From the UHGV virus genome UHGV-0168042: a stretch of DNA of 64,000 bases; one strand, written 5' to 3'. Numbering within the stretch: position 1 is the stretch's first letter; each line of letters opens with the position of its first letter. Source of the stretch: a virus. The notes under the pieces were generated by a model. It saw only the letters and a program-made list of their open reading frames with translations. It searched no databases and was not told the DNA's origin. Shown here piece after piece: positions 1 to 64,000 of this stretch. The translations under genes were made by a program, and so were the position numbers.

Positions 1-1821
1 GTGCCGATTAAGGTACAAAAAGGCGGCAGCATGATGTAGCTGGTCATACTTTCCTCTGTTAAATGCCTCACGCACTTCGAGGTAAGCGTCAGCGTTGTTG
101 TAATTTTGGAAAAAACTATATGACAGCGTGACGAGCGAATGTCCTTCTCGCTGCAATGTCTGATAGAAGTTAATCAGGTCACCGTTAATATCATTAAGCA
201 GGTTGTGGCGAAATCCTGCATTCGTAAATACAGAACCGCCACCAACGAACGGTTCTATTAACCGCTTGCCGTGTGGTAGATGCTCAAGCACTGTAGGCAA
301 CTCTGAGAATTTACCGCCTACCCATTTGAAGATCGGACGCTCATATTCATCCGGAGTCCGGAGTTTTCTTGTGTAGGTAATGGTATTTATTGTTTTTGGC
401 TGTTTAGCTTCCACAGTCGCAAGAATGCGACACCCAATCCATTGCATAACAGGAACTGCCATGCTGTTGCCAATCGCTTTGTAACGCGGCCCGTCAGCAG
501 CGAGCATCGCGGCCTCTTCTTCGCTTAAATCTGGATAGTGATTGCGAAGGTATGCCAGTTCATCTGAGGAAATTGTTTTACGCTTTTCCGTAGGGATCAA
601 CGTATGCCCATCAGGAAAACCTTGCAGCCTTTCACATTCGACAGGGGTAAGACGGCGGACAGCTACTTCTGCGTTTCTTACTTCATAGCAAACGGCTGTT
701 GGATTTTGAGCCATTAGAGATGGTGAAGTATTCTTAGTTGCAGCATGTTGTGTACCGCTCATACGCTCAGGAAAAGCTAATGTAACAAGATGCTCATGGC
801 TTTCTTGCTCACGCGCCCGCAATGTACCATGCCCCTCTGACCAAAAACCTGCTCCTGTGCTGCTAAAAACGGCAAGGTCAGTGGCATCTTTAAAGTCTCT
901 TGCCTTTACTGTCGATGCGGTTTCATCGTCAATATATTCCCCAAATGCCGCCATCCTGAAAGCGTTTACGGCTTTCGTCGATTTCATACCGGGGGGCATG
1001 TCAGCGTGTAGGCATGGATTTAGGCTTTCGCCACTGATTGCAGCGCCATTTGCAATAATGGCGGAAGCGATTTCCTTCTTTTTTCGGCTCGGCGCAATAT
1101 TCCGGCGCACGCCTTCGAACTCAAAAAGTATCGTTGCGGGATCGAGGTCTGTTCGAGCACTTGCGACAACAAACACGCGTCGGCGTCGTTGCGCCACTCC
1201 GAAGTATTGGGCATCAAGGATTCTCCAGGCCACTTTTCGCTGCGGTCCATAAATACAACCACACTGCGGCCACTTTGGAGCATGGCAACTGGTTTTGACA
1301 TCCCACCGCCAGAACGCGTTACTTTTTCGCGATTCAGGTCGAGCACCTGGTTCGAATGGCGCATCTTCTCCAGCCAATCCGGCAAGGAAACATCCGAAGG
1401 CGTTATCTGCCGATGACAAGACTCCTGGGACATTTTCCCAGACGATAACGGCTGGTTTGAGAAATGACTCAGCCCGTTTGTCGTCAATTGCATTTGCAAG
1501 CTCCACATACTTTAAAGTTAGCGCGCCACGCTCATCATCAAGCCCACCACGTAATCCAGCGATACTGAATGCCTGACAAGGTGTTCCCCCGACGAGCACA
1601 TCAGGGGATTCGATTTCCCCAGCCAGGACTTTTTTGGCAAGTTTTGTCATATCGCCAAGGTTGGCGACATGGGGCCAGCGGTGCGCAAGAACGGCAGATG
1701 GAAAAGGCTCGATTTCAGCAAACCACGCCGGACGCATACCCAACGGTTCCCAGGCAATGCTCGCTGCTTCAATTCCACTGCAAACTGAACCATATCTAAG
1801 GTTAACGTTCTGCTTCACCAC
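1..1821 (-). CDS. dmt: Fused DNA methyltransferase: N-terminal C5-cytosine (Dcm-type) domain, C-terminal N6-adenine (Dam-type) domain; 3' end beyond window start
   Basis: Manual minus-strand translation is open from about 1821 to position 1 (not in ORF track because it runs off the edge). Contains GGTPCQAFS (PCQ motif) and WENVPGVL (ENV motif), then in the same frame [16 protein letters not shown] and [10 protein letters not shown] typical of Dam N-termini. GGAGG lies 6 nt upstream of GTG at 1819-1821. Confidence 0.8.
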
Positions 1822-2707
1822 CAACGGCCTCCACTAGCGAAGTGAACATCGCGGATAATTCAGCAGTAAACAGGATAAAGTCAGCGTCAAATCGTTGCGC
1901 AACATCCTCTCGATCAATATCGTCGTTCTGGTCGTACAATTCGTCGCTGAACGACAAAGCCTTGATACTCATATCGTCATTCAGTCTGAAAAATGCACGG
2001 TCTTGCCAGTTAACCGCAACTGTGGTTGCAACCTTACCAGCTTCTATATGACTCATGATCTCGTCGGATAGCAGGTCCACTTTTTTGCAGCGGACCGCGC
2101 CGCCATCATCAAGCAATGCTTTTAAGGTCGCTTCCTCACCGGCACGGAAACCGTTCGGGAAGCCATTTTTAATCCAGCCAGTGATGGTCAGTTCTAATGG
2201 GTCTTTCGGAGAGAAGGGGACAACGGGCAAGCTGCCAAGCGATTTCCGTAACAAAGCCAGCTGATCCTCTGCTTTTTTAGCACTGCTGGCCTCGACAAAA
2301 ACCAGATGATTGCTTCGGTCTATCAGGATTTTAGCTACTGATTTTCTCGTGAAAGCGCGAGGAAGAAGAGAGTGAAGCACTTCATCCTTCAGCGAATCTT
2401 TTTCGGTCTTCTTCAGCTTTCTGTCTTGCTCTTCTTCAAGTTTCAGGATTTTTTTCTGTAACTCTTCTTTGAGTACTTGAGAAGGTAGGATTTTTTCCTC
2501 TCGTTTATGCTGCATCAGAAGAAAACCCTGGTATTCATGGGTGAGGTTGTCGCCAAGAACGGGGGTCCAACCAGCTTTAGCCATATCCTGAGAACCGCAT
2601 GGGGTAAACACAAACTTGCTAAGGGCTGCATTTACTTCTGCAGTATCCCAGCTAACTTCGCGTGAAAGACGATAGATGAAGATATTTTTGAAAGCGACTG
2701 ATCTCAT
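1802..2707 (-). CDS. rdgC: RdgC-like recombination-associated protein
   Basis: 301 aa; N-terminus [17 protein letters not shown] resembles RdgC family; its last codons overlap the start of the methyltransferase gene (operon). Confidence 0.65.
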
Positions 2708-2720
2708 GTCTCACCATATG

Positions 2721-2750
2721 TGTTAGAAAATACATATTAATTATCTAACA
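2721..2750. promoter_or_regulatory. Operator-like inverted repeat TGTTAGA-N16-TCTAACA, 14-43 bp upstream of rdgC/dmt operon start
   Basis: Sequence TGTTAGAAAATACATATTAATTATCTAACA; perfect 7-bp arms, 16-bp AT-rich spacer; same architecture recurs at 4 other sites. Confidence 0.55.
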
Positions 2751-2766
2751 CAAATGGGTGCATTTT

Positions 2767-3420
2767 CTATCCTTTCTTGAAATCGAAGTTGCTAGCAGTG
2801 GCCTGAAAGGTTCCTCCTGCCTTGAAAGCTATGTCTCCGTTAGCGGTGACAGCAATATTTTCCCCTTTAACATTGATGTTGTTGGCTGATTTGACGTTAA
2901 CACTCCCTCCTGCATTCACGATTACATCAGCCGGACCAATGATATATATCTGCCCGGACTCATTCATGCCAATCCTTGAGCCTGCAGCCGTATTGGCAAT
3001 TTCATAGCCGCCACCAGCAGTTCGTACTTCAAGAATATTGTTGCGGTGAATAACGAAGTCTTTCGTTGCTGAGATTTGGGGGCGGGGAGGCGCTCCATCT
3101 ACTTCCGGCGGCGTCCAGCCGTTGCCTTTGCCAGATGCTTCTGGTGCAACGTTTGGAATTCCTCCCGGTGCATCCTGAGCGGCACCAACTATCATTGGGC
3201 GTCTGGTGTCTATTCGACCGTTAACATCTAAATAAGGAAACTCTACCCAGACCAGGTCACCTTTGACTGTGGGTACAAAAGCGTTTCCGATGGGTAACAG
3301 GTATTCCGCCCAGGGTAGATCGTCATCAGGAACGCCATTCCAGTCAGGTAAAACACGGACTTGAGCACGCATAAGCCCTGCCGGGTGCACAGTTCCAACA
3401 ATTTGCGCTCTACGCTTCAT
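2767..3420 (-). CDS. Phage baseplate central spike-like protein (gpV / Mu gp45-like)
   Basis: 217 aa; VKGDLVWVEFP...RRPMIVG resembles the N-terminal OB-fold motif of phage_base_V proteins; Gly-rich beta-helix-like C-terminus. Confidence 0.4.
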   Translation of the reverse strand: MKRRAQIVGTVHPAGLMRAQVRVLPDWNGVPDDDLPWAEYLLPIGNAFVPTVKGDLVWVEFPYLDVNGRIDTRRPMIVGAAQDAPGGIPNVAPEASGKGNGWTPPEVDGAPPRPQISATKDFVIHRNNILEVRTAGGGYEIANTAAGSRIGMNESGQIYIIGPADVIVNAGGSVNVKSANNINVKGENIAVTANGDIAFKAGGTFQATASNFDFKKG

Positions 3421-4397
3421 TTGTTCGGCACTCCCAATATCATTCGTGTTGTGTAGCCTACGCGGTCTTCAAAGTGCGCAACATTTTTTACTATCAGCTT
3501 ACGGGGCATTGATTCATCAATGCGGTTTTCCTGGTCATAGCGGTATACGATAATCTCTATCACCATCCCCGGTTTTATATCAGGATTGCCTGCGACTTCT
3601 ATATCCATTTTGGGGACGAGAGACAGCTGCATATTGCGAAGAGTTTCCATATCAGAGTCGGATATATAACGCACTGGGAGTGAGCTATCGCCATATTCGA
3701 CGTAGCCATCGGTCATGGAATACCCAACAAAACGATATTGATTCTTTGCTGTTGTCGCATGTTCCTGTTGGAGTAGGCGCATTTTGGACAAAGTGTATTC
3801 TGCTTTAGGGTTATTCCCCTCGTAGGTAAATGATGGCGTTTGCTTCATCAGATCAGCCAGGGTGTAAAAGTTAAATTCCCCCCGGCATACCCAACATAAT
3901 GCACCTTTGTCTCGCGCTATCTCCGAAAGCATTTTTGACGGTTTGTCACCGGCATTCAGATGATATGTAACTGCGCGTTTTAGCACGCTGCTGGTAATTT
4001 TAAGCTTGCCGGAATATGCCTTGAATATAGCGTCTGGTGTTTTGTTGGTATGTAAATTTGTGCGCGGGGAGGGGATCTTAAACCTGCGCACGTCTTCACT
4101 GACAGCAATAACGGTAACAACATCACCAGCCAGCATTGCAGACGTAACAAAGAAATCTGTTTTAAAAGTGCCTGCATTACCGTTTGGATCGCCCATTTCA
4201 GCCACCAGCGATGCACCGTATTTGGCTTTCCAGTCATCAATTACGGTGCCGGTAGCGTCATGAATTTCCAGTTTTAGCAAAGGGGCTTTGAGGCTGGTTT
4301 TTTCTACATATACTGCGGTAAAAATCCAGTCTCGTGGCACTTTGTTATCGTTAATGAGCACTGACTGTAGAAAATATTGTTGTAACTCCTGGGCCAC
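3417..4397 (-). CDS. Hypothetical phage protein, possibly baseplate/tail-associated
   Basis: 326-aa ORF overlapping the downstream spike-like gene by 4 nt; function inferred only from position. Confidence 0.35.
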   Translation of the reverse strand: MAQELQQYFLQSVLINDNKVPRDWIFTAVYVEKTSLKAPLLKLEIHDATGTVIDDWKAKYGASLVAEMGDPNGNAGTFKTDFFVTSAMLAGDVVTVIAVSEDVRRFKIPSPRTNLHTNKTPDAIFKAYSGKLKITSSVLKRAVTYHLNAGDKPSKMLSEIARDKGALCWVCRGEFNFYTLADLMKQTPSFTYEGNNPKAEYTLSKMRLLQQEHATTAKNQYRFVGYSMTDGYVEYGDSSLPVRYISDSDMETLRNMQLSLVPKMDIEVAGNPDIKPGMVIEIIVYRYDQENRIDESMPRKLIVKNVAHFEDRVGYTTRMILGVPNK

Positions 4398-4400
4398 TTA

Positions 4401-5168
4401 TCACCCCATAGATATCGAGGTTTCGGTAATAATACGTTTTGCGTCCAACTCCCATGCTGTGATCACGTCTGTAATCACACTTATCGGCGCTTGTGTGGCA
4501 TAAATACGCTCTTCTCCAATTGGTGCTGAAACATCCGTAAAGCCGACTTCTTTGGCATCCTGTATCGAGCAAATCAGCGGGACCGGGACACGAACAAGGT
4601 GAGTGGTTGCTTCAAATTGTGTACCTGTCATCAGGCGAAGCCGTGCGCCCAGCGAATTACACATCAGACTCATGGTCGCTTTATCAGTTGCCATTAACGT
4701 AACGTCATACGTCAGAATGGCCTGGGTGTATTCCAGTTCTGCTAAAGGCATTCCGGTATCTGGTTCGCAAAAACTGGCTACTTTTTTGCGGTCAATCTGC
4801 TGATCATCGTTGATATAATTGATATCCATAGTGCGTGAGATATTGACCAGGGGGAGAGCATCCCGGTTAATGTTCTGGTTTTCAGGTTTTCTCCCTTGCC
4901 CGGCATTTGCGCGACGAACTGCTTTAAGAAACTCGATCGCATTGTCGAAACGGGCCATATAGACACGCTCTGCTGGTGGACGATTCAGGAATGACGCAAA
5001 GCGTTTTTCTTCCGGCGCGGGGGCCACCAGTAAGATATCAGAAAAAATGTTGCTGATTAGCGTCGCAAACGCGTTATCCACGTTTTCAAAGCCCGTGGTC
5101 TGGAATTTTCCTGTGCGTAAGGTTTGCCATTCACCGGTTCGCGCCAGGAGGGTTTTATTTGAAGTCAT
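4401..5168 (-). CDS. Hypothetical phage protein
   Basis: 255-aa ORF in the same minus-strand operon. Confidence 0.35.
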   Translation of the reverse strand: MTSNKTLLARTGEWQTLRTGKFQTTGFENVDNAFATLISNIFSDILLVAPAPEEKRFASFLNRPPAERVYMARFDNAIEFLKAVRRANAGQGRKPENQNINRDALPLVNISRTMDINYINDDQQIDRKKVASFCEPDTGMPLAELEYTQAILTYDVTLMATDKATMSLMCNSLGARLRLMTGTQFEATTHLVRVPVPLICSIQDAKEVGFTDVSAPIGEERIYATQAPISVITDVITAWELDAKRIITETSISMG

Positions 5169-5968
5169 TCGATCACTCCGTTTTGAGTCGTATCAAAATT
5201 TCTGGCAGGTATGCAGTAGTAAAGCGAACCAACATGCTGTGTGCCGTAGCTAAAAATACGGTGCACGTACCACCAGCGGCGGGCTACGCCGTTTACCATC
5301 TCTTCATTCCATTCAAGAATTGAGCCGACGGGGACGTTATTTGCTGCAATACGCAGAATCAGAACATCATCGGTTAAGCCATCCTGCTCACCGTCTGCGT
5401 CAATCGCATGGAAAGAGTCACGCCCGTCAGGGTTATCCAGCACATAAACGATTTCAGGTTCCTGGTAAGTCAGTTCGCGTTGGTTGTTATCCAGTTCAGT
5501 GAATGACTCTTCTCCTGTTTCGTCGCTGACTACCCCATATGTGCCAACATCTGGTCGATATAAGAGAGCCTGAAACGCGTCTGGGCTGGATTCAATAATC
5601 AGCATCCAGTCTGCGCGGATTTGGTCGTTAAAGGCTTTATGCCCGTTATAGCGTGCTTTTAACTGTGGAGTCGGTTCTCTCCCAGCCAGGGAAGATGGAA
5701 GTATGGCTATATCTGATTCGCCAGCATCCGAAGTAAGGCCACCGTTGCTATCAGCAAAATTATCATGGCTATCAGCTTTGGCGGCGGGTTGCTCTTCCAG
5801 AATGCTGAATGAATCCGAACCGGTATTGCCATGTTCCGGCGCGCCTCCTGCATTCGCTTCAATCGGTGCTGGCGTTTCTCTCTGCGTGCTGTCATGTTCT
5901 GACTCCTTACTTGCCAGGTTTGCATCGTCAGCAAACCATTCGTCAAAACGGCCCATAAGCATCCTCAA
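5165..5968 (-). CDS. Hypothetical phage protein with acidic N-terminal region
   Basis: 267-aa ORF; D/E-rich N-terminal half; first gene of the 4-gene minus-strand operon. Confidence 0.35.
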   Translation of the reverse strand: MRMLMGRFDEWFADDANLASKESEHDSTQRETPAPIEANAGGAPEHGNTGSDSFSILEEQPAAKADSHDNFADSNGGLTSDAGESDIAILPSSLAGREPTPQLKARYNGHKAFNDQIRADWMLIIESSPDAFQALLYRPDVGTYGVVSDETGEESFTELDNNQRELTYQEPEIVYVLDNPDGRDSFHAIDADGEQDGLTDDVLILRIAANNVPVGSILEWNEEMVNGVARRWWYVHRIFSYGTQHVGSLYYCIPARNFDTTQNGVIE

Positions 5969-6118
5969 AGGTCGATCTGTCAGGTATCGAAAGGAAGATT
6001 TTCGGGAGATTGTGATTTTGGATGAAGGAGGGGGAATTCATAAAATGCACTTGCGCACAGTGCAACAGTGCGCTATAGTTATGGCATTCGGTAATCATCA
6101 CGGAGGATCAAATGACTA

Positions 6119-6421
6119 ATGACCAAAAAAATTAACATAAAGGATTTCAGGGATGCGTGGCTTGATGATTTTTTTGAATTTTCAACACCACATAGAAAGA
6201 TACCTCCTGATATTCATATGACATTGTCACGGAAGTTGGACATTATCAATGCCGCAACTACCTGTAAGGATTTAAGATCACCACCAGGTAATCGGTATGA
6301 GGAACTGTCAGGGAAGCTAAATGGCTATTCATCAGTAAGGGTGAATAAGCAATATAGGTTAATTTTTAAGTGGGTTAACGGAAAGGCCGAGGACTTGTAT
6401 CTCGACCCTCACAAATACTAA
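6119..6421 (+). CDS. higB: HigB-type toxin (RelE/ParE superfamily, plasmid maintenance killer protein)
   Basis: 100 aa; KDLRSPPGNRYEELSGKLNGYSSVRVNKQYRLIFKW matches HigB killer family; AT-rich; upstream near-palindrome TGCGCAC-N9-GTGCGC in the promoter region. Confidence 0.75.
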   Translation: MTKKINIKDFRDAWLDDFFEFSTPHRKIPPDIHMTLSRKLDIINAATTCKDLRSPPGNRYEELSGKLNGYSSVRVNKQYRLIFKWVNGKAEDLYLDPHKY

Positions 6422-6491
6422 AACAGATACCCGGTTACGGACCGGGTTCTGACCAGAGTCCACTTAATACGCACGCTAGTAAGGGCAAAAA

Positions 6492-6830
6492 ATGAAACAG
6501 GCAACCAGAAAACCGACGACCGTAGGTGATATCCTGCTGTACGAATACCTGGAGCCGTTAGAGCTGAAGATCAACGAGTTAGCAGAAATACTTCATGTTC
6601 ATCGTAACACCGTAAGTGCTCTTGTTAATAATAATCGTAAGCTAACGATGGATATGGCATATCGCCTGGCAAAAGCATTCGATACTTCTGTAGATTTTTG
6701 GATTAATCTCCAGACCGCAGTAGACCTGTGGGAAGTCGAAAATGACATGCGCGTTCAGGAAGAGTTAAGTCGTATCAATACTGCTGAAAAATTTATTTCT
6801 CAGCGGAACCTGAATAAAAAAGCAGCCTGA
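6492..6830 (+). CDS. higA: HigA-type antitoxin (XRE-family HTH, YbaQ-like)
   Basis: 112 aa; TVGDILLYEYLEPL...RNTVSALVNNNRKLT...FWINLQ pattern typical of HigA/VapI antidote proteins; directly downstream of higB. Confidence 0.75.
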   Translation: MKQATRKPTTVGDILLYEYLEPLELKINELAEILHVHRNTVSALVNNNRKLTMDMAYRLAKAFDTSVDFWINLQTAVDLWEVENDMRVQEELSRINTAEKFISQRNLNKKAA

Positions 6831-6851
6831 TATAGTAAAACACATACAAAA

Positions 6852-6881
6852 AGCCCACTTAACAAGTGGGCTTTCCTTTGG
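6852..6881 (+). terminator. Rho-independent terminator-like hairpin after higA
   Basis: AGCCCACTT-AAC-AAGTGGGCT followed by TTCCTTTGG; overlaps the GTG start proposed by the ORF track for the next gene. Confidence 0.4.
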
Positions 6882-6886
6882 AATTA

Positions 6887-7246
6887 ATGAACATTAAAAC
6901 TATCCGTACAGAACAAGATTATGAGGCCGCACTGCGTGCGGTAGAACCGATGTTCGATAACGAACCGGAAACGAACACCCCGGAAGGTAATTTCTTGGAG
7001 GTTATGTGTCTTCTCATTGAGGAGTACGAGAAAAAACATTACCCAATTGAGCCGCCATCACCTATTGAAGCCATTAAATCCCGTATGGAATAGCAAGGGT
7101 TGACCGTGAAGGATCTGGAACCGGCGATTGGTAAGTCAAATCGTGTTTACGAAGTGCTAAATGGGACACGAAATTTAACGTTACCTATGATTCGTCGTTT
7201 ACATTCCCAGTTTGGCATTCCTCTTGAAAGCCTAGTTGGTGTTTAA
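6887..7246 (+). pseudogene. HigA/YgjM-type XRE antitoxin-like gene interrupted by an in-frame amber (TAG) codon at 7091-7093
   Basis: Reading frame MNIKTIRTEQDYEAALRAVEP...IEAIKSRME-TAG-QGLTVKDLEPAIGKSNRVYEVLNGTRNLTLPMIRRLHSQFGIPLESLVGV continues in frame to TAA at 7244-7246; N-domain plus C-terminal HTH architecture matches YgjM-type HigA. Confidence 0.55.
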
Positions 7247-7306
7247 GTTTGGCAGTCTGGAGGGCCGATTTTACATAAAATCAAGGTTTAAATATTTGGT
7301 GATTAT

Positions 7307-8047
7307 ATGAGCACTGATTCATCAATAGAAAAGGAAAATGAAAAATCATCCGCCCAAAATCTGATAGAAGATGCTGTAAAAGATAAGTTGTTTAATAAGG
7401 TTTTTGCCTACATTTTTATTTCATTTTTAATTTCTAACTGGCGAGATATATTTATATTGTTGAAGTCAAAAGATGATGTTATGTATACATTATCTATGGT
7501 GTTTGTTGGGGAAAAGATTCCATTATTTGGGAATGTTTTTGTACCCTCATTCGTAGCTCATTTTGTCTTGCCTTTTATTTATGGTGTTGTGGCTTCAATA
7601 TTAGCCCCAATGTTAACTTTACTAATTTCTATGGTGACTGGCACAATATACGCTAAATTGAGAGAGATAGATAAAATTGAAGACAAAAAAGAACAAGTAA
7701 GAAAAATTAACAGAGACATTAATGATCTTACTAAGAAACGGAAAGACGTTGAAGAGCGTCTTGAAAAAGAAAAAGAAGAACATGAATCATTAAAAAGAAA
7801 GGTAGAAGAAGTTAGGGAACAGATTGAATGTGTGGATAGCGATATCCGTCATGTTATTAAATTATATAGAGAGAAAGGTGAGAGCTTAAATTCGTTGGAT
7901 GATTTTTATGAATTTTTTACTGCCGTGAAAAACTCATCTTTTCGTTCGGGTGATACAAATGACAGGGAGACACTTGAGGAGATTCTCTCAAAGCTTTCTG
8001 ATTCACTTGAAAAAATTAAATGCGATGCTAATAAAAAGGTGGGATAA
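7307..8047 (+). CDS. AT-rich membrane protein with C-terminal coiled coil (function unknown; candidate exclusion/defence cargo)
   Basis: 246 aa; two hydrophobic segments (FAYIFISFLISNW..., VPSFVAHFVLPFIYGVVASILAPMLTLLISMV) then K/E-rich heptad-like region; roughly 30% GC versus about 50% in flanks. Confidence 0.55.
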   Translation: MSTDSSIEKENEKSSAQNLIEDAVKDKLFNKVFAYIFISFLISNWRDIFILLKSKDDVMYTLSMVFVGEKIPLFGNVFVPSFVAHFVLPFIYGVVASILAPMLTLLISMVTGTIYAKLREIDKIEDKKEQVRKINRDINDLTKKRKDVEERLEKEKEEHESLKRKVEEVREQIECVDSDIRHVIKLYREKGESLNSLDDFYEFFTAVKNSSFRSGDTNDRETLEEILSKLSDSLEKIKCDANKKVG

Positions 8048-8068
8048 ACCCACCTTTGTTAATTTTTT
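8036..8068. terminator. Bidirectional rho-independent terminator between convergent genes
   Basis: GGTGGG-ATAAA-CCCACC hairpin flanked by A-run and T-run (TTTGTTAATTTTTT); stop codon of 7307-8047 lies in the loop. Confidence 0.5.
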
Positions 8069-9249
8069 ATGTACTCCATGAACATTTTTTCAGCTTGTGC
8101 TGGTGGTGTTCCAGCCATGACAAGCGCATCAATGAACGCCTGCTTCTTCAGTGCGAACTGATCGGCAAGGCGTTGCTGAAGTTCCTTATTTTTCTGTTTC
8201 TCACGTTGCAAGGCCGCTTCTTTTGCAGCCGCCCGTTTTTTCTGTGCGTCTGACAACTTTCTGGCCCTGGTCAATTGGTCACGTAGCTTGTCGATATTGC
8301 CGTTGTCCTTTGCCAGTTTTGTACTTAAAGCTGCCTGGCGCTTCTGATAGAGCCTCCATTCGCGTTTGGCGGCTTCAACGTTTGTTTTACTGCTTCGATT
8401 GCGATTAAACTCCTTCTCGTCTTCTTTTGAGAAGTGTTTGGTTGTACGGCGGCGATCGTCACCAAATGCAATTTGCGTTGCAGCCTTTTGTAGCGCACGA
8501 GCAATACTCATTTGCCAACTGGCGGACTGTAACCGCGTCATTGAGTGGATCACGTGTTTACAGGCGACGCCTTGCAGCTTCGGGTTGCGAACTTTTGGAT
8601 AGGCGTATTCTTTTGGCGGGGCCAGGGCAAAGTTACCCGCAGTAGCGATGTAACGATACCAGTATTGATGACGACCACAGTCACAATCGAAAGACACTCG
8701 CCCGGCGCACAGTGATTTAGTGATTTTGAGAGCTGATTTATCGTCTTCTGCGATGTCATCGACCATCTGATCCCATTCTTCAAAGCGTATCCGGACGATA
8801 TGGTGCTGGTGGACGGATATATCCGATGCTTCTACGCGGATATTAATCACGTTGTGGCGAAGAGATACGGGGGTAGCTCTTTTGATACCAGATCCGTCAT
8901 CCACGGCGTTATTTGCACGCTTAATATCGATTGCCTGGCTGGATGCCACCAGCTGGGCGTATGTGATGCCAGCCGTCTTGCTGTCATATTTTTCGCGTGT
9001 TTTACTCCGTAGCTTTTCGAAACCTTTCAGGTCGTCTCGCGTGAAGAACGTGCCGCCTTTTTTCTTCCCTAACTTGAGAATATCTTCGGCGGATTTGTTC
9101 CTCAGTCCACCTGGCGTCAGCGTCCGGTGAGCTTGTCGGCGCTTACGGGTTTGTTCTTTCCTGATAATCTCGAATATACGCGTGAAGTCCTTAGAGGACA
9201 GACCGTCAGTGATATAGCGCCCGTCCTGGTTTTTCAGGAAATCAGGCAT
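8059..9249 (-). CDS. Hypothetical protein with SWIM-type zinc-finger-like motif and basic coiled-coil C-terminus
   Basis: 396 aa; FDCDCGRHQYW...CKHVIH fits a CxC-Xn-CxH motif; C-terminal 120 aa K/R/E/Q-rich. Confidence 0.45.
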   Translation of the reverse strand: MPDFLKNQDGRYITDGLSSKDFTRIFEIIRKEQTRKRRQAHRTLTPGGLRNKSAEDILKLGKKKGGTFFTRDDLKGFEKLRSKTREKYDSKTAGITYAQLVASSQAIDIKRANNAVDDGSGIKRATPVSLRHNVINIRVEASDISVHQHHIVRIRFEEWDQMVDDIAEDDKSALKITKSLCAGRVSFDCDCGRHQYWYRYIATAGNFALAPPKEYAYPKVRNPKLQGVACKHVIHSMTRLQSASWQMSIARALQKAATQIAFGDDRRRTTKHFSKEDEKEFNRNRSSKTNVEAAKREWRLYQKRQAALSTKLAKDNGNIDKLRDQLTRARKLSDAQKKRAAAKEAALQREKQKNKELQQRLADQFALKKQAFIDALVMAGTPPAQAEKMFMEYIKN

Positions 9250-9571
9250 TTTCTATCTCCGGTTCCGCGCTTGCGTAATCACGGATCTTGTTCCTCAGCC
9301 ATGCCACATCAGGAAGAGTTAACGTGGTCCCTGCGGGCATTTCTTCCATTTCTGACTCATGGCCCACCAGCACCCGGAATACCCAGCGCAAATCTGCATT
9401 GCCATACGCCCTGTAGGCTGCAAGGTCTGAACGATATACTTCATCAATCTTTATCGTGTACTGGAAATTATCAGAGTGATACTCCGATACCCGCTTAATC
9501 ATTTCCTGGTGAAACAGCGCACGAAAAATATCGTCTTCAATGTACCTATCGTCGAGTCTGCTATAGCCCAT
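9242..9571 (-). CDS. Hypothetical protein
   Basis: 109-aa ORF overlapping the start of the SWIM-motif gene by 8 nt. Confidence 0.4.
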   Translation of the reverse strand: MGYSRLDDRYIEDDIFRALFHQEMIKRVSEYHSDNFQYTIKIDEVYRSDLAAYRAYGNADLRWVFRVLVGHESEMEEMPAGTTLTLPDVAWLRNKIRDYASAEPEIENA

Positions 9572-9764
9572 AACAAAGCCTCTCAGTCATAACCTGGTGG
9601 AAACTGTATGCAGGGTGTGAAATGCGAGAAACAGACAGGCCACCAGTTCAGGGGGATGTGGTTCATAAATCCCCTCACTGGTGACAAGTGACTTTCATTA
9701 ATCTTTATGCGGGGGCCAGCTTCATTTGCTGGCATTAGATTAAAAATTAAACGGAGTGAATGAC

Positions 9765-9899
9765 ATGGATGTTATCTTCGAATTATTAATGCTAATTGAT
9801 CTGTTTATGAACGCTTCATTGACCACGCAAATACTGGCGTCAATATTTTTGTTACTCTTCTACCTGGTATTGAGGGAGTTAACAAAGCTACTAATGTGA
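9765..9899 (+). CDS. Small hydrophobic peptide (44 aa), possible membrane peptide/toxin
   Basis: ATG preceded by GGAG 8 nt upstream; MDVIFELLMLIDLFMNASLTTQILASIFLLLFYLVLRELTKLLM; below ORF-track length cut-off; ends 1 nt before the convergent gene's stop. Confidence 0.25.
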   Translation: MDVIFELLMLIDLFMNASLTTQILASIFLLLFYLVLRELTKLLM

Positions 9900-10553
9900 T
9901 CAAAGTATCACGGTATCTTCATCAACTTCTTTCCCAGCCAGTGACTTTGGCTGGGAGGTGCCTGCTTTAACTTTTTCATGCCCAATAATGGACAGGAACG
10001 AAGCGAGTATGCCTGTTTTTTGCTCTTTCTCGACTGTACCGATCATCTGCTCTACGTAATCCGCACTGGCAACGTTGTGGTATACGGTCGCGTAGCAACA
10101 CAGGACCATCAGAATATGTTCCGGCCTGATATCCTGCCAGTTCACCCGGTAGACTTCTTCTCCGTTACCGTTGTATTCGGTGTCAACGATGGAGTCAGGG
10201 ATTTCGAAAGCACCTTTGTTATTTTGCGGCAGGGATAATAGCTTCTGGAGTTTTAACTCTCTGTATCTTTCCATCCCGACGATGATTGCTGCTCTGCCAT
10301 CGGCATGACGGGTCTTGAGAGTCACCTGGCTTGCTCCGGTGCCAGCGGAGATCGTTGGCGTTATTTCGTCTACCAGTACCTTAAATTTGCTTTTCCGCAG
10401 GGCTGCTATAGCTGGAGGAATTTTTTGCTTTTGCTCCAATGCTGACGCGGGAAGGGGTTTTACTTCGTTAATAATGAGAGCACCGTCTTTCAGTATTGCA
10501 GTGAGCATTTGAGGCTTGCTGGTGGTCAGGCTGAATATTGCGATCTTTTCCAT
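9900..10553 (-). CDS. Hypothetical protein
   Basis: Track ORF 9900-10595; preferred start is internal Met (MEKIAIFSL) with GGAGGA RBS about 8 nt upstream, downstream of a terminator. Confidence 0.45.
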   Translation of the reverse strand: MEKIAIFSLTTSKPQMLTAILKDGALIINEVKPLPASALEQKQKIPPAIAALRKSKFKVLVDEITPTISAGTGASQVTLKTRHADGRAAIIVGMERYRELKLQKLLSLPQNNKGAFEIPDSIVDTEYNGNGEEVYRVNWQDIRPEHILMVLCCYATVYHNVASADYVEQMIGTVEKEQKTGILASFLSIIGHEKVKAGTSQPKSLAGKEVDEDTVIL

Positions 10554-10579
10554 TGTCCTTCCTCCACGGATGACGGATA

Positions 10580-10606
10580 CAAAAAAAGGCCGCACATGGC
10601 GGCCTG
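10580..10606 (-). terminator. Rho-independent terminator on minus strand, immediately upstream of the RBS of 9900-10553
   Basis: Minus strand reads GGCCGCCATGTGCGGCC then TTTTTTT; implies a short leader transcript or sRNA ending here. Confidence 0.45.
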
Positions 10607-10821
10607 CTTTGGCGTTATGACTCCCTACCGCGCTTCGGCTGAAAGTTAATCGTCAAAAGAACCTTCAACGGGAGCCGTTAGCGCGATGGATTATGTGCAG
10701 TTTGTGATTTCCAAAATAGTGTCAACCACTTTTTGTGGATTTTATTTTTTGACCGAAATTTGGCCTAAATCATGTTGATGTAGTTGATTGTTTTTGTAAC
10801 ATAAAACTTCATTTTGTTTAC

Positions 10822-11445
10822 ATGAAGGACGGTGTAGTGAAGTTAAGGGTTTTAGGGACCGCGCTCGCGGCTATGTTGGGATGCGTATCTGTTAATACAG
10901 CCAATGCAACTGCGTTACCTGCACAATTCAGGGCAGGGCAGCAGGTTATGAATAACGCTGGTGGGGATCATTCACAAGCGGCAATTATGGACTTTTGCAA
11001 GAGAGAGGGCATTCCATTACGGCCTGTTGGAACTCAGTTTATTGGTAAAACTGACTTTTGCGTTTTTGCATATACAGCATATCTGACGGACAAAGCTATA
11101 ACAAAAACAGGTTATTCAACCAAAGATACTCTTTCCAGATTAAGTCAGGGATGGCAGCAATTCGAAGTGTATCGCCAGCAAGGATTAGGTGAGTTATTAC
11201 AACCACTTTTTATGCTTGCGTTGGTGCCCGAGGGGCAGCAATTTTTGGTTAAAAAGGGAATGCTTCGCCAAAGTGATATTGCCGGGTTCGATAGCATGAT
11301 GGCTTATGAGCGCAAACTAACCGAGCAGCGAAATAAAAAACCATCTGCTTCATGTGTGCAAAGTAAAACAGCAGAATACAGTGCAGTAGCCGGGCCTTTA
11401 GCCAAACAAATGGCAGAGCAATGGTGTAAAAAATACGGGCAATAA
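10822..11445 (+). CDS. Secreted protein with N-terminal signal peptide (unknown function)
   Basis: 207 aa; MKDGVVKLRVLGTALAAMLGCVSVNTANA signal-like N-terminus; AT-rich promoter region upstream. Confidence 0.5.
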   Translation: MKDGVVKLRVLGTALAAMLGCVSVNTANATALPAQFRAGQQVMNNAGGDHSQAAIMDFCKREGIPLRPVGTQFIGKTDFCVFAYTAYLTDKAITKTGYSTKDTLSRLSQGWQQFEVYRQQGLGELLQPLFMLALVPEGQQFLVKKGMLRQSDIAGFDSMMAYERKLTEQRNKKPSASCVQSKTAEYSAVAGPLAKQMAEQWCKKYGQ

Positions 11446-11465
11446 GTTACGCAGCGGAGGCAGAA

Positions 11466-11858
11466 TTGAAAAGATTGGCTATTGCTTTACTGGCGTCTTT
11501 CCCTTTGATCGCGAGCGCCGGAAATTTACAAGTTAAGTGCGGTCGGTTTGATATAAAAATCTATCCAGATGCCATATTTCTGAATGGGAATAAGGTTGAT
11601 AACGCACACCGAAAAACTGAATCTGACGTAATGAGCTATGTGTTCCAGGAGTATGCGGAGATGGGGGGAACTTACACGCTGTACTCGCTGGATGTTCCTT
11701 CTCGCGGTGATATGACATTATCCCATCAATGGCAGAACGCCGATGGCGAAGCTCTGCGCGAGGTTAAAACAGAAAAATGTGGCACTTTCCATTCTTTTAA
11801 AGGGAAAGCGCCAAATGTTAAATCTGTGCTTGAAAAACAGCGCGCAGGTGAGCTTTAA
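11466..11858 (+). CDS. Small secreted protein with signal peptide (unknown function)
   Basis: 130 aa; MKRLAIALLASFPLIASA then mature domain; RBS GGAGG upstream. Confidence 0.5.
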   Translation: MKRLAIALLASFPLIASAGNLQVKCGRFDIKIYPDAIFLNGNKVDNAHRKTESDVMSYVFQEYAEMGGTYTLYSLDVPSRGDMTLSHQWQNADGEALREVKTEKCGTFHSFKGKAPNVKSVLEKQRAGEL

Positions 11859-12166
11859 ACACCTTTAACCACGGAGATGCCGTTTCCTGCACGATAGCGG
11901 CGGGGAACGGAATTCTCCATCAGGTCACGAATTACTCCCGCCTCATGTAGTTCCTCTGTTTCCCAGTATCTGTTTGTCACCAGATCGAGGCTGGCTATGA
12001 CCTTGTGCCGGTCATTCGGCATAGCCAATTTTTCTGCTATAACCATCAGTGAAAACTCTTCATCCAGTAGGATTTGATACCAGACTTTTGACAGTTCCAA
12101 CTCTCTAATGAGGGTGAAGCGCCGCTCAAGTGTGGCGGCAGAATAAGTGAAATCTATTTTTTTCAT
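11855..12166 (-). CDS. Hypothetical protein
   Basis: 103-aa ORF downstream of the Rha gene on the minus strand. Confidence 0.4.
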   Translation of the reverse strand: MKKIDFTYSAATLERRFTLIRELELSKVWYQILLDEEFSLMVIAEKLAMPNDRHKVIASLDLVTNRYWETEELHEAGVIRDLMENSVPRRYRAGNGISVVKGV

Positions 12167-12225
12167 CGTGCGGATAATCCGATTATTTGGCAGTTAAATC
12201 CCCGGCGTCGCCGGGGATGCAGCAT

Positions 12226-13167
12226 TTAACTAACAATCCAGTCCATAGCAATAACATCCTCTGGAGCTAAATCAATAGCATGGATTTTCCCGTCACGGAT
12301 GGTGCGCCAGTGCTTTCGTGATCCACCTTCGGGCCACACCCATATACCTTCAGGCCAGGAAGAACGACGACACACTGTTGCGTATCCAGTCCTGATCTTC
12401 TCTCTGACGGTATGTAGTGACAGATTATCCTTTGGGCTTTCAGGCACAGGATGGTGGATTGCCTGAAACATCCCCATCTTTGGATGATACCAGCGTTTAT
12501 TGCGTGGTTCTGCCTCCGACATCACCTGCTTAAAGGCTTTCCGGAAGGGGGCCAGGGCCACAATGGAGCGTCGCGCAAGCAAACCATCTGGAGTTAAAAA
12601 CTCATGCGTATCGGTGGGAATCCGGAAAGCGTTAACCAGGTTGCGACATTTGGCTTCAGTCAGGCCACATTTCGCCGCCAGCTGGCGGTAGCCAATGTAG
12701 CCTTCCGGAATATTGCCTTTCTTTATTTGCTCGAGTGTTTCAGCGACCATCGATACTTGTGCTGATACCTCGGCTACCTGGGCATTTACGGCGTTGATCC
12801 GGCGTTCATGCTCAAGATGCATTTGCGCCATTTCAGCCAGGATTTCGGCTTTTGATTTTAACTGTACCCGGGCATTCTCCAGTTCGCGCCAGCGGTCCAC
12901 CAGCCGGGCGGTGAATTCCGGAGAGAGCTGCGCGACGACAATGATGCTGTCTCGTTTTCCTTGTTCGCCTTCAAATATGTAAGCCTTGGAAAATCGACGA
13001 GGGCCAACTGATTGTTTATTTTCAATTTCCACAGATTGTGGAAATTGGATCACACTCTTTTTAGCCAGTGTTTCGATAGTTCTCTTCACACTATCTTGGC
13101 GACTTCCTACCAGTTCCGCGATCTCAATGCTGGTCATTGTCGCTTTTTGAGAGATGGACAGATTCAT
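12226..13167 (-). CDS. Rha-family phage regulatory protein (antirepressor-like), copy 1
   Basis: 313 aa; MTSIEIAELVGSRQDSVKRTIETLA N-terminus typical of Rha family; start ATG overlaps stop of upstream Icd-like gene (ATGA). Confidence 0.65.
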   Translation of the reverse strand: MNLSISQKATMTSIEIAELVGSRQDSVKRTIETLAKKSVIQFPQSVEIENKQSVGPRRFSKAYIFEGEQGKRDSIIVVAQLSPEFTARLVDRWRELENARVQLKSKAEILAEMAQMHLEHERRINAVNAQVAEVSAQVSMVAETLEQIKKGNIPEGYIGYRQLAAKCGLTEAKCRNLVNAFRIPTDTHEFLTPDGLLARRSIVALAPFRKAFKQVMSEAEPRNKRWYHPKMGMFQAIHHPVPESPKDNLSLHTVREKIRTGYATVCRRSSWPEGIWVWPEGGSRKHWRTIRDGKIHAIDLAPEDVIAMDWIVS

Positions 13168-13382
13168 CAGTGCACCTCCACGCAGTTCATTGGCAGATTC
13201 CAGTAATTGAGGATCTCCATCGCATCAAGAGTGAAGCGTGCGGCAAAAATGCAGGGTTCTTCAGGAAGGTATGAACGAGCTTCTGCTTCGGTTGCAGCCA
13301 TGACGCAGATATACAGGTGTTTTTGGCAGGAATAGAAACGCCAGATAAATTCAGAATGAGTTGGGGTAGGGATAGTAGCCAT
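13167..13382 (-). CDS. icd: Icd-like host cell division inhibitor family small protein, copy 1
   Basis: 71 aa; EFIWRF motif shared with second copy at 54099-54323; translationally coupled to Rha. Confidence 0.45.
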   Translation of the reverse strand: MATIPTPTHSEFIWRFYSCQKHLYICVMAATEAEARSYLPEEPCIFAARFTLDAMEILNYWNLPMNCVEVH

Positions 13383-13694
13383 ATTGGCAGCCTCCTTTTG
13401 CTAATTTAAGGAGCTACCGCGTGAGGTTCCAATCTCAATGGCGGTAGCACTGACTGGGTTGGAACTACCGGCGCAAAAGGGAACCGGCCTGCCTTTCGGC
13501 AGCCCAGCCAGCACTACCATTGATCTCTGAGCTAAACGCTACGTATGGCTGTGCGATGGCATGACACAAGAAAAGACGCTTTCGGCGTCTGTGTCGCCTT
13601 TTGCATTATCCGGGGTTCCAATCCCGGCACCCGTTTTTCTAAGGTGCCGTAGAAATATACCCCACGATAATGCCAGGGCGCAACAGTCAGTATT

Positions 13695-13862
13695 TTATGC
13701 TTTGGCGGATTTCTTCCGGGCTTGCTTGCAGGCGTAGGCCATTGCTTTAGCTTTCACTTCATCCAGCTTCCCGGTAATCACTTCTTTTCCGAGAGTGACA
13801 AACCAGTCATAGCAACCGCCAGTAATGTTCTTGATTTGAAAGTTGAGGTAGCGAACAGTCAT
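13695..13862 (-). CDS. Small hypothetical protein (55 aa)
   Basis: ATG with GGGGGAG RBS 6 nt upstream; MTVRYLNFQIKNITGGCYDWFVTLGKEVITGKLDEV...; below ORF-track cut-off. Confidence 0.3.
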   Translation of the reverse strand: MTVRYLNFQIKNITGGCYDWFVTLGKEVITGKLDEVKAKAMAYACKQARKKSAKA

Positions 13863-14182
13863 TTTGACTCCCCCAGCGCGAATAAAGAATGCAGATTATC
13901 GCGTGAGTGGTGGACGACGAGTGATGGGAAAAGACTGTAGTTGTTCATAGTGTAGTGACTCCTTGCTTTCGGAGCCGCCATCGACTGTTCCACGGTCTGG
14001 TGGCGGCGCAATAAAGGCTGGAACACCGTGAGTCAACGGGGGCTTTTCAGCCACCTATATTGCACCGCCATAGGTATGGCGGGGGCAATAATACGAAAAA
14101 CTAAACAGTTTGTCTCAAAAAGTTGACCGGTGTGCCAATCGGTAGTGAATGTACATCGGAGAAATTTACAATTCAACTTAAA

Positions 14183-14212
14183 ATGTTAGAAAACTAATTT
14201 ATTAATTCAATC
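14183..14212. promoter_or_regulatory. Operator-like motif ATGTTAGAAAACTAATTTA (degenerate full site) overlapping the ref stop codon
   Basis: Near-identical 19-mer recurs in reverse orientation at about 43721-43740 and a 15-mer at about 33307-33323. Confidence 0.4.
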
Positions 14213-14772
14213 GCCATCTGATACAACGCCATTTCATCGGCATTGTGCCGTATGAAATCTGCTTTTCCGCCTATTTTTCCATCAGCATGAACAGGGACCA
14301 GCCAGGGATATTGTTCTCGGACCTCGGCTGGCGCTGCGTACTGGTGGTGCCATTTACACAAAGGGAGGACATATTTATGTGCGTTCTCTGCCGTTCTCCC
14401 GAAGATATGGTGCAGGGATACCACTGGGCTATGTTGCCCGTGAATATGGCAGGCAATGCAGGGGAGAGTACCGATAGCGGTCTGTATCCGGCGTTCATCG
14501 GCTGTGAGTGATCTGCCCTTCAGGCCGCGTGACGTGCGTGTTTTTTTGGGCGGAGCGGATACAGCTTTATCTTTTCTCCGCTGTTCATATTGCTTTGCTT
14601 TTTCAATTTTCTTTTGCCGATATTCAGGCGATGCGGCTTTTTCTCTCGCTCGCTGCTGCTGGCGTTGAGCTTGTTGAAGGCGCTTTGCCCTTTGTTCCTC
14701 TCGCCAGGCTGGGTCAGCCAATTTTTGCATGGCTTTTTGTCTCTGTTTCTCCCAATAGCTCTGTTTCTGCAT
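14194..14772 (-). CDS. ref: Ref-family recombination enhancement nuclease (HNH-like)
   Basis: 192 aa; CIACHIHGQHSPVVSLHHIFGRTAENAHKYVLPLCKWHH zinc/HNH-like motif; K/R/Q-rich N-terminus. Confidence 0.6.
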   Translation of the reverse strand: MQKQSYWEKQRQKAMQKLADPAWREEQRAKRLQQAQRQQQRAREKAASPEYRQKKIEKAKQYEQRRKDKAVSAPPKKTRTSRGLKGRSLTADERRIQTAIGTLPCIACHIHGQHSPVVSLHHIFGRTAENAHKYVLPLCKWHHQYAAPAEVREQYPWLVPVHADGKIGGKADFIRHNADEMALYQMAIELIN

Positions 14773-14820
14773 GATGGCTGCCTCTTACTTTTCAGCTATT
14801 TTTCTATGATTGATCAAAAC

Positions 14821-14850
14821 AGTTAGATATTCAAAATTGATTTTCTAACA
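14821..14850. promoter_or_regulatory. Operator-like inverted repeat GTTAGA-N16-TCTAAC upstream of ref
   Basis: AGTTAGATATTCAAAATTGATTTTCTAACA, about 50-78 bp upstream of the ref ATG. Confidence 0.55.
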
Positions 14851-15044
14851 CAAAACATTAATATCATTCCTGATAACTGTTTGGAGGACATGATGCTTAT
14901 AGCTTTAAGTGCGATCCACCAGCCATCTGTGAATGAGATTGGCCTGTTCTATGTGTTGTTTTTCGGGGCGTTGGCGCTACTTGAACTTGGTATTGAGCTT
15001 TTCGCAGTGCTTATGTTTTGCGTCACGATTTTGGGGAAATTTTG

Positions 15045-15668
15045 ATGGTGAAACGTGTTTTGAAAATTTACATCGCGGGGCCGATGACTGGTTATCCAGA
15101 TTACAACCGTGCTGCGTTTAATGCGAAAGCGAGCGAGCTGATGTCTGAAGGGCATATCGTTCTGAATCCAGCTGTGTTACCTGGTGGCCTTTGCCAGAGT
15201 GAATACATGGATATTTGCCTGGCAATGGTGCGTTCTGCTGATGCGATCTATCTGCTCAATCAATGGGAAGAATCGGTTGGTGCTCGCGCAGAGCACGCGC
15301 TGGCTGAAAAGCTGGGGCTGACTGTAATTTATGAGTCACAAACCAACATTGAATGCCAGGTTGCTCCGCATATTTACCGTGAACTGGTAAATGCGTTACG
15401 TGATGTTGCTATTGAATGTCACGGCACGGATCAGCTTCGCGCCCGCTTAAGCAAAACCCTTTCCAGTTACCTGTCTTTGGCTGAAGGATACAACCTCCGG
15501 CAGCGGAGAATGGTCAAATTAATCACGCGTTTATCTCAATCCCTGGCAAATGCCGAACCAACTAATCCGCTACCTAATGACGCAATGAATTATCTGAAGT
15601 CATGCGGCGTTGTTTCTGAAGATGCAGTTCGTTTTGTGGAGTTTATGTCTCAGAGGATGTCAGCGTGA
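15045..15668 (+). CDS. DUF4406 / nucleoside 2-deoxyribosyltransferase-like protein
   Basis: Internal Met start MVKRVLKIYIAGPMTGYPDYN; KIYIAGPMTG is the characteristic N-terminal motif of this family. Confidence 0.5.
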   Translation: MVKRVLKIYIAGPMTGYPDYNRAAFNAKASELMSEGHIVLNPAVLPGGLCQSEYMDICLAMVRSADAIYLLNQWEESVGARAEHALAEKLGLTVIYESQTNIECQVAPHIYRELVNALRDVAIECHGTDQLRARLSKTLSSYLSLAEGYNLRQRRMVKLITRLSQSLANAEPTNPLPNDAMNYLKSCGVVSEDAVRFVEFMSQRMSA

Positions 15669-15982
15669 GCTGGCGGGGATGGGGAAGGGCGGAAATCATG
15701 ATACTCCGCCAGTGCGCCGGGACTATGACAGTCGTGAGTATTGGGAGGCTGATCGGGCGTACCGGTAGTGCTGTCAGAACCAAAGCGCGGCAGCTGCGGA
15801 TCTGCATGATTCTGAAAGGAGACTTTCACCCGTCAGCCAAATACCGGCAGGGCGATATAGAACTGGCACGGCAGCTTCATCGGTGTGGTGTTCCCCGCCG
15901 TGAGATCGCAGAAAAACTCGAAATGCCCTTGAGCATGATTAATCAGTACGTTTATTTCGAAAGGAGAGTACATGAAGTCTGA
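15665..15982 (+). CDS. Small HTH-like regulatory protein
   Basis: 105 aa; overlaps upstream stop by 4 nt; ...GVPRREIAEKLEMPLSMINQYV resembles an HTH. Confidence 0.4.
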   Translation: MSWRGWGRAEIMILRQCAGTMTVVSIGRLIGRTGSAVRTKARQLRICMILKGDFHPSAKYRQGDIELARQLHRCGVPRREIAEKLEMPLSMINQYVYFERRVHEV

Positions 15983-16460
15983 AGGTTTAACGCCAGCACA
16001 ACTGGCAGAGCGTAACGCTGAGTATGTAACGGAAATTTCCCGACTTGAGAAAGAACGCTCGGCGCTGGCGGCGGAGAATGCTGGGCTGAAACATGCAATG
16101 GCTGTAACTCTTGAGCATGTGTCGGTCACGGATGCAGGGCAGGCCGGAGTTGCTGCAATGATTATCAACGATGCCCTGCACCACAGCGAAACTCCAGCCA
16201 CCGATGCTTTTCTGGCTGAAATTCGTGCGGAGGCTCGCAACGAGGGGATTAACTATACCGCAAGCCGTCTTGCTGCTGCTTTCAACCACGGATTTATCAA
16301 TAAGTCTTTACGTGAAGTTTTCGACGTTACACGCATGATTCTGTCAGCGAAAGAAGAGTTGGCTAATGAACCGCACCCGATTGATGGCCTGTCCGGTGAA
16401 TATGCGGAGAAATCCCTTGAAGAATGGGCGGAACAGATTCGCAAAGGAGCTGACAAGTGA
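15972..16460 (+). CDS. Ead/Ea22-like family protein (paralog 1)
   Basis: 162 aa; shares LAAENAGLK and PATDAFLAEIRAEA segments and C-terminal IRKG-x-x-K/Q end with paralogs at 16876, 17673, 22718, 23224. Confidence 0.5.
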   Translation: MKSEGLTPAQLAERNAEYVTEISRLEKERSALAAENAGLKHAMAVTLEHVSVTDAGQAGVAAMIINDALHHSETPATDAFLAEIRAEARNEGINYTASRLAAAFNHGFINKSLREVFDVTRMILSAKEELANEPHPIDGLSGEYAEKSLEEWAEQIRKGADK

Positions 16461-16867
16461 AGAAGATGATTTTTGTCGCGGCATTGTTGGTGAATATCCA
16501 ACAAGTGCATGCTTCAGCAGCTATTGTAGCCTCTACCGCCGCGACTACGGCTGCTGTAGCTGCTGCGAACTCTGCGAATATCGCAAACCAACAGGCACAG
16601 CGTGCTGCTAATGCATCAGCCAGCGTTCACTCAATCACCATTAAGAGCAGTAAGCAAAATCTGGGATTCATAACGTGCGGCACGCGTTCTAATGAAGCTG
16701 TAGGTTCACTTGGATGTACGGTATATGGGGGTAGTGAGAATAGAGAAATTCCATGGAAAACGTGGCCCGGATACGTTCTTGGCTCGAAGCTCCCGGCCAG
16801 TTATGAAGTAAACGCCGTATCGTTTGATCACTATAACGGCGTGGCAACGGTCTATTTTGCATATTGA
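16457..16867 (+). CDS. Secreted Ala/Thr-rich protein with signal peptide
   Basis: GTG start overlapping upstream stop; MKKMIFVAALLVNIQQVHA signal-like N-terminus. Confidence 0.45.
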   Translation: MKKMIFVAALLVNIQQVHASAAIVASTAATTAAVAAANSANIANQQAQRAANASASVHSITIKSSKQNLGFITCGTRSNEAVGSLGCTVYGGSENREIPWKTWPGYVLGSKLPASYEVNAVSFDHYNGVATVYFAY

Positions 16868-16875
16868 GGCTCCGC

Positions 16876-17676
16876 ATGAAATTCTCCAAATTTTCTGAGT
16901 TGGTGAATCGTATTTTGTTGAATCGTATTTTGTCCAACAACCACAGCCATCGTCGCGATATGGATGTAACGATCGTTGTTCATTCGCCTGGCAGCATTGG
17001 TTCAACACCCTCAGTTGAGGTTCAGTCAATTCACGCTGGTTTTGATTGGGATTCCGGGAAAGTGCTGATTTTCCCAGCACAGCCACTGACCACGCTAACA
17101 CCAGAACAGATTACTGATATTACTGATAGTGTGCGCAAAGGTCAGTCCTGGCACGCATATCAGGAATACAAGAAGCATCAAGAGCAGTTGGAAAAATTAT
17201 CGATTGAACTTGATACCGCAAAACAGCGCATTGCAGAGCTGGAGGGTAATCGCGCGGCGCTGGCTGCGGAGAATGCGAGACTGAAGGCGATATGTGAGGA
17301 TCGCCGCACGTTCATTATGAATGGCGTGCAGCTTGGTTTTATCAAGGTGCCAACAGTGGAAATAGATCCAGCTCTTGAAACAATTCGTATCGCCCTATCA
17401 CCACAAAAAACCACTCCTGCGACCGACACTTTCCTGGATGAAGTGAAGACTGAAGCACGCAAGGAGGGCGCTTACTTTGTGGCGAATAGAATGCTGGCTG
17501 CCTGGGAAGCTGGTTTTATTGATGATACTGCGAAGAACGCCGCGGATATTGCCCGGATGATTCTTACCTCTACTGAGTTTATGGCTAATGCGCGGGAAGG
17601 CGATTTTGACCGCTCATTCTCTGATGGTGTTCTCGAAGATATCGCTGAACAGCTTCGCAAAGGAGGCAGCCAGTGA
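16876..17676 (+). CDS. Ead/Ea22-like family protein (paralog 2)
   Basis: Track ORF from TTG 16864; ATG at 16876 preferred; contains AALAAENARLK and ends QLRKGGSQ. Confidence 0.5.
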   Translation: MKFSKFSELVNRILLNRILSNNHSHRRDMDVTIVVHSPGSIGSTPSVEVQSIHAGFDWDSGKVLIFPAQPLTTLTPEQITDITDSVRKGQSWHAYQEYKKHQEQLEKLSIELDTAKQRIAELEGNRAALAAENARLKAICEDRRTFIMNGVQLGFIKVPTVEIDPALETIRIALSPQKTTPATDTFLDEVKTEARKEGAYFVANRMLAAWEAGFIDDTAKNAADIARMILTSTEFMANAREGDFDRSFSDGVLEDIAEQLRKGGSQ

Positions 17677-18314
17677 GCGAGCTTTACTATCAGACGTTAC
17701 GTGAACGTTTTTCACCGAAACCAGCGCCTAAATGCTCTGTTTGTGGCGAGGAAATGTCAATGCAGCGCATATCTGGATCACATGTTGTTTATGCCTGTTC
17801 CGGCATGGAGGACGACGGATGCTTCAAAACTGGACGAACTTATGCTGACGAGCATTACAAAAAATCGCGCATAACAGTAGTTGATGATAGCGATCCTGAT
17901 GTGATTGAACTGCTGGAAGAGAACATGGAGATGGCTCTAACGCTTGAGAAGCTGCGTGTTGAGCTGGAGGCTGCTAAACAGCGTATTGCCGAATATGAAA
18001 GCAATTGCGGGGCGATGGTGGCGGAATGCCAAAGCAAAAAAGCAGCTCTTGAGGCAATTCTTAGCCATTGCCCAATTAATCATCCAGATATAGACATCGC
18101 ATGTATAGCGAACATCGCTCATAACGAATTAGGCGGGGCGAAAAGCACTACATCTAAGGCATACCTTGTAGAAATACAGGCACAAGGGGTGGAGGCATTC
18201 GCTTTGACGATGCGCGATACCGGAGATGATCCATTTTTTGATTCCGTTGCTTCTGCTTGCGCGGATGCAGCTGATAGGTTCGCTGCCCAGCTTCGAAAAG
18301 GAGGCAAACAGTGA
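17673..18314 (+). CDS. Ead/Ea22-like family protein with N-terminal zinc-ribbon (paralog 3)
   Basis: GTG start inside conserved junction; CSVCGEEM...YACSG...DGC; ends QLRKGGKQ. Confidence 0.5.
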   Translation: MSELYYQTLRERFSPKPAPKCSVCGEEMSMQRISGSHVVYACSGMEDDGCFKTGRTYADEHYKKSRITVVDDSDPDVIELLEENMEMALTLEKLRVELEAAKQRIAEYESNCGAMVAECQSKKAALEAILSHCPINHPDIDIACIANIAHNELGGAKSTTSKAYLVEIQAQGVEAFALTMRDTGDDPFFDSVASACADAADRFAAQLRKGGKQ

Positions 18315-18559
18315 GTAATACCGCACGACTACAGCTTGGTTTTTTACCGCTATCAAAAACCATCGTGTTGGCAAAAATGCGTGACTTAGGGGATGGAACA
18401 AAACGTCGTGTCGGCAATGATCGCGGTCGTGATGTAACCAACGAGGCCGCACAACTCGTTTGGCATCTAGTCATGGCTGAAGGCGGTGAAATTAATTGGG
18501 AGCTGGATGATGGTTCTCGCATGGTATTAAAGGCAGAAAAGCAGGAGCCACCACAGTGA
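18311..18559 (+). CDS. Hypothetical early protein
   Basis: 82-aa ORF, GTG start overlapping upstream stop. Confidence 0.4.
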   Translation: MSNTARLQLGFLPLSKTIVLAKMRDLGDGTKRRVGNDRGRDVTNEAAQLVWHLVMAEGGEINWELDDGSRMVLKAEKQEPPQ

Positions 18560-18849
18560 ATATCGACACCACGATAACGATTGATACGGCCCTAAATACC
18601 GGTCTGGCACTTCTCGGTTGGCTTTACATCATGTCCAGTACATGGCGATGGCTGGGTTCCATTTTCCTGAAACAGTGGAAAAAACGGCGCAAACAGGAAT
18701 TACGCCAGAAGGCATTAGAAGCGTTCTATGACGCATTTGAACTTAGCCGCATTGAACCAGGCACAACAGCCAGGATAGCGACAAAAGGCGACCTGATGAT
18801 AGTGATGTTCCGACAGGAGAAAGCAAATGGCAGCAAAGCGAATGACTAA
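18556..18849 (+). CDS. Hypothetical small membrane protein
   Basis: 97 aa; one hydrophobic segment (GLALLGWLYIMSSTW). Confidence 0.4.
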   Translation: MNIDTTITIDTALNTGLALLGWLYIMSSTWRWLGSIFLKQWKKRRKQELRQKALEAFYDAFELSRIEPGTTARIATKGDLMIVMFRQEKANGSKAND

Positions 18850-19051
18850 TCGCGAACTTGTTGATGCCGCGATTGAACTTGCTGGCGATTTTTATTCCAT
18901 GATGGGGTACACGCATCGCCCAGGCTTCAAATATTGGGAGTCTCCGCACCCGCAAGAGCAACGGGTATTTCAAATGGCCTGTCGCGCTTTTGAAGTTATT
19001 CGCGGTTCTGATGTGATGGACGCGGTTGCTGATTTGGAGGATGAAGAGTGA
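18827..19051 (+). CDS. Hypothetical early protein
   Basis: 74-aa ORF in the plus-strand operon. Confidence 0.35.
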   Translation: MAAKRMTNRELVDAAIELAGDFYSMMGYTHRPGFKYWESPHPQEQRVFQMACRAFEVIRGSDVMDAVADLEDEE

Positions 19052-19359
19052 ACACAATTAAAGAAATGCCGGTAGAACGTGATGAATATGGCTGCTGGAC
19101 ACATCCGGAGTATGAAAAGTTTTGCGCAGGTCGTGAATATATATCCACTGAGGAATTTGACGCCTGGATGAAGGAAAATAATCTTCAGTGGACTATTCGC
19201 AGTATGGATGAAGATGATTTTGATCTGGACGCAGCTGGTCCCGATATTGCCGCCTGGGAACCGGAGCGACCAGAGGGTGAAGGCTGGTTTGTTGGCTCTA
19301 TTCATGACACTGAAGATGGTCCAGTTTGTATCTGGCTGCGGGAGAAGGTTGCCGCATGA
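19048..19359 (+). CDS. Hypothetical early protein
   Basis: 103-aa ORF; acidic. Confidence 0.35.
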
Positions 19360-20048
19360 TCCAGACTATGCATGAAGTGAATTTATATAGCCGTATTGAT
19401 GGTTCTGGCTACAGAAACATATGGGTTGTTGGTGATCTGCATGGTTGCTACACCAGACTGATGTCCGAACTCCATCGTGTGGATTTTGACCCGGCGCAGG
19501 ATTTACTGATATCGGTTGGCGACCTTATCGATCGCGGTACTGAAAATGTCGAATGTCTGGAACTATTGCAGATGCCCTGGTTCAGGGCAGTAATGGGGAA
19601 CCATGAGCGGTTGATGCTTGATGCGTTAAGTCCTGATGGCAACGTGAATAACTGGCTAATGAATGGCGGACAATGGTTCTTCATGCTGGGCACTGATCAG
19701 GAAATATTAGCCAAGGCGCTGGTGGAGCTGGTAAAGCGTCTGCCATATATCATTGAGTTGAACACCGGGCATGAAACTATCGTTATAGCCCATGCCGACT
19801 ATCCAGGTGGAGAGTACCAGTTCGGTAAGGATGTGTCGTTTTTTGATGTTGTCTGGTCGCGCAGTCGCGTCGGTGATTCGATAGATGGCATTGGTGGAGA
19901 AATCACAGGCGCAGATCGCTTTATCTTTGGGCACACACCGGTACGAAGACCAAAAGCATACTGGAATCAGCACTACATAGACACGGGCGCGGTTTTTTGC
20001 GGAAATCTGACGCTAATGCAGGTGAAGGGAGGGCAGCTTAAAGTCTGA
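19356..20048 (+). CDS. Serine/threonine protein phosphatase (lambda PPase / PrpA-like metallophosphatase)
   Basis: Start ATG overlapping upstream TGA; [20 protein letters not shown] metallophosphoesterase motifs. Confidence 0.75.
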
Positions 20049-20074
20049 TCAAATCATTTACGCACTCAAAATCA

Positions 20075-20104
20075 CGTTAGAACATTGATTTTAGTTTTCT
20101 AACA
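20075..20104. promoter_or_regulatory. Operator-like inverted repeat GTTAGA-N16-TCTAAC upstream of the 20147 operon
   Basis: CGTTAGAACATTGATTTTAGTTTTCTAACA, about 45-70 bp upstream of the ATG at 20147. Confidence 0.55.
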
Positions 20105-20146
20105 TATTATTTTACCGATCGGAACAAAACAGAGTCGGTATGCATT

Positions 20147-21142
20147 ATGAGTGCAATAATCACCCCATATGTCGTAAATGAAACTGGTGTGGCTGTCTTT
20201 CCTGTAGATAAGCCCACCAGCAATTACATCGGCGCAGGACGCCGTTTTCTTATATCCCCATTGCCGCGTGAACAGGCTGAAAACACCCCTGATGGTGTCG
20301 TTGACCTGAATTATTCACTGGTTGCCAACCAGTCACTGGCACCCTTTTTTCAAAGTGAGCGTGTATTTAACGCGTTAGGTGGTGAGGATTCTCTCGTTCA
20401 CTGGGTTAGCACCAACATTCACGATTGCCAGGCGCATGATAAGCGCGATTGCAGCCACCAGCTAACCACCCATTTCTATAACGGTTCTGCCGTTCGCCTG
20501 TGCTGGAAGCATGATGCGGAATACATGATGAAGGGATACGGCAAGCTGGAAGACCAACTGTCACGGAATCGCGCCAACTGGATTATGAACTGGGCTGCCA
20601 GCGAGTTAAAACTTCCGCCAGATCGCGATCTGAGCATGGTTGAACTCACCTTTTGGGCCATTCGCCGGAATCTTAAAGACGAACTGCCTGATGAAGCTGG
20701 TCGCATTGCATTTTGTCAGCCAAAAACTGAAATCCCTACCGGTACGCTGAAAGAATCAGATATCACCTGGGAGCACAGTACCCGCGAGCTGGTGGACATA
20801 ACCGCAGAGCAGATCGTCAACCTGTCTGTAGATGAGGATTCCGGCCTGCTTTATATGCGCCGACCAAAAGCGGTCCTCGGTAAAAGCCCGGCTTATCTCC
20901 GGTTTGTGGTTTCTCGTCCGTGCATCGGATGCGGTGGCAAAGTTAACCACCCGTTCATGTACCGCGCCCGCTCGTTAAACGAACACGACCGCTGGGCTGT
21001 TCCTCTTTGCGATGACTGCGCCAGAAGCGCAGAAAACGATGTTCGGGCATGGGAAAAAGCACATGGCATACGCCTTTACGTAGCCGCTAACCAGCTTTTT
21101 GACTTCGCCATCGAGCGCGGAGTGATCACGTTCAATAACTGA
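20147..21142 (+). CDS. DUF968-like protein with C-terminal Ref/HNH-like zinc motif
   Basis: 331 aa; C-terminal CIGCGGKVNHPF...NEHDRWAVPLCDDC resembles the Ref HNH-like motif. Confidence 0.45.
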   Translation: MSAIITPYVVNETGVAVFPVDKPTSNYIGAGRRFLISPLPREQAENTPDGVVDLNYSLVANQSLAPFFQSERVFNALGGEDSLVHWVSTNIHDCQAHDKRDCSHQLTTHFYNGSAVRLCWKHDAEYMMKGYGKLEDQLSRNRANWIMNWAASELKLPPDRDLSMVELTFWAIRRNLKDELPDEAGRIAFCQPKTEIPTGTLKESDITWEHSTRELVDITAEQIVNLSVDEDSGLLYMRRPKAVLGKSPAYLRFVVSRPCIGCGGKVNHPFMYRARSLNEHDRWAVPLCDDCARSAENDVRAWEKAHGIRLYVAANQLFDFAIERGVITFNN

Positions 21143-21158
21143 TGAGGTGGATCAAAAA

Positions 21159-21839
21159 ATGAAAGAACGCGGGATGATTTTTAACGATGAGATGGTCAGG
21201 GCCATCCTCGAAGGAAGGAAGACGCAGACTCGCCGACCTGTAAAAAATGTCAGGGCCGATAACTGCCTAGTTATCCGTAAACCGACAAAGAAACGCAATG
21301 GTGTCTATACCCACGTTATGGATGCACCTGAACATGGTTTATGCCCGTTCGGTAACGTTGGTGATCGCATATGGGTCCGTGAGGCGTGGGCGATATTAGG
21401 CAATGAGGATGGTTGCAGTGTGGACTGGAACGACAACCTTTGTCGTGGCGATGAGAAGAACGCAGCAAGGATTTATCGGGCCAGTTGTGAGCAAAAGCCT
21501 GGTGATTACGGTTTGTGGTCGATACCCGATGATGCCGACTGGAAACCTCACACTGTGAATGAAAAGTTTGATGGCGGGTGGCGTCCATCAATTCACATGC
21601 CGCGCTGGGCTTCGCGTATTTTGCTGGAAATTACCGACGTGCGTGTGGAACGGCTGCGTGATATGAGCGAGGCAGATGCTAAAGCAGAAGGCGCATCTCC
21701 GGCGATGTACAAAATTACGCCGCCGGAAGCTGTTTATCGCGTTGGTTTTGGTGACATCTGGCGCAGTATTTACGGGCAGGATAACTGGCTATCTAACCCG
21801 TGGGTATGGGTAATCGAGTTTAAGCGCGTTCAGGAATAA
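21159..21839 (+). CDS. ASCH-domain-like protein
   Basis: Preferred ATG start with GAGGTGG RBS; N-terminal MVRAILEGRKTQTRR fits the GxKxxExR ASCH signature loosely. Confidence 0.4.
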   Translation: MKERGMIFNDEMVRAILEGRKTQTRRPVKNVRADNCLVIRKPTKKRNGVYTHVMDAPEHGLCPFGNVGDRIWVREAWAILGNEDGCSVDWNDNLCRGDEKNAARIYRASCEQKPGDYGLWSIPDDADWKPHTVNEKFDGGWRPSIHMPRWASRILLEITDVRVERLRDMSEADAKAEGASPAMYKITPPEAVYRVGFGDIWRSIYGQDNWLSNPWVWVIEFKRVQE

Positions 21840-21842
21840 ACC

Positions 21843-22721
21843 GTGAGTATGCATCAAGTTGTCAGCTTTTCAGGTGGACGAACATCGGCTTATCTCGTTC
21901 ATCTGATGGAAGCACAGCGAAAAGCTGGCGCTAGCGTCCATTTCATTTTTATGGATACCGGCTGTGAACATCCTCTGACGTATCGCTTTATTCGTGAGGT
22001 TGTGAAGTTCTGGAATGTACCGCTAACGGTGTTGCAGGTCGATATAAATCCAGAACTTGGGCAGCCAAATGGTTATACGGAATGGGAACCAAAGGATATT
22101 CAGACGCGAATGCCGGTGCTTAAACCGTTTATGGACATGGTTAAAAAGTACGGTACGCCATACATCGGCGGCGCGTTCTGTACTGACAGGCTAAAACTAA
22201 CCCCTTTCACGAAATATTGCGATGACCATTTTGGGCGAGGGAATTACATCACATGGCTGGGTATTCGTGCGGACGAACCCCGTAGGCTGAAACCGAAACC
22301 GGGCGTCCGGTATCTTGCCGAGCTGTCAGATTTTGATAAGTCGGATGTTATCCGGTGGTGGCGAAAACAACCTTTTGATTTGCAAATCCCGGAGCACCTC
22401 GGGAACTGTGTTTTTTGCATCAAAAAGTCAACGCAAAAGCTGGGGCTTGCATGTAAAGACGAACCAGGTCTGATGCGGGTTTTTAATGAACTGGTTACAG
22501 GCAAACACGTCAGGGATGGTCATCGCAGAACAGATAAAGACGTTATGTACCGTGGTCACCTGACGCTTGACGGGATTGCCAGAATGTATGCCGACAGCGA
22601 CTACAGAAATTTGTATCAGGCGATGGTGCAGGCCAAGCGGTTTGATACTGGTTCGTGTTCCGAATCATGTGAAATCTGGGGTGACCAATTGGAGTTGAAA
22701 TTCGAAGAGGTAGTGGCATGA
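21843..22721 (+). CDS. PAPS reductase-like PP-loop ATP pyrophosphatase family protein
   Basis: 292 aa; N-terminal SFSGGRTS PP-loop (SGGxDS-type) motif. Confidence 0.65.
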   Translation: MSMHQVVSFSGGRTSAYLVHLMEAQRKAGASVHFIFMDTGCEHPLTYRFIREVVKFWNVPLTVLQVDINPELGQPNGYTEWEPKDIQTRMPVLKPFMDMVKKYGTPYIGGAFCTDRLKLTPFTKYCDDHFGRGNYITWLGIRADEPRRLKPKPGVRYLAELSDFDKSDVIRWWRKQPFDLQIPEHLGNCVFCIKKSTQKLGLACKDEPGLMRVFNELVTGKHVRDGHRRTDKDVMYRGHLTLDGIARMYADSDYRNLYQAMVQAKRFDTGSCSESCEIWGDQLELKFEEVVA

Positions 22722-23227
22722 CAAACAAAATTGACTATCAAAAGCTTCGTGAAATTGCTGAAAAAACAAAAATTGCTGGTGAAGCGCCTGTAATGCCTTT
22801 CGATCAGCGAATTAATGCGCTTAACGATTTTATGAAGCACTTTTCGCCAGATATCGCGTTGGCATTATTGGATGAAGTTAAACGCCTGGAGGACACAAAT
22901 ATTGATGCTATGTGTCGAATTGCAGAGCTTGAGACTAATCTCGCGGCGCTGGCAGCGGAGAATGAGCTGGCTCGTAAGGCAGTTCAGGCATTCTGCGATG
23001 TTGTTGGCGACAACACCGAGGTTATCGCTGAGGTGGTTGGGCGAGATGGCGTTCTGGTTATTTTGGAGGCCATGAAGGCAACAGGAAATATGCCAGCCAC
23101 CGATGCTTTCCTGGCTGAAGTACGGGCGCAGGGCGTGGAGATGTTTGCGGAGTGTGCATACACGCTTGAACATCATGATCACGCAGTAGCCTTCGCCGCT
23201 GAGCTTCGCAAAGGAGGCAACCAGTGA
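22718..23227 (+). CDS. Ead/Ea22-like family protein (paralog 4)
   Basis: 169 aa; KIDYQKLREIAEK N-terminus, AALAAENELARK, PATDAFLAEVRAQG, ends ELRKGGNQ. Confidence 0.5.
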   Translation: MTNKIDYQKLREIAEKTKIAGEAPVMPFDQRINALNDFMKHFSPDIALALLDEVKRLEDTNIDAMCRIAELETNLAALAAENELARKAVQAFCDVVGDNTEVIAEVVGRDGVLVILEAMKATGNMPATDAFLAEVRAQGVEMFAECAYTLEHHDHAVAFAAELRKGGNQ

Positions 23228-23919
23228 GCAAGATTGACTATCAAGAACTGCGCGAGGCGGCGGAGAAGGCTACGAAAGGTAAGTGGGCTGTTGAATTCGA
23301 CGATGAGATTTACTCCACTGACGGCATAAACCATGAGCAAATAGCTATGGTGTTCAGTGAAAACGAATCTCGTGATGCTGAATTCATCGCCGCAGCCAAT
23401 CCGGCTACCGTCTTGGCGCTGCTGGATGAACGGGAAAGAAACCAGCAATACATCAAACGCCGCGACCAGGAGAACGAGGATATTGCGCTAACGGTAGGGA
23501 AACTGCGTGTTGAGCTGGAAGGCAAAGACAGCAAAATAGCCAATCTTACCGCCGAACGCGATGCTCTTCGTGAAGGTGAGATGGGCGACGCTAGGCATAG
23601 CAACACACGGGCCGCAGCTGATATCTACTTCCAACTGGTCGAGGAGTGCGAAATTCCTGCTGGCGGATCTCTGGTCGAGTACGTTGACGATATGCGCGAG
23701 AAGCTGGAAGCCGCAGAGAAGCGCATTGCAGAGTTAGAAAGTGGTTCTCAGGCACAAAAGTTAGTTGAAGCAATCATTGTTGCGATAGAAAACGAACAGG
23801 AAAGGCTTTTTGATGAAGATTACCTAATGGATTCGAAAGAATGCATTGACGTAATTCGTGAAGAAGTAAAGCGATGGAATGATTCCCGCGCCGCTGGCAT
23901 TCGCATCAAAGGAGAGTGA
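23224..23919 (+). CDS. Ead/Ea22-like family protein (paralog 5)
   Basis: 231 aa; GTG start in conserved junction; MSKIDYQELREAAEKATKGKW. Confidence 0.5.
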   Translation: MSKIDYQELREAAEKATKGKWAVEFDDEIYSTDGINHEQIAMVFSENESRDAEFIAAANPATVLALLDERERNQQYIKRRDQENEDIALTVGKLRVELEGKDSKIANLTAERDALREGEMGDARHSNTRAAADIYFQLVEECEIPAGGSLVEYVDDMREKLEAAEKRIAELESGSQAQKLVEAIIVAIENEQERLFDEDYLMDSKECIDVIREEVKRWNDSRAAGIRIKGE

Positions 23920-23920
23920 T

Positions 23921-24184
23921 ATGGCAACTTTGACAAAAAAAGAACAAGCATGGTTGAGCGAATTACAGGACGTTCTTGATCGCTGCCCATCACCGAAAAA
24001 AATTGGTTTTTACACCATTGGCGATAAAAGCATTTACCTGTATGACCTGCGCCGCATGGATGAAATCATGGAGGCTCTTGATAATCGTTCGTCAATGGAT
24101 TGGTGTGTTGCTGTTCATGATATGAATGCCGGATTTGATGAAAAGATTTTATTCCCCTCATCAGTTGAAAGCACTGCGGGTTAA
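23921..24184 (+). CDS. Hypothetical early protein
   Basis: ATG preceded by AGGAG; 87 aa (MATLTKKEQAWLSEL...). Confidence 0.4.
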   Translation: MATLTKKEQAWLSELQDVLDRCPSPKKIGFYTIGDKSIYLYDLRRMDEIMEALDNRSSMDWCVAVHDMNAGFDEKILFPSSVESTAG

Positions 24185-24194
24185 GGAGTAACAC

Positions 24195-25385
24195 ATGACC
24201 ACTATTACCAAAGAACGTATTGAATTGTTCATTAAAAATCCGCTTGAAAACGGGCTTACCCGTGGTGAACAAATGGAACTGGCACGGATTGCGCTGGCAT
24301 CGCTGGAAGCAGATCCAGTTAAACGAGTTAACTCAGATCAGATGCGCCGAGTCTGCTTAGAAGCTAATCGCCATTTAGATAAATATGACGCGATGGCGAA
24401 AGAGGTAAATAAGTTGCTTGGCCGCATCGCCCCGCCAGCGCCGGTAGTGCCGGAAGAAATCAGTACGACCCACACAATGCTGCCCGCCATGAGTGATCAG
24501 TTGATGGCGTTCGGTTATGTGAAGGGGTGGAATGCCTGCCGCGCGGCTATGCTTCATGCCGGAAACTTTCGGAAAAACGCGAATTCGTCAACCAATAATT
24601 TTCGGGATATTGCGGAAACGTCAACCAACTCTCCGGTAATTCCTGGTGAGGTGTTGTCCGCAATCCTGAAGTTTGCCAGAGTTCGTGCTGATTTCGATGA
24701 TTTTGACGGCGACAGACGAGGTATCGGTGATTGTCTGGATGAGGCTGAGCAAGAGCTTATCGTTACCATTAACAAATATGCCAGCCAGTTGGCAGCAGAA
24801 CCGATAGCGACTAATGACGTTCGAGAGCAGCAGACAGCCGTTCCACCAATACAGGCTGATGTCGCACAAGCAATTGAAAATCTCAAGCAGAAGTTAGTGG
24901 AATGCAATCGCTATAACTACTGCGCAGATGCAGTTAAAGGCGTAGAGGATGCCTGCCGTGCTGTTAGCTATAGCCAAGCCGACAATCAACCAGCATCTGG
25001 CAACCAGGCTGCCGAATCCAATCGCGGTAATGAGTGGACCGGCAATCCTGATATTGATAACGCCATCATCATGCTCGACCGCATAGATACGCTGGAAAAT
25101 TGCGATGATGACCGTATTGAGGCTGTTAAGGCTGTTTTGCGCAGACTGGCTGTCAACTCTCCGGTAACTCCGGATGGCTGGATAAGCTGTAGTGAGCGAA
25201 TGCCGGATACCAAAACAGCCGTTCTTGTTGCCGTGGAGTTTGACAGGAAAGGTGACTGGCGAATGAAATGGGCGACTTACATCCCTGGTCATCCTGACGC
25301 TAATGATGGGTGGATAATTCCTGGTGCGTCGTGGAAACCGTCACACTGGATGCAGCTACCAGAACCGCCACAGGAGGCGAAATGA
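24195..25385 (+). CDS. DUF551-like C-terminal domain protein
   Basis: 396 aa; C-terminal GWISCSERMP...WATYIPGHPDANDGWIIPG...SHWMQLPEPP resembles DUF551. Confidence 0.45.
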   Translation: MTTITKERIELFIKNPLENGLTRGEQMELARIALASLEADPVKRVNSDQMRRVCLEANRHLDKYDAMAKEVNKLLGRIAPPAPVVPEEISTTHTMLPAMSDQLMAFGYVKGWNACRAAMLHAGNFRKNANSSTNNFRDIAETSTNSPVIPGEVLSAILKFARVRADFDDFDGDRRGIGDCLDEAEQELIVTINKYASQLAAEPIATNDVREQQTAVPPIQADVAQAIENLKQKLVECNRYNYCADAVKGVEDACRAVSYSQADNQPASGNQAAESNRGNEWTGNPDIDNAIIMLDRIDTLENCDDDRIEAVKAVLRRLAVNSPVTPDGWISCSERMPDTKTAVLVAVEFDRKGDWRMKWATYIPGHPDANDGWIIPGASWKPSHWMQLPEPPQEAK

Positions 25386-25642
25386 TGGATGTAAAAGAGA
25401 AGGTTTTGCAGGTGATGCGTTCCCGTGCTGCCCTACAAGAGAAAGCTCTCGGCGGTGAATATCCATTCACGATAGCAACCTGGAATCTGCGGTTGGCAAT
25501 GGAGAAGGAATTTCCTGATGAAGAATGGCGTTCGGCAGATTTGCGCAAAATTCTTATGGAGCTGGCTAAAGACGGAACAGTATCCAAAGATACCCATGCC
25601 AGCCGGATTGGTCAGGCGGTATGGAGACTGGAGGTGAGGTAA
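25382..25642 (+). CDS. Hypothetical early protein
   Basis: ATG overlapping upstream TGA (ATGA); 86 aa. Confidence 0.4.
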   Translation: MMDVKEKVLQVMRSRAALQEKALGGEYPFTIATWNLRLAMEKEFPDEEWRSADLRKILMELAKDGTVSKDTHASRIGQAVWRLEVR

Positions 25643-25923
25643 TGGCTAACCTGCAACTTGCCGTTAAAGGTGAATACTTCGATGCCATGATTCGAGGGGA
25701 GAAAACGGAAGAGTATCGCCTGTGTAATGACTACTGGAATAAGCGCCTCGTTAACCGTAAGTATGACCGCCTGATTATCACAAAGGGATATCCGAAGCGC
25801 GAAGACTTCAGTCGCAGAATTGACGTCCCGTATAACGGATATGAAATAAAAACAATCACACATCCGCACTTCGGTGATAAACCGGTAAAGGTGTTCGCGA
25901 TAAAAGTGAAGATTAATAGCTAA
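25642..25923 (+). CDS. ASCH-domain-like small protein
   Basis: Start overlaps upstream TAA; GEYFDAMIRGEKTEEYR contains GxKxxExR signature. Confidence 0.4.
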   Translation: MANLQLAVKGEYFDAMIRGEKTEEYRLCNDYWNKRLVNRKYDRLIITKGYPKREDFSRRIDVPYNGYEIKTITHPHFGDKPVKVFAIKVKINS

Positions 25924-25946
25924 ATTTCAATTAACACGGAGTAATT

Positions 25947-26240
25947 ATGTGGCGCGGTAATAATCATGGCGGAAGCCAGATGATACTTACCGAATATACT
26001 TTCGACCACAAAACCAATAAATCACGTTCAGTATATTTGCTTCGGCACAATAGCCGCGTAAGAAATACCGTGCTGGAGCAAAATCTGACCGTCGAAATGG
26101 ATAATTTAGGAAGCTTCAAGCCAACAATATCGCTTGATGATTTTCCGTGTGGTTTAAGCGAAAGAGAAGCAATGCTGAAATTAGCAGAATGGTTACAAAG
26201 ATTAAGCATTGCTATTGAAGATAACTGGATTCAACCATAA
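25947..26240 (+). CDS. Hypothetical protein
   Basis: 97-aa ORF; start uncertain. Confidence 0.3.
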   Translation: MWRGNNHGGSQMILTEYTFDHKTNKSRSVYLLRHNSRVRNTVLEQNLTVEMDNLGSFKPTISLDDFPCGLSEREAMLKLAEWLQRLSIAIEDNWIQP

Positions 26241-26264
26241 TGAAAAACAGAAAGAAAGATTGCT

Positions 26265-26474
26265 ATGGCAACATTTAGTAAATTCGCAGTAATTATTATT
26301 TTATTAATTCCCCTCACTGTTACAGCAGGGGAACAGCAACATTGCACAAAAGAGAATGAACACCCTTTCATCGTTATTCAATGCGATGACGGAACGGTGA
26401 CTGTGGTTAATGTAAGAAATGACCGTGTAGCTGTTTGCCGTAAAGGCGAACCATGCAAGGAAATAAAACTATGA
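26265..26474 (+). CDS. Small secreted Cys-containing protein
   Basis: 69 aa; MATFSKFAVIIILLIPLTVTA signal-like N-terminus; 5 Cys in mature part. Confidence 0.4.
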   Translation: MATFSKFAVIIILLIPLTVTAGEQQHCTKENEHPFIVIQCDDGTVTVVNVRNDRVAVCRKGEPCKEIKL

Positions 26475-27220
26475 CAAGAATCACTAAAGAGCGTATTTCA
26501 GATATTATTTCCCGTATCGAAATGTATGGTCACGGTGCTGGATACACAGCAGATGAAGTATTGGAGCTTGCCAAAATAGCTTTAGCGCCTTGCAAGGATG
26601 GTAAAGCTATGACACTGATTGACTTGTTAGTGAAGGAATTATCTAAGGGGCGTGGATGGCCTGATGGAAAAGATTTTTGCCATCTATCCATTACGATGCC
26701 AGGTAGTAGTCGCGCTACGGTTCTTTTTGGTACGCGCCATAAAAATTACCAATCATCAAAGAATTATTCCATTGATGGCATTATTTGCGATATCAGTGAC
26801 CTTGATCGCAGTGCGTTTACATCGGTTGTCACTCGTGAACAGTATGAAGCAGCTCGCATAGCGTCTCAGAAAGTCAAGTCTGAAAGTAAGGCTTACAAGT
26901 TAGATTTTGAGCAATGGCTGGAGCAGCAACGCGGGGAAATCGATGTGGACTGCGGTTGTGTGTCTGCGGAAACATTCATGCACTGGTTGCGGGTAGCTTA
27001 TGAGGCTGGGAACCATCCGGTTCTTCCGGATAGTTCCCAACAAGCGCCCAGGAAAAGCGTAAAAACCACTCTGGAAAGAGGCTATCTTGAGGCCGCATTA
27101 AAGATTAAGCCGGGCCATACGCTAGGCGTCATTGATGCCATGTTGGTTCATGAAATGGCTAAGGCTTTATTGCCGCTGGTGGCTGATAAACATGAGGCGG
27201 GCCATGCCAACGAAAGCTGA
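26471..27220 (+). CDS. Hypothetical early protein
   Basis: ATG overlapping upstream TGA; 249 aa. Confidence 0.45.
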   Translation: MTRITKERISDIISRIEMYGHGAGYTADEVLELAKIALAPCKDGKAMTLIDLLVKELSKGRGWPDGKDFCHLSITMPGSSRATVLFGTRHKNYQSSKNYSIDGIICDISDLDRSAFTSVVTREQYEAARIASQKVKSESKAYKLDFEQWLEQQRGEIDVDCGCVSAETFMHWLRVAYEAGNHPVLPDSSQQAPRKSVKTTLERGYLEAALKIKPGHTLGVIDAMLVHEMAKALLPLVADKHEAGHANES

Positions 27221-27488
27221 GTTACAGGCTCGCGTAGAGATTCTTGAAAAAGAAAATGCGAGTCTAAAAGGAATGCTGGCGCGGGCGGAAAGGGAATTAT
27301 CAGGCAAATTATTGCCAGAAGAGCTGCCACCAGCAGATATACCTGATCGAGTGTCCTGGTGGATGAAGTATTTCCGTGCACCGTGGGAGGCGTTTTGGTG
27401 CTACGACCATCGCAGATGGTGTGATGAGCTTGATAGCAGTTTCCCCTATTTTGCGGAAGGGAACTCTTGCCCTGAATGTAGGAGTTAA
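27204..27488 (+). CDS. Hypothetical coiled-coil protein with C-terminal Cys motif
   Basis: Start chosen at second in-frame ATG (MPTKAELQARVEILEKENASLK); ends ...EGNSCPECRS. Confidence 0.35.
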   Translation: MPTKAELQARVEILEKENASLKGMLARAERELSGKLLPEELPPADIPDRVSWWMKYFRAPWEAFWCYDHRRWCDELDSSFPYFAEGNSCPECRS

Positions 27489-27757
27489 TGATGACCGGCG
27501 AGCTTTATTTTAAAATGTTTCTCGTTAGGAGTGCAGTCAAAATTTTTGGGCAATACAGGATCGAGAGGAATGCGATTAGGCATAGCCAATTCCTTATTAA
27601 CTGATTGGCAACGAGGTTGCGCTGATCCGTTGGTGATGAATAGTAGCAAAGCGCACAAAATCATCTGCGGTGGTTGATGTACATAACGCGTTTGCACCAA
27701 AGGTGTCTCTTTAATGTATACTGTATAAATGAACAGTATTGTTGAGGTGAAAACGCT

Positions 27758-28147
27758 ATGGGCTTCCCTTCTCCTGCGGCGGATTATGTTGAAAGCAGAA
27801 TTTCTCTTGATCAGCAACTAATCAGGCATCCATCAGCGACATACTTCATGCGGGCGGCAGACAGCCATCACCGTGAGGGAATATTGCAGGGTGCTTTGCT
27901 GGTGGTTGATTCTTCGCTTACTCCAGTTGATGGTTCGCTGCTTGTGTGCGCTATGGAGGGTGAATATCGCATAAAGAGATACAGGAAGTATCCGCGCCAG
28001 CACCTGGAGGATTTAAGCACCGGGAAGAAAGAGGCGTTACCAGTAGATGACGATGGATGCACGGGAAGTAATGCTGTTTTTGGTGTGATCACTCATGTCA
28101 TCAATGATGCCCGAAGTGGGGAGTTTGATGATTGTCCGGTTATTTAA
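27758..28147 (+). CDS. humD: UmuD'-like S24 peptidase-domain protein (P1 HumD-like)
   Basis: 129 aa; DYVESRISLDQQLI...SATYFMRA...GALLVVDSSL...EGEYRIKRY resembles the LexA/UmuD C-terminal domain; sits immediately upstream of phd-doc. Confidence 0.6.
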   Translation: MGFPSPAADYVESRISLDQQLIRHPSATYFMRAADSHHREGILQGALLVVDSSLTPVDGSLLVCAMEGEYRIKRYRKYPRQHLEDLSTGKKEALPVDDDGCTGSNAVFGVITHVINDARSGEFDDCPVI

Positions 28148-28219
28148 GCTGCAAAGTGCTGGTGCTTTATGCCTGTGAGGTTTATAATTGTGTACACATA
28201 ATGAGTACACGAGGTGTTT

Positions 28220-28441
28220 ATGCAATCCATTAACTTCCGTACCGCGCGCGGCAACTTTTCTGAAGTGCTCAACAATGTTGAAGCCGGGGAAGAGGTTGAA
28301 ATCACCCGCAGAGGCCGTGAGCCAGCAGTAATTGTCAGCAAGGCTACTTTCGAAGCCTACAAAAAAGCGGCGCTGGATGCTGAATTTGCATCCCTGTTTG
28401 ACACCCTGGACTCCACCAACAAGGAACTGGTTAACCGATAA
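28220..28441 (+). CDS. phd: Phd antitoxin (Phd/YefM family)
   Basis: [61 protein letters not shown] matches P1 Phd as recalled; GAGGTG RBS. Confidence 0.85.
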
Positions 28442-28821
28442 TGAGGCATATATCACCGGAAGAACTTATTGCGCTTCATGATGCGAATATAAACCGCTAC
28501 GGCGGCCTGCCGGGAATGTCTGATCCGGGTAGGGCAGAGGCCATTATCGGGAGAGTTCAGGCCAGAGTTGCCTACGAAGAGATCACCGACCTTTTCGAAG
28601 TCTCCGCCACCTACCTGGTGGCTACAGCGAGAGGGCATATATTCAATGATGCCAATAAGCGTACCGCGCTAAACAGTGCGCTGCTATTTCTACGCCGTAA
28701 CGGGGTGCAGGTATTTGATTCACCTGAACTGGCAGACCTTACCGTAGGGACTGCGACTGGCGAGATATCTGTATCTACTGTCGCCGCCACGTTACGTAGA
28801 TTGTATGGTTCTGCGGAGTAG
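28441..28821 (+). CDS. doc: Doc toxin (Fic-fold kinase, death on curing)
   Basis: 126 aa; start overlaps phd stop; [40 protein letters not shown]... matches P1 Doc as recalled. Confidence 0.85.
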
Positions 28822-28825
28822 ATTA

Positions 28826-29023
28826 ATGGCACGCAAATGCAACAAATTGTCCCATAAAGCGTTAAAGATGCTTCTTGATGGCGTGAGTCGCCGCGAGGTA
28901 AAGCAATACCTGGTTGGTAAGCAAATTGGTGCCAGGACCGCTATTGCTGTGTTATGCCGTCAGGAAATGGTTGTGCTTAAACAGAGAATGCTTGGTAGCA
29001 GACAAAGTGCTTCCAGTATTTGA
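28826..29023 (+). CDS. Small hypothetical protein
   Basis: Internal ATG with GGAG RBS; 65 aa. Confidence 0.3.
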   Translation: MARKCNKLSHKALKMLLDGVSRREVKQYLVGKQIGARTAIAVLCRQEMVVLKQRMLGSRQSASSI

Positions 29024-29027
29024 AAAG

Positions 29028-29061
29028 AAGCCCGCCATACCAAGCGGGCTTTTTGTTATTT
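29028..29061. terminator. Bidirectional rho-independent terminator
   Basis: AAGCCCGC-loop-GCGGGCTT followed by TTTTGTTATTT; sits between convergent operons. Confidence 0.55.
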
Positions 29062-29832
29062 CACCTCTTCTGTCGCTGTATCATTGGCCTGTTCTTCTTT
29101 GGCCCGTTCTGCAATCGCCGCACGGCATTTCGCCCTGGCTGTAGCGATTGCTTCTGCTCGTACATCGTCTGGAATCGTTGACGTTATATACATATCCAGT
29201 TCTTCGGCACGGAATACTGTTTGGTCCAGATATTCGCGTAGCATCCAGGTAAATTCGAAATCACACGCGATAATCTCTGCGCTACCTTCTGCACCATTTG
29301 GGAAATGAATAAATGCCTGTTTAGCCAAACCGATAACACGACATGCGGTTACCAAAACAGCGACAACCAGGTTTACATTTTCACACGCTACGGGCTGATT
29401 AACGCCGGAGATTACTCCATTTAACTGTCGGTTATATGGAAGGTAGTTTGAGATGCGTTCTACGCGCCATGTGCCAGTCAGGCTGCCATTTTTAAAGATA
29501 ATTGGTGTAACGGATAGCCCAAGCTCGCGTATAAGTCGTTGCGCTATAGCAGGATCATTAAACAGGTCTAATGCTACACATTCGAAAGACTGCGCAAGGG
29601 CAAACAGTTCTTCCAGAGAGTAGTCTTTGCCCCTGGCGGTGATGTAACGACGAACGCCGCTGTCTGCATCACTCCATATAGCTACGCCATGCTCTTCATT
29701 CAGTTCTTCATTAAAGCCGAGATACGTCATGATAGTGCGTTCAATCGTGTCAAACGGCAGTGACATGTCGGCGTTAACAGCCACCAGCAGGCCATTACGC
29801 AAGCGGTATTGAATTGTTTTAGTGCTTTCCAT
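29056..29832 (-). CDS. Hypothetical protein
   Basis: 258-aa ORF. Confidence 0.45.
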   Translation of the reverse strand: MESTKTIQYRLRNGLLVAVNADMSLPFDTIERTIMTYLGFNEELNEEHGVAIWSDADSGVRRYITARGKDYSLEELFALAQSFECVALDLFNDPAIAQRLIRELGLSVTPIIFKNGSLTGTWRVERISNYLPYNRQLNGVISGVNQPVACENVNLVVAVLVTACRVIGLAKQAFIHFPNGAEGSAEIIACDFEFTWMLREYLDQTVFRAEELDMYITSTIPDDVRAEAIATARAKCRAAIAERAKEEQANDTATEEVK

Positions 29833-29838
29833 GTCAAA

Positions 29839-30516
29839 TCACTCCACAACAAACCAGTCACAGGCCAGCAGGTCGCCAACTGAAGGCACCCACGGAACAA
29901 CTACACCTTGTGCATTTTTTAAGGCGAAATAAGCACCATACGGAACGAGGTCGCCGGGGAAATATCCCTTAATGGCTTCCATTCGTGCCGGGTACTGTCC
30001 TTCAGGAACCAGCCAGCAGAATTGGTCTTCGCCGTTCCACCCGCGTCGAGCAACTTTCTTGCCATCCTTCAGCCACATCAGCGCGTCAGAAAAGTCGGCT
30101 GCTTCAAGGTCGATTTCTTCTTGCTGGGTGGTGATGCCACCAGCAGAAATAGTTACGCTCCCGGTAAGATTAATCATCTCGCCGTTGTCATCCGTAATGA
30201 TGACCGTGGTTCCATTTTTGGAGGCGTCGTTAACCAGGCCATAGCGTTCCTCAAATGGTTTCTCCGGGACATAGAACAGATAACCGTTTTCATAAACGAT
30301 CAGATACCCGCCAGTTTTTGGTCGGTGTTTTTGTAAAAAAATTGCGTCAACACAAACTGTTGCCCCTTTAGGTTCAACGAGTTCGATGCTGCCCCAAAGT
30401 GGGGCATCAGTTACTCCGAAAATAACAACATTTTTGATTTTCGATGCACTAACGTTTTTGTGAGCTTTGTATTTGGGAAGGAGCTTAAAAAGCTCTTTCG
30501 TTGCCATGTTATTCAT
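29839..30516 (-). CDS. Hypothetical phage protein
   Basis: 225-aa ORF; C-terminal MWLKDGKKVARRGW motif is shared with the small ORF at 53195-53395. Confidence 0.4.
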   Translation of the reverse strand: MNNMATKELFKLLPKYKAHKNVSASKIKNVVIFGVTDAPLWGSIELVEPKGATVCVDAIFLQKHRPKTGGYLIVYENGYLFYVPEKPFEERYGLVNDASKNGTTVIITDDNGEMINLTGSVTISAGGITTQQEEIDLEAADFSDALMWLKDGKKVARRGWNGEDQFCWLVPEGQYPARMEAIKGYFPGDLVPYGAYFALKNAQGVVVPWVPSVGDLLACDWFVVE

Positions 30517-30530
30517 AGTCTTTTCTCTGC

Positions 30531-31025
30531 TTATAACTTTTCGTACTGAAGCGGTGTACGCTTGATTTCAACGCGGTCTTCCGATGTACTACCAAAGCCA
30601 CCAGCACCTCGCTCTGTTTCATCGAGTTCATCAACTTCTACCAGCGATACCGGTTCAACACGCTCAAAAATGCCTTGCATGACAGCCATTCCAGGCTTGA
30701 GGCAAATGCCTTCCCCGCCGGGATCAGCAATCAGTTTTGCCATGATTTCACCGCGATAATCGGAGTCGATAATTCCTACGCAGTTAGCCAGGCGAGTATG
30801 TTTTTTGCAGCCCAATCCGGATCGTGGATAGAGTTTCAGACACCAGCCGGGCGGGATCTCCATAGCCAGTCCGGTATACACCCACCAGCTTGAGGAAATT
30901 GCCCCATTGCTATCGACGCATGGTTTTATTTCAACAGCCTCAAAATCCATCGCCGCCGATCCGGAGGTGGCATAAGCTGGAAGTTTTGCTGCCGGATGTA
31001 GGCGTTTCACTTTTACGTAAATCAT
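30531..31025 (-). CDS. dut: dUTPase (deoxyuridine triphosphate nucleotidohydrolase)
   Basis: 164 aa; PRSGLG, GIIDSDYRGEI and RGAGGFGSTS dUTPase motifs. Confidence 0.8.
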   Translation of the reverse strand: MIYVKVKRLHPAAKLPAYATSGSAAMDFEAVEIKPCVDSNGAISSSWWVYTGLAMEIPPGWCLKLYPRSGLGCKKHTRLANCVGIIDSDYRGEIMAKLIADPGGEGICLKPGMAVMQGIFERVEPVSLVEVDELDETERGAGGFGSTSEDRVEIKRTPLQYEKL

Positions 31026-31498
31026 TGTTTTTTAGCTCTCTGCGTGAAGGTGTAAACCCGACGTTTGATATGTGGAACGGTAGGAACAGGAAGACAGGAA
31101 CTTTCAATAACTCCTTGCTCCTCCAGCGATCGCACCGCCCGCAAGAACTGCGACGTGTCGCCGCCAAACTGGCGGGCATAGGTGCTGCCGTTATGAAGTA
31201 TTTGAGCTATTACCCGAGCTTTTGTCTGGCTGTCACGATATGCGAATAGCCGCACGGCCTCTTCTGGCGCAATCGCTAACTGATAGCCTTTCCCGGCACG
31301 GTGTCGAATGAATCCATGCGCCAGTAGGTTTTTGAGTTCGTTACGAGTGCGAACAGATCCGTAATCCAGGAAGTGTGGATTGATAACGACTGGCTTAAAC
31401 CATTCCGTAGGTGCTTTAGCTAATAGAGCTAACAGCTTCCCGGACAATTCTGGATAGGAAGACGGGTAACAATTCAGAGATGGGTAATAAGTTTTCAC
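31022..31498 (-). CDS. Hypothetical protein
   Basis: 158-aa ORF overlapping neighbours by 4 nt. Confidence 0.4.
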   Translation of the reverse strand: MKTYYPSLNCYPSSYPELSGKLLALLAKAPTEWFKPVVINPHFLDYGSVRTRNELKNLLAHGFIRHRAGKGYQLAIAPEEAVRLFAYRDSQTKARVIAQILHNGSTYARQFGGDTSQFLRAVRSLEEQGVIESSCLPVPTVPHIKRRVYTFTQRAKKQ

Positions 31499-31839
31499 CG
31501 ACGCCCCCTTGCCGGATATCGACCTGCATTAGTATCCGGTGCAATAAAGCCGGTAGTGGGGCGAGTGAAAGCGAGATTAATCTTCTCGACCATAGTGCGA
31601 TAATTTTCCTGATAGTGGGCCAGGAGTTTTTCGGCGGCAATGATGGTTACTTTCCGGACGTAGCTTTCTGCTTCCTCCAGATTTCGCCAGTTTTTTTCGA
31701 GGGTAAACACAGGGACGGCCTCAAGCCCGGTCATGATGCCGAACACAACGACAGCATGACTGTTCTTAACACCAGCGGCGAAGGTTACGGTGTAACCATC
31801 TACCTTGAAGCGTCTTGATTCCGTGATTTGACTCTGCAA
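31495..31839 (-). CDS. Hypothetical protein (TTG start with AGGAGG RBS)
   Basis: 114 aa; operator-like half-site GTGTTAGAAA lies about 60 bp upstream. Confidence 0.4.
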   Translation of the reverse strand: MQSQITESRRFKVDGYTVTFAAGVKNSHAVVVFGIMTGLEAVPVFTLEKNWRNLEEAESYVRKVTIIAAEKLLAHYQENYRTMVEKINLAFTRPTTGFIAPDTNAGRYPARGRR

Positions 31840-31912
31840 AGCACCCTCCTAAATAGGCGAGGGTACTTTACAGCAAAGGCGTTAATCTAAAAAGATGTGT
31901 TAGAAATTTAAT

Positions 31913-32941
31913 TTACGAATCCATCAGGCGGCTATTAGCCCCCACAGACACGCCGCCACGGCGAAGATACCGCATAAGTGTTTCCGGTTTCTTCCATGTT
32001 CCTTCCTGCATGATCTCCACCATAGACACCTGCTTTTCAGCCATATCAATAGCGGCCCCGACGCGTGCACTATGCCCGGTCCACGTCCGGTATCTTCCTT
32101 TGTTTGGCGTAGCATCTCTTTTATTCAGCAACACCCAGGCGTCGCTGAATATTTTCTCCATTGCAGGTGCAGTAAGGGGCGTTGTCGTGATCCTGGCCTT
32201 ATTGCTACGGTGTATCGGCGGGAACAGCACTGCGTCAGGATGTTCGCGAAGCCCGGAAACATCCAGCCAGTCATTCAGCACAGCGGTAGTGCGACGGGAA
32301 AGCACCTTATCAAGCCCGGCGGCGGTCGTTATTGTCTTCGTGTGTGAAATATGTAGCGTGACAGTGTCACCTGTTTGGTCCAGATCTCCTACACGAATAC
32401 GCGAGATTTCCGACATACGCATCAGCGTATTGTATGCAACAAAGAGAAAAGCCCGGTTGCGCAGGTCCACCAGCCGTTCTGACCTGGACAACAGGACGTC
32501 GAGCAGTTTCAGATCGTCCCACCGCAGCGGTATAGCCTGGCCTGTTCGTTCGCCTTTTTCCGTTGCCGCTTCACGCCGGATGCGCCGCATAGCCAGAGAA
32601 ACACTTTTATCATCCGAAAGTGGCGGAAGGCCACAATGCGAAAGCAGCATGTTAAGCATGGCGTAGTGCTTATCAATGGTGGTCGAAGCCAGATCAGCAT
32701 CATGCAGCTGGAGAAAATACTCGCGGGCCATCTCTGGTGAGATCGGGAACCAGGCGAGCTGGCGAGCGTGACACCATCTCGCCCAGGAGTGAAACACTAA
32801 CCGGAGATCGCGCAAAGTATTCGGCGCGTAAGCCCCCCGGTCATTCATGAACCGCATAAAGTTTTCTGCGGCCTCCTGGTACTCTTTGCCAATGTTGCGC
32901 AGAAAACCACCGGAGCTGCCAGAGATAATTAATTCACTCAT
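31913..32941 (-). CDS. dre: Cre-family tyrosine site-specific recombinase (Dre-like)
   Basis: 342 aa; aligns by eye with P1 Cre: WFPISPEMAREYFLQL vs WFPAEPEDVRDYLLYL, LRNRAFLFVAYNTLMRMSEISRIRVGDL vs IRNLAFLGIAYNTLLRIAEIARIRVKDI, TWTGHSARVGAAIDMA vs AWSGHSARVGAARDMA; palindromic site about 150 bp upstream. Confidence 0.85.
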   Translation of the reverse strand: MSELIISGSSGGFLRNIGKEYQEAAENFMRFMNDRGAYAPNTLRDLRLVFHSWARWCHARQLAWFPISPEMAREYFLQLHDADLASTTIDKHYAMLNMLLSHCGLPPLSDDKSVSLAMRRIRREAATEKGERTGQAIPLRWDDLKLLDVLLSRSERLVDLRNRAFLFVAYNTLMRMSEISRIRVGDLDQTGDTVTLHISHTKTITTAAGLDKVLSRRTTAVLNDWLDVSGLREHPDAVLFPPIHRSNKARITTTPLTAPAMEKIFSDAWVLLNKRDATPNKGRYRTWTGHSARVGAAIDMAEKQVSMVEIMQEGTWKKPETLMRYLRRGGVSVGANSRLMDS

Positions 32942-33093
32942 GAAACTATTTCGCCTCTATATACAGATGACGCTACGCGAAAAATATAAAAATGACAGGG
33001 TAGCTATAAGTTAATTTTCAAAATACAAGCCTTTGATTCGAGGCGCGTATTTTCATTGATGTCAACACTGATCATCTACCCATGATTATAGCC

Positions 33094-33125
33094 TAACTTT
33101 AAATAATGCCAATTATTTAAAGTTA
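33094..33125. other. rox-like recombination target site (32-bp palindrome, 14-bp arms, 4-bp spacer)
   Basis: TAACTTTAAATAAT-GCCA-ATTATTTAAAGTTA; arms perfectly inverted; begins TAACTT like a loxP arm; matches the rox site of Dre recombinase as I recall it. Confidence 0.8.
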
Positions 33126-33306
33126 TAAAATGGCGATTTTTTTTAATCCATCACAGATTGATTCTGACCAGTAACACGTTGCCTTCATGGTCTTTAATTT
33201 GCGAAGTGTGGTTTATACAGTTGGTTTTCTAAAATTGATGACAAAAAATCACAGCTCTATCCTTTACTCACTCTGTTATTCGACATAAATTTGTCATAGT
33301 AATTTT

Positions 33307-33323
33307 ATGTTAGAAAACTAAAT
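33307..33323 (+). promoter_or_regulatory. Operator-like motif ATGTTAGAAAACTAAAT in the leader of the 33336 gene
   Basis: 15-mer identical to sites near 14183 and 43721. Confidence 0.4.
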
Positions 33324-33335
33324 CGAGTAGGAATA

Positions 33336-34373
33336 ATGAGTAAGAAGTCGATCGAGAAAGAGTACAAACGGTTCCTGCAAACCGCTGAACGGTGGAAAGA
33401 GCTGGTGGTCGCAAACTCTGTTTTCCATGATACCAGTTATGCTGGCGAGGAATTCCGCCATGTTGCATTAACGCATGACCAAAACATATTAGAAGAAGCT
33501 GAAAAATGTCTTGCTGAATGGAAAGCCTTCGTTGACATGTGTCGCGATGCCGACGGCAAAGCGTCGAACATTGTTGAGTCTGTATATTCTCCGATCCCAT
33601 TCATCATTGAGGACACCAATCAAAGCACGCATGTTGTTGTGCAAAGCGCTACAACAACACGTACATTTACACGTGAGCAATTGCTCAAAAAATACGACAA
33701 AATCATAAAGAAAAGCCTGAAAAATAGGGTTTTTTCTCAAATCGTAGGTGCTCTTGAAGAAGAACAGCGCTTCTTTGAAGCTGAGCCTGAAGGCGAGATC
33801 TACCGGGCGCGTAAAGAGGCATATACAGATGTTGTGCTGACAACAAACATCGAAGGCAGCAATGCCCTTTCTCGCTTTAGAGTTGGCGCACATGGCGCAT
33901 TGGTTTTCGCAAGACTACCGAAGACAACGATCCCCGTTGTCAATAATGTTGGTGAACGCCGGAGCATTACAATTTATTCTGGCGTCGAATCGGTACCTTG
34001 CAGCCTTCTCGGCGATTTTAACTTATATCGTGTTCGTGACCTGGAAAAACACCAGCCAAGCTACGTTGCGAAGTCGTACATCTTAAGGAACATCGATATT
34101 CGCAACGAAAACCTTAAGCAGAAATCCGCTAAGATGCTGGAGGATGCCGATCCGGCCATTCGCCATATCATTGAACGTAAGATTCGTACATCGCGTGAAG
34201 CAATGGCAAGGCTGGATAAAATGGATCTGGAATTGTTAGACGTAATGATGGCCTCTGGAGACGACCTGACCGGCATCAAACTGAATGAAGCGCGTAAAAA
34301 ATACGGCAAAGCAATCGAAGAACGTTACGGATACACATTCCCCCAAACGCAGCACGCCGCAAAGCTCTGGTAA
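33336..34373 (+). CDS. Hypothetical protein next to recombination site (candidate regulator; function unknown)
   Basis: 345-aa ORF; AGGAA RBS; sits between rox-like site and terminase in the position occupied by immunity genes in P1 (positional inference only). Confidence 0.45.
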   Translation: MSKKSIEKEYKRFLQTAERWKELVVANSVFHDTSYAGEEFRHVALTHDQNILEEAEKCLAEWKAFVDMCRDADGKASNIVESVYSPIPFIIEDTNQSTHVVVQSATTTRTFTREQLLKKYDKIIKKSLKNRVFSQIVGALEEEQRFFEAEPEGEIYRARKEAYTDVVLTTNIEGSNALSRFRVGAHGALVFARLPKTTIPVVNNVGERRSITIYSGVESVPCSLLGDFNLYRVRDLEKHQPSYVAKSYILRNIDIRNENLKQKSAKMLEDADPAIRHIIERKIRTSREAMARLDKMDLELLDVMMASGDDLTGIKLNEARKKYGKAIEERYGYTFPQTQHAAKLW

Positions 34374-34401
34374 TCACCACCGGCCCCGCACCGCGGGGCT
34401 T

Positions 34402-35910
34402 TTATATATCCAGATCCGGCATTTCGATATCCGCCAGAACCTGATCTCGGAAAGTTGCCATTTCGGCACCAATATCTTCATTAGCAGGCACATAGTCCAC
34501 CAGCATAGTGAAGCAGTAGGTATCCCATCGGTCAGGCGATTTGATGTTTAGCTTTTGCCGCATGTGCTCTTTGCGCATCATCGCCATTTTCCCCTCTTCA
34601 TTCAGTAAAAAGGGGATTTTTGACGCTTGCTCTGCCGTTTTAGGGTCACTGTCTATCCGCATACGCCCTGACTTTATGGCATCACGCGCCATAATATTTG
34701 CGTAGGCACGCTGATTAACAAATCGCTCCCTGTCTTTGTTCGCAAACATGGGTTTTCCCCACCGAATACGTACCGGGTTCGCACCACGACGCACCAACTG
34801 CGCACACGTATCAGAACCAAAACCATCAGCATCAACCGCGATTGTTATATTCGGGTATTTTTCCGGCGTACATTCGTTATATATGAAGTCAGCAAAGGCC
34901 AATGGGTCCATAGTGCCAGGCATCTCCATTACCTTAAAGTTAACAACGCGCCGCTTATCCCTGTGACCTGATACCTTGCAGATGTTGAGGACCGACTTAT
35001 CTCGCCCATTACCAACGTCAGCCGTTGCCACCCATCCCCAGTTTTTCTCCAACAACACCTTGCGGCGAGCAGCGCGATCGCATTCATCACGACCAAGCAA
35101 ATAGCCGTTAATTTCTCGTGGGAACTGACCAAGCACCTTGACCATGTACTCAATAGAATCGCGCCCGCCATATTCCAGAAGCTTCTCCTTGATGAATTGT
35201 GGTGTGACGAACGGTGATTCTTCCGAGTTAAGAACAATTGCTGTCCAGATCCCTTTCGGGTTGCCTGGGGTTTTTGCTCGAGAATGGTGCGAATCGTAGA
35301 AATAACCACTTGGCCTTGTTGGCTGGGATAGCATCAACATCCGGTTATCTTCTTCAGTAAGAGCACCGGTCATTACGCCGATCGCCTTATCAGATATACC
35401 AGATGCTTCATCCAGAATTAGAAGCAAATGTGCCGCGTGTTCCCCCGCCAGCGCTTCTTCGTTGCCGAGTCGATAACCTTTGCAGAGAACTTCCCAAATC
35501 CCCTTACGGGAGCGCTCATAAAACATGGTGTCAGAGAGGACAAAATAGGTCTGCAACCACCCATGACGCTTAACTGCATTCGCCCAATACTGTTTAACGT
35601 ATTTGAATACGCCTGTTTTTACCTGGCCTATCTTGTTAGCAACAATGATGACACGGGCATCGGGGAACAGGATCATAAAAATCAACAGCAACATCGCGGT
35701 AAGGGACGACTTCCCCGTTCCGTGTCCGGACGTGACGGTAGTCCTACTCCCCGTTTCCTGTACGGACTGAATGATCTGCTGCTGCTGGTGGGAGGGGAAC
35801 ATCCCAAAAATATCGACAACAGCCTGGGTAAAGTTGTAGCGGTATTTGATTACCATATCGCGCCAGCGTGGATCTCTGGTGACGCATTTAACCTTGCGCC
35901 CGCCAGCCAT
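34402..35910 (-). CDS. pacB: Terminase large subunit
   Basis: 502 aa; Walker A TSGHGTGKS, Walker B LLLILDEAS; immediately downstream of the small-subunit gene. Confidence 0.8.
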   Translation of the reverse strand: MAGGRKVKCVTRDPRWRDMVIKYRYNFTQAVVDIFGMFPSHQQQQIIQSVQETGSRTTVTSGHGTGKSSLTAMLLLIFMILFPDARVIIVANKIGQVKTGVFKYVKQYWANAVKRHGWLQTYFVLSDTMFYERSRKGIWEVLCKGYRLGNEEALAGEHAAHLLLILDEASGISDKAIGVMTGALTEEDNRMLMLSQPTRPSGYFYDSHHSRAKTPGNPKGIWTAIVLNSEESPFVTPQFIKEKLLEYGGRDSIEYMVKVLGQFPREINGYLLGRDECDRAARRKVLLEKNWGWVATADVGNGRDKSVLNICKVSGHRDKRRVVNFKVMEMPGTMDPLAFADFIYNECTPEKYPNITIAVDADGFGSDTCAQLVRRGANPVRIRWGKPMFANKDRERFVNQRAYANIMARDAIKSGRMRIDSDPKTAEQASKIPFLLNEEGKMAMMRKEHMRQKLNIKSPDRWDTYCFTMLVDYVPANEDIGAEMATFRDQVLADIEMPDLDI

Positions 35911-37274
35911 TAATCATCCTCCGGCGGTTCTATCGCGATATCATCATCTCCGGCGTCATACCCTGCATCAGATGCATCATAATCACCGTAAATTTCAGCC
36001 GTTGCCGAAGGGTCAATATCCAGCTCTTCGTCGTTGGCCTCGAATTCTCCAGCTTTACGCTCGCCATTGCGGTCGTAATCTCCGCAACCCAATTCTTCAA
36101 CAATGGTTGCCACATCCGCCCGGCGCTCTGCCAGCCATAGCGGATGGTTAGCCTGAAGCGTTGCAAACTCCCTTGCCTCTTTGTCCAGCTGTTCATCATC
36201 AACATCATTGACGTCAGAAACAGGTGGTTCGAGAAGAGTGATAGCTTTCGCCGCGCGCGCCGCGAGGATAGCCGGGACGCTGACACCCTGGCGCTCGATG
36301 TATTCAGCAACACCGATATCATCCAGTTCCTCGCGCTCACGCATACGTATAGCGGCGGCGATAACTCTGGCTGCGCGTGCGTCAGCGCCAATGCGATATT
36401 CAATCTCTTTGCCACGCTGTTCGGCCTGTAGGCGTGCTAATTCGAGTTTTTCTCTGGCCTCAGCCTCTTTGAATGCTTGCTGGCGAGCGCTCTGACGAAG
36501 CTTTTCATCCCCCTGTCGCAGCTTTTGTTCGGACTGATATATAGCTGCCAACCTACTGATAAAATCATTCATGTAGTAGGCCGCGTCACTGATTAGACCG
36601 AGAAGGCGCTGCCCAGGGTGCATTCCTTCTGGCTCTTTATCGCCCAAGGTGTCTATTTCCGCCTGTAGACGTTCGGCCTCCTGATCAACAATGCTTTGAT
36701 ACTGAAGTGCGCGCTCTTGCGCCATTTGAATTGCTAACCGCAGGTGTTCTTCTGCGCCGTTCTTCATCATATCGCGAGCCACATTCGTAGTTGGCAATGT
36801 GGCACGCTGCACAGCACCGTCAGGGATCATTGCAGAAGATCCCTCAATTTTTGGGGCACTTTTATCTTCTTCGGGGATCATTTTCGCCATTTTTTCGCGC
36901 AATGATCTCCTGACGGATTCTTTTATCTCATTGTTATTATTTAAATTATTTTCATGATCCGAAGTTTTCTTTCTCGGCATACTTCGGAAAGAACCTGCGC
37001 CCTGCGAATTGTCAATTTCTGTAAATTTTGTTTTTTCTGCACCCTCTTCCTGCTTTTTTGTTGCTCTTCCTGCCCGTTTTTTTTCAGGTGATTTGGTGCT
37101 TTTTTTTGTTGTCTTTACCTGCGACCGCACCTCATTTTTTTTCATATTGAGATGCTTTCTGGCTGTATTGAAGCTAAGGCCATGCTCCTCACAGTATTCC
37201 TTTACAGTGATCCCTTTTTCTTCACGCAACGCTATAAAGCGGGCGCGGTGCTCCTCCCAATTAACCAGACTCAT
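35910..37274 (-). CDS. pacA: Terminase small subunit-like protein with N-terminal HTH and acidic C-terminus
   Basis: 454 aa; N-terminal GITVKEYCEEHGLSFNTARKHL HTH; six GATC sites cluster within about 36680-36960. Confidence 0.55.
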   Translation of the reverse strand: MSLVNWEEHRARFIALREEKGITVKEYCEEHGLSFNTARKHLNMKKNEVRSQVKTTKKSTKSPEKKRAGRATKKQEEGAEKTKFTEIDNSQGAGSFRSMPRKKTSDHENNLNNNNEIKESVRRSLREKMAKMIPEEDKSAPKIEGSSAMIPDGAVQRATLPTTNVARDMMKNGAEEHLRLAIQMAQERALQYQSIVDQEAERLQAEIDTLGDKEPEGMHPGQRLLGLISDAAYYMNDFISRLAAIYQSEQKLRQGDEKLRQSARQQAFKEAEAREKLELARLQAEQRGKEIEYRIGADARAARVIAAAIRMREREELDDIGVAEYIERQGVSVPAILAARAAKAITLLEPPVSDVNDVDDEQLDKEAREFATLQANHPLWLAERRADVATIVEELGCGDYDRNGERKAGEFEANDEELDIDPSATAEIYGDYDASDAGYDAGDDDIAIEPPEDD

Positions 37275-37663
37275 AAAGCAACACCACGCTTTTTAACGGC
37301 GGCATTCCACAGCTTATTCGCCATGTCCACCAGCTCTCGTTGCTCTTTTCGCGCCTGTTCGACTGATTTCCTGCTACAGTTTTTAACCAGTAAACTGCCG
37401 TATTCAGGGGTTCGCCCACGCACCTTGAACTGATATCCGTTCAGGCCATGCAACCAGTATTTTCGTGGGTAAACACGATCATCAAGCTCACAGATTGCCC
37501 TGCTTGAACGAACAAAATGACGAATGATGTTAGTTACACTTACTCGTGAAACATGGAGATGAGGGTATTTTTCTTTGGCGAGAGTGGTAATTTCAGTGAC
37601 TGTCAGATAGCAGTCAGCCCTGATCATGATATCCGCAATTTCTGCGCTGCTGATTTGTTCCAT
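37271..37663 (-). CDS. Hypothetical protein upstream of terminase (position of P1 late promoter activator Lpa)
   Basis: 130-aa ORF overlapping the terminase small-subunit start; operator-like site about 80 bp upstream; identity by position only. Confidence 0.3.
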   Translation of the reverse strand: MEQISSAEIADIMIRADCYLTVTEITTLAKEKYPHLHVSRVSVTNIIRHFVRSSRAICELDDRVYPRKYWLHGLNGYQFKVRGRTPEYGSLLVKNCSRKSVEQARKEQRELVDMANKLWNAAVKKRGVAL

Positions 37664-37741
37664 TAATCCCCCGGCAGGAAATGACCGAGGGGATGATAAT
37701 GAGAATGTTAAAACTGTATAGACTGGTAAAAAGATGATTAT

Positions 37742-37769
37742 ATTAGAAAATTAATATTAAATACCTAAC
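37742..37769. promoter_or_regulatory. Operator-like inverted repeat ATTAGA-N16-CCTAAC
   Basis: ATTAGAAAATTAATATTAAATACCTAAC in the 108-bp intergenic region upstream of 37271-37663. Confidence 0.45.
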
Positions 37770-37770
37770 A

Positions 37771-38163
37771 CTACCAGCGAGACAAACGAACAACATGTTT
37801 CACTTTTGCGATCCACTGTCCGCGATAACTATTGATTACGGCCTGTGCCAGCTTCAAATTGGCTTCAAAATCAGCCTTACTACCATCAGACTCCACCAGC
37901 ATTCCTCCATCTATTTCTGGTAAACATAGATAATCCTGCTCAACCTGCAGCGGCATTGATGGCTCTCTGAATGGCGTTACTTGCTCTGCTTTCCAGCGAA
38001 ATCTAACCCTCATCCCCCTGGTGGTCATTACTAGATAGCCTGTTATAGTGCTTTTATGGCCCACATCAGTACGCGTGGCATTGCATGACACGATCTTACA
38101 GTTAGCGATAGACCACTCCATATTGGTGGCCTGTTGAGTGCTTAATTTGGTAGTCCCGTACAT
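37771..38163 (-). CDS. Hypothetical protein
   Basis: 130-aa ORF. Confidence 0.4.
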   Translation of the reverse strand: MYGTTKLSTQQATNMEWSIANCKIVSCNATRTDVGHKSTITGYLVMTTRGMRVRFRWKAEQVTPFREPSMPLQVEQDYLCLPEIDGGMLVESDGSKADFEANLKLAQAVINSYRGQWIAKVKHVVRLSRW

Positions 38164-38738
38164 CAGAAAGCCTCCCAGTCAGTCGCGATAATATCCACAC
38201 CAGTTGCAAACCAGTCTGTCTGCGCCTGTAAATCACCATTCATCATTACCAGGCGAGGCATCACCATCACATCGCACCCTTCCACAATATCGAATGCCTC
38301 TTCCGGCAAGAATTCGAAGAGCTTTTCTTTGCTGCCAATGCTGCCACGGAACATCGATATATAGCTCCCTTTAGGCCATGATGTCCGCCGGGCATCAAGC
38401 CCTTTCATCATCCAGTAAAAAGCCGAGGAAAAAGGGATATTCTTTTTGCCAATGATTACATTATTCGCTTCTGTGTACTTCAGGAACTTAACTAACCTTA
38501 CCATTGACTCGGATAACGCAACGTATGGCTCATGATTGATTGCTGACACGCTTACACCGTGCAAATCCACGCTTACCACTGTCATATCACCGCTCTGTGC
38601 GGTTTCGATATTGACGCCTTTGCGAACTAATGAGGCGTAAAGTTCCTCTCGCTTTTTGGTCCAGCGTTCCCGCTTCCCTATGAAGTCACTCAAAATGAGA
38701 TCTTCTTCTGCATATGCGTTATCGTTCGCCATTAACAT
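38163..38738 (-). CDS. Hypothetical protein
   Basis: 191-aa ORF overlapping the downstream gene by 1 nt. Confidence 0.4.
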   Translation of the reverse strand: MLMANDNAYAEEDLILSDFIGKRERWTKKREELYASLVRKGVNIETAQSGDMTVVSVDLHGVSVSAINHEPYVALSESMVRLVKFLKYTEANNVIIGKKNIPFSSAFYWMMKGLDARRTSWPKGSYISMFRGSIGSKEKLFEFLPEEAFDIVEGCDVMVMPRLVMMNGDLQAQTDWFATGVDIIATDWEAF

Positions 38739-39113
38739 AACGTCTCCTTTTTTACACGCGCGACTATCCCCCGGAAGTACCGGTAGTGATGTCGTAACTT
38801 CGTATTAATTAAGGGGTACAGCCTGAGCGGCTATATGATGAATTGAAAGGAGTTGTGGCGGTGGTGCCTCCACCTGCCAGGTTAGCCACTCCTGGCGACG
38901 TCACTTATCAGAACGTAGTGAATGAAAATGGCTTCGTCACGAGCGCATAGCCGCAATTACCACAACGGAAACGGCGCTCACGCTAATTAAACGCCTTTTC
39001 CTGTTGTGCGCCGTGCTCTTCCGGCTGTCACACCGAATCGCCAGGATGGTGAATCCGCAGTCCGACGCTATGAACGGGGCTTGCACATTCCGGCTACCTG
39101 GTGTGCCCATGCA

Positions 39114-39137
39114 GTGTTAGTAAAAGGTACCTAACAG
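39114..39137. promoter_or_regulatory. Palindrome GTGTTAG-N10-CTAACAG (operator variant with shorter spacer)
   Basis: GTGTTAGTAAAAGGTACCTAACAG between tRNA-Ile and the 38163-38738 operon. Confidence 0.35.
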
Positions 39138-39190
39138 CTACACCAGACCGCTAACGACGCATGTGCCATACGCCGTGTTACAACCAAATG

Positions 39191-39266
39191 TGGTGGCCCC
39201 TACCGGACTTGAACCGGTGACCGTGCGATTATGAGTCGCCCGCTCTAACCACTGAGCTAAAGGGCC
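39191..39266 (-). tRNA. tRNA with CAU anticodon, most similar to tRNA-Ile2 (lysidine-modified, AUA-reading)
   Basis: GGCCCTTTAGCTCAGTGGTTAGAGCGGGCGACTCATAATCGCACGGTCACCGGTTCAAGTCCGGTAGGGGCCACCA; cloverleaf folds; anticodon stem-loop identical to E. coli ileX as recalled. Confidence 0.8.
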
Positions 39267-39420
39267 AGATTACTGTTAATTACGCTTACGCTTTTTGCCA
39301 GAACCGCGTAAGGCTTTTGCCGCTTGCTCTACCCCGTATGCAACCACCAGCAGAAATAAAAATGTCCACCAAGGGTTCTTGTCGGCAAACGTCCAAAATT
39401 CCATCATGTTCTCTATTTGG

Positions 39421-40248
39421 TTATTTCACCGGAACAAACGGAACAGCGGTATTACTGGTCATATACTGCGGTAGCGTTCCGTTCCATTTGTTGATCGCTT
39501 CCAACTCCATAACGCCGGGGTTCTGGCGCAGAGCCTCACCGCGTAAACGAATGGCATCAGCTTCAGCCTGGGCTTTTGTGCGAATGGCATCGGCCTGTCC
39601 GGCAGCTTCTGCGCGCAGCATGTTGGCTTCTGCTTCGCGTTGCTTGACTTCCTGCTCGCGTTGCAGAGTTTTCTGGTTCGCCGTGACTTTGGCATTAATG
39701 CTGTCGATAACGGTTGGCGGGTACTCCGGCTTGCCCACATATGAGAGGCTCATTACCTGAATACCGATGGGCGTCATTTCTTCCTGGATGTCTTTAAGAG
39801 CTGCATCCAGTAGTTCAGACTTGCCACCGTCGATAAATTTGTCGGTGGTCATTTTGCTGGCCAGTCGGTTAAGTGCGTCGGCAATCTTCTGGCGCAGGTC
39901 GGTGTCGGTAATGTCATCCACGCCTTTGCGGTAGGTCTGAAATACAGTTGTGACTTTTGCCGGATCAACCTTGTAAGCTACACCAATGTGGTAACCAATT
40001 GTTGTCCCGTCGCTCATTTGGAAGCTGAACGGATCATCATAGGTCTTCATTTGCTTAAAGGTCGGGAAGATATAAACTTCTGTGTTCCAGCCTGTCCAGT
40101 AGCGACCAACGCCAACTACTTCGCCGACACCTTTATCATCCCCCAGCTTATTTACTTTGATCCCTACATTGCCTGGTTCTACCCGGTCGCATCCGGTCAG
40201 ACATAAAGAACCAAAAATAATCGCTGCACTAATCAACGTTTTTTTCAT
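39421..40248 (-). CDS. SPFH/band-7 domain lipoprotein
   Basis: 275 aa; lipobox LTGC after signal peptide; Ala/Glu/Gln-rich C-terminal region typical of SPFH proteins. Confidence 0.6.
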   Translation of the reverse strand: MKKTLISAAIIFGSLCLTGCDRVEPGNVGIKVNKLGDDKGVGEVVGVGRYWTGWNTEVYIFPTFKQMKTYDDPFSFQMSDGTTIGYHIGVAYKVDPAKVTTVFQTYRKGVDDITDTDLRQKIADALNRLASKMTTDKFIDGGKSELLDAALKDIQEEMTPIGIQVMSLSYVGKPEYPPTVIDSINAKVTANQKTLQREQEVKQREAEANMLRAEAAGQADAIRTKAQAEADAIRLRGEALRQNPGVMELEAINKWNGTLPQYMTSNTAVPFVPVK

Positions 40249-40465
40249 TAATCAATTTCCTGGTTTTTTCACGAAAAAAGACTACTGCAAAAGCCGGGTA
40301 AATGAGCGCGAGAAGGACTCCCAACAATACAAGTATTGTGCTGTCAGATGAGATCATATTTGGCAAAAGCCAAACATACAGAACCAGTGACACAATCAAA
40401 CAGAGGACGACATAAATATATAACCGCACCCATAGCGTTCGACATTTGTTCGGATTGTTCTGCAT
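40229..40465 (-). CDS. Small integral membrane protein (possible SPFH partner)
   Basis: 78 aa; two hydrophobic helices; overlaps start of the SPFH gene. Confidence 0.45.
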   Translation of the reverse strand: MQNNPNKCRTLWVRLYIYVVLCLIVSLVLYVWLLPNMISSDSTILVLLGVLLALIYPAFAVVFFREKTRKLINEKNVD

Positions 40466-40783
40466 CCTCTCACTCCATTATTTAACGAATAAAAAAGCTG
40501 CGGTGCCTGGTGCCTCCAGGTGACGTTAACCAGTTAACAATTAACGCCGGGATGTTTGACTTAACCACTAAGGAGGATTGTTTTAACTGTTCCGCGTGCG
40601 CAATGGGACGGTTTTCAAGACTGCTTGAGCACCATGCTCCCTACTCTCCCGTTATTGTGGCGACCGGTGCTGATCTCCGGCTTGCGGTTATTTCAGACTC
40701 TCACGGGCGTTTAATTGCCCCGCCGAACAGCTCTTTTCCGCAATAGCTGCAATGTCTTTCGCGCATCAGCCTGCGCATTCACC

Positions 40784-40875
40784 ACAATGTTGAGAACACT
40801 GGTTGTCACGCTGCAACGCAACATTTATTCATAGATTGGGATATGACCCCGTTACGCCAGTGTTCTCAACGTTGT
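40784..40875. repeat. Near-perfect 19-bp inverted repeat flanking a 54-bp segment
   Basis: ACAATGTTGAGAACACTGG ... CCAGTGTTCTCAACGTTGT (18/19); intervening segment contains TTGTCA and TAGATT promoter-like hexamers. Confidence 0.4.
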
Positions 40876-41022
40876 AGTGCCGGTTACGGTTCCGGCCAGG
40901 CCTCTTCCTCAACGGGGTGTTCTCCATACGGACTACCGTTTATTGGTCGTTCCTGCGGTTTATGTTGTGAAGCCAGATGCTTATCTTCTGGTTGCTTCAA
41001 AGAGCTGCACTTCATCACAACG

Positions 41023-41096
41023 GTAAGGGTACTTCGTAGGGATTCGAACCCTCTGCCAAGCACGGCGATCTCCGACGTCGCAAAATACCCTTACCT
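41023..41096 (-). other. tRNA-like fragment (T-arm GGTTCGAATCC plus acceptor-like stem); probable tRNA remnant
   Basis: Contains GAGGGTTCGAATCCCTA and terminal GGTAAGG/CCTTACC pairing but cannot be folded into a canonical cloverleaf. Confidence 0.3.
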
Positions 41097-41103
41097 GTTG
41101 TGT

Positions 41104-41179
41104 TGGTGCCGGTTAACGGACTCGAACCGCTGACATCCTGCTTACAAGGCAGGCGCTCTACCAACTGAGCTAAACCGGC
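41104..41179 (-). tRNA. tRNA-Thr (anticodon UGU)
   Basis: GCCGGTTTAGCTCAGTTGGTAGAGCGCCTGCCTTGTAAGCAGGATGTCAGCGGTTCGAGTCCGTTAACCGGCACCA; canonical stems. Confidence 0.8.
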
Positions 41180-41181
41180 AT

Positions 41182-41258
41182 TGGCGATGGTGGGTGGATT
41201 CGAACCACCGACCGACAGCTTAGAAGGCTGCTGCTCTATCCTACTGAGCTACACCATC
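41182..41258 (-). tRNA. tRNA-Arg (anticodon UCU, AGA/AGG-reading)
   Basis: GATGGTGTAGCTCAGTAGGATAGAGCAGCAGCCTTCTAAGCTGTCGGTCGGTGGTTCGAATCCACCCACCATCGCCA; 2 nt from tRNA-Thr. Confidence 0.8.
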
Positions 41259-41710
41259 ACTTGCCGGGTACGTCTCCGGCGAGGGCTTCCACCTCCGTAT
41301 GCTTTTCGGCGCACCGCGCCCTGGCTGCAATTCGGTAACAGGGGATGCACAACCCTGGCTTCCAGCGTGATTAGCGCCTTCAGCATGACGGGATATACCC
41401 GTAGTAGGATGTTATCCCAGAAAGCCATTAATCAATGGCTGTTACGCGGGAGGGACGTAACAGGTAAGGGCGCTGACCAGAAAGACCTGACCCTTCTCAT
41501 TCATCTGGTTAATCACACCAGCGCCCTTGCCTGTTATGCCTCCCCGTTCCCTAATACACAGACGGGGACACTCTGCGGTCGATTTTTTGACGGGGGACGA
41601 CTCATACCCCGTGGCGTCTGGCTTCTTAGGCCGCTACCATCATCAGATCATCGTTTGCATTTACTTTAATGGTCAGTTTATAAACCGCCGCAAAGTCGCT
41701 AACCATGACG

Positions 41711-41742
41711 AAAACCCTAAAAAAGCCCACCCGAAGATGGGC
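41711..41742 (-). terminator. Rho-independent terminator on minus strand
   Basis: Minus strand: GCCCATCTTCGGGTGGGC followed by TTTTTTAGGGTTTT. Confidence 0.5.
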
Positions 41743-41761
41743 AAATACGCTACATCTCACA

Positions 41762-41840
41762 CAAGAAAGAAGCCGACTGCCTGAGCTGGATTCACTTTCA
41801 AATGCCCGCTGAAAGGGATCACAAGTCGGCTTCTTTCTTG
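41762..41840. repeat. Perfect 16-bp inverted repeat (long stem-loop) with about 45-nt loop
   Basis: AAGAAAGAAGCCGACT ... AGTCGGCTTCTTTCTT; lies just upstream (minus strand) of the terminator in an ORF-poor region. Confidence 0.4.
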
Positions 41841-42463
41841 ATGCGGCACTCTCTCCGCCCGTCACCGCTCTGTCTCGGTTGTCGCGTTTGCCACGCCAGC
41901 CGTAACGAGGTTTAAAGTCTTTGCACGTTTCCATCACTCGACTGCCGTCTGTGGCTGTTCGTTGCAGCGGGGGTGCCTCCCCCTGGGGATATCCCCGGCC
42001 TTACCCCATTCTTTCAAGACACAATGCAAGGCCACATCCGCATAGGTGCATTACCGCAACATTAAGGAGACTCAGGGCAAAAGGTAACCGCCACAAAAAT
42101 CCCTATGCCTCCTTAATGTTGAAGATGTGCATTGATGATTAGATGCAGCATGTACCGTTACTCTCTGCCGGACCATCATCAATAAACACCTTAAAAAGGC
42201 CTTCCGTGGCTCAACATGTATTGTCGTTTACTCCGCAAAGTGCTCTCTCTGAAACCACTTTCCGCACTAAACCTGCTGAACTTTGGCCTGCACGGTGCCA
42301 AAGCGTGCTCTTGCGTTACTATACTTTTCTAACACTTTAATTTGTTAAATGCTGGTGGGCGAACAATAACCAATAAGTGACTATCAAGCCCAGCAAGCGA
42401 AACGTGGGTACCGCCCACCAGCAAGGAAAATTCTATGTTAAGTTACCTTCACAATCAATACAT

Positions 42464-42491
42464 TCGAATTGTGATTTTAGATTTCTAACAC
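42464..42491. promoter_or_regulatory. Operator-like site ATTCGA-N16-TCTAAC (left half degenerate)
   Basis: Spacer ATTGTGATTTTAGATT resembles the spacer of the 20075 site; a second half-site TTTTCTAACAC lies at about 42325-42335. Confidence 0.35.
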
Positions 42492-42492
42492 A

Positions 42493-43701
42493 TTATTTCC
42501 CGTAAAGATCTTCTACACCCCCATTATTCTTATCCCATTCGTTCGCCCATACCCGGCAAGCGTCAATGATTTCCTGACGACGATCTCCTTGCATGAACGG
42601 AATGCTTTCATGGAAACAGCTTGGAATGCAGGCCACACTGAATACAGTATCAAACTCCGTCTGCTTGATTGCCTCCAGCGTCTCCGGACGCATTTTTAAT
42701 TCATCGATTGGCGCATCCTTAGAGTCCATAATCCGGCGATATAAGCACGGAAAATCCGTCTCCAGGTACGCCATAATTTTATCTGCGAGACATTCGTCTA
42801 TGTCGGTATTCCAGTCCTTTTCGAAGCCCGGCAGGCGATAGTAAAGCGGCGTTCCCCATACCGATGGGATCACATCCATCGTTAACAGGCGATTGGTTCT
42901 GATTTGTTGATGGTAATTAGCCGTCAGCAGTGCTTCGCCACGCTGCCCAGTTTCCGCAACCAGGCCGTGCGGATACTCATGGATGTAGGCAATGGCATCC
43001 CTTCCGTCATACATAAGTGGAAATGTCTCTGGTCTTTGTCCCATGCCACAAGCACGGTTCAGATCGTGACCAAGCTGTGAGCACTCTCGCTTTAATGTTT
43101 CGATAATGCTCTGCGCTGTAGCCAACTTTTTACGCAGTGTGACGCCTTCGCCTTGATAATCAATGCATTGCTGATTGAGCTTGGTTAAACGCTCTTTTAG
43201 TTCCCGGCGCTCTCTTTTCAGCGTGCGGTTATCCTTCTCCGCAACATCCAGCCGCTTTGTCAGGCTGGGCGGATAGTCTTTTTTGTAACGGTTCAAATCG
43301 GCTTCGGCAGATTTACGCAGTGTATTTGCCTGTTCAAGACGCGCTTCCAGATTGCCGATCTCATTACGCATATTCGCGGCAAATTGATTAACTGCATCAC
43401 CCAGGCTTTCAACTGTCGCTGATACGCCTGTGACTTGTGAAAAACGGATCAAGCCATCATTAACGGCTTGTTGGTATTCCTCAAACTGATCCACCAGCTT
43501 ATTGTAATCAACTGCCCCATCATCAAGCAGCTTGTTGATTTCCGCCACCAGGTTATCTGTAGTGGCAATGACACTCTCGTGCAGTCGCTTTGACAGGTCA
43601 TCACCCGGATTCCGTTTCTGTATAAGAGCGATTTGTGTGCGCAGCGTTTCAATTGCTGTCGAGATAATTTCCAGATTAGAAGTATCAGTGTGTTGACTCA
43701 T
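42493..43701 (-). CDS. Hypothetical protein with N-terminal coiled coil
   Basis: 402-aa ORF; operator-like 19-mer about 20-38 nt upstream of the ATG. Confidence 0.5.
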   Translation of the reverse strand: MSQHTDTSNLEIISTAIETLRTQIALIQKRNPGDDLSKRLHESVIATTDNLVAEINKLLDDGAVDYNKLVDQFEEYQQAVNDGLIRFSQVTGVSATVESLGDAVNQFAANMRNEIGNLEARLEQANTLRKSAEADLNRYKKDYPPSLTKRLDVAEKDNRTLKRERRELKERLTKLNQQCIDYQGEGVTLRKKLATAQSIIETLKRECSQLGHDLNRACGMGQRPETFPLMYDGRDAIAYIHEYPHGLVAETGQRGEALLTANYHQQIRTNRLLTMDVIPSVWGTPLYYRLPGFEKDWNTDIDECLADKIMAYLETDFPCLYRRIMDSKDAPIDELKMRPETLEAIKQTEFDTVFSVACIPSCFHESIPFMQGDRRQEIIDACRVWANEWDKNNGGVEDLYGK

Positions 43702-43720
43702 TGCTGTTCCCGTTACTTTG

Positions 43721-43740
43721 TTAAATTAGTTTTCTAACAT
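43721..43740 (-). promoter_or_regulatory. Operator-like motif ATGTTAGAAAACTAATTTAA (minus orientation) upstream of 42493-43701
   Basis: 19/20 identical to the site at 14183-14202. Confidence 0.45.
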
Positions 43741-43814
43741 ATTTTATTAGTTTGATGACGGTATCGGAAGATGCAATAAACAAAAAACCCGCTAATTGGC
43801 GGGTTTTTATGCAA

Positions 43815-44129
43815 TTACTGTGTTGCAGCCTGATAAATAAGATACGCGATAAATACAGGTACGATGGCCCATTGCAGCAATGAAAGTAGCCTCATTACTG
43901 TTATTGGGGTAACTCCATCCACGTATTGTTTCTCTGACATTTTCCCTAACCAACTAACCGACAACAGTGCCGAGTTTTCACCCAATTCCAGCTCTCTGAG
44001 AGCTTCACGGATTAACGGCGCTGTCACAGCCTTAACCGGTGTGCTCAACGTGATACTCCGCGTCCTCCCCGCATCGTCAGCGAACGCCAGACTCACATAA
44101 TATTTTTTGCTCAATGTACAAACTCCCAA
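43815..44129 (-). CDS. Hypothetical small membrane protein (start uncertain)
   Basis: Track ORF 104 aa; C-terminal hydrophobic helix LLSLLQWAIVPVFIAYLIY. Confidence 0.3.
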   Translation of the reverse strand: MGVCTLSKKYYVSLAFADDAGRTRSITLSTPVKAVTAPLIREALRELELGENSALLSVSWLGKMSEKQYVDGVTPITVMRLLSLLQWAIVPVFIAYLIYQAATQ

Positions 44130-44311
44130 TCATCAGCGCTTGCACTTTCCGGGGTTATGTGAACCTTATCGCCAGTAACAATATTGCGAGCTTCAAAACT
44201 TCCATTGATACGTTTCGAGATCTCAATACATAGAGCCTGCTGCCATGAGCGACGACGAGCGATAGCATTAGTTCCTGCAGGGATAAGTTCTGCCACGTTA
44301 AGTAAACGCAA
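44111..44311 (-). CDS. Hypothetical small protein
   Basis: 66-aa ORF. Confidence 0.3.
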   Translation of the reverse strand: MRLLNVAELIPAGTNAIARRRSWQQALCIEISKRINGSFEARNIVTGDKVHITPESASADDWEFVH

Positions 44312-44325
44312 AACGATTTCTCCGT

Positions 44326-44820
44326 TTAATCAAGACAAACATACTCCGTGATAGCTTTTATGGCTTCAGCGGCACTGCGCGCCTCAAAGCAGTAGTAACC
44401 GGCTTCAGTGAGGCGAGTCATCCAGACGAGTTGTTCGGGAGTCAGGCGATTTCTCCCATGTTTCATCTCAATGCGCATTCCGTGGTATCCCCCACAAGCA
44501 AGGTCTATAGAAAGATCGGGATATCCCTTCTTTTGGCCCTCTGCCACCATTTTTATTGCCGTCCTTATGCCTCGCAGGCCACCGTTTGGAGTGGCGTGAG
44601 TATGCTCATACACATAACGCATATTGCGATACAACCAGTCCAGGACGCGAACCTGCTCGTAATGCTCATGGTTCCTTTTGATTAGATCTGGGTTTTTCTC
44701 CAGTTCTCTAAGAGCTGCGGCATGTGGGGATGTTTCAGAATATTCACTGCGACGCCTTCTCTTTCGCGCTATTTTTCTAACACACCCATTGATACTGAAT
44801 ATGCGAAATAATAACAACAA
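44326..44820 (-). CDS. VRR-NUC domain nuclease-like protein (start uncertain)
   Basis: C-terminal YPDLSIDLACGGYHGMRIEMKHGRNRLTPEQLVWMTRL resembles VRR-NUC (PD-(D/E)xK); track start is TTG and an operator half-site TTTTCTAACAC lies inside the first 15 codons. Confidence 0.5.
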   Translation of the reverse strand: MLLLFRIFSINGCVRKIARKRRRRSEYSETSPHAAALRELEKNPDLIKRNHEHYEQVRVLDWLYRNMRYVYEHTHATPNGGLRGIRTAIKMVAEGQKKGYPDLSIDLACGGYHGMRIEMKHGRNRLTPEQLVWMTRLTEAGYYCFEARSAAEAIKAITEYVCLD

Positions 44821-44956
44821 CGTTAGATTTGTAAAACAAGAGAGATACTACTCAAGGATGGTCTATATGCAACAGGTCGGATTTGCTTTTAGAGTAAAGA
44901 GTGACCTTAATCAACAAGGAGGGTAAATCGCATGGCATTTACCCAACCTGTTATTT

Positions 44957-45217
44957 TTAAAGGGTTATTTTATCCTGTTCGGATAATTCTTTGATTGTCT
45001 TGTCGATTGCGATCAACCAACCTTCATAGGTTAAATCATCAACAAGTTCTACCAACTTATCATCGGTGTGAGGAAAGTATATCCAGCTCCAGTTCGCAGG
45101 GTTTTCTGCTTTTCGCAGCGTAAAAACCTTCTTGTATCGGTGGAACTCAAGGATATACCCCTTCGATATGGAATATTCCTTTAGGTCTTCGACCGTAAAC
45201 CTACGATTCTTTCGCAT
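44957..45217 (-). CDS. Hypothetical protein
   Basis: 86-aa ORF downstream of the DarB-like gene. Confidence 0.4.
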   Translation of the reverse strand: MRKNRRFTVEDLKEYSISKGYILEFHRYKKVFTLRKAENPANWSWIYFPHTDDKLVELVDDLTYEGWLIAIDKTIKELSEQDKITL

Positions 45218-45219
45218 GG

Positions 45220-45654
45220 CTACCCCATGATTCGATATTTCTCTATAGACTCGTCGTAACTTATGTACACGTATGGCTCTGTATCATCAGCATAAGGTGC
45301 GACTTCCAGAGCATGAACGGGATTGTATACCGCGTCATTTTCCAGGCGATCGCTCGAATACAGATGCCCAGCCAAAACCGTAAGCGCCGGGCGACTCATT
45401 TTGTAGATCTCTGCCACATCACTATCTACAACTTGTCCAAATGATATGTCGCCGCGCTCCAGCAATATCGTTTTGAGCGCGGGCCACCACGGACCATAAA
45501 GGTGATAAAGCTGTGGATTTTTCTTCAGTCTTTCTACCATGCCATCAAGATAAACTGTCAGGTATTCTTCTTCACTCCTGCCATTGAGCGCCTGCGGCAA
45601 GATTTCCTCAAGGTAGGATTCCGTCGGTTTTACAGTGTCAATTAGTGTCGTCAT
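45220..45654 (-). CDS. Hypothetical protein
   Basis: 144-aa ORF; AAGGAG lies 25 nt upstream of the ATG with a hairpin in between. Confidence 0.45.
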   Translation of the reverse strand: MTTLIDTVKPTESYLEEILPQALNGRSEEEYLTVYLDGMVERLKKNPQLYHLYGPWWPALKTILLERGDISFGQVVDSDVAEIYKMSRPALTVLAGHLYSSDRLENDAVYNPVHALEVAPYADDTEPYVYISYDESIEKYRIMG

Positions 45655-45690
45655 TCAAATTCGGCCCCGGTTGGGGCCGCTCCTTATCTG
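45655..45690 (-). promoter_or_regulatory. Hairpin inserted between Shine-Dalgarno and start codon (split RBS)
   Basis: Minus strand: AAGGAG-CGGCCCC-AACC-GGGGCCG-AATTTGA-ATG; folding brings the SD to about 7 nt from the ATG. Confidence 0.35.
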
Positions 45691-48600
45691 TTAGGCCGCA
45701 TCGGCGATTATTTTACGCAGTTCATCTACCGAGTAACGCGTAGATACCATCCACGCCGGACGGTCAAAGTTCACATCAGCAACCGGGTTTGCTTCAAAAT
45801 TCCAGAAACGCCCGCCAATCTTCTTAATCGCGTCTTTGGCGTTCCGTATTGTCGAGGAACCTGGCTGGTCGGCAATGAGATAAACCGCGCCAACGTCTTC
45901 GCTGACGCTCCACCAGCGCCCGCGAACACGCGCCTTAGCGCGAATCGGCTTATCATTAACCACAATGATATAGTCATCATTCGCCGCTTCATCAGCTCTG
46001 GCTTCAGCCACTGCCGCCTGCTCTTCTCTTTTGCTTTCAGCCTGCTCAAGCCTTTCCGCGATCTCTGATTCAGTGGCCCCGCCGTTTTTCAGCGATACAT
46101 AGTCCTGCCATGTTGCCGATTTGAGCGTATCCGGCAACTCATTCACATAGTCGCCGTCTTTCAACTCACGGGCGCGACGGGTAGCCATTTCTACCAGGCG
46201 ATTAACAGAAACAGCATCAGCAAAATCGTCCTTACTAATGTGTTTTTCATCAAATGCATTGATGACAGCCCCCACCTTAATCCACTGTGCTGCTGGTGAT
46301 TCCAGGGGGTTATCAGCCTGAACAATGGCAAGTTTCGCTCCATCTACCCCATTATTCGCCAGCTGTTCCAGTGCCGCCCATCCATCTGCATCACTGAGTG
46401 ATTTATATTGCTCAAACAATGCATCGCGCCAGGCCACCAGCGCAGAACGTGTTTTTTCGATCTTCGCCTTAATTTTCGCGATCTTGACCTGATTAAACAT
46501 CCGTTCAATATCATCGATATTGCTAAAGGCTTTCATCCTGCCCTGGAATAAACGGTATGCCAGCACGGTCCTCCAGAATGATTCCAGACCTTCTCCGGAC
46601 GGTTTGCGGAACAAGCTAAGAATATCTTCAGAAGTGACTTTATTAAGCGAACGACCTGACAGACCACGCCCAGCCATCCAGTTTTCGAACTCCTGGGCAA
46701 CATCATCCATCGTTGCCTGTGCGCCCCATGCCTGCATTCCCTGGATGTAATCATACCCATACAATGCCTGGAGGAATCCCTCGCCGTCCACGATATTCAG
46801 CGGGTTATCACTGGCTTGTATTTTTGCCACTTCACGCTTCAGCGCCTCGTCGTTGCCATCAGGATATATCCATCGCTCAGGTGCTATATCCGATGCTCGC
46901 CCGATTTTTTGGCCTATCACGCCATCATAGGTCGATGACAGCGCGATCTGACCATCATCTGTGCGATAAGCCCAGTATTTAATAGCTGACCCACCGCCCC
47001 ATGCATTACCAGGTTTACCAGCAATAACATTCATTACCCCATTGCGAATAGCATCATAGAACTGATCGCGAGTAAGTATTGTTGATAGCTGGTGGCACTG
47101 AACACCACGCGCAGCCGTTGCGCGCGATTCAGCTACCCCCTCTTCAAAAGTTACCGCTTCAATCACTGAGTCAAACGGTAATGTTACGATTGATCCAGGT
47201 GATCGAGCGTAACGGCTTGCTCTATCCAGCCAGGCGATACGACAGAGGTATTGTGCTTTTTCACCATCAATTTTTTCCACCCGGACAATCGCTGTTGTTT
47301 CGCGATCATCAATGACTGCACGGTAATAACTACCTTTATGCAACAGAATGTTCTTGTCAGTGCGCATATATTCTTGCGGGTTCTGAATAACATCGATACT
47401 GATATCCAGCACACCAGACTTAATAGCGCGCTCCACATCACCACGAGAGCGTTTCATTATGGTATCCGCGTCTTTTGCCCTGGTGATCGCAAACCGCAGC
47501 ACCCGCGCACGTTTTCTGTAGCTACTCAACTGCTCAAGCGCGTATTTTTGCCCATTCCTGTTCGTACCCGCTTTTATCAGGTCGTCAAGATTGCGCTGGT
47601 AATACTCTATCTGTTCCATCGCGCTTTTCAGTTCTGTCTCCATCATGCCGATATCTTTTCCGGCGGCGTTTGCCGCTTTCAGGTAGATATCGAGAGCATT
47701 GTTGGCCTCGCGCTGTGCTTTCAGTTTCAGACGTTCTTCACGCTCTTGCGCCTGGCGAGTCATGATTGCGCGGCGTTCTTCCGGGTTTGCCGCCAGCATA
47801 ATGGCGCGTTCATCAGCATCATCCGCATCACCATTGGCGATCTCTGACATGTCGGAGGTCATCACCATCTTGATCCAGTCTTTCTTACGTTTCAGCGTAT
47901 CCAGACGGAAGTCGTCGAATGTGCCTTTGCCACAATAGTAGTGAACATTGACCTTCTCTTGCGGTGAACCTACGCGCGCACCGCGCCCATTTCGTTGGTC
48001 GATACTGGCTGGTGTCCAGGGTAGTGTCAGGTGGTGGATATCGGTTGTCCCGATGTGCAGGTTAATACCTACTTCAGCCTTCTTGTTACAGATTATGATA
48101 CGCGTGCGACCTTCGTTATAGTCGGCGGCAATACCTTCCATGCCCTCAAGGCCAGCATCATTTTTAGCTGAGAGATAATCCTCATATTGGGCAAGTTTGC
48201 TGTAGTAGGTTTCCCATGCCCCTTCTTTGTATTCACCGTTTTTGTTTGGAGTAGGTTCGGTCGGCTTATTCACCTTCTTCAGCTTGATGCCGCCAGCCTG
48301 GCTAACTGTCGTCGCATTGATAATGCCAATCTCCTGCTCCGGCATTTGCAGTGCACTGGCGATAATACGGCGCAGCTTCTGGTGCTGGGCTTTTTCATCA
48401 ATAAAGACGATCTGCTTACCGTTCTTCAGACCTTCACGAAGATTTTCGATCAGCGCGGCATACTTCGGCGGGATGGGGTGCGATACCTGCTGCATATCAA
48501 TGCCGGCAGCCGCAATGGCCTTCAGTATTTCAGCTTCCAGTTCAATGCTGGCACGTATTTCAACATGCGTCGGATGTTCACTAAAAGCGGTCTTCACTAC

Positions 48601-51600
48601 CTTGCTGGTACGCGTACTGACCAGCCCGCCAGCGCCGTCTTCCTCGGCCTCATCAACATCATCTGCCACTTTACCGCCAGCTACTTTTGGCAAGGCATCA
48701 GCAATAGCTTTTACCTGGTCTGCAAGCTCAACGGGGAACTGGAATGTAATCGCACTGGCATACAGATCCGGGTCTATAGCAACCTTGTCCATGTCACGGA
48801 TGATGGAGAAGATGAAATCATCCGGTTTGTCGTTAGTGATATGCCCGTTTTCATCGACTGTCAGCTCATCATTGCGACTTAACTCCTGAGCACGCTTACG
48901 AAGCTCTTCATAAGCAGTCTCCTGCTCCCCTGTCATCGGGATCTGCAAGGTGTTCTCGATGATGTCGGGAATTTTAACCGTCGCTCCGACATCTGCAGCA
49001 GTCTTCAGAGTGGTCCAACGATGGAAAATACCACGCAGGCCGTCAAGGTTCTGGAAGCCCACCAGCCCCTGCTTCTCTTCCACTTCCCCGGAAATTTTCT
49101 GGACCTGAACTGTGGCTGTTTTGCCAAACACACGAACGAAATCATCAGGCGTAATGATGCCCATGCGCATCCACTCTTCCTGCGGAATGACAGTAGACAG
49201 CATGTTGAAGGCATCAATCGGACTGTTCACCAGCGGTGTTGCCGTCAGCATGACTACACCACGCCCGTTGTTGCGTTTCATCATGTACGCAGCTTTTACA
49301 ACCATGTCGCGGGCCATCTTGGATACTGCCGGGTTAGGCAAATATGCCAATTGTCCCGCTTCACGCCCGGCATTAAAGGAGTTGCGGTAGTTATGCCCCT
49401 CGTCGGCAATCACGCTATCGAAGTTCATATCCTCAAAGTACGGGATATTCTGCTTCTTCGTTGTACCGGTATTCGCGGCCTGATCCTTAATCTTGTTCTT
49501 CTTCTGCGCATCACGGTGTTTACCGGACGCCAGGTCAAGACGCCCCATTTCCACAGCATTAAAGACAGCTTGCTGTGAGTTCTCCTCGATGGTTTTTTCT
49601 CGTAGCGGGATAGACGCGAATTGTTCTTTTGTCATGATGACCGTTCGCCAATTTGACGACGGGATCATGTTCATGCGCTGAACGATAACGGCGCTGGCGG
49701 ACTCTTTCACAACATTTCTGGTAAGAGGCTGCCCGTTACTGTCGAGGCGTGGTTCGCCATTTTCATCAAGCACCGGCGCGGTCAGAATATTTCCGCTGTC
49801 ATCACGAACTTCATCCAAACCGATAAACATCATATTGGCGAAGGCATCAGCACTGTAGAAACTCTGTGCCTCGTGATACCAGTTCTGATAAACCGCCTTC
49901 GGAACAACAATACACGTGCGTTTAGTGCGACCTGTTTCGAAGTTATACGCCTCAAGCGCAAGCGCGGTCGTGGTTTTACCCAGCCCGGTACCAAATCCCA
50001 TGATGCCGCGCCCATCTTCTGACAAGCGCCGAACTTCTTCATTCTGATAAGTAAGAGGAATGCGCTTTCCACTAAGCCCTTCCAGGCCAAGCGGTGCGTC
50101 AGAATGCGTGAACGGAATGAAACCATTGAATGCGTCGTTATACTCGCGGGCTATCTGATCAGCCTGCGGGTGAGTGCGTAACCAGTCGTTAAAACTAACT
50201 TCCAGTTGAGCAATTTTATCCAGGTACTCGTTAGCGTTCTGCCCACGCGGTTTAACACCGTTCAGGTAGTTTTCTAACTGGTTCAGGAAGCCGTCTTTAT
50301 TGTTGGCCTTCTTGAACTCATTCCCGTTTTTGCCGTTTACGGTTCGTAGCTGATAGCCGGTAAATACCCCGTCCTTACCTTCGTAATCGTCCGGAGATAC
50401 CAGAATGCCATCGACGACCTTCAGATCAGGTTCAGTGTACTTAAACTCGTCATAGCCCTGCTCTGCCAGGAACTCTTTTATCAAGCGGCGATCCAGCCAG
50501 CGGGCATTCAGATTAACGGTGACTTTATTTAGTGGCGTGAAAATGCGTTTCTCTTCGATTTTCGCCAACTGACGCTCAAAGTTCGCTTTCTGCTCACCTG
50601 TTGACGCATCACGCCAGCCCACCAGCAATGCTGTTTTGGTTGCAACATCGCCGCTGGTGGCGCGGTCCATCGGCAGCAGACAGCCATACCCATCAATAGC
50701 GATATCATCAAATTTCGCCAGGTATTCAAGGGCCGCGTCGTCGTCCTCTGGCAGTTCACCAGCAAACGCCTCACGAAAGTCTCCCAGCGTTATAGGATTA
50801 AGGGCTACATCACTGAAAAGATGTGCTATCACTTGTTCAGGACGTGTAAAGTCAATACCGGCAGCACCATCCGTTACATCAAGTCGCCCTGCCAGAAGGT
50901 CAGAAGTGGAACCATCCTGTTTCACATTGCCAGTGAACGTCATCCAGTTTTTAGCGCCAGCTTCAGCAAGCCCATTCAGCTTAATGGCGTGCGGTGGTCC
51001 ATACTTCGCAACTTCTGCTGCCGCCAAGCGGGATGCATCTGCCAGTTTGTCATCAACGTTCACACCCAGGTTACGCAAATCAAGTGCCTTGTTGATCAAC
51101 TGACCTATCAGCGCACCGCGCATAACGCGCTCCCTGTCTTTTTCTCGCTGCTTGCCAGCAAAGCGAATCATTGCTGCCACTTCATCACTGACAACCGATG
51201 GATAGTCGGACGCGATCGCCGATATCTGGTCCCATGACAAAGCCAGAATCCCGTTTGTTGACTGGAACGCGATCTGCAGATCGCCAAACGTCGAAACACC
51301 ATATCGACTTACATCAAGCGCGGAGGATTTGGTTGTCGTGTCCTTAACCCATTTCAGACCATCAAACTCATGCCAGATACCGCCTACAAGGCGTTTATCG
51401 CCCACTTTCGCGCCCTGCCATGCCTGAGTAGTTACGCCGAGCAAATCCCAATTGATGCGACTATCAAAGCGACGAGATAGCGCGGTTTTCATCGACTCAT
51501 TGGATACACGACCGTCTTTTTTCACCACCAGGGTATTGCGGAAGCTGGTACGTTCCATGTCGCCGTAAACAAATCGCTTCCCTTCGGTTGTAAACCATTT

Positions 51601-52527
51601 TCCTTTGAGGAAGGTATCCCAAAGGACGTTTGCCGATTTGAGTGTTGAATCATCCGTGTCGGGGATCATCTCCAGGAAGGTTTCCGGGTGTTTACGCAAT
51701 ACCCATACGTCCACCACGGTATCTGTACCGGATTCGCTGAACGTACCAGAAGGCATACGATGTGCGCCCAAAAATTCCGCTTTACGGCTGACTTTATCGC
51801 GCAATTTTTTATATTTCGCACCATCGGTCATGCCATTCGGCACCACCAATACGATAAGCCCACCAGGCTTAACCTTGTCGATCGTGCGCAGCACAAAGTA
51901 ATTGCCAACGTTCTTCTCGTTTGCATATGCCGGATCAAGCCCGGCGACACCGGAACGCCCTTCACCAAACGGTACGTTACCAACAGCGTGGTCATACATT
52001 GCGTCTTTCGCCGCCAGTGCCTCAAACGCCCCGATATTCACATCGTCTTCCGGGTGCAAAAGCTGGTTTATTCGACCAGAAATCGGAGACAGTTCGGCGC
52101 TGGTCATTATCATGCCCTGCCGTTTTGTCTCCTGGAAAATACCTGTGCCCGCTGATGGTTCCAGTACGTGCCCGTCATCAATACCGTAGTCAGCAAACAG
52201 ATCCCATATACCTTCAGCCATAAACTGTGGCGTGTAGTATTCGTATTGGCTGCCCTCACCATCTGTCAGGCCACCTTCACCGGTATACCCGGCAAGAATC
52301 TGACGTTGTTCGTCAGTTAATTTCGCCCCATCGAAGCCGGGCGGAAGGGAATTAAGAAGATTTACTGCGGCGTTGTTTGCTGCCCGGCGTGTTTTCTGAA
52401 TACTGACGCCATCGGCTTTCCTGACGCCAAAGGTCGCAACAGCACGTAATTTATGCAACCGACTAACAATCTCAATCAGTTCGCCTAAGCTGGAGGCTTC
52501 ACTGATTGAATGAAGTAGTTTGTCCAA
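45691..52527 (-). CDS. darB: DarB-like giant methyltransferase-helicase protein
   Basis: 2278 aa; N-terminal N6-adenine MTase-like region (VGNVPFGE, DPPY-like), central SF2 helicase motifs (GFGTGLGKTTTALAL Walker A, ADEGHNYRN DExH box, QRNGRGARVGSPQ motif VI); TTG start with GAGGGGG RBS. Confidence 0.8.
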   Translation of the reverse strand: MDKLLHSISEASSLGELIEIVSRLHKLRAVATFGVRKADGVSIQKTRRAANNAAVNLLNSLPPGFDGAKLTDEQRQILAGYTGEGGLTDGEGSQYEYYTPQFMAEGIWDLFADYGIDDGHVLEPSAGTGIFQETKRQGMIMTSAELSPISGRINQLLHPEDDVNIGAFEALAAKDAMYDHAVGNVPFGEGRSGVAGLDPAYANEKNVGNYFVLRTIDKVKPGGLIVLVVPNGMTDGAKYKKLRDKVSRKAEFLGAHRMPSGTFSESGTDTVVDVWVLRKHPETFLEMIPDTDDSTLKSANVLWDTFLKGKWFTTEGKRFVYGDMERTSFRNTLVVKKDGRVSNESMKTALSRRFDSRINWDLLGVTTQAWQGAKVGDKRLVGGIWHEFDGLKWVKDTTTKSSALDVSRYGVSTFGDLQIAFQSTNGILALSWDQISAIASDYPSVVSDEVAAMIRFAGKQREKDRERVMRGALIGQLINKALDLRNLGVNVDDKLADASRLAAAEVAKYGPPHAIKLNGLAEAGAKNWMTFTGNVKQDGSTSDLLAGRLDVTDGAAGIDFTRPEQVIAHLFSDVALNPITLGDFREAFAGELPEDDDAALEYLAKFDDIAIDGYGCLLPMDRATSGDVATKTALLVGWRDASTGEQKANFERQLAKIEEKRIFTPLNKVTVNLNARWLDRRLIKEFLAEQGYDEFKYTEPDLKVVDGILVSPDDYEGKDGVFTGYQLRTVNGKNGNEFKKANNKDGFLNQLENYLNGVKPRGQNANEYLDKIAQLEVSFNDWLRTHPQADQIAREYNDAFNGFIPFTHSDAPLGLEGLSGKRIPLTYQNEEVRRLSEDGRGIMGFGTGLGKTTTALALEAYNFETGRTKRTCIVVPKAVYQNWYHEAQSFYSADAFANMMFIGLDEVRDDSGNILTAPVLDENGEPRLDSNGQPLTRNVVKESASAVIVQRMNMIPSSNWRTVIMTKEQFASIPLREKTIEENSQQAVFNAVEMGRLDLASGKHRDAQKKNKIKDQAANTGTTKKQNIPYFEDMNFDSVIADEGHNYRNSFNAGREAGQLAYLPNPAVSKMARDMVVKAAYMMKRNNGRGVVMLTATPLVNSPIDAFNMLSTVIPQEEWMRMGIITPDDFVRVFGKTATVQVQKISGEVEEKQGLVGFQNLDGLRGIFHRWTTLKTAADVGATVKIPDIIENTLQIPMTGEQETAYEELRKRAQELSRNDELTVDENGHITNDKPDDFIFSIIRDMDKVAIDPDLYASAITFQFPVELADQVKAIADALPKVAGGKVADDVDEAEEDGAGGLVSTRTSKVVKTAFSEHPTHVEIRASIELEAEILKAIAAAGIDMQQVSHPIPPKYAALIENLREGLKNGKQIVFIDEKAQHQKLRRIIASALQMPEQEIGIINATTVSQAGGIKLKKVNKPTEPTPNKNGEYKEGAWETYYSKLAQYEDYLSAKNDAGLEGMEGIAADYNEGRTRIIICNKKAEVGINLHIGTTDIHHLTLPWTPASIDQRNGRGARVGSPQEKVNVHYYCGKGTFDDFRLDTLKRKKDWIKMVMTSDMSEIANGDADDADERAIMLAANPEERRAIMTRQAQEREERLKLKAQREANNALDIYLKAANAAGKDIGMMETELKSAMEQIEYYQRNLDDLIKAGTNRNGQKYALEQLSSYRKRARVLRFAITRAKDADTIMKRSRGDVERAIKSGVLDISIDVIQNPQEYMRTDKNILLHKGSYYRAVIDDRETTAIVRVEKIDGEKAQYLCRIAWLDRASRYARSPGSIVTLPFDSVIEAVTFEEGVAESRATAARGVQCHQLSTILTRDQFYDAIRNGVMNVIAGKPGNAWGGGSAIKYWAYRTDDGQIALSSTYDGVIGQKIGRASDIAPERWIYPDGNDEALKREVAKIQASDNPLNIVDGEGFLQALYGYDYIQGMQAWGAQATMDDVAQEFENWMAGRGLSGRSLNKVTSEDILSLFRKPSGEGLESFWRTVLAYRLFQGRMKAFSNIDDIERMFNQVKIAKIKAKIEKTRSALVAWRDALFEQYKSLSDADGWAALEQLANNGVDGAKLAIVQADNPLESPAAQWIKVGAVINAFDEKHISKDDFADAVSVNRLVEMATRRARELKDGDYVNELPDTLKSATWQDYVSLKNGGATESEIAERLEQAESKREEQAAVAEARADEAANDDYIIVVNDKPIRAKARVRGRWWSVSEDVGAVYLIADQPGSSTIRNAKDAIKKIGGRFWNFEANPVADVNFDRPAWMVSTRYSVDELRKIIADAA

Positions 52528-52536
52528 AGGATTACC

Positions 52537-52581
52537 CCCTCTAAACCGTAAAAATTCCGCTATGCGGTACGGTTGAGAGGG
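52537..52581 (-). promoter_or_regulatory. 14-bp-stem hairpin that occludes the Shine-Dalgarno of the DarB-like gene
   Basis: CCCTCTAAACCGTA-N17-TACGGTTGAGAGGG (13/14 pairs); on the mRNA the 3' arm contains the AGAGGG of the SD, 7 nt before the TTG start. Confidence 0.4.
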
Positions 52582-52677
52582 TATGGAGAATGTTATTTTC
52601 AGGGGGACGATACTACCGTCAAAATCACATACTCCCCATAGTTTGCCTACTTATTAACCCATGACCGGGAGAAAAAT

Positions 52678-53163
52678 ATGGCAAACATTGAACCTCGCTG
52701 GCTAATTGAAGCCCGTAAGCACATTGGCCTGACTGAAATAAAAGGCGCTAAACACAACCCTGAAATCGTTCAGTTCTGGCGCGACATCAAGCGCGGCGGA
52801 ATTAAAGACGATGAAACGCCGTGGTGCGCAGCATTTGTCGGTGCAATGCTGGAACGTGTAGGCATCCGCTCAACAAGATTTGAGTCGGCAAAATCCTATC
52901 TGGATTGGGGCGAGAAATTAGATACACCGGCATACGGATGTATCGTTGTATTTACCCGCGTAGGCGGTGGGCACGTAGGCTTCGTTGTCGGACGCCGCGC
53001 CAATGGCGATCTGCTTGTCCTGGGTGGGAACCAGGGGGATGCGGTTAATATTCGCGCATTCCCAACATCAAGAGTGTCTGGCTATCGCTGGCCTGCTGGC
53101 GAACCACGCAATACCGCTCTGTTACCAGTCGGAGACGCAGCAACCTCAACTAATGAGGCATGA
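52678..53163 (+). CDS. TIGR02594-family protein (putative cell-wall hydrolase-like)
   Basis: 161 aa; W..EAR.HIGL.EI.G...NP.I..FW...PWCAAFVGA...GGGHVGFVVG pattern. Confidence 0.45.
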   Translation: MANIEPRWLIEARKHIGLTEIKGAKHNPEIVQFWRDIKRGGIKDDETPWCAAFVGAMLERVGIRSTRFESAKSYLDWGEKLDTPAYGCIVVFTRVGGGHVGFVVGRRANGDLLVLGGNQGDAVNIRAFPTSRVSGYRWPAGEPRNTALLPVGDAATSTNEA

Positions 53164-53194
53164 AAAAGCCCCGGCCAGGCCGGGGCATCACGCT

Positions 53195-53395
53195 TCAAGT
53201 CACCATCCAATCATTACCGATTATATCAGCCGTCGATAAATCAACTTCCCGGATCTGGAGTCCATTAATACAAAACCATCCGGTAGTAGAGTAATTATCA
53301 GGCCAGGCCCATACACCAACACTCCATGCTTTACGGCGGCACACTTCAGCCTGTCCTTCCCTGATTTTTTTTACCGCCTGCATGATGTCCATCAC
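53195..53395 (-). CDS. Small hypothetical protein
   Basis: 66 aa; start overlaps stop of Rha copy 2; shares KKxxRxxW motif with the C-terminus of 29839-30516. Confidence 0.3.
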   Translation of the reverse strand: MMDIMQAVKKIREGQAEVCRRKAWSVGVWAWPDNYSTTGWFCINGLQIREVDLSTADIIGNDWMVT

Positions 53396-54099
53396 TCACC
53401 TCCCCAACCGATCACCTGGAATTGCCCCATTTTGGGGTGATACCAGCGTTTTCCTCGGTGTTCAGCCTCCGACATCATCCGGTTAAAAGCATTCATGAAG
53501 GGAGATAAGGCCACGATGGAACGACGCGACAATACCCCCTCTGGAGTTAAAAACTCATGCGTATCGGTGGGAATCCGGTAAGCGTTAACCAGGTTGCGAC
53601 ATTTGGCTTCAGTCAGGCCGCATTTCGCCGCCAGCTGGCGGTAGCCAATGTAGCCATCTGGCATATTGCCCTTCTTGATTTGCTCGACGGTTTCAGCGAC
53701 CTGGCTAACCTTTGACTCAACAGCATGAAGCCGCTTTTGCTGCTGAACTGCATTTGCAGCCATTGCGGCGATCATCTCTATTTCGGTCAACGGCTGGCGT
53801 ACTTGTTCTTCCAGTTCGCGCCAGCGGTCCACCAGCCGGGCAGTAAACTCAGGACAAAGCTGTGCGACTACAATGATACTGTCTCGTTTGCCTTGCTCGT
53901 CGCTAAATCGGAACACCTGAATTAATCGAGAACGCCCCATTACATCTATTTTTGGTTCATCCTCAATTTGAGGACGAACAATAACGCCGGATTCGGCTAA
54001 TGTTTCAATGGTACGCTTCACATTGTCATGACGTTTTCCCACCAGCTCCGCGATCTCAATGCTGGTCATTGATGGCTTTTCAAGAATGCAGATATCCAT
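53392..54099 (-). CDS. Rha-family phage regulatory protein (antirepressor-like), copy 2
   Basis: 235 aa; MTSIEIAELVGKRHDNVKRTIETLA; central region near-identical to copy 1 (KRDSIIVVAQL, TARLVDRWRELE, GYIGYRQLAAKCGLTEAKCRNLVNA). Confidence 0.65.
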   Translation of the reverse strand: MDICILEKPSMTSIEIAELVGKRHDNVKRTIETLAESGVIVRPQIEDEPKIDVMGRSRLIQVFRFSDEQGKRDSIIVVAQLCPEFTARLVDRWRELEEQVRQPLTEIEMIAAMAANAVQQQKRLHAVESKVSQVAETVEQIKKGNMPDGYIGYRQLAAKCGLTEAKCRNLVNAYRIPTDTHEFLTPEGVLSRRSIVALSPFMNAFNRMMSEAEHRGKRWYHPKMGQFQVIGWGGE

Positions 54100-54323
54100 C
54101 AGTGTGCCTCCGCAATGCCGGGATTGGTAATATTGCGATACCAGGGATTAGTGTTTGGTTGTGGGGAAGTAGAGAAACGACCAGTAAGAACACCATGCTG
54201 ATCAGGGATCAGAGAACGGGCTTCTTTTTCGGTTGCGGCAATTGCGAAGTGATCGCAGTGTTTTTGCAGGGAGTGGAAACGCCAGATGAATTCTGGACGT
54301 GAGCAAGGATTGGCATTAACCAT
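54099..54323 (-). CDS. icd: Icd-like small protein, copy 2
   Basis: 74 aa; EFIWRFHSLQKH; coupled to Rha by ATGA overlap. Confidence 0.45.
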   Translation of the reverse strand: MVNANPCSRPEFIWRFHSLQKHCDHFAIAATEKEARSLIPDQHGVLTGRFSTSPQPNTNPWYRNITNPGIAEAH

Positions 54324-54653
54324 AGTTACGGCCTCACTAACAGGTTTAACAACCTGCTACCCGCTGTCAAACAGGTGGCAGGACGTGACAGGGTTGACAG
54401 ACTGGCGTTAGTGAAACCAGCAGGCCGAAGCCTCCCCATCACGCCCCACCATAATTCGGGCGTAACGCGGTTTACGGACACAAAAATACCGCAATATCGG
54501 AAATCTGCGGTTGTCCGCACTAACATTCAGGCTGTCAAACCTGGTCGCAGAATTTGCTACGACGGCATGAATATAAGCCTGAAAACATGGAAGATCAACT
54601 AAAAATTTCAGCAATGGATGACTTCAGTCGATGATGCAGATCATACATTCCGA

Positions 54654-54681
54654 TTTAGAAACAGCAAATTAATTTTCTAAC
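54654..54681. promoter_or_regulatory. Operator-like inverted repeat TTTAGA-N16-TCTAAC upstream of icd/rha copy 2
   Basis: TTTAGAAACAGCAAATTAATTTTCTAAC, about 330 bp upstream of the icd-like ATG. Confidence 0.5.
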
Positions 54682-54736
54682 ACAAATCATCGAGCGAGCA
54701 TTTTCCGATCATTGGGATGCTTTGTAGACACACAGG

Positions 54737-55699
54737 TCATCCCCTAAATCCCGCAGGGATTGACCAATCCTCCCGGTCAAATTCAGACCGATAGCCACGC
54801 TGTTTCATCAGGTCAAAGGCTTCACCAATGGTTACACACCCCTGGGAGCCAGAATAATCCATTGAGAAATCCAGGGCACTGGATTGTTTAGGCTTATTCA
54901 CTGCGGTAGCGGCACTACGTATCCATGCAAATTTTTTTGCCAGCTTTTCAGCGGTACGATACAGAGCCTGCCGTTTTGCGTGCCCCTCGTCTGAACGACG
55001 CTTTGCAGCTCTCGCTTTTGCCGCCGCCAGGCAGTGGTTGGTATGTTCTTCACTGATTACTGGTTTTTTATCCAGCCCCCCATTATCCGCTTGAGAACTA
55101 TTTGCTGGTGAAGCCTTTGGCTGAACCGCGCATGATCTTTCTCTTCTTTTGGCTATAGAGTGACTCTTATTTTCTATTGGCTGTTCATTTTGAACATGGG
55201 GGGACTTGTTCAATTTGAACAGGGGGTTCCCAGTTTCAAAAAAATAACGAACCTTTGAAATCAACTGCTTAACCAGTTTTGTGGCGTTGGCAAATTTGAT
55301 GCCCTGCTTACCCCCTATCTCCATTGCTACATGAATAAAGTGGAGAAATTGTGTCGTAAACCGATATACGTTACACACCTGGGCATTGTTATTCGCTACC
55401 TGATGTTGCTTAACAAGCATTCCGCACTTCGTCGCTTCAGCAAATGCCCGGCGCACAGTAGAAATACTGCGTCCTGTAATCTCGGACATATCAGCATATG
55501 AGCGACGGATCATGTATTCATCGGTAGACCCTGCCAGGTTGGCGAACTCGGCAATAATGGCGCTATGTGAAGGGGAAAGAAGACCGCTATGACGAGCAAA
55601 AAAACTCAACTGATGACCTTTGATTTTTTTGTGGTATTCAGTGTTGTTTTTATACTCAGAAGTGTTGAAAGTTACTGAAACTGAATTTAAAATACTCAC
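54737..55699 (-). CDS. HTH-domain protein, possible replication/regulatory protein
   Basis: 320 aa, GTG start; N-terminal third AT-rich with HTH-like ...MSEITGRSISTVRRAFAEATKCGML; inverted repeats upstream. Confidence 0.4.
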   Translation of the reverse strand: MSILNSVSVTFNTSEYKNNTEYHKKIKGHQLSFFARHSGLLSPSHSAIIAEFANLAGSTDEYMIRRSYADMSEITGRSISTVRRAFAEATKCGMLVKQHQVANNNAQVCNVYRFTTQFLHFIHVAMEIGGKQGIKFANATKLVKQLISKVRYFFETGNPLFKLNKSPHVQNEQPIENKSHSIAKRRERSCAVQPKASPANSSQADNGGLDKKPVISEEHTNHCLAAAKARAAKRRSDEGHAKRQALYRTAEKLAKKFAWIRSAATAVNKPKQSSALDFSMDYSGSQGCVTIGEAFDLMKQRGYRSEFDREDWSIPAGFRG

Positions 55700-55729
55700 C
55701 AGATAGTTCCGTGAAAAAATCTATCTACC

Positions 55730-55757
55730 GTATAAATCTATGGCAGTGGATTTATAC
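55730..55757. repeat. Inverted repeat GTATAAATC-N10-GATTTATAC upstream of 54737-55699
   Basis: Perfect 9-bp arms; a second palindrome AGTGTAT-ATAA-ATACACT at about 55854-55871. Confidence 0.45.
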
Positions 55758-55762
55758 ACCCA

Positions 55763-55796
55763 AAAAGCCGCTTCTCAGCGGCTTTTGCTTTTTTGG
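55763..55796. terminator. Rho-independent terminator (bidirectional) after the upstream minus-strand operon
   Basis: AAGCCGC-TTCTCA-GCGGCTT flanked by A-run and TTTTGCTTTTTT. Confidence 0.55.
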
Positions 55797-55899
55797 CAGT
55801 CGCTACCGGAGCAGTGACCGCGATCCTACTCGATCCCATCCACCAGGATCAACAGTGTATATAAATACACTATGTTAGAAATTTAACTTAACAAGGCGA

Positions 55900-56898
55900 T
55901 TACCCCCTTCTGGAAACAAAGAGTAACGGGGTGGTGTTTTTGTTCTCCTTCGGTGATAACTCTGGTTCTTTCTTGCCTGATACCGGTAAGCCATAAGTAG
56001 CATTTGCCCCAAGAGATTCAAGCATCGCAGCCACTATGCGGGCATCATCTTCAGACTGCATACGGCAAAGCGCCCGGCGCTGTTCTGCGCTGATAAAAAC
56101 AGGCATTTCCTGGATAGCATCACGCAAAATCCGGCGGCATTGCTTTGCATTTTCCCCCTGGCTTTCCATCATCGCTGTTTGAGCGCGCAGCTTTTCTCGA
56201 AGCTGTATGTTTTCCACTTCAAGGAGCATCAATTCTGATTCCAGGGCTTCACGATGTGCAGATTCGAGCATGGCTTGCTGATTTTTCATTGCTGAAAAGT
56301 GGTGAACCAGATCCGTAGCAGCGTTATCGGTAAAACCTTGTTCGATAAGTGCTGCATGAATAGCCGCATCGCGCTCTTCTGCTGATTCAAGCATCAGGCT
56401 TTTCTTGTCGAGGCTGATATAGTTAGGCACAGTTACGTAATCAAAGCCGTGGAAAGACTTTACCAGGGATACAGATGAATCTGGACCAGATGTAGCCCAC
56501 GACCAACCACCAGCACCAGAATTAATCATGCCCTGAACAATACGCCCGGTGTCTGTATCCAGTATTTCCTGCGTATGCGTAACAATGCCGTTGTCGTCAA
56601 TCGAAATGTCGATAGTCCTGTTTGACGGCACGTTCTCCAATACAACAGGCTTCCCATCTACCATCACAACAGAGACTTCCGGCAAGTTCAGGCTTTTCGT
56701 TTTGTTATAGTGCATCGCCCGGCGACCATGACCGTAATAACCATACATCTCACCCAGCGCGATACGCTCTTTTGTTTCTGGCGAGTTGAATGTGTCTCGT
56801 ACCGACTGAATGACATAATTTCGGTTGTTCTGCGGTGTGTGTTTGCGGATTTTCTCTACCAGGGAGAAGCGATCCGTAACAGTATTCAGTGATTGCAT
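55900..56898 (-). CDS. Hypothetical head-module protein (possible prohead protease/scaffold; positional)
   Basis: 332 aa; C-terminal half coiled-coil-like; lies downstream of the portal-like gene. Confidence 0.35.
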   Translation of the reverse strand: MQSLNTVTDRFSLVEKIRKHTPQNNRNYVIQSVRDTFNSPETKERIALGEMYGYYGHGRRAMHYNKTKSLNLPEVSVVMVDGKPVVLENVPSNRTIDISIDDNGIVTHTQEILDTDTGRIVQGMINSGAGGWSWATSGPDSSVSLVKSFHGFDYVTVPNYISLDKKSLMLESAEERDAAIHAALIEQGFTDNAATDLVHHFSAMKNQQAMLESAHREALESELMLLEVENIQLREKLRAQTAMMESQGENAKQCRRILRDAIQEMPVFISAEQRRALCRMQSEDDARIVAAMLESLGANATYGLPVSGKKEPELSPKENKNTTPLLFVSRRG

Positions 56899-56911
56899 TA
56901 TTTCCCTCCGG

Positions 56912-58594
56912 TTAATTGCTCATCACAAATTTTGCAAAGTTTATTAACTGTTCTGGCGTCCAGTTTTCCGGATCGTCACCGGACGACAACGGCGCGGATT
57001 CGTACATACCATGCTCGTTGTTTTGCTCTGATTCATTCGCCTTAAACTCTTTGATCATGGTGTTGAGAGTGTCATCGTCGATGTGCAACTGCTCAGTGAA
57101 CAGATAACGCATAAACGCGTCACTACCAGCCAGTTTCGGGTTGTTCTGGATCTGGTCCATAATTTGGGAGATGACAGCAACAAAGTTGGCGCGTGCATCC
57201 AGTTCCCGGTTTTCCTCTTCCTGGATAGCAGTGTTCATTGAGTTGAATTGCACGTCATAAGGGCGGTTTGTTTCGGTGTAAACCTTGCCGTATTTATAAG
57301 CGAGGTGAATGTCCAGAAGCCGATAAATAGTTCGCTGGGCGGCCTGTCTGATCCAGTTCGCACGCAATGCAGCCTGGATAGCAGTTTGCTGCCAGCCGCC
57401 TTCTCCAAGCCCTCCGCTCATCTGATCAGCCCAGCCAAGCATTGTTGCGTCAATGCCGAGGCTTGCAGCAAGCTGCCGGAGGTGAAACATAACGTCTTCG
57501 ATACCACTGATATCTGCGGGTATGGATTGCGTATCAATGGTGATGCCGTTCTTCCCGTCTCCCATAACAGGTATCAGATGGTTAAGCACAGTCGGAATAG
57601 CGTTGGCATTAATCGACCTTTGCGCCACCAGGTCACTATGACGCTTCAATGCCTGGCTGACGCCACGCGTATAGTTCGCCGCATTAACCGGGTCCAGTGT
57701 GTTCGTCGTAAGAGCAATCAGGCGGTCAATTTTGGCTGCATTATTTCGCGTTGATTTCAGCGCGGCGAGCGAAGCACATAAATTAAGGTAAGGTTCATAG
57801 CTGTATTCCAGGAATGAAGTTCCGTAATTCTGCGTCTCCATTAACGGCTTATCAGCCTGATCACTTAACAGTGAGTACCCTTTTGTGCCGTAGCTAACCG
57901 GAATAACTTTATGCTGTGGCGTCCAATAGGGATTTTTCATGGAAACCAGATTCCACGGTTCGGTTATTACTCTGCGCAAACTATGCGTATCCAGAATGTA
58001 ATCACCACTGAAACCTACCAGCTGGCTACCACGATAAAACTCCTGGACGAAGTGTGGCAGAGTGTAATAACTGGACTCAATGCCTGTTATCCCCCTGCCC
58101 TGTTCAGCATAAGGTCGGACATAAGACACCCCAAAGATCGCCATAATCATGGCCCATGAAGGAAGTCCGTCATTAATCATCGCCCCCAAATCAGCGGTTA
58201 ACTCTTCACATCTACTTACTGCCTCGGCATCGGAACCATCCTTTGGCGAAAGGATGAATGCTTGTCCGGTTTTTTTTGAAGGCGCAAGCGCATGTGCAAT
58301 GTGAATATTTAAAGCCGTCGAGATAGTCGGGCTTTTAGCCATCGTTTCCAGGATGTTGTACTTTTGCAGGCGCTCGCCGGGCAGTTCAGCGGATAAAGAA
58401 ATTGAATCTGCTTCACTCGTCATGCCATCGCTATTGCTCCCCAGGATGCCTGGACGTAAAGCAGACAGGCCGGAACGAGCAACGACACTATGTCCGCTCG
58501 TAAAAACGACCGGATCGGCGGGCGTAACATCACCACCGTTGAAGGCTTTCTTCAATGCTGACAGAAAGCCTTTGTTTTTGTCTTTCGTTGCCAT
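56912..58594 (-). CDS. Putative portal-like protein (positional/size inference)
   Basis: 560-aa ORF; acidic C-terminus; no motif confirmation possible. Confidence 0.35.
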   Translation of the reverse strand: MATKDKNKGFLSALKKAFNGGDVTPADPVVFTSGHSVVARSGLSALRPGILGSNSDGMTSEADSISLSAELPGERLQKYNILETMAKSPTISTALNIHIAHALAPSKKTGQAFILSPKDGSDAEAVSRCEELTADLGAMINDGLPSWAMIMAIFGVSYVRPYAEQGRGITGIESSYYTLPHFVQEFYRGSQLVGFSGDYILDTHSLRRVITEPWNLVSMKNPYWTPQHKVIPVSYGTKGYSLLSDQADKPLMETQNYGTSFLEYSYEPYLNLCASLAALKSTRNNAAKIDRLIALTTNTLDPVNAANYTRGVSQALKRHSDLVAQRSINANAIPTVLNHLIPVMGDGKNGITIDTQSIPADISGIEDVMFHLRQLAASLGIDATMLGWADQMSGGLGEGGWQQTAIQAALRANWIRQAAQRTIYRLLDIHLAYKYGKVYTETNRPYDVQFNSMNTAIQEEENRELDARANFVAVISQIMDQIQNNPKLAGSDAFMRYLFTEQLHIDDDTLNTMIKEFKANESEQNNEHGMYESAPLSSGDDPENWTPEQLINFAKFVMSN

Positions 58595-58658
58595 GAATCA
58601 CCGCAAATTGTTTCCAGTTTTGCGGCAGCATAATCAGTATGTGATTTCAGCGGTTGGT

Positions 58659-60056
58659 TTAGTTTTCCGTACGGCAATTATTTAGATCTGTAGAATTTTC
58701 AAACATAGCAAAGTTCAGACCTTTCCCTTCGCCAAATTCACCCTCAATTTCATCAGATACAGCAGACAAAATACGACGCAGATCAACATCGCCACCGCCG
58801 AACATATCGCCCAATGCCTGTTGTTTATGAGTCAGCTCGTCGTTGATTTTTTGCGCCATTTTTTTGAATGCTGCCCCCATACGCTTCGCACTGCGATTAT
58901 TTGCTACGATGAATAACGCCAATGCCTCAGCTTCCGGTGTACTGTCGCCGAATAACCCCCTTTGGGCGATCACTTCTTCAACGGCCTGACCGTTGTCTTT
59001 GGCTTCACGTACAAGATTAATTGCTTCCTGGAGTGCTGCTATCGCCTGTGTATCCAGGCCATTAACCTGCTCTATACCGTCCACTAAGCCTGTTACTGCG
59101 TCATGGTGAGCGTCGCCAGACAGCGACTGCATTTGCGCAAAATCGCTGGCTGCCGTATTTAATGCGGTCAGGATATTACGCATTTCCGGATCTGGCTCTT
59201 CCGACACCAGCCGAACAAGCCTTTCATCCTTGTACGCTTTGGCAAAAATTGCATTCTGGATGCGATCGATAAGCTGTTTCGTGGGACGCCCATCGGCAGT
59301 AAGCAAGCCTGCCGTCGCTGTATCGCCAATTTCGCGCAAAAACGCACGAATAAACGCATCATTGGACCGCGCCAGCAGATTTCCATCATCTGAAGGATTA
59401 AATAGCGCCATGACGCTCTCAGTGAGAAATTGCGCATCCGCATACGCTTTTTCACTTGCTGCCATCTCTTGCAGATCGCTAATGTTTGAATCGCGGGCAA
59501 ATTGAGCGCGGTCTACATCTGTGAGTCTTTCTCGCACCAGTACGGGCATAGACATTTGCGAAATTTCGTCAGGATTCAGACCAAACTCTTTCGCATGGTC
59601 GATCAGGTACTGGCGATACTCATCCGCCTGTCCTTGCTCATAGGCACGCCAGATACCCATACTCCTTCCGTTGCCGGATTCAACAACGTTGTCCGGACCA
59701 ACTATCGGCGCTCCGTGGCTGCTCATACCGGAATCCGTTAATTGTGCCGGGCGTAAATTGGAGGCAATACGGTTAACCTGGAGTTTGCTGGATAACCGGG
59801 TACGATCTCGTGGTTGGAGTTCTTCCGGGAAGGCCGGGTTAATCGTACCGTCAAGGTTGTTCGAAATGATCAGACTGCTGGCATCAACGACCTTAAAAGC
59901 CGTCTTTACCTCTGCACCTTTGCTGGTGACTACGTAGCTACTTCGCCCCAGGCGTGTTTCTTTCCTCTCTAATGAAGAAACCAGAGCAATGACGCTGTTA
60001 ATATCTGTGGCCCCGGAAAGCGCAGAAGTAACTGATTTGTTCAAAATACACTCCAA
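58659..60056 (-). CDS. Hypothetical structural/internal protein
   Basis: 465-aa ORF. Confidence 0.4.
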   Translation of the reverse strand: MECILNKSVTSALSGATDINSVIALVSSLERKETRLGRSSYVVTSKGAEVKTAFKVVDASSLIISNNLDGTINPAFPEELQPRDRTRLSSKLQVNRIASNLRPAQLTDSGMSSHGAPIVGPDNVVESGNGRSMGIWRAYEQGQADEYRQYLIDHAKEFGLNPDEISQMSMPVLVRERLTDVDRAQFARDSNISDLQEMAASEKAYADAQFLTESVMALFNPSDDGNLLARSNDAFIRAFLREIGDTATAGLLTADGRPTKQLIDRIQNAIFAKAYKDERLVRLVSEEPDPEMRNILTALNTAASDFAQMQSLSGDAHHDAVTGLVDGIEQVNGLDTQAIAALQEAINLVREAKDNGQAVEEVIAQRGLFGDSTPEAEALALFIVANNRSAKRMGAAFKKMAQKINDELTHKQQALGDMFGGGDVDLRRILSAVSDEIEGEFGEGKGLNFAMFENSTDLNNCRTEN

Positions 60057-60138
60057 CGATAGAGAAAGCTGTGAGTGTAAAAAGTGTGTGATTTATGTGA
60101 GAACAGATAAGTGAAAGGGGCATTTCAGCCCCTTTTGA

Positions 60139-60507
60139 TTACCCGGCATAACCGTTAGCTTTCACCCAGCTTATGGTCTGCTCTTTAGCCTGCTCCAACG
60201 TAAGGAACTCGCCAACATAGTTTGATATCCCACGCAGCGCATCAATAAATTCCATTTGTGTGGACTTTGTGAAGACACCGCCCAGGAAGTCAGTCACTAT
60301 CTTAGGGACTTCATCTACAACAGGATCAGTCTGTTGTTGCGGTTCCGCTGCCGGTTGCGCGGCAGTCCCCAGGCCCAATTTCAGCATCACATCAACAATC
60401 TGCTTACCAATGGTGACGCGTTGCAATACTGGCGCAGTTTTCTGCGCCTGCATTAGATCTGATAGCTCTTTACCTAATTTCAGGCGGTCTAAAACAGAGA
60501 TGGTCAT
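60139..60507 (-). CDS. Hypothetical protein
   Basis: 122-aa ORF; start overlaps upstream stop. Confidence 0.4.
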   Translation of the reverse strand: MTISVLDRLKLGKELSDLMQAQKTAPVLQRVTIGKQIVDVMLKLGLGTAAQPAAEPQQQTDPVVDEVPKIVTDFLGGVFTKSTQMEFIDALRGISNYVGEFLTLEQAKEQTISWVKANGYAG

Positions 60508-62471
60508 TAAGCACCTCCCTGCTGAATTTCAGCCAGAATGTTGATCAGGTAGTCAACTGCTGCACCAACAGTGGCTTCGTTCTCGTCGTATCGACCTGCA
60601 CTGATTAGAGCGTTTGCTGCTTCCTGCACATGATCAAGTTCAGCACTGATGACCGTCAGATCGCGGGATGTAAACTGCTCCGGCACGGATTTCAGGTACT
60701 CCAGTGCTTTATCTGCCTCCTGATCAGCTTCACTTGCTGATTCACCAGCTTCTTCTGGCTCCGGCTCCTGTTCTGGTGCTGGTTGTGGTTGTGATTCCGG
60801 CTCAACCACATGCTCTGTTTTTACTTCGCTTGAATGATTTTGAAGGGCGTTATACACGTCCATAATGAAAAGGTTCTCCCCATCACCAAGTGGATACGCC
60901 ACGTTTGGAAACGCTTTGCGGAAAAGAATTTTCACTTGCGCCTTGAATGTTTTCAGGTCACTGCCAAACAGGTCTACATAGCCATCAATATGTTTCGACA
61001 TGCTGGACACAACCAATTGGCCTGCAAAATCTTTCAGCTCATCTTCATCAGGAAGATAAAGCAACTCGTACTGGCTGACTTCTTCATCTGTCAGTTTACG
61101 GTCATACGTAATGATACCGTGACGAGCATATTCGTAATACTGATCAGCCTGGTCAGGACGATCAAGCACGGCTTTATTTCCATCCGGCACAGCACCAACA
61201 CCAGCCGGGCGAGATTGAAGTGCATAGTGGTATTTACCTACATCCTGGCTCTCTGGTTGTGATACTGGGTTCGTCTCGGGGTCTGTCTGTGGTGGTTCGG
61301 GGTCTTCCTGCTGGCCTGGTAACACATCAACTTTATATTTATCTGCGTTATGCTCTCGGTAGGCTTTAAGTAATTTGGTTGCAGCATCTGCCAAACTGCC
61401 TCCTTTGACAGCACTGGCATCAATACTGAATTTACCTTCAGGTGCTACTATCGTAACGAAATTGTCACTGCCGGACGTGATATAATTAACTTCAGCGCCA
61501 TTATCCAGCACTGTTTTTCCGTCAATGGCAAGATTATGTTTTACATGTCGCAGCTGGTCACTAAACGCTCGTTCCTTCGTTTTTTCACCTTTAGCAGACA
61601 ACAATTTATCGCGTTTTTCTTGTAATTCCTCGTTGATGGCTTTCTGGGCATCAAGTTTTTTTTGCATCTCCGTAAGAGCAGCACGCTTTTCAGTCAGCCC
61701 ACGTTGCGCAACGTCCACCTGATCAATCATTATTGACCGTTCTTCTGCCAGTTTATCTGCTTCATTGAGATAACTCTCAATATCTGCCTTCATTTTGTCC
61801 TGGCGCTCTTTTGCTTTCTTAAATTTTTCGCTGTTACGCTCAATCAAATTAGATAGCGCCTGGCATACCTGGCTTAAAGAAACATCTCTCCCACCAATCG
61901 GGGCGACAACGTGAGTTACGTTACGCTTATTAAGTAAAAACTGAAATGCAACAAGCTCGTCGTTACTCTTTATTTTTGCCCCGTCAGCTGTTGGAGAGTG
62001 GAAAATTATGCTTGTACTCTGCCCGTCAGTAAGCGGTATCTGCGCGGTCAAAACAGGGATATTAGCTACCCGGCGTACACGACCGATAATCGCACCACCA
62101 ATACAATTACGTCCATTTTCATCGGTCCCGGCTTCATCAGTCCCTGCCATAATATTCGTACCATTCAGGCCACGATTCAGCGCACGGACGAAAGCTCGCA
62201 TTGTTTGAGCTAACCGAATTCTGGTTGTAGTTATGGACTCAAACATAGCTTCGTCAGACACAACCAGAATTTCATTGCCCATATAGGCAAGCTCAATATC
62301 TTCTAAGGTCGCCGCCTCAAAAATCAGGTCATCTTCGCTTAATTCTTCTGAAGACCAGCGACTTGGCACATAGCCGGGGATCGTATCAGCAAAAGTAGAC
62401 TGAATATTAATTCGTAAAGGATTGTTAATCATGCTCATCCTCCAGGCGCGCGATTTCTTCTTTAAGAGCAC
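60507..62471 (-). CDS. Large hypothetical protein with central coiled coil and acidic tail (DarA-like by size/position only)
   Basis: 654-aa ORF. Confidence 0.35.
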   Translation of the reverse strand: MLLKKKSRAWRMSMINNPLRINIQSTFADTIPGYVPSRWSSEELSEDDLIFEAATLEDIELAYMGNEILVVSDEAMFESITTTRIRLAQTMRAFVRALNRGLNGTNIMAGTDEAGTDENGRNCIGGAIIGRVRRVANIPVLTAQIPLTDGQSTSIIFHSPTADGAKIKSNDELVAFQFLLNKRNVTHVVAPIGGRDVSLSQVCQALSNLIERNSEKFKKAKERQDKMKADIESYLNEADKLAEERSIMIDQVDVAQRGLTEKRAALTEMQKKLDAQKAINEELQEKRDKLLSAKGEKTKERAFSDQLRHVKHNLAIDGKTVLDNGAEVNYITSGSDNFVTIVAPEGKFSIDASAVKGGSLADAATKLLKAYREHNADKYKVDVLPGQQEDPEPPQTDPETNPVSQPESQDVGKYHYALQSRPAGVGAVPDGNKAVLDRPDQADQYYEYARHGIITYDRKLTDEEVSQYELLYLPDEDELKDFAGQLVVSSMSKHIDGYVDLFGSDLKTFKAQVKILFRKAFPNVAYPLGDGENLFIMDVYNALQNHSSEVKTEHVVEPESQPQPAPEQEPEPEEAGESASEADQEADKALEYLKSVPEQFTSRDLTVISAELDHVQEAANALISAGRYDENEATVGAAVDYLINILAEIQQGGA

Positions 62472-63045
62472 GTGTCTTAGCTACTTCCTGAGACAAGGCA
62501 GCTTTAACGTTACCCGTATCTTGCATTACTTTGTCTGACTTGCTCTGGAGTTTAGACAGTTTGTCGTTAGCATTAGCGATATCTTCACGGAGTGCATCAC
62601 GTGATTCTTTCGCTTCAGCTAATTTCTGAGCGTTAGATTTAACTCCCTGCCGCTTCTTATTTCCGTCATCAATATTTTTTGCTGCACGAGCAAGTTTTCG
62701 AGCTAATGACTTCTGGAAAGAAGTTGCTCCGCGATTAAATAAAGCCGCAAGAGATTGCCCCAAAGCCGACATTGTTTTTCCTGGCTTGAACGGTACTGTT
62801 TTACCATTCAGTTTGATCCCAGATATATCACCGGTATCGTTAACCTGAACTTCCATTGTCTGTTCATCAATACCAATAAGGGTAAACGTGCGCGTCATGA
62901 TCCCATCTTTCTTCCTGCCATTACTTGCAGGGATCACCCTCGCTATCTTGTAACCACCTTTGCTGATTTCTTTGACGAGTTTTGCCAGCCCCTTTTCGTT
63001 TAACTCATCATAATTAAGAAGAACATAATTATTCTTATTTGACAT
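62425..63045 (-). CDS. Hypothetical coiled-coil protein
   Basis: 206-aa ORF. Confidence 0.35.
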   Translation of the reverse strand: MSNKNNYVLLNYDELNEKGLAKLVKEISKGGYKIARVIPASNGRKKDGIMTRTFTLIGIDEQTMEVQVNDTGDISGIKLNGKTVPFKPGKTMSALGQSLAALFNRGATSFQKSLARKLARAAKNIDDGNKKRQGVKSNAQKLAEAKESRDALREDIANANDKLSKLQSKSDKVMQDTGNVKAALSQEVAKTRALKEEIARLEDEHD

Positions 63046-63481
63046 CCCAGTCTCCTTTACGCTTTTCGATCGTAAACTGGCGCTCTATGCAGTCATTGAT
63101 AGGGAAAATGCGATAAAGCGGATTCAGTCGGCAGTTACCGTTAGTCAATGTGACTTTCAGATCCCACTTCGTTGGCTCAAGATATTTCGTATCGATGAGC
63201 AAATACTCTTCTCTCTCACCGCGTTTTGAGGCGTCAACTGGTCGCGTTTTCCCTGAAATAACCACAGATGGATTTTTCAGGTCTTGCAACCAATATTCGA
63301 TTTGAGCATTGCTGACCCAGCTTCGCTTAACACGTAGCGAAACAGGAAATGCTATAGCGGATTCTTTCACTACAGCGTCTCCAATACTCAAAATCTCAAC
63401 ACTCTTGCGACGAAAAATGAAACGGTCAATGATGGCAACAAATGCCATGATAAAAATGAAATAATTTCCAAAGTTACCCAT
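63035..63481 (-). CDS. Membrane-anchored protein, possible lysis regulator (antiholin-like by position)
   Basis: 148 aa; N-terminal hydrophobic helix YFIFIMAFVAIIDRFIF. Confidence 0.3.
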   Translation of the reverse strand: MGNFGNYFIFIMAFVAIIDRFIFRRKSVEILSIGDAVVKESAIAFPVSLRVKRSWVSNAQIEYWLQDLKNPSVVISGKTRPVDASKRGEREEYLLIDTKYLEPTKWDLKVTLTNGNCRLNPLYRIFPINDCIERQFTIEKRKGDWDVK

Positions 63482-63807
63482 TATTTCTCTCCACCTTTTC
63501 CCCCATTCGCTATTACGCTTAAGAGATTCAAGACGTTACTAGCTCTGGACTTCAAGCCCTGTAAAATTTCACTACCGTTGTTACTGGCAATCAGAACAAC
63601 GCAGAAAATGATACCTTCAGGCCATTCTTGGCTAACCGCCACCCCATACCCCGCAAGCCCGGCTGTTACCGCAGTAAACAATTCACTCGCAAGATTGAGC
63701 AGGGACGCAGAAATGCGCCCGTCTCTAACTCCGAGAAGGAATACGCCGGTTCCACTTAGTAGGGATGTTATGACTACTACAGCCAGATTTTCATAATCTG
63801 CAAACAT
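63481..63807 (-). CDS. Holin-like small membrane protein
   Basis: 108 aa; 2-3 hydrophobic segments, charged C-terminus GGKGGEK; GGAGGGG RBS. Confidence 0.4.
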   Translation of the reverse strand: MFADYENLAVVVITSLLSGTGVFLLGVRDGRISASLLNLASELFTAVTAGLAGYGVAVSQEWPEGIIFCVVLIASNNGSEILQGLKSRASNVLNLLSVIANGGKGGEK

Positions 63808-63910
63808 ACCCCTCCAGAAATAACATCTAATGCGCCACTAACTTAGTCAGTTTGTTATTTCCTTACAGGACATCTTCTAGGATCGTATCCTTAGCATACA
63901 AGGGAGACAT

Positions 63911-64000
63911 ATGCTTATTGGATACATTCGCATATCAACAAATGATGATGCGCCGCGCGATAAATGCACTCTATCTTGTGCGATAAATGGCATCCACGCG
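63911..64000 (+). CDS. Serine recombinase (invertase/resolvase family) N-terminus; continues past window end
   Basis: MLIGYIRISTNDD... matches the conserved MxIGYxRVSTxxQ start with catalytic Ser; AGGGAG RBS 5 nt upstream; only 30 codons in window. Confidence 0.4.
   Translation, partial: MLIGYIRISTNDDAPRDKCTLSCAINGIHA

Follow-up and report, generated by a model that had tools for sequence, protein, structure and literature searches.

Conserved hairpins at the darB and ulx starts of a D6-like relative of phage P1 and their probable roles in translation initiation

Split translation initiation regions have been described in phage T4 (Nivinskas et al., 1999; Malys and Nivinskas, 2009; reviewed in PMC3014915). 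In T4 genes 38 and 25, a hairpin shortens the distance between the Shine-Dalgarno (SD) sequence and the AUG from 22 to 5 nt and from 27 to 11 nt, respectively, as verified by mutagenesis (PMC3014915). Hairpins in the leaders of T4 gene e and I-TevI sequester the SD, and an internal late promoter yields a shorter, open transcript (PMC3014915). In phage P1, DarB is present at approximately 40 copies per virion and is packaged via its N-terminal 30 residues, and its localisation is aided by Ulx (PMC9024508). Here we analyze the darB-ulx region of UHGV virus genome UHGV-0168042; the window is the whole stretch of 64,000 nucleotides. We suggest, with a probability of roughly 0.6, that ulx is translated from a split ribosome-binding site and that a leader stem of the D6 clade limits initiation at darB, an action on translation, and a direction of that action, that we infer from the structures.

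The darB-ulx segment

The locus DNA is 98.7% identical to that of phage D6, where orf15 and orf14, the counterparts of darB and ulx, are annotated as darB-like and ulx-like, the former with the wording 'similar to P1 gene darB'. The gene pair is thus known, and it is the two hairpins, unannotated so far, that are the new points. The smaller gene, ulx (45220..45654, minus strand), has an ATG start and encodes a 144-residue Ulx homolog that is 47% identical to P1 Ulx. Its identity to D6 Ulx is only 93%, so the window comes from a relative that resembles D6 and not from D6.

The larger gene, darB (45691..52527, minus strand), starts with TTG and encodes a 2278-residue protein that combines an N6-adenine methyltransferase with an SF2/SNF2 helicase. 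Pfam matches, all on the minus strand, place the N6_Mtase domain at residues 151-282 (51682..52077), the N-lobe of the helicase (SNF2-rel_dom/ResIII) at residues 826-1047 (49387..50052) and the Helicase_C lobe at residues 1464-1520 (47968..48138). Read off the sequence, the methyltransferase motifs are EPSAGTG (motif I, residue 123) and NVPFG (motif IV, residue 184), and the helicase motifs are GTGLGKT (Walker A, residue 846), DEGH (residue 1042), TATP (residue 1095) and QRNGRGAR (motif VI, residue 1511). The protein is 40% identical to P1 DarB end to end, and in the alignment the TTG start pairs residue for residue with the start of P1 DarB, the N-termini running 1:1. The original prediction of a DarB-like methyltransferase-helicase with a TTG start is thereby borne out, and we identify the ORF from these comparisons as darB, a genuine DarB ortholog of a D6-like plasmid prophage.

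P1 shows the same gene order, darB and then ulx, and its domain order, catalytic motifs and remaining Dar genes are likewise all matched in the window, with homologs of hdf, darA, ddrA and ddrB at 58695-63036. Judged by its sequence, the region carries the darB and ulx part of a Dar (defence against restriction) system, borne by a D6-like phage-plasmid of the P1 family. In this system DarB is the methyltransferase-helicase packaged into the capsid, and Ulx is a small virion protein that assists in positioning DarB within the head. P1 and the window differ at the darB start, which is ATG in P1 and TTG, preceded by a structured leader, in the window. They also differ in their flanks: upstream of darB, P1 has prt whereas the window has a divergent peptidoglycan-hydrolase-like gene (TIGR02594), and downstream of ulx, P1 has lxc-mod-res whereas the window has pmgM/R/S-like morphogenesis genes.

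The hairpin between darB and ulx

In the window, the ulx SD (AAGGAG, 45680..45685, minus strand) lies 25 nt from the ATG (45654-45652) in the linear sequence and abuts, with a 0-nt gap, a hairpin at 45662..45679 (minus strand). The hairpin pairs the arms CGGCCCC (45679-45673) and GGGGCCG (45668-45662) around the loop AACC and is separated from the ATG by the spacer AATTTGA, leaving 7 nt between SD and ATG once folded. Nowhere else in the window does such an arrangement of SD, hairpin and start precede a real ORF. The folding energy of the hairpin alone is unremarkable (z = -2.0), and the weight we give it therefore comes from comparison with relatives.

Ninety loci yielded 35 distinct darB-ulx junctions, P1 included, and the hairpin is present in 35 of 35, a stronger result than that for the darB stem. 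Every junction follows the order stop, GGAG or GAGGA, 0-2 nt, stem, 5-9 nt, ATG, and the whole intergenic region folds at -13 to -17 kcal/mol. The stems are GC-rich, 6-8 bp long and capped by loops of 4-5 nt. They comprise at least eight kinds (CGCCCGG, CGGCCC, CGGCCCC, CGGCCUC, UGGCCUGG, GGCCCAG, GCGCUCA and UGCGCCCU), and the loop sequences vary freely (AACC, GGUU, GAAA, GCGA, UUCG and others). In the stem alignment, which is fitted to the structure, 100% of the cells are paired, three of the seven pairs have changed on both sides, and pairing drops to 30-58% when the partners are slid. The covariation score was reached by none of 500 shuffles, a control that overstates significance because the sequences share descent. 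A covariance model of the element gives E < 0.001 solely at the junction within each locus.

Across the junctions, 22-30 nt separate the SD (GGAG) from the ATG along the linear sequence, and approximately 6-11 nt (gap plus spacer) would do so in the folded form. An SD-like motif is absent from 33 of the 35 spacers, so ulx would have no usable ribosome-binding site if the hairpin were absent; two junctions, L008 and L071, carry an additional AGGA one base before the ATG. That the hairpin brings SD and ATG together, as had been predicted, is strongly backed by the 35 distinct junctions, the covarying stems and the constrained geometry. We suggest that ulx has a split ribosome-binding site, in which the folded hairpin would restore the spacing and let the 30S subunit read SD and ATG as one site. 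Initiation at ulx would require that the hairpin be folded and would not need ribosomes coming from darB. Translational coupling, also proposed originally, is not supported: the hairpin lies anywhere from 4 to 18 nt past the darB stop, whereas the SD-stem-ATG geometry is constrained, and the two genes do not keep a fixed frame relation (of 34 distinct junctions, 13 are out of frame).

It is rather unlikely that the hairpin is an intercistronic element of mRNA stability, processing or attenuation that merely happens to lie near the ulx SD. Such an element would protect the long darB segment as a barrier to 3'-exonucleases or, as an attenuator, lower downstream expression by a partial stop of transcription. 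Hairpins of this sort stabilize polycistronic mRNAs, and here the stem is stable and GC-rich, frequently carries a GNRA or UUCG tetraloop and lies a few nucleotides past the stop of a 6.8-kb gene. However, a U-tract follows the stem in 0 of 35 junctions, the terminator scan makes no call at the site, and the curated record of P1 shows no terminator at this point. After the stop, the SD always comes first and the hairpin second, ahead of the ATG, and the two never swap places. The spacers without an SD also argue against this reading, as does the fact that the gaps on either side of the stem, from SD and to ATG, are constrained and the distance from the stop is not. A stability role and a role in ulx initiation are not mutually exclusive.

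With a hairpin and an SD-like motif behind the stop codon, the junction resembles T4 gene 60, and in P1 and several Pantoea-type loci darB and ulx share one frame without a further stop. Readthrough or bypass to make a DarB-Ulx fusion is nevertheless effectively refuted by the out-of-frame junctions, and it is also opposed by a further in-frame TGA that immediately precedes the ulx ATG in the window, by a darB stop that is TAA in nearly all junctions, and by P1 virions, in which Ulx is detected as a protein of its own, of 17 kDa (PMC9024508).

The darB leader stem-loop

The darB leader is predicted to form a stem-loop at 52537..52581 (minus strand). The outer stem, of 13 bp and one C.U mismatch, pairs the 5' arm CCCTCTCAACCGTA (52581-52568) with the 3' arm TACGGTTTAGAGGG (52550-52537); the structure also contains an inner stem, CCGC/GCGG (52567-52557), and an internal loop, AAUUUU. 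An outer clamp of 4 bp (52523..52587, minus strand) joins UCCA (52587-52584) to UGGA (52526-52523) and so includes the final two bases of the TTG start in a helix. The SD, GAGGGGGT (= GAGGGGGU; 52534..52541, minus strand), has five bases inside the 3' arm of the stem. Thus, of the 14-bp stem originally described as burying the SD, the burial stands and the fourteen perfect pairs do not. The leader has an MFE of -28.6 kcal/mol (z = -4.1), with 0 of 200 shuffles folding equally well, and the computed probability that the SD is unpaired is 0.003. Opening of the initiation region would require 17.8 kcal/mol, compared to a median of 9.0, ranking fourth among 83 ORF starts. The window contains four inverted repeats as good as that of the leader, where 0.25 would be expected. 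Close to the leader repeat there are also a second near-palindrome and a 15-nt motif that is repeated.

Directly 5' of the stem is a conserved, unstructured block, GAAAATAACATTCTCCATA (52582..52600, minus strand), at which the homology of D6-clade variants with differing upstream genes starts; possibly it is a core promoter/TSS or a ribosome standby site. The only sigma-70-like match in the darB intergenic region, TTGACG-16-GAAAAT (52595..52622, minus strand), is a weak consensus match of a kind no commoner than in shuffles. An mRNA initiated from it is predicted to begin at approximately 52588, at the foot of the hairpin. A search at darB for a P1-type late promoter with canonical spacing found none.

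All 13 distinct D6-clade leader variants adopt the same fold, with an MFE of -21 to -29 kcal/mol and an SD whose probability of being unpaired is at most 0.004. The clamp is UCCA/UGGA in 12 of the 13 and AAUA/UAUU in L042, a variant whose mid-stem also differs yet stays complementary (CACAUUCA/UGGAUGUG vs CAACCGUA/UACGGUUU). The inner loop sequences vary and the stems hold. Variation among these leaders is small, limiting the covariation evidence to two of 17 pairs changed on both sides; no shuffle out of 500 attains the covariation score of the real leaders. The comparisons at the two sites indicate that both hairpins exist and are evolutionarily maintained. Their ranges differ: the darB stem is confined to the D6 clade and is absent from the P1, Pantoea-type and Citrobacter-type leaders examined, that of P1 being unstructured (z = +1.25), whereas the ulx hairpin is found family-wide, including P1. 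The notion that the hairpins bracket darB as one device is therefore not sustained, and the darB stem is evidently not required for DarB biology generally.

Most likely, the leader stem throttles DarB translation. In the D6 clade, the long stem would hide the darB SD and clamp the weak TTG start, and its rare opening would limit DarB initiation; the unstructured block just 5' of it may assist as a standby site, and the structure may also shield the 5' end of the ~7-kb mRNA. The TTG is invariant within the D6 clade, and because other clades use GTG (Pantoea-type, L074) or TTG (L077), weak darB starts are common. The earlier explanation, that control exists because the gene is 'very costly', is unsupported speculation. 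With the SD closed at ~18 kcal/mol almost no translation is predicted, while thousands of DarB copies per burst are expected, suggesting that something must open the stem.

It is possible, though unlikely, that the stem is not a brake and serves as a processing-dependent activator or as a 5'-end stabilizer, for which the lambda N leader and the ompA 5' stem-loop are precedents. As an activator, the ~20-bp composite helix would be cut or opened by RNase III or another late-infection factor, freeing the darB SD in the manner of the lambda N leader; as a stabilizer, the 5'-terminal stem-loop would merely guard the long mRNA against RNase E. With its clamp of 4 bp, stem of 13 bp, inner stem of 4 bp and internal loops, the helix is nearly as large as an RNase III substrate, the sole promoter-like match would start the RNA at its foot, and the closure of the SD looks too tight for a protein present at ~40 copies per P1 virion (PMC9024508). 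Activation is disfavored by the invariant weak TTG and by the weak starts of other clades, which point to down-tuning. A trans-acting partner was not found, the complementarity of the C4 antisense RNA to the leader being no better than to shuffled leaders.

We consider it highly improbable that the 52537-52581 repeat acts in DNA, with the RNA fold as a by-product. In this reading it would form a cruciform, or be bound as an operator by a dimeric regulator, in the promoter region between the divergent darB and orf16. The 150-bp spacer that contains the repeat does separate divergent genes, the sense and the antisense strand are about equal in folding energy (mean difference -0.7 kcal/mol), and the second near-palindrome and the repeated motif are close by. 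However, the arms differ in L042 and L015 yet remain complementary, whereas operators recognized by proteins conserve sequence and not complementarity, and several variants contain G.U pairs. Furthermore, the upstream gene is co-directional or different in several variants, yet the position of the repeat is fixed relative to the SD and TTG, and 14-bp arms 17-19 bp apart with an inner stem would make an atypical operator.

Comparison with known RNA elements

Rho-independent terminators and stabilizer hairpins resemble the ulx element in having a GC-rich stem and a stable tetraloop just past a stop codon. They differ from it in the U-tract, which the ulx element lacks, and in that the SD of ulx lies upstream of the hairpin, not downstream. 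For the proposed throttling by the darB stem, the comparison is with SD-sequestering leaders, to which the MS2 coat gene and the standby model also belong. The darB leader shares with them an SD in the 3' arm, a partly paired start codon and an unstructured 5' flank. Unlike in T4 e and I-TevI, an internal promoter is not evident in the darB leader, and given the terminator-like hairpin upstream of darB in the window's gene arrangement (53168-53186), no read-through transcript that would need silencing is obvious.

The proposed split site of ulx compares with T4 genes 38 and 25. Phage family and gene are unrelated, and the ulx stem is shorter and GC-richer, carries a tetraloop and abuts the SD. 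The T4 hairpins rest on mutation and probing, the ulx hairpin on sequence comparison. In both, SD and AUG are too distant in the linear sequence (22-30 nt in ulx; 22 and 27 nt in T4), a spacing that the hairpin restores in T4 (5 and 11 nt) and would restore in ulx (6-11 nt), and in both the hairpin lies at an intercistronic junction and is phylogenetically conserved inside its phage group.

The darB-ulx gene pair

Over the 8 kb around darB and ulx, the DNA is 98.7% identical to that of Escherichia phage D6, a P1-related plasmid prophage. The D6 records describe the long open reading frame as 'similar to P1 gene darB' and the gene that follows as 'similar to P1 gene ulx'. Because Ulx of the window shares 93% identity with D6 Ulx and 99% with that of several IMG/VR contigs, these comparisons identify the window as a relative of the D6 type, not D6 itself.

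The darB gene (52527 to 45691, minus strand) specifies 2278 amino acids from a TTG codon, the first canonical start past the upstream stop. Pfam assigns N6_Mtase, SNF2/ResIII and Helicase_C domains to the product, so that a protein of more than 2000 residues combines an N-terminal N6-adenine methyltransferase with a central SF2/SNF2 helicase. The methyltransferase motifs EPSAGTG and NVPF and the helicase motifs GTGLGKT, DEGH, TATP and QRNGRGAR are intact. In BLASTP the protein aligns end to end with P1 DarB at 40% identity (2372 aligned columns, E = 0), residue 1 pairing with residue 1, and this one-to-one match of the N-termini supports the TTG start. The correct N-terminus matters because the capsid-targeting signal of P1 DarB consists of its N-terminal 30 residues (PMC9024508); the same region of the window's DarB is weakly similar to it. 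Capsid packaging and protection of incoming DNA from type I (EcoB/EcoK) restriction are known for P1 DarB only (PMC9024508; PMC12810830).

The ulx gene lies directly downstream (45220-45654, minus strand), in the same order as in P1, and homologs of hdf-darA-ddrA-ddrB are found at 58695-63036. The domains, motifs, full-length identity and gene context bear out the original prediction of a DarB-like protein, though this was already known: the darB-ulx pair is an annotated member of the P1 Dar system, and darB is not a new gene. Among the relatives, darB is broken or shortened at loci L006, L055, L015 (NZ_CP026808, a S. dysenteriae plasmid), L080, L084 and L086; in a Pantoea conspicua contig, for example, the open frame measures 5823 nt, and a Shigella plasmid has a 1350-nt fragment labelled 'N-6 DNA methylase'. 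Loci with an interrupted or truncated darB still have the ulx junction.

The hairpin in front of ulx

A hairpin (45662-45679, minus strand) separates the Shine-Dalgarno (SD) sequence of ulx from its ATG. From the darB stop onward the window reads TAA-cagat-AAGGAG-CGGCCCC-aacc-GGGGCCG-aatttga-ATG; the P1 counterpart, TAA-c-AGGAG-CGCCCGG-ttcg-CCGGGCG-tcgcataat-ATG, has the same architecture built on a different stem. Ulx loci were collected from genome contigs (8, from Pantoea, Enterobacter, Citrobacter and Escherichia) and from IMG/VR (80); with P1 and the window these make 90 loci and 35 distinct junctions between the darB stop and the ulx ATG. All 35 carry an SD sequence (GGAG, or GAGGA in one), followed after 0-2 nt by a perfect, G-C-rich stem of 6-8 bp. 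The loop is 4-5 nt long, commonly GNRA or UUCG and otherwise free in sequence, and an A/U-rich spacer of 5-9 nt leads to the ATG. The intergenic MFE ranges from -12.7 to -17.5 kcal/mol.

The structure is kept by compensatory change across these relatives, which are related by descent, and at least 8 distinct stem sequences occur in the 35 junctions. MAFFT alignments of the junction were structurally inconsistent and were replaced by a geometry-matched subset alignment and a 28-sequence covariance-model alignment. In the subset, all 84 cells are paired, 3 of 7 pairs show changes on both sides, and the covariation score is reached by none of 500 shuffles, a figure that, for sequences of shared descent, supports the structure and is not a probability. 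Pairing in the subset falls to 31-52% once the partners are slid. In every locus, a covariance model built from it falls below E = 0.001 at the junction alone; the 28-sequence alignment, itself fitted to the structure, yields the same result. In P1 (locus L003, 5430-5475, minus strand) the heptamer CGCATAA flanks the SD-hairpin, occurring at the darB stop and just 5' of the ulx ATG; this flanking is confined to P1 and is absent from the other clades.

In linear sequence, SD and ATG lie 25 nt apart in the window and 22-30 nt apart in its relatives, in each case beyond the ~15 nt above which an SD is taken to be non-functional. Since 33 of the 35 spacers are free of GGAG, GAGG and AGGA, and so have no SD at normal spacing, ulx would have no usable SD without the fold. 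Folding leaves a spacing of ~6-11 nt, within the ~5-11 nt expected of a hairpin-bridged site. The conserved geometry and the SD-free spacers agree with the original prediction that the folded hairpin brings SD and ATG together. Within the 64-kb window the SD-hairpin-start pattern occurs at 4 sites against 1.2 expected; ulx is the only one that precedes a real ORF, the other three preceding ORFs of 26-47 codons.

In the split initiation regions of phage T4, a hairpin shortens the distance between SD and AUG, in one case from 22 to 5 nt and in the other from 27 to 11 nt (PMC3014915). The hairpin-bridged cases singled out in that review are T4 genes 38 and 25, in both of which mutations that destabilise the hairpin lower translation (PMC3014915). 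The ulx element shows every computationally testable property of a T4-type split ribosome-binding site (RBS). By this analogy, we suggest that the hairpin most likely functions as a split RBS as in T4 genes 38 and 25, with a probability of roughly two in three. The main rival is a role in mRNA stability or processing, which could coexist with a split RBS.

Other readings of the ulx hairpin fare less well. The original prediction had also proposed coupling around darB. Anywhere from 4 to 18 nt lie between the darB stop and the ulx stem, and the relative frame of the two genes is not conserved, which argues against both a termination-reinitiation geometry and readthrough; a DarB-Ulx fusion by readthrough or bypass was rejected on the unconserved frame and on an extra in-frame stop in the window. 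A boxB/N-type antitermination hairpin was discarded because the loop sequence varies too freely. Nor is the hairpin, or the stem in the darB leader, a rho-independent terminator: the terminator scan called neither, the 3' flanks (AAUUUGA for ulx and GGUAAUCC for darB) are without U-tracts, none of the 35 junctions has a U-tract after the ulx stem, and P1's heavily curated record annotates no terminator at the ulx junction.

The darB leader stem

The darB leader folds into a stem (52537-52581, minus strand) with a UCCA/UGGA clamp that includes some bases of the TTG start in its pairing. Of the 14-bp stem originally predicted to bury the darB SD, the burial holds, as the SD is paired within the stem; the stem itself consists of 13 pairs and one C.U mismatch around a 4-bp inner stem. 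The leader greatly exceeds shuffled sequence in stability (z = -4.1), and the probability that the SD is unpaired in the ensemble is 0.003. Opening the initiation region costs 17.8 kcal/mol against a median of 9.0 (rank 4 of 83). With the SD and part of the start paired in a fold whose stability far exceeds chance, the leader has the properties of an SD-sequestering hairpin, provided that the transcript includes its 5' arm. The window has ~16 times as many inverted repeats of this grade as chance predicts (4 against 0.25); the three others, near 2730, 27020 and 33100, have 14-nt arms with at most 1 mismatch and spacers of 3-25 nt.

The stem is limited to the D6 clade. The darB leaders of P1, the Pantoea type (GTG start) and the Citrobacter type (ATG start) are different and have no comparable stem; what they share is a -10-like hexamer, TAGAAT. 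Plasmids and viral contigs of the D6 clade supplied 13 distinct versions, all with the same fold and TTG start; the stems hold and the inner loops vary. Homology among them begins at GAAA(A/T)TAACA(C/T)(A/T)CTC(C/A)ATA, just 5' of the stem, and it does so also in versions whose upstream gene differs or is co-directional. One lineage (loci L015 and L041) has an A-U pair changed to G-C, and in the most distant version (L042 and L043, Ulx 67% identical) the mid-stem sequence differs and is still fully complementary. Counted column by column, 90.7% of cells are paired, 2 pairs have changed on both sides, and the score was matched by 0 of 500 shuffles. Covariation support for the stem is only moderate, given the small sample and the shifts in bulge position from one variant to another. 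In a distant clade (loci L074 and L077) a palindrome TAGAAT...ATTCTA, which in L077 reaches 13 of 14 bp, lies ~60-90 nt 5' of darB. It overlaps the conserved hexamer of the P1, Pantoea-type and Citrobacter-type relatives and resembles an operator covering the darB promoter.

Since complementarity and not sequence is conserved, a DNA-level role of the leader palindrome seems unlikely; strand asymmetry of G.U pairs was not significant and was dropped as an argument for RNA over DNA. The buried SD, clamped start and weak TTG codon probably limit DarB initiation, with which the weak starts of other clades (GTG, TTG) agree. An opening cost of ~18 kcal/mol would nearly silence the gene. As ~40 copies of DarB are packed per P1 virion (PMC9024508), the stem would have to be opened or bypassed. 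Ribosomes might load in standby on the conserved single-stranded block, RNase III might process the leader, or a late factor might act on it. Opening by a coupled leader ORF finds no candidate, there being no in-frame ATG, GTG or TTG 5' of the darB TTG.

The sole sigma-70-like match upstream of darB is TTGACG-16-GAAAAT (52622-52595), which would place the transcription start near 52588; the stem itself showed no promoter-like sequence. An RNA beginning there, at the foot of the stem, would also carry the stem as a 5'-terminal protective structure. Upstream of darB the P1-type late promoter (AAGTGAnT-N4-TAnnnT) is represented only by imperfect boxes at non-canonical spacing; a perfect match lies at 9686 of the window. 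The divergent darB-orf16 intergenic region contains a 15-nt motif, GAAAATAACATTCTC (52586-52600, minus strand), and a close inverted copy, CAAAATCACATACTC (52620-52634, plus strand), which flank a near-palindrome, ACGATACTACCGT (52607-52619). The arrangement could be a shared bidirectional promoter or a regulator site. The motif was rejected as a repeated promoter element, its other matches in the window lying in coding sequence and numbering near chance. Farther upstream, a GC-rich hairpin with T-runs (53168-53186, GCCCCGGCC-TGG-CCGGGGC) fits a terminator that would act in both directions between orf16 (plus) and orf17 (minus), which are convergent, and this terminator-like element sets darB apart from the upstream ant operon.

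An Rfam search at permissive settings (E up to 5) over 45000-53400 found no match at either hairpin, and a gathering-threshold scan returned only tRNAs, C4, c4-a1b1 and isrK, all away from both. Two C4 antisense RNA genes are present (RNA coordinates 54371-54456, 54524-54576, 13437-13524 and 13569-13647, minus strand); one adjoins its a1/b1 target upstream of icd-ant, and the second, ~40 kb from the first, adjoins an isrK-like RNA. Neither C4 RNA showed special complementarity to the darB leader, and a trans-acting partnership was set aside as the duplex energies did not surpass those of shuffled leaders, in a weak test with odd duplex energies. ARAGORN and Rfam locate tRNA-Met(cat) at 39191-39266, tRNA-Thr(tgt) at 41104-41179 and tRNA-Arg(tct) at 41182-41258, all on the minus strand. 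At the corresponding positions the D6 GenBank records have tRNA-Thr and tRNA-Asn, both on the plus strand; they omit the tRNA-Met(cat) gene and list a tRNA-Ser at ~40553-40639, where ARAGORN finds none; these discrepancies are probably an annotation problem in the D6 record.

Two proposed translational elements compared with known systems

Both hairpins are best filed as new cases of known kinds of translational cis-element, on a known gene pair. They are absent from the D6 and P1 GenBank records, and the P1 and D6 genome papers or Piya 2017 may mention them. An ambitious reading, to which we give long odds, joins the two in a post-transcriptional programme that would set DarB:Ulx stoichiometry and timing through a gated leader and independent ulx initiation. 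The D6-clade leader stem would act as the gate, shut until a late-infection event opened it, be it cleavage by RNase III, the action of a phage factor or standby loading on the conserved block 5' of the stem, and the universally conserved ulx hairpin would free Ulx synthesis from the rare ribosomes on darB.

P1 and D6-like phage-plasmids are common in Enterobacterales and serve as delivery vehicles. The survival of injected DNA under type I restriction depends on the levels of DarB and Ulx, and cis elements that set their expression would therefore be useful for engineering.

The most interesting aspect is the candidate split RBS of ulx, conserved over the whole P1/D6 family. If the reading is right, the classical phage P1 has an unrecognised split RBS of the T4 gene 38 type. 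To our knowledge, experimentally established hairpin-bridged ribosome-binding sites are few. A ulx junction working in the manner of T4 genes 38 and 25 would add an independent example, phylogenetically deep and with covariation, located in a model phage with ready genetics, and would offer a clean system in which to ask how the 30S subunit accommodates a helix between SD and start. The likeness to the T4 genes lies in the bridging of SD and start by a hairpin, which at ulx would turn a linear distance of 22-30 nt into a folded one of ~6-11 nt.

Follow-up and report, generated by a model that had tools for sequence, protein, structure and literature searches.

A probable control region upstream of repL, the lytic replication gene of a D6-like phage-plasmid, and a candidate origin inside that gene

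In the viral genome UHGV-0168042, the interval separating the head-protease gene pro from the gene repL (positions 55700-55900) is packed with palindromes, and the question arises whether these form an origin of replication or serve another purpose. An initial annotation had considered the layout reminiscent of an origin or initiator-binding region. Judged by its sequence, the window, i.e., the whole stretch of 64,000 nucleotides that was analysed, is a D6-like P1-family phage-plasmid. The orf20-orf21 intergenic region of phage D6 (MF356679) is 96% identical over 2 kb and contains all elements of the 55700-55900 region between genes annotated as repL-like and pro-like, the annotation of the D6 GenBank record being limited to coding genes. 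The species-representative genomes searched yielded P1-type repL only, and scans of viral contigs added no further lineage. The genes and RNA elements around the interval are as follows.

55900-56898, minus strand: pro, head-processing protease, final gene in the late head operon (annotation of D6 and plasmid NZ_CP067430)
54737-55699, minus strand: repL, lytic replication initiator, 320 aa, GTG start (homology to P1 RepL)
54663-54689, minus strand: second putative C1-type operator, just downstream of repL and in front of the immI module (PWM match)
54524-54576: a1b1 targets of the immI module (Rfam c4-a1b1, 54.4 bits, above the gathering score)
54371-54456: c4 RNA of the immI module (Rfam C4, 68.8 bits, above the gathering score)

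The immI module consists of the c4 RNA, the a1b1 targets, icd and ant, and the operator in front of it is the analogue of P1 Op51. Apart from c4 and a1b1, both downstream of repL, no Rfam family was matched, and none lies within 55700-55900.

With regard to the protein encoded next to the palindromes, homology identifies the 320-aa product as a full-length RepL homologue and lytic replication initiator. In BLASTP it aligned with P1 RepL along its full length (residues 28-320, 29% identity, E 1e-29), and both proteins share a conserved C-terminal IPAGFRG. Pfam family PF26868 (Phage_P1_RepL) is precomputed on all homologues, the protein matches PHROG 2418 with an E value of 1.7e-130, and homologues in phage D6 and in plasmids are annotated as 'lytic replication protein'. 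The earlier description as a replication-like protein is thereby borne out, whereas the HTH label found its sole Pfam support in a weak, sub-threshold match to HTH_36 (E 0.0037), the true family being RepL, an initiator. The N-terminal region of RepL is HTH-like, with a match to PHROG 391 (replication initiation O-like, E 1.5e-7). The start codon is supported by alignment, in which relatives have ATG at the same codon, and the AT-rich 5' end that had been noted for this reading frame is present as well (30% G+C over the first ~100 nt). The leader comprises about 60 nt, and neither kilA nor any other ORF separates the control region from repL.

The elements that had originally been listed for the 200 bp, namely a perfect inverted repeat with N10 spacer, a second palindrome, a bidirectional terminator and an operator half-site, could all be located:

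55730-55757: IR1, perfect inverted repeat GTATAAATC-N10-GATTTATAC (arms at 55730-55738 and 55749-55757)
55758-55795: predicted bidirectional intrinsic terminator with the G+C-rich hairpin AAAAGCCGCT-TCTC-AGCGGCTTTT at 55763-55786
55822-55858: GATC triple (55822, 55832, 55847) with two conserved blocks (cluster count, five-lineage alignment)
55822-55831: conserved block GAGTAGGATC (minus-strand reading)
55847-55858: conserved block ACACTGTTGATC (minus-strand reading)
55854-55871: palindrome 2, AGTGTAT-ATAA-ATACACT, single copy, 7-nt perfect arms and asymmetric central 4 nt
55870-55888, plus strand: putative monovalent operator for C1, the D6-type prophage repressor, core ATGTTAGAAATTTAA at 55872-55886, corresponding to the half-site (motif family, PWM)

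Both the palindromes and the folding of the region exceed chance, as judged from shuffle statistics and from conservation in relatives. Three distinct perfect inverted repeats with arms of at least 7 nt were observed in the 200 bp as compared to 0.22 in mononucleotide shuffles, and two had arms of at least 9 nt (P ~0.003). Relative to dinucleotide-preserving shuffles, none of which (0/200) folded as well, the single-strand fold gave z = -6.5 for the minus and -4.9 for the plus strand. All aligned D6-like and E. fergusonii-type relatives retain IR1 and the terminator hairpin. Searches by exact pattern recovered IR1 in all relatives covered by them (28 loci) and palindrome 2 in 23 of the 28, the L007-type group carrying the latter with one arm mismatch. 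The IR1 core, ATAAATC...GATTTAT, is invariant, the pair flanking it shows a symmetric T:A to G:C change in the L005/L006 lineage, and the 10-nt spacer is variable even between close relatives. IR1 occurs once per element and is absent from the distant lineages L062 and L064, although these possess RepL. There, only that arm of palindrome 2 is conserved that adjoins GTTGATC; in the sequences compared, its dyad symmetry is specific to the D6-like lineage.

Several other assignments were rejected. Neither IR1 nor palindrome 2 belongs to a repeated motif family, each occurring only once in the window as well as in the complete reference plasmid. Palindrome 2 is not a P1-type late promoter either: the consensus of the Lpa-dependent promoters, derived from four annotated P1 late promoters, is a 9-bp box AAGTTACTT followed after 4 nt by a -10 TAnnAT, and palindrome 2 does not match AAGTTACTT-N4-TAnnAT (4/9 box positions agree), a pattern unenriched in the window. 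A hairpin at 55822-55850 was dismissed as a conserved element, its pairing not being kept in L005.

The operator is one copy of a dispersed asymmetric motif, RTGTTAGAAAAYTAAT, present about 16 times in the window. Allowing up to 3 mismatches, 14 occurrences were counted where 2.7 were expected, a number reached by 0/100 shuffles. The PWM likewise identified about 16 sites, arranged as four inverted pairs offset by 17 bp plus eight single sites and including positions upstream of c1, the lpa homologue, ref and c4-icd-ant. The family thus comprises an asymmetric motif of ~17 bp that is dispersed, monovalent or in overlapping inverted pairs, and located before early genes and c1; its positions mirror those of operators in the P1 C1 regulon. 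It probably represents the C1 operator family of this element, the label 'C1-type' being based on GenBank annotation and regulon logic. The c1 gene itself lies at 33336-34373, with an operator site 15 nt upstream. D6 C1 shows no similarity to P1 C1 by tblastn at E 1e-5. P1-type C1 operators were considered and rejected, as the window contains none. The operator in question is found 12 nt away from the pro stop codon and 170 bp upstream of repL, with the terminator in between. In the vicinity of IR1, not even a PWM threshold of 3 bits revealed a weak C1-type operator, and none overlaps the proximal candidate promoter described below.

The terminator is predicted to be active in both directions because an A-run precedes the hairpin and TTTTGCTTTTTT follows it. 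On the minus strand it would close the late head operon (...prt-pro), on the plus strand the antisense RNA treated below. Its stem is conserved, its loop is altered in L005 and L006, and L062 and L064 feature a terminator at the equivalent place. Between terminator and operator, the window has its densest GATC cluster and the only place with three such sites within 40 bp. The spacing of the two blocks is exact in all five lineages (16 nt to the operator core, 15 nt from block to block), whereas the spacer sequences diverge. In P1, three Dam sites are present at promoter P53, and the orientation of operator and GATC cluster corresponds to the P1 P53 layout on the plus strand, pointing away from repL. 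When promoter hexamers at the operator were compared across the five lineages and with the other operator sites, no candidate was conserved in all.

On the repL side of the terminator, a further set of predicted elements was found:

55665-55693, plus strand: predicted constitutive antisense promoter TTGAAA-17-TAAAAT within repL codons 3-12, start at ~55700 (sigma-70 scan)
55700-55795, plus strand: predicted ~96-nt antisense RNA with three stem-loops (fold)
55735-55763, minus strand: weak candidate repL sense promoter, -35 TTGGGT (55763-55758), 17 nt, -10 TAGATT (55740-55735) (read from sequence)

All promoters of the region are predictions. The antisense promoter is the best sigma-70 match in a 2-kb scan (10/12). 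In the E. fergusonii-type relative L005, hexamers and spacing are identical and form the sole promoter-like match, while the spacer differs at 5 of 17 bases and RepL is 65% identical; within repL codons 1-20, all identical residues have identical codons. In the most distant lineages, L062 and L064, the promoter was not detected. The predicted transcript complements the repL leader as far as the last base ahead of the start codon and would form SL1 (55701-55727), SL2 (IR1) and SL3 (the terminator). Several observations concern its folding. The plus strand folds better than the minus strand (-16.5 vs. -13.2 kcal/mol in the window, -35.5 vs. -20.1 in L005). Across 8 variants, 97.2% of cells are paired. 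Three stem positions show U.G pairs on the plus strand only, with C.A mismatches on the opposite strand, and the IR1 loop is hypervariable above a conserved stem. Covariation in the IR1 stem essentially amounts to one lineage split plus three G/A changes and thus carries modest statistical support. IR1 is best read as the central stem-loop of this ~96-nt RNA, and both the transcript and its mode of action are deduced from these features. The candidate sense promoter, which was not picked up by the consensus scan, lies downstream of the terminator, is overlapped by IR1 and has no overlapping C1-type operator. D6 and L005 retain TAGATT and a TTG, separated by 16-18 nt, and this element can be proposed as the repL promoter by inference only.

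Where, then, would replication start? The DNA-level marks of a cis-acting replication site are located inside repL:

55120-55235, minus strand: candidate oriL core inside repL (DNA-level constraint and homology to P1 AT2)
55182-55196 and 55207-55221, inside repL: two perfect dyad boxes TGTTCA-N3-TGAACA

The two boxes are the only perfect copies in 64 kb, form a direct repeat spaced 25 bp and are each preceded by a C5-6 run on the coding strand. An A-rich tract (55134-55181) adjoins them and ends in AAAGATCA, with GATC at 55134. In comparison with L005 and L006, the fraction of identical codons at identical residues is 0.8-1.0 at 55120-55235 as opposed to 0.25-0.5 elsewhere. Against P1, L062 and L064, nucleotide identity peaks here at 0.65-0.76, the amino-acid identity being ~0.3-0.7, and the segment aligns with the C-rich repeats and AT2 of P1. 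In P1 the origin maps inside repL; replication driven by RepL depends on AT2, and in trans a truncated repL fragment that is non-coding but retains AT2 is enough (Huan et al., 2023, PMC9948254). Based on the frozen synonymous sites, an identity to P1 that is higher for DNA than for protein and the homology to AT2, oriL most likely resides inside repL at about 55120-55235, some 500 bases away from the palindromes. The sequence evidence thus points to an origin of the P1 type, within the coding sequence and AT2-like; the dyad boxes are putative RepL binding sites.

Weighed against these data, it appears very improbable that the 200 bp constitute all or part of the lytic origin, with the GATC cluster serving SeqA/Dam control and the palindromes acting as initiator sites or single-strand initiation hairpins. 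The window's densest GATC cluster, six consecutive predicted hairpins (z -6.5), an adjoining AT-rich stretch and initiator gene, and two exactly spaced blocks of no assigned function that are conserved in all lineages would fit such a role. On the other hand, the similar GATC triple of P1 sits at promoter P53 and not at oriL, the P1 origin works from a non-coding AT2-containing fragment, and DNA-level constraint here is found in the homologous repL segment. Repeated initiator boxes are absent from 55700-55900: the IR1 half-site recurs neither in nor near repL, as an iteron would, dyad boxes of the intragenic type are missing, and in the distant RepL lineages IR1 and palindrome 2 do not exist as palindromes. 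The only DnaA-like 9-mer, CATCCACCA, agrees at 6/9 positions and is not conserved in D6. DnaA and IHF sites, searched for by eye, were rejected as partial, unconserved matches. The suggestion of an origin or initiator-binding region is therefore not supported for the 200 bp, while their connection with the initiator gene holds, as they functionally belong to the repL replicon. The fragment 54737-55900, once proposed for cloning, could not separate the two origin readings since it carries the whole of repL including the intragenic candidate.

Conserved palindrome arms flanking an unconstrained spacer are equally compatible with a dimeric DNA-binding protein, and autorepression is the behaviour of many plasmid initiators. 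IR1 might accordingly be an operator, ATAAATC-N10-GATTTAT, most plausibly for RepL as autorepressor occluding the weak repL promoter, a reading that we regard as unlikely. It agrees with the symmetric T:A to G:C double change that preserves the dyad, with the position of IR1 across the spacer and the retained -10 of the candidate promoter and with the HTH-like RepL N-terminus. Yet the half-site is unrelated to the intragenic TGTTCA boxes and found nowhere else in repL or the element, whereas autoregulating initiators usually use a common half-site at operator and origin. In addition, the centres of the half-sites are separated by ~17 bp, a phase that suits a simple HTH dimer poorly, the U.G-compatible changes and the folding asymmetry favour a plus-strand RNA, and L062 and L064 have RepL and lack IR1. 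A further possibility, rated as unlikely, assigns 55796-55888 to a transcription unit of its own, with a C1-repressed promoter producing a short early RNA that stops at the terminator and does not encode repL. As the 3' hairpins of this RNA and of the antisense RNA would be complementary, the unit might neutralise the antisense RNA upon induction, or it might activate the origin region by transcription. The hexamers proposed for it are:

55881-55876 (-35 TTTCTA) and 55859-55854 (-10 TACACT), minus strand: rival early-RNA promoter

All five lineages share the order of operator, spaced blocks, variable hairpin and terminator with a good sense U-run, so that a sense promoter at the operator would yield mostly short RNA, and TAnnnT is retained in 4/5 lineages. 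However, the hexamers are weak (the -35 matches at 3/6 positions, the -10 reads TGCACT in L062), the hairpin of the unit is the unconserved one at 55822-55850, Rfam has no match, and the plus-strand reading of the blocks is equally like the P1 P53 layout.

We consider it rather probable that the 200 bp are a lytic-replicon control region in front of repL, comprising a C1-type operator, a terminator and a probable antisense RNA, and not an origin. Read on the minus strand toward repL, the pro stop codon would be followed by the C1 operator, adjoined by conserved promoter-like blocks and three Dam (GATC) sites, then by the terminator, which would halt late-operon transcription ahead of repL, and by the leader with IR1 and a second small hairpin before the repL start. 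The promoter in the first repL codons probably drives the antisense RNA constitutively; the RNA would span the leader together with the ribosome-binding region, with IR1 folded at its centre, and stop at the shared terminator. By pairing with the leader and by collision with sense transcription it may lower repL expression, like P53as in P1, with C1 as the presumed lysogenic off-switch for repL. RepL would most likely act ~500 bp away in its own gene, at the dyad boxes (55182-55221) beside the A-rich tract as unwinding element. An extended version, in which two convergent small RNAs sharing the bidirectional terminator run the lytic replicon, is distinctly unlikely: the constitutive antisense RNA would silence repL, and a C1-repressed early RNA from the operator side, with a complementary 3' hairpin and with the spaced blocks and Dam cluster as promoter and leader, would lift the block. 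In this version, and separately from the RNAs, the lineage-specific dyad boxes would be the sites in oriL bound by RepL that have long been sought.

Taken as a whole, the favoured arrangement is a variant of a known system. As in the P1 lytic replicon, RepL would have its origin inside its own gene with homologous C-rich repeats and an A-rich tract ending in AGATC, a monovalent operator attributed to the prophage repressor has three Dam sites beside it, and a bidirectional terminator bounds the region. The P1 antisense promoter PaskilA/P53as starts inside the first replicon gene, 176 nt from the bidirectional terminator; the layout predicted here resembles it, with an antisense promoter that lies within the opening codons of the first gene and fires back toward the terminator. 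On the other hand, P1 has kilA before repL, whereas here repL directly follows the control region, and the replicon is located between pro and the immI module and not downstream of ant. The operator sequence differs from the P1 type; operator and GATC cluster lie beyond the terminator from repL and are oppositely oriented; the predicted antisense RNA (~96 nt as compared to ~180 nt in P1) does not cross the operator; and the dyad boxes read TGTTCA/TGAACA as opposed to TGTCA/TGAYA. R1 CopA/CopT, pT181 RNAI and ColE1 RNAI exemplify short constitutive multi-hairpin RNAs that are complementary to an initiator leader and have loops varying among close relatives. The predicted antisense RNA resembles these, although, unlike in such plasmid systems, a lytic replicon presumably silenced by a prophage repressor is concerned here. 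The sequence gave no sign of a leader peptide, of attenuation by alternative folds or of an incompatibility function.

Phage-plasmids of the P1 family are widespread in E. coli and Salmonella as vehicles of resistance genes, and synthetic biology makes use of RepL with oriL as an inducible copy-number amplifier. A diverged second RepL system may provide an orthogonal initiator, origin and repressor, together with a defined operator motif, a putative antisense regulator and an origin candidate with boxes that differ between lineages. For P1 itself, the comparison would narrow the undefined oriL to two dyad boxes plus AT2. The main value of the finding is corrective, in that the palindromes in front of repL are probably regulatory and not an origin.

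The window belongs with the D6-like phage-plasmids of the P1 family. Over the 2 kb around the reported region (~55700-55900), identity amounts to 100% with the pO157 plasmid of E. coli O22:H8 strain 154 (NZ_CP067430), 96% with phage D6 (MF356679) and at least 99% with many E. coli and Salmonella plasmids that are non-mobilizable and ~92 kb in size. A full gene for glutamine-tRNA ligase (glnS, 28652-30313) sits beside the Dam methyltransferase of NZ_CP067430. Minus-strand gene order is darA … prt, pro, repL, immI module, darB, with the following features:

minus strand, upstream of pro: prt, portal
55900-56898, minus strand: pro, head protease, final gene of the late head operon
55872-55886: operator copy ATGTTAGAAATTTAA, adjoining palindrome 2
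55854-55871: palindrome 2, AGTGTAT-ATAA-ATACACT
55763-55786: bidirectional terminator hairpin, G+C-rich, with an A-run on one side and a T-run on the other
55730-55757: first inverted repeat (IR1), GTATAAATC-N10-GATTTATAC
55665-55670 and 55688-55693, plus strand: predicted antisense promoter TTGAAA-17-TAAAAT, inside repL codons 3-12
54737-55699, minus strand: repL, 320-aa product
55182-55196 and 55207-55221, inside repL: dyad boxes TGTTCA-N3-TGAACA
54524-54576: a1b1 targets of c4 (Rfam, above gathering score)
54371-54456: c4 antisense RNA (Rfam, above gathering score)
between repL and darB, minus strand: immI module (operator, c4 RNA, a1b1 targets, icd and Roi/Ant-like antirepressor)

Overlapping the a1b1 target region is a match to the Hfq-binding sRNA isrK (54482-54563, minus strand, 43.5 bits) that falls short of the Rfam gathering score, 50.

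All features named in the initial annotation, i.e., both palindromes, the terminator, the operator half-site and the AT-rich start of the open reading frame (30% G+C in its first ~100 nt), are present in the sequence. Their arrangement is non-random, as perfect inverted repeats are far denser than in shuffles and single-strand folding is far better than in dinucleotide-preserving shuffles (z of -6.5 for the minus and -4.9 for the plus strand). The proposed reading of these 200 bp as an origin or initiator-binding region was right about the link to replication but is otherwise not supported: the region is a control region, and the origin most likely lies ~500 bp away inside repL. The supposed HTH replication-like protein is a RepL homologue with 29% identity to P1 RepL (E 1e-29; alignment from residue 28 to the common C-terminal IPAGFRG), and homologues of it have precomputed matches to Pfam PF26868 (Phage_P1_RepL), while the HTH assignment has a sub-threshold HTH_36 match as its sole basis. 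The GTG start of repL is confirmed by relatives in which ATG occupies this codon position and the next residues, SILNS, are shared. RepL of the E. fergusonii type is 65% identical to that of the window, and two lineages from a protein search, L062 (Enterobacter hormaechei) and L064 (metagenome), are both ~35% identical.

The P1 lytic origin (oriL) has long been assigned to the interior of repL. Truncated non-coding P1 fragments containing AT2, an A/T-rich element needed for RepL-driven replication, are enough in trans, and a C/G-rich stretch precedes AT2 (Huan et al., 2023; PMC9948254). The architecture of C-rich repeats followed by an AT-rich element is the same in the window: the coding strand of repL has CCCCC-TGTTCAAATTGAACA, CCCCCCA-TGTTCAAAATGAACA and then an A-rich tract ending in AAAGATCA, and P1 has CCCCCA-TGTCAAAATGATA, CCCCC-TGTCAGGATGACG and then AT2, likewise ending in AAAGATCA, at the aligned position. 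Relative to the E. fergusonii type, codons are identical at 80-100% of identical residues across codons ~131-200, vs. 25-50% elsewhere. At residues 165-190, nucleotide identity with P1, L062 and L064 peaks at 0.65-0.76 and amino-acid identity is mostly 0.3-0.45, so that DNA identity exceeds protein identity. The two dyad boxes are the only perfect copies of TGTTCA-N3-TGAACA in 64 kb. Every lineage has two such boxes, 24-25 bp apart and directly before the A-rich AT2-like tract (window 55182-55221; P1 3678-3719; L062 3423-3474; L064 3511-3562), their sequences being TGTTCA/TGAACA in the D6 and E. fergusonii types, TGATCA/TGATCA in L062 and L064 and TGTCA/TGAYA in P1. These comparisons show that the segment is under constraint at the DNA level and not just through the protein it encodes. 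Symmetric co-variation of dyad and RepL lineage would be expected of sites bound by a dimeric initiator, and we infer that the boxes, of which PMC9948254 makes no mention, are probable RepL sites of oriL. Because of the P1-like architecture and four measurements of DNA-level constraint, the origin of the replicon is most likely situated at ~55120-55235.

The terminator, situated behind pro at the end of the late head operon, offers a usable U-run in either direction and is kept in all lineages with changes in the loop only. On the other side of IR1, the predicted antisense promoter matches sigma-70 at 10 of 12 positions, the best match in a 2-kb scan; in 700 nt of an E. fergusonii-type relative, these hexamers at this spacing are the sole promoter-like match even though five of the 17 spacer bases differ, and within repL codons 1-20 every identical residue keeps an identical codon. 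A transcript from ~55700 would pass through the repL leader and IR1 and end at the terminator, giving a length of ~96 nt. Its predicted fold consists of three hairpins, SL1 (55701-55727), SL2 (IR1 lengthened to 12 bp, two of them U.G) and the terminator. Folded without the terminator, the plus strand is more stable than the minus strand in the window (-16.5 vs. -13.2 kcal/mol) and in the E. fergusonii-type relatives L005 (-35.5 vs. -20.1 kcal/mol) and L006 (-35.4 vs. -23.6 kcal/mol). In an alignment of eight variants 97.2% of cells pair; independent stem changes are small in number: in the L005/L006 lineage both partners of the outer two stem pairs are altered, and one position switches between U.G and U-A. 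U.G pairs at three stem positions would become C.A mismatches on the opposite strand. These observations favour a plus-strand RNA. A further point in its favour is the spacer of IR1, i.e., the would-be loop, which varies even between close relatives while the arms are invariant. A site for a dimeric protein would produce this last pattern equally, and we regard such a site as an unlikely alternative. P1 possesses the same device, an antisense promoter (PaskilA or P53as) inside the first kilA codons, whose start site is 176 nt from the bidirectional terminator preceding P53. In work attributed to Heinrich et al. in 1995, P53as reportedly gave rise to a constitutive ~180-nt RNA lowering P53 transcription and replication. 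Because of the plus-strand folding, pairing and loop evidence together with the P1 device, IR1 is read as the central stem-loop of a predicted repL antisense RNA.

In place of the small SL1, the E. fergusonii/Shigella dysenteriae lineage has a 43-bp-longer segment (L005 2927-3000, L006 2926-3000) with two strong hairpins, whose G.U pairs form only on the repL-antisense strand.

The sequence initially annotated as an operator half-site corresponds to one full monovalent operator of the D6-type repressor, because it belongs to a dispersed family organized like the P1 C1 regulon. With up to three mismatches, ATGTTAGAAATTTAA has 14 matches in the window vs. 2.7 expected, a number equalled in none of 100 shuffles. 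A weight matrix yielded ~16 asymmetric sites with the consensus RTGTTAGAAAAYTAAT, comprising four overlapping inverted pairs (offset 17 bp) and eight single sites (2714-2757, 14177-14203, 14814-14857, 20068-20111, 31891-31917, 33301-33327, 37734-37777, 42315-42341, 42471-42497, 43720-43746, 54663-54689 and 55866-55892). Sites are located directly upstream of the c1 repressor gene (33336-34373, 99% identical to D6 C1), upstream of the Lpa homologue, ref and c4-icd-ant (54663-54689) and past the ref, dre and pro stop codons. The P1 C1 regulon (annotation of NC_005856) has the same organization of monovalent and bivalent asymmetric operators; the operator sequence differs, and no P1-type operator occurs in the window. 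The RTGTTAGAAAAYTAAT family presumably represents the D6-type C1 regulon, with sites that the repressor would bind.

Three single operators (14177-14203, 31891-31917 and 55866-55892) lie at most ~25 bp from the stops of the convergent ref, dre and pro, respectively, and all face into that gene, not towards the next gene downstream. Comparison with the annotated reference plasmid places a further Icd-like gene, together with small ORFs, at ~13200-14200, downstream of ref and behind the operator at 14177; these may constitute a second immI-like module. Lying between dre and c1, at the position of the rox recombination site in the D6 record, the 33000-33200 tile has the highest perfect-inverted-repeat count of any 200-bp tile in the window and contains the strongest sigma-70 match of a 30-45 kb scan (TTGGCA-16-TATAAT, 33112-33085, minus strand).

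Palindrome 2 exists as annotated, albeit symmetric in its 7-nt arms only, and L062 and L064 retain it only as the arm adjoining GTTGATC. The P1 late-promoter box, which four annotated P1 promoters define as AAGTTACTT-N4-TAnnAT, does not fit palindrome 2. Conserved across lineages are blocks at exact spacing with variable spacers, on the repL-sense strand:

block 1: TTTCTAA (operator core), then 16 variable nt
block 2: (A/G)CACTGTTGAT(C/T), then 15 variable nt
block 3: G(G/A)GTAGGATC, then a variable hairpin and the terminator

GATC occurs at 55822, 55832 and 55847 within this stretch, and nowhere else in the window do three fall within 40 bp; P1 likewise shows a set of three at P53 (Dam sites). 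Constant block distances despite variable spacer sequences suggest either promoter elements or a fixed complex of protein and DNA. Four of five lineages retain a candidate sense promoter, TTTCTA-16-TACACT, while a plus-strand reading resembles the P1 layout (Dam sites, then -35, then operator) with a -10 that is not conserved.

Whichever way a promoter at the operator points, the terminator separates the operator from repL, and no operator overlaps the weak candidate promoter beside IR1. The operator may drive a short early RNA, which would end at the common terminator and counter the antisense RNA. Compared with the P1 lytic replicon, the replicon here lacks kilA, occupies a different genomic position and has a different operator sequence, the terminator stands between operator and repL, and the predicted antisense RNA is shorter. 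The reported region is thus a variant of the known P1 system, and the main by-products of its analysis are a D6-type operator consensus and dyad boxes, specific to each lineage, at the probable RepL sites of oriL.

Follow-up and report, generated by a model that had tools for sequence, protein, structure and literature searches.

A stump of cin joined to the right terminus of a BcepMu-type transposable prophage in a D6/P1-family phage-plasmid

The tail fibres of phages such as P1 and Mu are switched by serine recombinases of the resolvase/invertase family, and the closest described relatives of the locus reported here belong to such systems. In P1 and D6, the 561-nt cin gene adjoins lydA and belongs to a Cin/cix system with a C segment, whereas in Mu the invertase gene gin is located between the invertible fibre segment and the right end of the phage, is transcribed towards that end with com and mom in between, and acts at gix sites on a single two-state segment. 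In p15B, likewise a P1-related plasmid, the resident Cin-like system has reportedly been substituted by a Pin-like one, termed Min, so that a foreign invertase with many cassettes has replaced the resident inversion module. A further point of reference is provided by the BcepMu-type transposable phages BcepMu, phiE255 and PhiKM, which have in common a DDE transposase of the rve family that is paired with an AAA+ protein, as well as Mor, Gam and a portal of the Mu type, and which insert at many sites with 6-bp duplications. In D6-like plasmids, the inversion region was described as the most divergent part of the genome (PMC6799933).

The window, i.e., the whole stretch of 64,000 nt of the virus genome UHGV-0168042 that was analysed, is a D6/P1-family phage-plasmid. 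Its best backbone matches in PLSDB reach 98.4-98.5 % and carry other junction types, while pKY1497_2 is 99.7 % identical to the last 8 kb; the backbone of the JS316 plasmid is also very close (99.7 %). Collinearity with pKY1497_2 is broken over about 137 nt (53899-54036), upstream of which the identity is lower (97.2 % versus 98.6 %), as would fit a backbone of mosaic origin. The minus strand carries three tRNA genes (Met-CAT, Thr-TGT and Arg-TCT) at 39191-39266, 41104-41179 and 41182-41258. In several relatives, an insQ/TnpB gene of the RNA-guided endonuclease family is inserted between the ddrB-like and ddrA-like genes (L003 4397-5605 in p13ZX28-90), and this insertion is absent from the window (58659-60507).

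The last 2 kb hold three minus-strand genes, namely an hdf-like gene, lydB (63035-63481) and lydA (Table 1), beyond which an open frame with the start of a cin gene reaches the window edge. The cin ribosome-binding site AAGGGAG is retained at 63900-63906 ahead of the ATG, and a cin promoter may lie in the intergenic region, although a promoter and terminator scan of the junction gave no signal above chance. The frame reads MLIGYIRISTNDDAPRDKCTLSCAINGIHA up to the edge and has no stop inside the window. An earlier note on this DNA, which was made from the sequence and its open reading frames, had placed the N-terminus of an invertase in the last 90 bp, right after a holin-like gene. The neighbour was correctly recognised, as the lydA holin gene is 103 nt away and divergent, whereas the reading of the 90 bp is borne out in part: codons 1-12 (MLIGYIRISTND) are identical to D6 Cin (MLIGYIRVSTND) at 11 of 12 positions and include the catalytic-serine motif Y-x-R-x-S-T, the sole part of an invertase that is left, but only 35 of the 90 bases are recombinase-derived. 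The same note had seen no cix- or gix-type site upstream, and indeed there is none in 62000-64000 or in the whole window.

Table 1. Features at the right-hand edge of the window, in window positions.
Feature	Position	Strand	Basis
lydA-type holin gene	63481-63807	-	ORF list; D6 orthologue annotated "holin, similar to P1 lydA"; divergent from the stump
lydA-cin intergenic region, 103 nt	63808-63910	+	collinear with D6, pKOr024_2, JS316 and the O22:H8 plasmid
35-nt 5' stump of the resident D6-type cin, codons 1 to 11 2/3, including YIRIST	63911-63945	+	33/35 identical to D6 cin
Chimeric ORF (stump plus transposon end), 30 codons in the window	63911-64000	+	stop would be at window-equivalent 64061-64063
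Right-end terminal 55 nt of a BcepMu-type (Mu-like) prophage, inward from 5'-TGAT	63946-64000	- (element)	100 % identity
First GCGATAAATG repeat, putative terminal transposase-binding site	63957-63966	+	direct reading
Second GCGATAAATG repeat, putative transposase-binding site, 23 nt after the first	63980-63989	+	aligns with Mu attR ...CACGATAAATGCG

When 62000-64000 was compared with phage genomes by megablast, the alignment to D6 (98.9 % over 62000-63945) ended at 63945, and the last 55-56 nt of the window gave 100 % matches to unrelated records. The break falls after ...CAACAAATGA, past which the intact cin alleles of D6 and the O22:H8 plasmid read CCAAAACACC... and the window reads TGATGCGCCGCGCGATAAATG.... 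Because the D6 match spans the whole of 62000-63945 and ends exactly there, the N-terminal similarity to Cin is true orthology rather than chance. The stump allele agrees at all 35 positions with the cin pseudogenes of pKOr024_2 and JS316, and at 33 of 35 with intact cin. Like cin of P1 and D6, the stump adjoins lydA on the same strand and has the start codon and the catalytic-serine motif, but 35 of the 561 nt are left, cixL and a D6-type C segment are missing, and the plus-strand gene has been replaced. The rest of cin is found nowhere else in the window. Residues 13-30 of the frame (DAPRDKCTLSCAINGIHA) have none of 18 positions in common with Cin in a direct comparison; their coding sequence belongs to the end of a transposable prophage.

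This terminus is identical, over all 55 nt, to the right end of a prophage inserted in ssuB of Escherichia coli SK1144 and of a copy inserted in rstB of E. coli ABU 83972. It shares with Mu attR the start TGA(A/T)GCG and, at equal distance, the second ...CGATAAATG... motif; the GCGATAAATG motif recurs with the same spacing at the left end of the prophage (GAGATAAATG) and corresponds in position to Mu R1/R2, and the paired GATAAAT motifs at both prophage ends align with Mu attR. In all five contexts examined, the terminus joins unrelated DNA at exactly the same base. It is unique within the window, and no other DNA of this prophage is present there besides these last 55 nt. Of 5426 complete E. 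coli genomes, 597 (~11 %) contain the 84 nt that follow the break; these genomes have up to three copies each, 641 chromosomal places in all, almost always with at least 99 % identity. A "recombinase family protein" always adjoins these copies, whereas the other neighbours vary (ssuB, yqhA, rstB, a type III secretion (FHIPEP) gene, lysC and others).

The two chromosomal copies in SK1144 and ABU 83972 were examined in full and checked for target duplications. The SK1144 prophage comprises 38,545 bp and splits ssuB (L008 4333-42877), and the ABU 83972 prophage comprises 37,701 bp and splits rstB (L013 4075-41775); each is flanked by a 6-bp target duplication, TCGAGA in ssuB and ACAAAT in rstB, and the element ends are 5'-TGAT...ATCA-3'. 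Among the prophage products are Mor, Gam, a portal of the Mu type, a tail of the Mu/P2 type, and a DDE transposase of the rve family together with its AAA+ partner, while S, a fibre-assembly gene, fibre cassettes and an invertase gene are located at the right end. With complete prophages, a transposase, 6-bp duplications and 641 places next to different genes, the donor is a genuine transposable phage. The nearest named relatives of its transposase are those of PhiKM, KP12, BcepMu and phiE255, with 98.8 % identity to Escherichia phage PhiKM and about 69 % to BcepMu and phiE255. No Mu-specific (MuA-type) domains were detected in the donor transposase, the hits being to generic rve only, and the donor is therefore filed as BcepMu-type, which is Mu-like in the broad sense only. 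It shares with the BcepMu-type phages the gene set listed above and the insertion at many sites with 6-bp duplications, whereas the window carries the last 55 nt only and the related plasmids about 4 kb (the end, the invertase gene and the cassettes) without transposition genes. Unlike in Mu, but in agreement with the BcepMu-type phages, the early operon of the prophage points towards the left end. A 145-nt copy of the prophage left end, 89.7 % identical, was noticed in 67 large conjugative plasmids of E. coli and Klebsiella (e.g., NZ_CP005931.1 15876-16019), and it looks like another fossil of a BcepMu-type phage.

What lies beyond such a junction can be read in relatives. In pKY1497_2 and p13ZX28-90, an intact invertase gene of 190 codons is located on the minus strand at window-equivalent 64024-64596, with its stop 24 nt past the window. 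Its product shows 77 % identity with Mu Gin and 73 % with D6 Cin, contains the Resolvase (8e-51) and HTH_7 (1e-12) domains, and has the same accessions in the plasmids as in the chromosomal prophages (WP_000904922.1 and WP_001576683.1). Upstream of this gene, pKY1497_2 carries 26-bp gix-like sites (TTCCCCCAAACCAACGTTT...) at L005 17652 (-), 19267 (+) and 19706 (+), so that at least two sites point in the direction opposite to that of the first; the sites are located at the edges of inverted repeats of 231-247 nt, with which alternative C-terminal cassettes of the fibre begin. The orientation of the cassettes differs among pKY1497_2 (L005), p13ZX28-90 (L003), SK1144 (L008) and ABU 83972 (L013), as would be expected if a multi-site inversion switch were active, although this does not prove that one is. 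The captured Gin-like invertase most likely now runs the host-range switch of the tail fibre. The invertase gene has the same placement as in Mu, with the invertible fibre segment on one side and, on the other, the phage right end, towards which it is transcribed, and the crossover sites share the 12-2-12 layout with AAACC...GTTT cores. In contrast to Mu, there is no com/mom between the invertase gene and the end, the module is carried on a P1-family plasmid, and at least three crossover sites serve several tandem fibre-tip cassettes, so that the switch is a multi-cassette one rather than the simple two-state segment of P1 and Mu.

In pKY1497_2, the prophage-derived DNA starts at the junction (L005 16947) and extends over about 4 kb, up to about 20.6-20.96 kb. 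Along this module, the identity to the prophages is 97-98 % in the invertase gene and cassettes, 87-88 % in distal S and 74-78 % in the S repeats, and D6-type S homology resumes at L005 20980 with 97-98 %. Because the homology changes from the prophage type to the D6 type within S, the expressed S gene of pKY1497_2 is chimeric, with an N-terminus from D6 and a C-terminal part from the transposable phage. The same S gene contains a 300-nt tandem duplication (98 %; L005 20353-20952) with internal 50-nt sub-repeats, which, located near the switch from prophage to D6 homology, is a plausible recombination substrate.

Given the stump, the exactness of the terminus, a donor shown to be mobile and the length of donor DNA in the relatives, the junction can be read with good confidence as a fossil of a BcepMu-type phage that inserted in cin and was later trimmed by deletion. 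We infer the order of events and the way in which the deletion arose as follows. A transposable phage would have transposed into cin, or into an already dead cin allele, after nt 35 of the gene, with its right end facing the start of cin. The S gene of the inserted phage and that of the plasmid would then have been co-oriented; indeed, the S genes of the donor and of D6 both lie on the minus strand when viewed in the orientation of the window, which fits a simple deletion. A 38-kb insertion would also make the plasmid larger than a P1-type headful, so that a deletion would be selected. This deletion may have occurred between the two S genes, either by homologous recombination in the repetitive S region or at co-oriented gix/cix sites, and would have taken out ~34 kb of the transposable phage together with the remainder of cin and the original C segment. 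The order left behind would be the cin stump, the transposon terminus, a 78-nt spacer, the minus-strand gin-like invertase gene, gix-like sites with cassettes, and a chimeric S gene. The evidence for transposition is the base-exact terminus, and that for the deletion is the orientation of S and the place at which homology switches.

An intermediate, namely a P1/D6-type plasmid with the whole prophage or its left end, was not found; the only hits were to the unrelated 145-nt fossil in the 67 conjugative plasmids. As the left end of the element is absent from the plasmids, there is no plasmid target duplication to set beside the 6-bp chromosomal ones. The capture is recent, as the terminus is 100 % identical to that of the donor prophages. 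In its donor-like part, however, S matches the two chromosomal prophages examined at only 74-88 % identity, so that the actual donor may have been another prophage, or an older resident module may have joined the recombination.

The strongest competitor of transposition followed by deletion is a module exchange with a chromosomal prophage without any transposition, in which homologous recombination in S would have made one joint and illegitimate recombination the other; this second break would have fallen by chance at the prophage end, or the terminus would have come with its flank on a packaged or excised fragment. Such an exchange would be in line with the replacement of a Cin-like by a Pin-like system that p15B is said to have undergone. 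The tail-fibre inversion region is, moreover, the most mosaic part of D6-like plasmids (PMC6799933). A carried-over flank would also suit the 40-70 nt of extra DNA between stump and terminus in pKOr024_2 and H8-A better than a direct insertion, but the window-type cin abuts the first base of the terminus with no extra DNA at all, and a chance illegitimate break at that very base is improbable, so that we regard this exchange as unlikely for the window, if the best of the alternatives to insertion and deletion.

Several simpler origins of the junction were rejected. Insertion of an IS element in cin was ruled out, as the 84-nt flank is the end of a 38-kb prophage. Cin recombination at a quasi-cix site at the junction does not apply, since the right side is a terminus without a cix-like half-site and no such site occurs in the window. 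Inversion of the body of an invertase gene between 35-nt inverted repeats was discarded because the repeat consists of two homologous gene starts, and also because the DNA between the repeats begins with the prophage terminus. The view that cin was hit by two independent insertions is weakened by the 40-70 nt of extra DNA at the older junction.

The fate of the frame that starts at the stump was followed in the plasmids that share the junction. Since 17 complete PLSDB plasmids match 63400-64000 end to end, and the junction also occurs in 14 plasmids in RefSeq E. coli, it cannot be put down to faulty assembly. The frame ends after 50 codons, 20 of them past the window, in p13ZX28-90, a plasmid identical to the window over all 601 nt of 63400-64000, and in pKY1497_2 RefSeq annotates no gene at this ORF; the window itself presumably continues like its relatives. 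The 50-codon ORF falls short of the invertase length of about 180-195 aa and overlaps, antisense and convergent, the last 40 nt of the real invertase gene. No hit to Resolvase (PF00239, about 140 aa) was obtained with the 50-aa product even at E <= 10, whereas D6 Cin and the neighbouring real invertase, used as controls, scored 173 and 172 bits, and HTH_7 was likewise without a hit in this product. The stump is non-functional as a recombinase. One could suppose that it has been kept for another function, the old cin promoter and ribosome-binding site driving the 50-aa peptide and/or an antisense transcript that damps inversion, as the ribosome-binding site and ATG are intact and the ORF converges on the invertase gene with an antisense overlap of 40 nt at its 3' end. 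We consider this very improbable, given that promoter and terminator signals do not rise above chance, that the peptide has no family match, and that the stumps of other lineages differ in length or have decayed, which looks like neutral decay; conservation is uninformative here, since the event is recent. Scarcely credible, finally, is an intact but divergent Cin/Gin-type gene that starts at 63911, runs past the window and inverts a downstream fibre segment, for the ribosome-binding site, the ATG, the 12 Cin-like N-terminal residues with their catalytic-serine motif and the frame without a stop inside the window are set against a Cin homology that ends at nt 35, residues 13-30 unlike Cin, a stop at codon 51 in all sequence-identical junctions, the missing Resolvase hit at E <= 10 and the lack of a gene in the RefSeq annotation.

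The serine recombinase gene that the earlier note had seen starting at the window edge is hence reduced to a 35-nt stump within a 50-codon chimeric ORF without a Resolvase domain. The note had itself named termination of the ORF within a few codons beyond the window as evidence against such a gene, and this is essentially what was found, with the stop 20 codons past the window in the junction-identical plasmid. Its expectation of an invertible host-range switch just beyond the window, in turn, is supported by every junction-sharing relative examined, but the switch would be run by another gene, which differs in origin and lies on the opposite strand. In annotations, the 5' fragment at 63911 should not be named a recombinase gene.

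Stumps of cin are also found in other members of the plasmid family. The JS316 plasmid (L010 616-1258) carries a frameshifted cin stump of 169 nt, which is joined to a truncated fibre-assembly gene without an invertase, and its fibre would apparently be locked and non-switching. Decayed cin stumps of about 300 nt and about 180 nt are present in pKOr024_2 and in the IncY P1-like plasmid H8-A, respectively, and in both (L006 16275 and L011 4247) the stump is followed by 40-70 nt of extra DNA, an older terminus and a minus-strand invertase gene, after which pKOr024_2 has eight plus-strand cassette ORFs. The older terminus variant, TGATG(C/T)GCCGCGCGATAA(G/A)TG, occurs at 182 plasmid places, in IncY P1-like and D6-like plasmids, and on no E. 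coli chromosome among the complete RefSeq genomes of this species. An invertase module of a transposable phage thus seems to have been captured beside a cin stump at least twice, once recently and once longer ago; for the older capture, direct insertion into cin is a candidate route only. The cassette array of pKOr024_2 is comparable to the many cassettes reported for Min of p15B, whereas the window-type capture, with its 100 % identity to living prophages, is distinct from Min and far younger. Full-text literature searches, whose scope did not extend to the p15B/Min, P1-genome and D6-genome papers, returned no description of a transposable-phage end in cin.

The junction is real but an ordinary mosaic, albeit one with a clear mechanistic signature: the terminus set against the cin stump is a rare readable record of the movement of an invertase and fibre module between two unrelated types of temperate phage, one transposable and the other a P1-family phage-plasmid. 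That a module could be swapped in one transposition-plus-deletion step is useful to know, if unsurprising in principle. The working invertase of the host-range switch in this plasmid family is most likely a captured Gin-like gene on the other strand, and the host-range modules of phage-plasmids bear on transduction and the spread of resistance genes. Whether BcepMu/Mu-type phages act more generally as delivery vehicles, which transpose in or beside cin of P1/D6 phage-plasmids, are trimmed and leave an invertase with cassettes behind, we hold to be evenly balanced; if this were true, much of the tail-fibre mosaicism of the plasmid family would stem from transposition and not from homologous exchange alone.
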